A stretch of DNA of 12,002 nt, from NCBI GenBank assembly GCA_963813155.1, contig CAWEYG010000018.1, forward strand, positions 1 through 12,002, in the 5' to 3' direction. Positions within the stretch are counted from its first letter, which is position 1. Each line of letters starts with the position of its first letter. The stretch comes from an uncultured Acidobacteriota bacterium (GTDB lineage: Bacteria > Acidobacteriota > Thermoanaerobaculia > UBA5066 > DATFVB01). A model generated the notes under the pieces. That model worked only from the letters and a program-made list of their open reading frames with translations, searched no databases and had not been told where the DNA came from. The translations under genes were made by a program, and so were the position numbers. Positions 1-12,002 of this stretch are shown here, one piece after another.

Positions 1-78
1 GTGAGCCGACACACCGGGGACCGGGAGCTCTACGACGACGTCACGCTGCTCGCCGCCTTCCGCAAGCCCGCCTCCTGA
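1..78 (+). CDS. 3' end (partial) of probable PP2C/SpoIIE-family protein phosphatase
   Basis: Frame 1 reads VSRHTGDRELYDDVTLLAAFRKPAS* with TGA at 76-78. DDxTLL close to the C-terminus is the last metal-binding motif of SpoIIE/RsbU-type phosphatases. Only 25 residues are visible. Confidence 0.6.
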   Translation: MSRHTGDRELYDDVTLLAAFRKPAS

Positions 79-101
79 GCCCCGGGGGCAGGCTCCATTT
101 C

Positions 102-117
102 TGGCAGAGGATTTGCA
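102..117 (+). promoter_or_regulatory. sigma-54 (-24/-12) promoter of the LPKTA protein gene
   Basis: TGGCAGAGGATTTGCA has exact GG-N10-GC spacing with TGGCA and TTGCA cores. It is intergenic, 26 nt upstream of ATG144, with SD GAAGGAG at 131-137. Confidence 0.75.
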
Positions 118-143
118 TTTCTCCGCCCTTGAAGGAGAAACCG

Positions 144-782
144 ATGAAATATCTGAAAACCCTCTTCGCATCCATGGCGTTCCTCGGGTTCGCGAACCTG
201 ATGGTGGCTCAGGGATCGACGCCGGTCCAGCGCAACACCAAGATCAACGTCTCGGAACCGACCGAAGTGTCCGGCACGGTATTGCAGCCCGGCACGTACA
301 CCCTGAAGGTCCTCGATTTCAAGGACGGCAAGGTGCAGGTGCAGGTCAGCGACGAGAACGACAAGAACATCCTCACGACCGTCGTGACCCAGAAGGTCCG
401 CCGCAATCTCGACACCAAGCAGCAGACCGACGAGCAGGCGCAGTTCACGTACACGAGCGCGAACGGCCATCCCGCTCTCGACACCTGGTTCTATCCGGGC
501 GACGAGTGGGGCGAGAAGTTCACGACCGGCAAGGCGACCTGGGTCGCGGAGAACGTCGGAACCGTGACGCAGACCCCGATGCAGACCGAAACGAAGACCA
601 CGGAAATCGCCGAAGCCCCCGCTCCGGCTCCCGCGCCGATCGCCGAAAATAACGCGCCCGCCCCCGAACCGGCCCCCGCGCCGACGGAGCTGCCGAAGAC
701 CGCCAGCGATCTTCCTCTCCTCGGACTCGCCGGCCTTCTCGCGGTTGGCGGCGCCGCCGGAGTGCACCTCCTGCGGAAATAG
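144..782 (+). CDS. Secreted protein with C-terminal LPxTA sortase sorting signal
   Basis: SD GAAGGAG precedes ATG144, which is preferred over TTG129. The protein has a signal peptide (MKYLKTLFASMAFLGFANLMVAQ), a beta-rich domain ending WFYPGDEWG, a Thr/Pro/Ala linker, then LPKTAS + hydrophobic helix + LLRK stop. Confidence 0.85.
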   Translation: MKYLKTLFASMAFLGFANLMVAQGSTPVQRNTKINVSEPTEVSGTVLQPGTYTLKVLDFKDGKVQVQVSDENDKNILTTVVTQKVRRNLDTKQQTDEQAQFTYTSANGHPALDTWFYPGDEWGEKFTTGKATWVAENVGTVTQTPMQTETKTTEIAEAPAPAPAPIAENNAPAPEPAPAPTELPKTASDLPLLGLAGLLAVGGAAGVHLLRK

Positions 783-804
783 CCCTTCCTGAGGATTCTT
801 TTCG

Positions 805-837
805 AGCGCCGGATGCGAAGATCCGGCGCTTTTTTTT
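805..837 (+). terminator. Rho-independent terminator
   Basis: Perfect 10-bp stem AGCGCCGGAT-gcgaag-ATCCGGCGCT followed by a T run, 22 nt after the stop at 782. Confidence 0.9.
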
Positions 838-853
838 CTATAATCTCGGCGAA

Positions 854-1621
854 TTGCCGCCGCAAGCGAGCGTTTCCCCCGTCGAGCCGCTGGTCGAGCT
901 GCGCGGAGTTCGCAAGAGTTTCGGCGGCACCCCCGCGCTTTCGGGGGTGGAGCTCCGGGTATTCCCCGGCGAGACCGTCGCGCTGATCGGACCGAGCGGT
1001 TCCGGGAAGTCGACGATCCTGCGCCTCGTCCTCGGGCTCGCCCCTCCGAACGAAGGAACCGTCCTGTTCCGCGGCGAGAGGGTCGCGCCCCGGAACGCGC
1101 TCGCCGTTCGCCGCGGGATCGGATACGTCGTCCAGGACGGGGGTCTCTTTCCCCACCTGACGGCGAGGGACAACGTCCTGCTGCTCGGCCGCCACCTCCG
1201 GAGGAGCGAGTCGGAGCTTCGGCTGCGCCTGGAGGAGCTCGCGGCGCTCACACGGTTTCCTCTCGACGCGCTGTCCCGGTATCCGTCGGAACTCTCGGGC
1301 GGCCAGCGCCAGAGGGTCGGGCTGATGCGGGCCCTGCTTCTCGACCCGGAGCTGCTCCTCCTCGACGAGCCGCTCGCCGCCCTCGATCCCATGGTGAGAT
1401 CGAAGCTGCAGGAAGACCTCCGCGAGATCTTTCGCCGTCTTTCCCGGACGGTGGTGCTCGTCACGCACGACCTCGCGGAGGCCTCCTTCCTCGCCGACCG
1501 GATCGTCCTGCTGAACGAGGGGTCCATCGTCCAGGAAGGCTCGCTCGGAGATCTCCGGGACAGTCCCGCGAACCCCTTCGTGGCGGAGTTCGTCCGATCG
1601 CAGAGGGGCCTGTCGTGCTGA
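854..1621 (+). CDS. ABC transporter ATP-binding subunit, osmoprotectant (OpuA/ProV/OsmV-like) family, no CBS domains
   Basis: Walker A GPSGSGKS, Q-loop IGYVVQDGGLFPH, signature LSGGQRQR, Walker B LLLDEP, H-loop VTHD and C-terminal PANPFVAEF. The start codon is uncertain. Confidence 0.9.
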   Translation: MPPQASVSPVEPLVELRGVRKSFGGTPALSGVELRVFPGETVALIGPSGSGKSTILRLVLGLAPPNEGTVLFRGERVAPRNALAVRRGIGYVVQDGGLFPHLTARDNVLLLGRHLRRSESELRLRLEELAALTRFPLDALSRYPSELSGGQRQRVGLMRALLLDPELLLLDEPLAALDPMVRSKLQEDLREIFRRLSRTVVLVTHDLAEASFLADRIVLLNEGSIVQEGSLGDLRDSPANPFVAEFVRSQRGLSC

Positions 1622-3087
1622 AACGGCTGTTGCTGCTGTCTCTCGCCGCGGCGATCCCGACGCGTGCGGGAGCCCGCCCCGTGGCGGTCGGTTCGAAGAA
1701 GTTCACGGAGTCGTATGCGCTGGCGGAGATCGCGAAAACGGCGCTCGGCCGCGCCGGCGTCGCGGCGGAGCACCGGCCGGGAATGGGCGGCACGATCATC
1801 CTGTGGCAGGCGCTGAAAACGCGCGCGATCGACGTCTACCCGGAATACACGGGCACGATCTCCGAGGAGATCCTGCGGCGCCCGGACCGGCCGTCCCTGG
1901 CCGCGATTCGAGCCGCGCTCGCGCCCCTCGGGGTCTCGATGACGGATCCCCTCGGTTTCGACAACACGTACGCGCTCGTCATGCGGAGGACGCGCGCGGG
2001 GGAGCTCGGAATCCGGACGATCGGCGACCTTCGGCAGCACCCGGAGATCGCGGTCGGCCTGACCCACGAGTTCCTGAAGCGACGGGACGGCTGGGAGCCC
2101 CTCGCGGCCCGCTACGCGCTTTCGATGCGCGACGTCCGCGGCGTGGACCACGCCATCGGTTACGCCGCGCTCGCGGCCGGGGCCCTCGACGTCAAGGACG
2201 CGTACTCGACCGACGCGCGCATCGCGCAGGACGACCTCGTCGTTCTCCAGGACGACCGGGGCTACTTTCCGCAGTACCAGGCCGTTTTTCTCTACCGCGC
2301 GGATCTCCCGCGCCCCGCTGTCGCCGCGCTCGCGTCCCTGTCCGGAACGCTCGACGAGGCCGCGATGACGCGCCTGAATGCGGAGGCCGAACGCACGAAA
2401 AATTACGCGGCGGCCGCGGCCCTGTACTTCGGCGCGCGAACCGGCGCGGCGCGGAGCCCGGCGGCCCAGATCGGCCGGTGGACGGCGCGCCATCTGGAAC
2501 TCGTCTCCATCTCGCTGGCGTTCGCCGTGCTCGCCGGGATCCCGCTCGGGATTCTCGCTTTTCGCAAACCGGCCGCCGGGAGCGTGATCCTCGGGACGGC
2601 GGGAATCGTCCAGACGATCCCCGCGCTGGCCCTTCTCGCGCTGCTCGTGCCCGTCCCGTTTCTGGGGATTCGTCCCGCCACGGCGATCCTTGCGCTTTTC
2701 CTCTACAGCCTGCTGCCGATCATTCGCAACACGGCAACGGGCCTGCAGGACATCCCCCCGGGACTGCGGGAATCGGCCGAAGCGATCGGCCTGTCGCGAA
2801 GCGCGCAATTGCGGAAGGTCCTCCTGCCGATGGCGTCCCGTTCGATTCTCGCGGGAGTGAAGACGAGCGCGGTCATCAATGTCGGGACCGCGACGCTCGC
2901 GGCTTTGATCGGCGCGGGAGGACTGGGGGAGCCGATCCTGAGCGGCCTCAACCTGAACGATCACGCGACGATCCTGCAGGGCGCGATTCCGGCCGCGCTC
3001 CTCGCGCTCGCGGTCGAATTCCTGTTCCAGGGCCTCGACCGGGCGTTCATTCCGCGCGGCTTGCGCCTTCCCGCCCCCGACGTCTAA
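1615..3087 (+). CDS. Fused substrate-binding protein + permease of a glycine betaine/choline-type ABC importer
   Basis: Signal peptide, then OpuAC/OsmF-like SBP motifs (GSKKFTESY, YPEYTGT, GFDNTYAL, DAYSTD, FPQYQA). The C-terminal permease has QTIPALAL and the EAA loop ESAEAIGLS. It overlaps the ATPase stop by 7 nt. Confidence 0.9.
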   Translation: MLKRLLLLSLAAAIPTRAGARPVAVGSKKFTESYALAEIAKTALGRAGVAAEHRPGMGGTIILWQALKTRAIDVYPEYTGTISEEILRRPDRPSLAAIRAALAPLGVSMTDPLGFDNTYALVMRRTRAGELGIRTIGDLRQHPEIAVGLTHEFLKRRDGWEPLAARYALSMRDVRGVDHAIGYAALAAGALDVKDAYSTDARIAQDDLVVLQDDRGYFPQYQAVFLYRADLPRPAVAALASLSGTLDEAAMTRLNAEAERTKNYAAAAALYFGARTGAARSPAAQIGRWTARHLELVSISLAFAVLAGIPLGILAFRKPAAGSVILGTAGIVQTIPALALLALLVPVPFLGIRPATAILALFLYSLLPIIRNTATGLQDIPPGLRESAEAIGLSRSAQLRKVLLPMASRSILAGVKTSAVINVGTATLAALIGAGGLGEPILSGLNLNDHATILQGAIPAALLALAVEFLFQGLDRAFIPRGLRLPAPDV

Positions 3088-3097
3088 GATTCCGAAG

Positions 3098-4120
3098 ATG
3101 AAGTCTTCCATGAAGAAGCGGGCGATTCTCCGGGTTCTCCTGCTGGCGGCGGCTGCCGTGGCCGTCGGCGCGGCGGGTTCGAAGGGCGATGCGAAGCCGG
3201 ACGCGAATCGGGCGTTCGACCTTCAGGAGGAGATCGTTCTCAAGAATTTCCCCGCGACGGCGAAATCCGCGCGAATCTGGATTCCGCTGGCTTCGAGCGA
3301 CGATCACCAGACCGTCGAGCTGAAGAGCGTGACGAGCGCCGTCGCGACGCGGCGCACGACCGACCCGGAGTACGGCAACGAATCGCTCTACGTCGAGGTC
3401 CCGGACCCGTCCCGCGCCGACGTTCAATTCCATCTTGGTTTTCGCGCGAGCCGCCGAGAATATTCCGCGGGGCCGGCCTCGGGAGCGTCGAGCGCCGTCG
3501 CGAGGCCGCAGGACCTCGGCCGGTATCTCCGGGCCGACCGGCTCGTTCCGATCGACGGGAAGTTTCGCCAGCTTTCCGACGAAGTTACGGCCGGGAAGGC
3601 CTCGCCCCTCGAGAAGGCTCGCGCGATCTACGACTACGTCTTCCGGACGATGAAATACGACAAGTCGGGCGAAGGCTGGGGCCGCGGGGATTCCCTGTGG
3701 GCGTGCGATTCCCGGCGCGGGAACTGCACCGATTTCCATTCCGTGTTCATCTCGCTCATGCGGGCCCAGGGAATTCCGGCGCGGTTCGAGATCGGGTTTC
3801 CGCTTGCCGAGGCGCCGGCCGGCGAAATCGCCGGATACCACTGCTGGGCGGAGTTCTACCTGGACCAGACGGGGTGGGTTCCGGTCGACATCTCCGAGGC
3901 CTGGAAAGCGCCGGCGAAGCACGACTATTTTTTCGGCAGCCTGGACGCGAATCGAATCCGTTTCAGCACCGGGCGGGACCTGACGCTCGAACCCCGGCAG
4001 GCGGGGCCCCCGCTGAACTATTTCGTGTATCCCTACGTGGAGGTCGACGGAAAACCGTTCGAGGGCTCGATCGAGCGAAAAATCACCTACGCGCCGGCAG
4101 CCCCGACGTCGTCGAGATAG
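3098..4120 (+). CDS. Secreted transglutaminase-like (Cys-His-Asp triad) protein
   Basis: Basic/hydrophobic signal peptide. Motifs GNCTDFH (Cys), YHCWAEFY (His) and GWVPVD (Asp), plus LMRAQGIPARF. ATG3110 is an alternative start. Confidence 0.9.
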   Translation: MKSSMKKRAILRVLLLAAAAVAVGAAGSKGDAKPDANRAFDLQEEIVLKNFPATAKSARIWIPLASSDDHQTVELKSVTSAVATRRTTDPEYGNESLYVEVPDPSRADVQFHLGFRASRREYSAGPASGASSAVARPQDLGRYLRADRLVPIDGKFRQLSDEVTAGKASPLEKARAIYDYVFRTMKYDKSGEGWGRGDSLWACDSRRGNCTDFHSVFISLMRAQGIPARFEIGFPLAEAPAGEIAGYHCWAEFYLDQTGWVPVDISEAWKAPAKHDYFFGSLDANRIRFSTGRDLTLEPRQAGPPLNYFVYPYVEVDGKPFEGSIERKITYAPAAPTSSR

Positions 4121-4133
4121 AGGACGGCGCAAA

Positions 4134-4928
4134 GTGGATCTCGGACTTCAGGGCCGGGTCGCCATGGTAGCGGCGGCGAGCAAGGGAATCGGGCGCGCAA
4201 TCGCGGAGGCGCTCCTCGCCGAGGGATGCCGCGTTTCGATCTCCGCCCGCGGGAAGGAATCGCTCGAGGTCGCCGGGAACGCGATGCGGTCCCGCTATCC
4301 TTCCGGCGAAGTCCTCGCGTGTCCGACCGACGTTCGGAGGGCCGAAGAGCTGGAGCGCTGGCACGCCGAGACGGCCAAAGCGTTCGGCCCCGTCGACATT
4401 CTCGTGACGAACACGGGAGGTCCGCCGGCGGCGCGCTTTTTGGATCTCTCCGAGGAACAATGGGCCGAGGGCATTCAGCTCACTCTCCTGAACGTGATCC
4501 GGACCTCGAAGCTCGTGATTCCCGGGATGCGGGAAAAGAAACGGGGCCGTATTCTCCACATCACCTCGTTCGTCGCGAAACAGCCGTCGGACATCCTGAC
4601 CGTGAGCAGCACCCTGCGGGCCGGGATTTCTGCCCTCACGAAGACGATGGCGAACCAGCTCGCTTCGGACGGGATCCTCGTCAACGCCCTGCTGCCCGGC
4701 TTCGTGAAGACCGACCGGCAGATCGAGCTCGCCGTCATCCGCTCGCGGGAGGCCGGGATCTCCGTCGCGGAATACGAGAAGCGCAATTCGGCGACGATTC
4801 CGCTCCGCCGCTCGGCCGAGCCCCCGGAGATCGGGGCGGTCGCCGCGTTTCTCTGCAGCGACCGGGCGAGTTACCTCACGGGCGTTTCGCTCGCCGTGGA
4901 CGGCGGTCTGCTCCAGGGCACGTTCTAG
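4134..4928 (+). CDS. Atypical short-chain dehydrogenase/reductase (FabG/BKR-like SDR)
   Basis: Rossmann motif AAASKGIG, VTNTGGP, VNALLPG and C-terminal ASYLTGVSLAVDGG. The catalytic YxxxK is replaced by SSTLR. Confidence 0.9.
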   Translation: MDLGLQGRVAMVAAASKGIGRAIAEALLAEGCRVSISARGKESLEVAGNAMRSRYPSGEVLACPTDVRRAEELERWHAETAKAFGPVDILVTNTGGPPAARFLDLSEEQWAEGIQLTLLNVIRTSKLVIPGMREKKRGRILHITSFVAKQPSDILTVSSTLRAGISALTKTMANQLASDGILVNALLPGFVKTDRQIELAVIRSREAGISVAEYEKRNSATIPLRRSAEPPEIGAVAAFLCSDRASYLTGVSLAVDGGLLQGTF

Positions 4929-5044
4929 AGCGATCGGGCCTGGGCTCGCTCCGCGCAGGCGGATCTCTGAGATCCCGAGGGAAAGCGAACTGCGGCCGAG
5001 GGTCGAGGAGATCTGCCGAGTGGGAGCGAGCCTCGTGATCGTTC
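4928..5044 (+). other. Long imperfect rod-like hairpin (candidate structured RNA or palindromic element)
   Basis: Four nested stems: 4928-4935/5037-5044, 4943-4952/5023-5032 (perfect 10 bp), 4958-4968/5007-5017 and 4971-4975/5000-5004. Deviations within the stems are G-U pairs on the + strand. Confidence 0.6.
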
Positions 5045-5072
5045 AGGTGACGCGTGATATGGTCCGCGCTCC

Positions 5073-6698
5073 GTGATTTCATTCGCCAAGATTTCCAAGC
5101 AGTACGGCCGTCAGATCCTCTTCGTGGACGCGTCGTTCCAGCTGAATCCCGGAGAGAAGGTCGGCCTCGTCGGCCCGAACGGTTCCGGCAAGACGACGCT
5201 TTTCCGGATGATCACGGGCGAGGAACACGCGGACGACGGCGACGTGTCGGTTCCGAAGAAGCTGACTCTCGGCTACTTCCGGCAGGAGATCGACGAAATG
5301 TCGGGCCGTTCGGTGCTCGACGAAGCGATTGCCGGGAGCGGCCGGCTCGGCGATCTCCACCACGAGCTGGAATCGCTCCAACACGCGATGTCGGCGCCCG
5401 ACCGCGCGGACGAACAGGAGAGCATCCTCGCGCGTTTCGGCGAGGTGCAGGAGGAATACCAGCAACGCGGCGGCTATGAGCTCGAAGCCCGAGCCCGGGA
5501 AGTGCTCCACGGGCTCGGCTTCGAGGACGCGGCGATCGACGGCGACGCGGGAGCGCTCTCCGGCGGCTGGAAGATGCGCGTTTCGATGGCGAAGGTGCTG
5601 CTCGGAAAACCCGACGTGCTCCTGATGGACGAGCCGACGAATCACCTGGACATCGAGTCGATTCTGTGGCTCGAGCAGTTCCTTCGGGCCAGTCCGGCGT
5701 CGCTGCTCATGACCTGCCACGACCGCGACTTCATGAACCGGGTGGTGAACCGGATCGTCGAGATCGACGGCGGCGAGCTCATCGCGTACTCCGGCGACTA
5801 CGACTTCTACGAACGCGAAAGGCAGCTTCGCGAAACGCAGCGGGAGGCCGCGCACGCGCGCCAGCAGGCCATGCTCGCGAAAGAGCAGCGGTTCATCGAG
5901 CGGTTTTCCGCGCACGCGGCGAAGGCGGCCCAGGTCCAGAGCCGGGTCAAGAAGCTCGAGAAGATCGAAACGATCGAGCTGCCGCGCCGGCGCCAGTCGG
6001 TCAAGTTCGACTTTCGGCGTCCCGCGCGGTCGGGCGACGAAGTCCTGGCGCTTTCGAAGATCTCGAAAGCGTACGGCGAACGCCGTCTGTATTCCGACTT
6101 CGATTTCCTCGTCCGGCGCGGAGAACGCTGGTGCGTCATGGGCCGGAACGGCGCGGGCAAGACGACGCTTCTGAAGATGGCGGCGGGAGCGCTGCGGCCC
6201 GACGCGGGCGCCGTGAAGCTCGGGGCGAGCCTCACGCTCGGATACTTCGCCCAGCAGTCGCTGGAGCTCCTCGACCCCGAGCTGACGGTCCTCGAACAGA
6301 TCGAAAAGGACTTTCCGATGGAGAGCGTGTCGGCCGCCCGAAGCCTCCTCGGGGCCTTCCAGTTTTCGGGCGACGAGGTGGACAAGCCGGTCCGCGCCCT
6401 CTCGGGAGGCGAGCGGTCGCGGCTCGTGCTCGCGAGGATGCTCTTCCATCCGCCGAATTTCCTCGTGCTCGACGAGCCGACGAACCATCTCGATCTCGCG
6501 ACGAAGGAGATGCTCGTGTCGGCGCTCGCCGATTTCGAGGGCACGATGCTGTTCGTCTCCCACGACCGGGCTTTCCTGCGGGGCCTCGCGAACCGGGTTC
6601 TCGAGATCGGGGGAGACGAGCCGCCGCATCTCTACCCGGGGTCCTACTCGGAGTACGTGGCCCGGACAGGACGGGAAGCCCCAGGCGTTCACGCCTAG
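5073..6698 (+). CDS. ABC-F family ribosome-associated ATPase (YheS/YbiT/Uup-like)
   Basis: Two ABC domains (GPNGSGKT/LSGGW/LLMDEPTNHLD and GRNGAGKT/LSGGE/VLDEPTNHLD) joined by a helical linker (AAQVQSRVKKLEK). No transmembrane segments. Confidence 0.95.
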   Translation: MISFAKISKQYGRQILFVDASFQLNPGEKVGLVGPNGSGKTTLFRMITGEEHADDGDVSVPKKLTLGYFRQEIDEMSGRSVLDEAIAGSGRLGDLHHELESLQHAMSAPDRADEQESILARFGEVQEEYQQRGGYELEARAREVLHGLGFEDAAIDGDAGALSGGWKMRVSMAKVLLGKPDVLLMDEPTNHLDIESILWLEQFLRASPASLLMTCHDRDFMNRVVNRIVEIDGGELIAYSGDYDFYERERQLRETQREAAHARQQAMLAKEQRFIERFSAHAAKAAQVQSRVKKLEKIETIELPRRRQSVKFDFRRPARSGDEVLALSKISKAYGERRLYSDFDFLVRRGERWCVMGRNGAGKTTLLKMAAGALRPDAGAVKLGASLTLGYFAQQSLELLDPELTVLEQIEKDFPMESVSAARSLLGAFQFSGDEVDKPVRALSGGERSRLVLARMLFHPPNFLVLDEPTNHLDLATKEMLVSALADFEGTMLFVSHDRAFLRGLANRVLEIGGDEPPHLYPGSYSEYVARTGREAPGVHA

Positions 6699-6713
6699 CC
6701 GGATCGGACGCGC

Positions 6714-6746
6714 AAGAAAAAGCCCGGGACCTTTCGGCCCCGGGCT
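6714..6746 (-). terminator. Rho-independent terminator of the IPTL-CTERM gene, between convergent genes
   Basis: The minus strand reads AGCCCGGGGCC-GAAA-GGTCCCGGGCT-TTTTCTT: an 11-bp stem with one G-U pair, a GNRA loop and a U tract. Confidence 0.85.
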
Positions 6747-6777
6747 GGAGATCACGGGAGATCCGCGGAGCGCCGGG

Positions 6778-8058
6778 TCAGAACCTCCGGATCAGCAGAA
6801 ACGCTGCGCCTGCGAGGGCAAGCGCCATCAGAGCCAGCGCGGTGTTGCCAAGCGTCGGCACCTGGACGAGATTCGCGACGACCGCCGGGTCGACCGTGAA
6901 GTTGTAGGTGATCTGGCCCGAGCACGTCGGGTCGCTTCCGGATGTCGGCGTGTCGGTCGCGGTGACCGTGAAGCTGAACGAGCCCACGTCCGAGGTGGCC
7001 GGGGTCCCGCTCAACAGGCCGGACGAGCTCAGATTGAGCCAGGCTGGGAGCGTCGTGGAAGTGAAGGTGTACGTTCCGGCCGGTCCGCCGCTCGCCGAGA
7101 GCTGCTGCGAGTAGGCGCTTCCGTCAGTTGCGTCGGGAACGGTCGACGGAGAGATCGTGACCGCGCTGAAGCCGGCGCATGTCGGGGGAGGAATCGTGAC
7201 CGAGAAGCTTCCGCTCGTATTCGACGTGTGCTTGACCTGCGTGCCGCTCGAAATGTAGTTCGCAGGCGAGGTATTCGCGGTTCCGACCGAGTCGATCTGG
7301 AACGTGAAGATCTCGTCGTAGCAGTTGTTCGTCGTCAGAACGTCGGCTGTCGGGATCAACGCGACGTCGCGGTAGGGCGAATTCGCGTAGTTGGCGATCT
7401 GGATGTCCGAGTCGACGAACTCGAAGGCGTCGGCCGGCCAGGTATGTGAGGAAACCGGGCTGAAATAGAGAACCTTGGCGGCGCCCACGGTCCCGGTGCA
7501 TCCCGTCACGGTGATCTTTCCGAGCAGTCCGATCGTGGGGTTGTTCGGAATCGTGAGGACGGTGTTCACTTTGTTGGCATTGGCCTGAATCGTGTCCGCT
7601 ACCGTGAAGGCGAAAGGGAACGTTCCGTAATCCGATGCACCGGAGGTGCTGCCCACCTTGACGGTCAGCACCTGGGGCGTGGCCGTCGTCGAGCTCGCCT
7701 TCACCAGAAAGAAGACCCCCTTCGTCTCTCCGTTTGCGAGGCCGAGCTCCGCCACGGGATCGGTGCCGTGCGCCCCGGTCGATATCTTGAACTTCAACTC
7801 GTGGATGCCTGACCCGACGTTGCTGATGATCGAGCTCGCGCTCGTGTCGAGCGTGACCCACACGTCAGGGACACCGCCGCCGCTGTTCAACAGCTGAAAG
7901 ACGAGATACGTCGCGTCGAGGCCGTTGCCGAAGTCCGTGTACATGACGGAGCCCGACTCGCTCGTGACCGAGATGACGGGAACGGTAGCGCTTGCCCGCG
8001 AGCTCAGCGCGAGCGACACGACAACCGTAAGAAAAATCCTGCCAAGGACTTTATTCAT
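6778..8058 (-). CDS. Secreted protein with putative Ig (He_PIG-like) domain and IPTL-CTERM sorting signal
   Basis: SD AGGAGG and a signal peptide ending ASA. The body is Thr/Ser/Gly-rich, with the Ig motif LPAWLNLSSSGLLSGTP..GSFSFTVTATD. The C-terminus is VPTLGNTALALMALALAGAAFLLIRRF (motif + TM + basic tail, 6778-6861). Confidence 0.85.
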   Translation of the reverse strand: MNKVLGRIFLTVVVSLALSSRASATVPVISVTSESGSVMYTDFGNGLDATYLVFQLLNSGGGVPDVWVTLDTSASSIISNVGSGIHELKFKISTGAHGTDPVAELGLANGETKGVFFLVKASSTTATPQVLTVKVGSTSGASDYGTFPFAFTVADTIQANANKVNTVLTIPNNPTIGLLGKITVTGCTGTVGAAKVLYFSPVSSHTWPADAFEFVDSDIQIANYANSPYRDVALIPTADVLTTNNCYDEIFTFQIDSVGTANTSPANYISSGTQVKHTSNTSGSFSVTIPPPTCAGFSAVTISPSTVPDATDGSAYSQQLSASGGPAGTYTFTSTTLPAWLNLSSSGLLSGTPATSDVGSFSFTVTATDTPTSGSDPTCSGQITYNFTVDPAVVANLVQVPTLGNTALALMALALAGAAFLLIRRF

Positions 8059-8175
8059 CGTCTCCTCCTGTCTTTCGAAAACCGTCCGTTTTCAAAAGGC
8101 GGCAGAAGACGTTACCGCTTGCGCAACTCCAACGAATACACCGGTTTGTTCAATCCTCCCCAAGTTGTTAGAGCG

Positions 8176-8205
8176 ATATTGCCCGATTCTCTCCCGGGCT
8201 GTCAA
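8176..8205 (-). promoter_or_regulatory. Candidate sigma-70 promoter for the IPTL-CTERM gene
   Basis: Minus strand: TTGACA (8200-8205), 18-nt spacer, CAATAT (8176-8181), in an AT-rich intergenic region. Confidence 0.55.
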
Positions 8206-8225
8206 GAGATAAACAAGAGATAAAC
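8204..8225. repeat. Perfect 11-bp tandem direct repeat (AAGAGATAAAC x2), candidate operator
   Basis: Copies at 8204-8214 and 8215-8225 overlap the upstream edge of the -35 TTGACA. Confidence 0.75.
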
Positions 8226-8289
8226 GATCGATTTGATACAGGTCCGTCGATCGGAGTGAGGGAATTCAAAACTCCTGTGCTTGGACGGC

Positions 8290-9195
8290 TTAGTGGTGCG
8301 CGCCGGAATACGTCTTCTCGCCGGCGCGGACCTCGGTCGGCAGGTGATTCTGCGGGGGAGGGAACGGGCACGTCGCGTAGGGCGTGAAGATACACGGGGG
8401 GCTGTAGGCCTTGTTGAAATCGATCACGGTCTTTCCGTCTTTCGGCATCGGAGCGTACACGAAGCGGCCGGCTCCGTACGTTTCCTTTCCGTTGGTCCGG
8501 TCGCCGAAGATGAGGAACAGCTCTTCGGAGCCCTGCTCGAAAACGGGGTCGAGGCGATAGGTCTTTCCGCCGTGCTCGAAGGCGAGCGCTCCCGGCGAGA
8601 CGTCGTCTTCGGGGAAGCCGAGGGCCGTCGGCACCGCGATGTGTTTCAGCGGCGTGTACGGCTCGAATCGCGCCGTAACTCTACACGAGGGGTCGATCGG
8701 AAAATAGTCGAGTCCCTTGAAATTCTTCCGGGCGGGGCTCTCGGTGTCGCGAACGCGAACTCCCATTTTCTCTCCGCGGCGAATCACGAAAAACGAGAAC
8801 GTGCCGATCCGCAGAACGGTCGGGCTTCCGTTTTCATCCGACACGAGATCGGAGGCAGTGGCGGGCCGGCCGTCCGCGGTCAGGACCGCGCCGGGCGCGG
8901 GCTCGAGGCGAGTGCGCCCGTTTTCGAGCACGATCGCGCCGGCGACCGGAGGAACGCCTGGCCCGCGGAGGGAGATCTTCGCCTCGGGCCCGGACCCGAA
9001 AGGATTTGATCCCGGGTCGAGCCAGAAGAGTCCGGCGAGGGTGAGCCAGCCGTCGTCGCGCCGGAGCCGTTCCGCCCGCCGCTGCCTCCACGTTTCGATC
9101 TCGCGCCGGTAGCCGGGGTCCACCCGGGGGGAGCACGCGGTCGCCGCGAGAAGCGTCCCGAAGACCAACGATCGCCACACGCCTCTTCGCGCCAC
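8290..9195 (-). CDS. DUF1684 family protein, probable lipoprotein
   Basis: Motifs GWLTLAGLFWL, ETYGAGRF and DFNKAYSPPCIFTPYATCPFPPPQN. The start is moved from 9240 to in-frame GTG9195, giving MARRGVWRSLVFGTLLAATA-C, a lipobox-like signal. Confidence 0.85.
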   Translation of the reverse strand: MARRGVWRSLVFGTLLAATACSPRVDPGYRREIETWRQRRAERLRRDDGWLTLAGLFWLDPGSNPFGSGPEAKISLRGPGVPPVAGAIVLENGRTRLEPAPGAVLTADGRPATASDLVSDENGSPTVLRIGTFSFFVIRRGEKMGVRVRDTESPARKNFKGLDYFPIDPSCRVTARFEPYTPLKHIAVPTALGFPEDDVSPGALAFEHGGKTYRLDPVFEQGSEELFLIFGDRTNGKETYGAGRFVYAPMPKDGKTVIDFNKAYSPPCIFTPYATCPFPPPQNHLPTEVRAGEKTYSGAHH

Positions 9196-9216
9196 GGGGC
9201 GAGTATATCGGGCCAA

Positions 9217-9232
9217 TGGCACATCGATTGCT
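9217..9232 (+). promoter_or_regulatory. sigma-54 (-24/-12) promoter of the sortase operon
   Basis: TGGCACATCGATTGCT matches TGGCAC-N5-TTGCW exactly and ends 34 nt upstream of ATG9267. Confidence 0.8.
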
Positions 9233-9266
9233 CCCTTCACTGGCGGGAGTCGTATAAATTTCTCTC

Positions 9267-9923
9267 ATGGCTCGCTCGCGCGTTCTTCGTTGGACCGAAA
9301 TGCTGCTCTGGTGGAGCGGCGCGCTCCTGCTGGGCTGGTGCGCCGCGACGCTCGCGGAGTCCCGCATCTATCAGATCTTCGCGGGGCGCTCGCTCGATCG
9401 GATGCGGGAGAGCCGCTCGGCGGAGCGCAGCGGCGCCGCCGCCGCGCTTCCTCCGGCCGTCGACGTCGCCGGGAATACCGCGCCGGAGCCGGCCGGGGCG
9501 CCCGAACCGCGCGAACCCGCTCCCGCGCCGGGAAGCCTGCTCGGGCGCCTGGCCGCCCCCCGAATCGGCCTCTCCGTGATCGTTCTCGAAGGGGACGACT
9601 CGCGCGCGTTGCGGCTCGGGATAGGGCACGTCCCGGGCACGCCGTTTCCGTGGGAAAACGGCAACTCGGCTCTCGCCGGCCACCGGGACACGTTCCTGCG
9701 GCCTTTGCGGAAGATCCGGGACGGCGACCGGCTCGAGGTCGCGACGCCCCGGGAGACGTATCATTACGTCGTGGACTCCATCCAGATCGTTCGTCCCGAC
9801 GACGTGGGCGTCCTCGCGCCGGCAGGATCGGCCTCCCTCACGCTCGTCACGTGCTATCCGTTCTATTACGTCGGGAACGCTCCGAAGCGGTTCGTCGTGC
9901 GCGCGCGCCGTGTCGACGGCTGA
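9267..9923 (+). CDS. Class D sortase
   Basis: N-terminal TM anchor and Pro/Ala linker. Catalytic His in LAGHRDTF, Cys in LTLVTCYPF and Arg in APKRFVVRA. Confidence 0.93.
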   Translation: MARSRVLRWTEMLLWWSGALLLGWCAATLAESRIYQIFAGRSLDRMRESRSAERSGAAAALPPAVDVAGNTAPEPAGAPEPREPAPAPGSLLGRLAAPRIGLSVIVLEGDDSRALRLGIGHVPGTPFPWENGNSALAGHRDTFLRPLRKIRDGDRLEVATPRETYHYVVDSIQIVRPDDVGVLAPAGSASLTLVTCYPFYYVGNAPKRFVVRARRVDG

Positions 9924-10959
9924 AACCGGCGCCGCGCTGACGGCGTTTGAGAAGGCTTCGCCGGAAGTCCAGGCGCTGCTGAATCGGCCGATCAAGGACC
10001 TCGGACTGAAGCTGGAGGGATCGGCCGTCGAGAAGTACGTCCTCCGGCTCTACCGGGAGCTCGAGGCGAAGGGGCTTCGCCACTTCCGGCCTTCCTGCTA
10101 CCTCACCGACGAGTGGGGATGCCCCTCCGGCGAGCCGATCATCGGAATTCCTTTTTACCTCGCGGACCCGAAACTCGCCGCCCTGGAAAAGGCGATGAAC
10201 GACCTCGAAACCGAGCGCGAAATCCTGATGTACCTGCGTCATGAGGCCGGCCACGCTTTCAACTACGCGTACGAGCTGTACAAAACGGAGGAATGGCGGA
10301 ATCTTTTCGGGCCTTTTCGCCGGCCCTACCGCGAAGACTATCGCCCGGTTCCGTTCTCCCGGAGATTTGTGCGGCACATTGCCGGCTGGTACGCTCAGAA
10401 GCACCCGGACGAGGATTTTGCCGAGACGTTCGCCGTCTGGCTCACGCCGCGATCCGGATGGAGAAAGAAATACGCCGGATGGGACGCGATTCACAAGCTC
10501 CGCTACGTCGAGAAAACGGCGCGCGCGCTGCGGGATCGCGATCCCGTTCGGGCGGTCGGGTCGACGGACCTGACGGTCGAGGAGATGGAGACCACGATCG
10601 AGGATTTTTACCGGCAGAAGGCCGACCCCGGCGTCGCGGCCGTCGCGGCGGACCTCCCGCTCGATACCGACCTGCGCGATATCTTCTCCCGGCCGCGGGC
10701 GAGCTCGCCGCGCGGTGCCCGTCCCGCCGCACAGTTGCTGTCCGAAAACCGCAAAGAGATCGTGGACAAGGTCGCCTACTGGACGGGTGTGCGCCGCCCT
10801 CTCGTGAAGGACCTCGTGGAGTCGATCGAGCGCCGCGTCGGGGAGCTTCATCTCCGAGCGCCGCGAAACCGCGAGCCGAGATTTCTCGTCGAGATCACCG
10901 CCTACGCGACGACGCTTGCCATGAACTACCTGACCCGGGGAAAATTCGTTAACCCATGA
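9910..10959 (+). CDS. Putative zinc-binding (zincin) metallopeptidase, Peptidase_Mx-like
   Basis: HEAGH motif plus downstream YAQKHPDEDFAETFAVW carrying a candidate third-ligand Glu. No signal peptide. The GTG start overlaps the sortase end by 14 nt. Confidence 0.85.
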   Translation: MSTAETGAALTAFEKASPEVQALLNRPIKDLGLKLEGSAVEKYVLRLYRELEAKGLRHFRPSCYLTDEWGCPSGEPIIGIPFYLADPKLAALEKAMNDLETEREILMYLRHEAGHAFNYAYELYKTEEWRNLFGPFRRPYREDYRPVPFSRRFVRHIAGWYAQKHPDEDFAETFAVWLTPRSGWRKKYAGWDAIHKLRYVEKTARALRDRDPVRAVGSTDLTVEEMETTIEDFYRQKADPGVAAVAADLPLDTDLRDIFSRPRASSPRGARPAAQLLSENRKEIVDKVAYWTGVRRPLVKDLVESIERRVGELHLRAPRNREPRFLVEITAYATTLAMNYLTRGKFVNP

Positions 10960-11981
10960 AGGTCTCCGTGCTCTACGACGTCTGGGAAGAGGAGGCCCCC
11001 CCGCCCGAGGAGCCGCCGGCCAAGCCGCGAAAGGGGAAGCCGCGCCCGCGACGCCGGCACCCGAAGCTGGATCGCGAGCAGGTTTTCGACGCCCTCGGAA
11101 AGCTCGGGCACGACCCGTTCTACCAGGTTCTCGACGGCACCGACGCGACGCTCATTTCGGTCGTGCGCAACGGCGCGGACCTCACGTTCAACCTCACCGA
11201 GTCGTACGCGGGCGACGACACGTGCGACATGAACATCGGGGCGTTTCTCGATTTGCTCGGCCGGGCGTACACGGGCGCCGGCCCGCACGCGCTGTATCTC
11301 GCGCAGGACAAGGCGCTCGCGAAGAAGATCTTCCAGTTCCATGGAATCAAGACTCCCGTGTTCGCCCTCTCCTACAAGGGAAAGCTTCCCCACGCGCACG
11401 ACATCGGCTTTCCGCTCATCGTCAAGCCGACCTCGGAAGACGGTTCGATCGGCATCGACTGCGGGTCGGTCGTCTCGACGGTCAAAGAGCTGATGGCGCG
11501 CATCGAGTACATCCAGGAACGGTTCGACACCCCGGCGCTGATCGAGGAATACATCGAGGGGCGCGAGCTCTACGTCGGGATCCTGGGAAACGGCAAACCG
11601 GCGGCGCTGCCTCCCGTCGAGCTCGATCTGTCGCAACTTCCGGAAGGCATGCCCAGGATCGCGGGCACCGAGGTGAAGTGGGAGACGGAGACCGAGGCCT
11701 ACAAGAAGACGAAGGCGTCGATCGCGGTCGATCTCGACGAGGACACGATTCTGCGGCTGCAGGAGACGGCGCTCGCGGCGTACGAGGCGCTGGAGCTGCG
11801 CGACTACGGCCGGGTCGACATGCGCCTGCGAAAAGACGGCGAAGTCTTCGTCATCGAGGCCAACCCCAACCCCTGGCTCGCCGCGAACGCCGAATTCGCG
11901 ATGGCCGCGCGGGAGTCCGGGCGTTCGTACACGCAGATGATCGGAGAAATCGTCGAGCTCGCCCGGGCGAGGACGGCCTAG
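10956..11981 (+). CDS. D-Ala-D-Ala ligase-like ATP-grasp amide ligase (non-canonical)
   Basis: Motifs YTGA, QDKALAK, PLIVKP, EDGSIGI, EEYIEGREL, YGRVDMR and IEANPNP. ATGA overlap with the peptidase stop. Confidence 0.88.
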   Translation: MKVSVLYDVWEEEAPPPEEPPAKPRKGKPRPRRRHPKLDREQVFDALGKLGHDPFYQVLDGTDATLISVVRNGADLTFNLTESYAGDDTCDMNIGAFLDLLGRAYTGAGPHALYLAQDKALAKKIFQFHGIKTPVFALSYKGKLPHAHDIGFPLIVKPTSEDGSIGIDCGSVVSTVKELMARIEYIQERFDTPALIEEYIEGRELYVGILGNGKPAALPPVELDLSQLPEGMPRIAGTEVKWETETEAYKKTKASIAVDLDEDTILRLQETALAAYEALELRDYGRVDMRLRKDGEVFVIEANPNPWLAANAEFAMAARESGRSYTQMIGEIVELARARTA

Positions 11982-12002
11982 GTCGTTTCTCCCGTCTTCG
12001 GC

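Follow-up and report, generated by a model that had tools for sequence, protein, structure and literature searches.

Reviews present sortase-mediated anchoring as a trait of monoderms, apart from a handful of uncharacterised Gram-negative cases (PMC8225981, PMC13721041), and sortase-assembled pili as exclusive to monoderms (PMC13721041). For Acidobacteriota in culture, Table 2 of PMC3174227 counts 6 sortases in Ellin6076 and 1 in Ellin345. Class D sortases use LPxTA signals, and SrtC of Bacillus anthracis attaches its substrates to DAP (PMC8225981). A different sortase, found in marine diderms and defined by TIGR03784, is adjacent to an LPXTG target with a vWA/inter-alpha-trypsin-inhibitor domain (PMC3237569). 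The PEP-CTERM/exosortase system (PrsR/PrsK/PrsT) also occurs in diderms, its targets end in a motif, a helix and basic residues, and monocistronic targets stand behind a -24/-12 box (PMC1569441; PMC9850573). Pilins carry a lysine in the motif WxxxVxVYPKN, close to where their N-terminal domain ends, and tip pilins typically have vWA domains (PMC5536039). A literature search on sortases in Acidobacteria, Acidobacteriota and Thermoanaerobaculia, with subscription journals outside its scope, returned no description of the present system.

The DNA analysed here (the window, 12,002 nucleotides) is the entire contig C18 of a Thermoanaerobaculia-type Acidobacteriota genome; all features below lie on its forward strand. 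It duplicates positions 407257-419309 of contig C2 with 94-95% identity, a strain variant within the assembly, and both -24/-12 boxes discussed below are identical in the C2 copy. The host had been described as a probable diderm, and its genome bears this out: it encodes an Omp85 of the BamA type (171.7 bits), LpxC and a MurE scoring above its cut-off (459.8 bits). The MurE carries the DNPR motif, which is a mark of mDAP specificity. The genome also has rpoN, and 16 strong sigma-54 activator domains were detected.

The gene at 144..782 encodes a secreted protein of 212 residues with a signal peptide (by inspection, about residues 1-22), a WFYPG beta-domain (residues 26-132; 219..539), a Pro/Ala/Thr linker of about 50 residues and a sorting signal (690..779) made up of the LPKTA motif (690-704), a hydrophobic helix and an RK tail. 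The preliminary description had recognised a secreted protein ending LPKTAS-TM-RK, with which the score of the C-terminus on TIGR01167 also agrees (17 bits; cut-off 15.9). An intrinsic-terminator-like hairpin followed by a T-run (804..831) suggests that the gene is monocistronic. In the host genome, this is the sole convincing sortase substrate detected by a C-terminal LPxT-TM-basic scan: a rough search for LPxT tails across every ORF produced many shadow-frame matches, and the motif-helix-basic form was restricted to this protein and its strain duplicate. The host is a diderm with one detected substrate and not an ordinary monoderm with many. The substrate family comprises 4173 clusters at 50% identity, and its sorting motif is LPxTA in 88 and LPxTG in 26 of 120 homologues. 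The beta-domain has a weak likeness to DUF2911 and no match to a solved fold. Foldseek returned zero matches at E<=0.001 with the full and the domain models, a structure comparison against 48,161 chains gave none at Z>=5 (best Z 3.7), and a PDB sequence search with query A1 gave no meaningful match; the domain is a candidate new fold, absent matches as such indicating neither a new nor a different one. The ESM Atlas matches to the family are solely unnamed, Acidobacteriota-rich clusters. Since natural tail-less copies exist, tethering is not required for the role of the domain. Two other sequences were discarded. P0121, with 22 repeats, was set aside as unrelated, and P0271, the only one of five matches among 89 long candidates for a domain-vWA fusion to contain a vWA, was rejected because its out-of-frame-looking middle and second signal peptide point to a probable frameshift artefact.

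The enzyme encoded at 9267..9923 has an N-terminal hydrophobic anchor and an intact His-Cys-Arg triad (H139, C196, R208), and it passes the cut-offs of PF04203 (106.6 bits against 26.6) and TIGR01076 (78.9 against 39.35). It had been called a class D sortase. Class D models do give its best scores, but both fall under their cut-offs (NF033746, 124.8 against 165; NF058671, 132.6 against 140), and we accordingly term it class-D-like. The orthologue from genome G002 behaves similarly (134.8 against 140), and another sortase of the same order exceeds the NF058671 cut-off (142.7). The nearest solved structure is 2ln7, which we take to be the B. anthracis class D enzyme. The scores are well below the cut-offs of the class C (66.5 against 160) and TIGR03784 (88.7 against 158.25) models; true TIGR03784 members in the same order reach 205 and 216 bits and form a separate clade. 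In a quick tree (support 94), whose sampling is biased to substrate-linked sortases, the window sortase belongs to a clade of 94 rows, 80 of which lie beside the substrate family. The system shares with Bacillus class D (SrtC with BasH/BasI) its best models and nearest structure, the LPxTA signal, the few dedicated substrates and a DAP-type wall. It differs in scoring under both cut-offs, in its unrelated substrate family, in its sigma-54 boxes, in the lack of a sporulation context and in its diderm host, owing to which the anchored product remains in the periplasm.

A second sortase, 50% identical to the first, is encoded outside the window (C2:424022-424579), on the upstream side of the substrate at a distance of about 4.9 kb. 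By inspection its signal peptide looks cleavable, and the enzyme may be soluble. In G002, it is this second sortase, not the window-type one, that adjoins a substrate copy; given this arrangement and the two sortases per substrate, either enzyme may be the cognate one. The stop of the window sortase gene is overlapped by a gene for a Peptidase_Mx-like putative zinc peptidase (9910..10959), probably co-transcribed with it, which itself shares an ATGA overlap with a gene for a D-Ala-D-Ala-ligase-like ATP-grasp protein (10956..11981) that scores under every Ddl cut-off. The three-gene overlap recurs in 5/5 family genomes as well as in the host. Both downstream genes were nevertheless rejected as core parts, as their linkage to the sortase is confined to the host's family (f1): in f3 (17 genomes) the peptidase gene is far from every sortase and in f2 (17 genomes) it was not found, the cassette being intact in both families.

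In the window, seven unrelated genes separate substrate and sortase, as first noted and as the gene calls confirm. Where Acidobacteriota have the pair, by contrast, both genes mostly belong to one operon, the substrate being a short way upstream of the sortase in 65 of 78 related loci, whereas in the host's family the two are split, each with its own box; in genus g2 the orthologues lie 1.7 Mb from each other or on separate contigs. All sampled genomes with a tailed copy of the domain have a sortase (21/21 in the class and 11/11 in the phylum sample, 28 distinct genomes), an enzyme detected in 60 of 121 genomes of the class and 35 of 201 of the phylum, and four sortase-less genomes with the domain hold tail-less copies only. 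These distributions strengthen the proposed link between sortase and substrate. A vWA gene of the TIGR03436 type lies between the two in 51 of the 78 loci; the four middle-gene vWAs tested all pass the cut-off (170-227 against 81.25), the cassette vWA partner has no sorting signal, and the window itself encodes none. All 41 searched genomes of the host's order lack the cassette-type vWA (best match 197 bits). The contrast initially drawn with the vWA-linked marine system was hence overstated in view of the relatives, even if the host's order is without the gene. The window system resembles that of TIGR03784 in its diderm host, its single substrate, the cassette and, through other Acidobacteriota classes, the vWA (PMC3237569). 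Yet the TIGR03784 target itself has the vWA, whereas the anchored protein here is a small beta-domain protein that is not adjacent to the sortase, and the vWA proteins of its relatives are separate and untailed.

The two genes are each preceded by a sigma-54 -24/-12 element, TGGCAGAGGATTTGCA at 102..117 for the substrate (predicted +1 near 128) and TGGCACATCGATTGCT at 9217..9232 for the sortase (predicted +1 near 9243). Both are intergenic, upstream of the start and in agreement with the GG-N10-GC consensus. Within the window, the pattern TGGCA-N6-TTGCW matches at these two sites and nowhere else, 200 shuffles giving 0.01 matches on average, so that the remaining window genes are without a box, as had been stated. 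In seven aligned family promoters, TGGC and TTGCA are invariant and the spacer is variable. The expectation that the boxes would be conserved held entirely for the substrate (5/5 family genomes) and in part for the sortase (4/5), whose box is kept in G002-G005 and deleted in the congener G001. Across the phylum, the substrate box is found in 27/84 loci against 31/493 background ORFs with the loose definition and in 12/84 against 6/493 with the strict one, and 1 of 72 sortases has a strict box.

Sigma-54 appears to switch on both genes as members of a large set of envelope genes. In the host genome, TGGCA-N7-TGCW has 41 matches, of which 35 are intergenic (2.85 expected; six wrong spacings gave 1-3 each) and 31 lie ahead of a gene, about 28 when strain duplicates are left out. 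The raw count of the 16-nt motif is hardly enriched (22 against 18 for the reversed control), but its intergenic count is (21 against 2), the location thus carrying the signal. A hydrophobic N-terminus is encoded by 22 of the 31 box-led genes as opposed to 959 of 3283 overall, and these genes include an outer-membrane barrel, an L,D-transpeptidase, SLT-LysM, BON and DUF4398 proteins, an HtrA-like protease and PAP2. This envelope bias agrees with sigma-54 being viewed as a controller of the cell exterior (PMC3162934). A dedicated regulon, whose box would be confined to the genes of the system, is not supported by these counts, and the sigma-54 link becomes a side result, a sizeable envelope regulon in the family instead of a private switch.

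The reading that we somewhat favor is anchoring of a class-D-like kind to the mDAP peptidoglycan of the periplasm, as part of this broad regulon, the sortase probably fixing the small secreted substrate to the cell wall. Sigma-54 and at least one activator would transcribe the two genes as members of the envelope set of roughly 28, to judge from their boxes. Sec would export the substrate, whose C-terminal helix and RK tail would hold it in the inner membrane until the window or the second sortase cut LPKT/A, forming a thioester on C196 as is expected from the family. A meso-DAP residue of lipid II or peptidoglycan would then resolve the acyl-enzyme through its free amine, and the beta-domain, hung from the wall on its linker, could serve as a scaffold for binding in the periplasm, reinforcing or organising the envelope. 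For other classes, gene order points to the secreted vWA protein as a likely partner of the domain. If the anchoring reading holds, Braun's lipoprotein Lpp is a functional analogue only, another small protein that a diderm links covalently to mDAP; the substrate has no lipid anchor and depends on a different enzyme, and Lpp was not found in the host genome (90.8% complete). Unlike Lpp, the substrate cannot be a general tether, as it occurs in a minority of Acidobacteriota. A sortase is thus paired with one small substrate family in a diderm class of a dominant soil phylum, and a single substrate of this size makes the periplasmic acceptor directly testable by MS.

That the two genes form a sigma-54 regulon of their own under a dedicated activator, on the model of PrsR, seems distinctly improbable. 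The boxes are real and conserved, the substrate box is enriched phylum-wide, the 16 activators leave room for a small sub-regulon and the PEP-CTERM genes offer a precedent (PMC1569441; PMC9850573). Nevertheless, about 26 further genes bear the same box, the second sortase has none in 6/6 genomes, the G001 sortase has lost its own, and the box is present at just 4 of 23 Terriglobia-type loci. Within 250 nt, no upstream 6-mer or short dyad specific to both promoters was found, a search that a degenerate or distant site would escape, and the best shared words recur in at least 5-6 of 25 other promoters; neither the window nor the flanking 30 kb of C2 has an activator gene. Unlike in the PEP-CTERM system, no second conserved upstream motif was found, and the enzyme is a true sortase with one target, not an EpsH-type membrane protein. 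That the window sortase is unrelated to the LPKTA protein, the boxes being real and the co-location fortuitous, is hardly credible: the intervening 8.5 kb, the dispersed g2 orthologues and the availability of another sortase would allow it, but the genome scan yielded no other substrate and the tree places the enzyme within the substrate-linked clade.

The sortase could alternatively be a release protease, or transfer the protein to an amine outside peptidoglycan (a lipid, a protein of the outer membrane or a peptide product of the ATP-grasp enzyme), which resembles what is proposed for exosortase-type systems. The diderm context, for which no tested precedent is described (PMC8225981), the overlap with the peptidase and ATP-grasp genes and the possible solubility of the second sortase fit this view, but sortases of this type are transpeptidases acting on wall amines, and next to the intact cassettes of f3 and f2 the peptidase gene is distant or was not found, so that we consider it unlikely. 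A pilin-like polymer is improbable as well. The Thr of each subunit would be joined to the VYPK Lys of the next and the chain finally anchored to the wall, giving a sigma-54-induced, covalent and flexible filament or mesh within the diderm envelope with, in most classes, a free vWA protein as non-covalent adhesin. The family consensus ends W-FYPGDNFGQEF-VYPK, recalling the pilin motif, and the subfamily of the window retains the candidate isopeptide acceptor, Lys130 (531..533), which aligns with the Lys of F-V-Y-P-K, despite the loss of Y and P. The Lys is present in 131/169 non-redundant tailed domains against 7/84 short tail-less proteins, 59 of which end within 5 residues of the Phe. As in class C pili, a VYPK-like Lys closes the N-terminal domain, and vWA and sortase share a cassette in relatives, a vWA being typical of tip pilins (PMC5536039). 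However, the Lys is missing from 22% of tailed domains, among them the two full copies of the single-contig genome G004, and is present in 24/40 mixed 'tail-less' entries, many apparently frameshifted. The spacing is unlike that of the pilin motif, the class C score of the sortase is 66.5 against 125-133 for class D, the vWA partner is untailed and an outer membrane would obstruct a surface pilus. No pilin structure (CnaA/CnaB Ig-like) was among the fold-search rows, although a missing match does not exclude the fold. If true, the polymer would be the first built by a sortase in a diderm, and from a non-pilin subunit.

Finally, the sequence TAAATT (9255..9260), 6 nt before the sortase ATG, is conserved in each of the three genomes that represent the genus, G001 among them, and is a possible leaderless second promoter of the sigma-70 type for the sortase gene.

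Within the window, TGGCA-N6-TTGCW has only two matches (0.01 expected), and these are the sigma-54 -24/-12 elements that the preliminary description had placed before the substrate and sortase genes (102-117 and 9217-9232). As had been described, the product of the substrate gene (144-782, + strand) has a C-terminal end made up of LPKTAS, then a hydrophobic helix, then RK. A terminator-like hairpin (804-831) lies downstream of this gene, and seven unrelated genes indeed separate it from the sortase gene (9267-9923, + strand). The sortase has the residues H139, C196 and R208, and its closest solved structure is 2ln7. Its proposed assignment to class D stands only in part: class D models score highest and the mode of working would be the same, but the scores lie below the cut-offs of those models, so that by cut-off it is not a member. 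The window is contig C18 of its genome (G000) and a strain duplicate of part of contig C2 (94-95%). The assembly is a mixture of strains. Many small contigs among C7-C23 duplicate parts of C1-C6 at 85-99%, and in the version of the window found on C2 the ABC permease and transglutaminase genes are frameshifted.

Close homologues of the substrate carry the name Thermoanaerobaculia. The host had been called a probable diderm and, with a BamA-like Omp85 and LpxC encoded in G000, it is a diderm; the product of the sortase reaction would therefore sit in the periplasm. The genome also encodes a MurE with a DNPR motif, which we take to be linked to mDAP; Lpp was not found in this genome (90.8% complete). 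It contains rpoN and 26 matches to sigma-54 activator domains, 16 of them above 200 bits.

G000 has two sortase loci and one convincing sortase substrate. The second sortase (C2:424022-424579, - strand) is 50% identical to that of the window and is located upstream of the substrate, about 4.9 kb away. At its N-terminus a short hydrophobic stretch, closed by an AxA-like motif, leads directly into the catalytic domain (L194; orthologues L162-L166), so that the enzyme may be soluble in the periplasm. In a related genome (G002), a sortase of this second type is the immediate upstream neighbour of a second copy of the substrate gene. Among the best 78 of at least 559 confirmed matches, all titled Acidobacteriota or its subgroups, 52 loci have the order substrate-one gene-sortase and 13 the order substrate-sortase, while in the other 13 the 3 kb downstream of the substrate contain no sortase. 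The middle gene encodes a secreted vWA protein in 51 of the 52 loci, and the four such proteins tested all pass TIGR03436. The substrate domain was found in 23/121 genomes of the class and 14/201 of the phylum, and the sortase in 60/121 and 35/201; 21/23 and 12/14 of the respective domain-bearing genomes also have a sortase, in counts where related genomes are not independent and first-pass scoring was limited to a certain number of candidates in each genome. The four domain-bearing genomes without sortase (G013, G025, G167, G178) have tail-less copies only; thus, a sortase is present in every one of the 28 distinct genomes that carry a tailed copy. One unpublished genome (G008) counts once in the order, class and phylum tallies and once as a tree row, and no conclusion rests on it. 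The sortase system is a real feature, and a chance co-location of substrate and sortase is extremely improbable. In the 41 genomes of the host's order, no vWA protein of the cassette type was found (best score 197 bits, versus more than 400 for cassette members on a similar profile), so the system in this order consists of substrate and sortase only. Tail-less domain copies in G049 still adjoin a vWA gene, a hint that the domain and the vWA protein are linked whether or not the domain is anchored.

A quick tree was built from 116 sortase domains, with sampling weighted toward substrate-linked sortases; in it, both G000 enzymes belong to a 94-row clade (support 94) in which 80 rows adjoin the substrate family. 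This clade is separate from the true TIGR03784 enzymes and from a 13-row clade, seven rows of which adjoin a different LPxT-tailed protein. Other sortase lineages were also observed. In a second Thermoanaerobaculia cassette (L007, L013, L019, L021, L028, L034), the sortase adjoins a secreted LPKTG protein that contains repeated beta units resembling 'TEVKNGTV' and matches no NCBIfam model; these sortases form their own clade. Loci L029 and L031, from the host's order, hold true 'marine' sortases of the TIGR03784 type (205 and 216 bits), and the highly divergent sortases of L139 and L141 adjoin further LPxTA proteins.

The substrate domain family comprises 4173 clusters at 50% identity. It has no Pfam model, and DUF2911 matches 20/39 members weakly, always below cut-off. 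The AlphaFold model of a relative's domain is mainly beta and confident (pLDDT 88.5), and the domain modelled for the window protein is similar. Tail-less versions occur naturally. Some form a subfamily of 127-128 aa, and such stand-alone domains are common (P0315-P0390 group; L159, L161); others are fusions, one of which, by inspection, has a BON-like C-terminus. The family consensus ends in FVYPK, whose Lys is present in 131/169 non-redundant tailed domains versus 7/84 short tail-less ones and aligns with K130 of the window protein. This ending resembles the pilin motif as presented in the part of PMC5536039 consulted, which could suggest that the sortase builds a Lys-linked polymer of the substrate. 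Yet the Lys is missing from both domain copies of G004 and the window sortase is not class C, and we regard such a polymer as unlikely.

The genes, signals, boxes, co-occurrence and cassette constitute the observed part of the system. The substrate would be exported by Sec, cleaved by the sortase at LPKT/A and transferred to mDAP, as by the class D sortase of B. anthracis (PMC8225981, in part); the outcome would be a binding domain tethered to the wall through a flexible linker and produced alongside envelope-remodelling proteins. Taken jointly, these steps are somewhat probable. Release of the substrate, or an acceptor outside the wall, is a less probable alternative that retains some plausibility. 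TIGR03784 sortases, to which the window enzyme does not belong, share the diderm setting with it, and share a vWA protein with the Acidobacteriota system of other classes (PMC3237569, in the sections consulted). The database label of the substrate is 'LPXTG cell wall anchor'. Sortases of two Acidobacteria were counted as 6 and 1, without comment in the portion of PMC3174227 consulted, and the Gram-negative sortases mentioned in the consulted parts of PMC8703055 and PMC1586193 are proteobacterial, plus one Chloroflexus homologue. No study of this system was found in searches of the open-access literature. The value of the system lies in its occurrence in a diderm phylum with a substrate whose domain matched no solved fold.

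The two boxes differ in their conservation. The syntenic substrate gene has its box 42-44 nt before the ATG in all five family genomes having that gene, and TGGC and TTGCA are invariant across seven aligned substrate promoters chosen for having a box; the box is missing in 6/12 family substrate copies outside G000. That of the window-type sortase is kept in 4/5 family genomes, G001 having a clean deletion across it, and the second sortase lacks a box in 6/6 genomes. Phylum-wide, a loose box precedes 27/84 substrate genes versus 31/493 background ORFs, and a strict one 12/84 versus 6/493; the strict box occurs at 1/72 sortases, in a scan window differing from that of the substrates. By title, the loose box is found at 13/21 Bryobacterales-type, 4/23 Terriglobia-type and 6/34 unplaced substrate genes and at 4/6 of close relatives. 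Judging from these promoters, sigma-54 control of the substrate looks old but patchy, and the separate sortase box would be a family feature accompanying the split operon. All three genomes of the genus, G001 among them, keep a TAnnnT hexamer 6 nt upstream of the sortase ATG, which may be a second, leaderless promoter. On the opposite strand (9195-9207), TATACT lies 6 nt before the likely GTG start of a divergent DUF1684 lipoprotein-like gene. Read as AGTATA, this element stands ahead of the sortase box in both genera, including cases in which the divergent gene is a different one. It could be a leaderless promoter arranged back-to-back with that of sigma-54.

The proposal that substrate and sortase form a dedicated sigma-54 regulon did not hold, as about 28 distinct G000 genes are led by TGGCA-N7-TGCW. 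This motif has 41 matches. With starts and intergenic regions assigned by a crude gene model of our own, 35 are intergenic (2.85 expected) and 31 have a start on the same strand no more than 260 nt away, or about 28 once strain duplicates are removed. Each of six wrong spacings yields 1-3 intergenic matches. The raw count of the 16-nt motif in G000 is barely higher than that of its reversed control (22 vs 18), whereas the intergenic counts are 21 vs 2; it exceeds the control in genomes of the window's family (f1), not in those of f2. No specific upstream word common to both promoters was found, and a dedicated regulon is very unlikely. Hydrophobic N-termini occur in 22/31 motif-led genes versus 959/3283 in G000. 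Of 19 led genes scanned, one encodes an outer-membrane barrel and belongs to a set of five near-identical paralogues that are all led by the motif; other matches include YkuD, SLT-LysM, BON, DUF4398, PAP2, DUF6600, an HtrA-like protease and a histidine kinase, and seven genes have no Pfam match. The led genes are mostly envelope and stress-like, including an L,D-transpeptidase and a lytic transglycosylase. This envelope bias agrees with the part that sigma-54 generally plays in the cell exterior (PMC3162934, whose consulted part does not mention Acidobacteria).

Several neighbouring elements were noted in passing. An IPTL-CTERM signal is carried by a secreted Ig-like protein (6778-8058, - strand) whose middle differs between the C18 and C2 strain copies; together with an exosortase-like gene (C3:124853-125362), this protein indicates that G000 has a second C-terminal sorting system. 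An intergenic REP-like repeat of about 80 bp (4947-5028) has 35 copies of at least 50 bp in G000. Finally, 9910-11981 holds a Peptidase_Mx-like gene, found in families f1 and f3 and not in f2, and a Ddl-like ATP-grasp gene.
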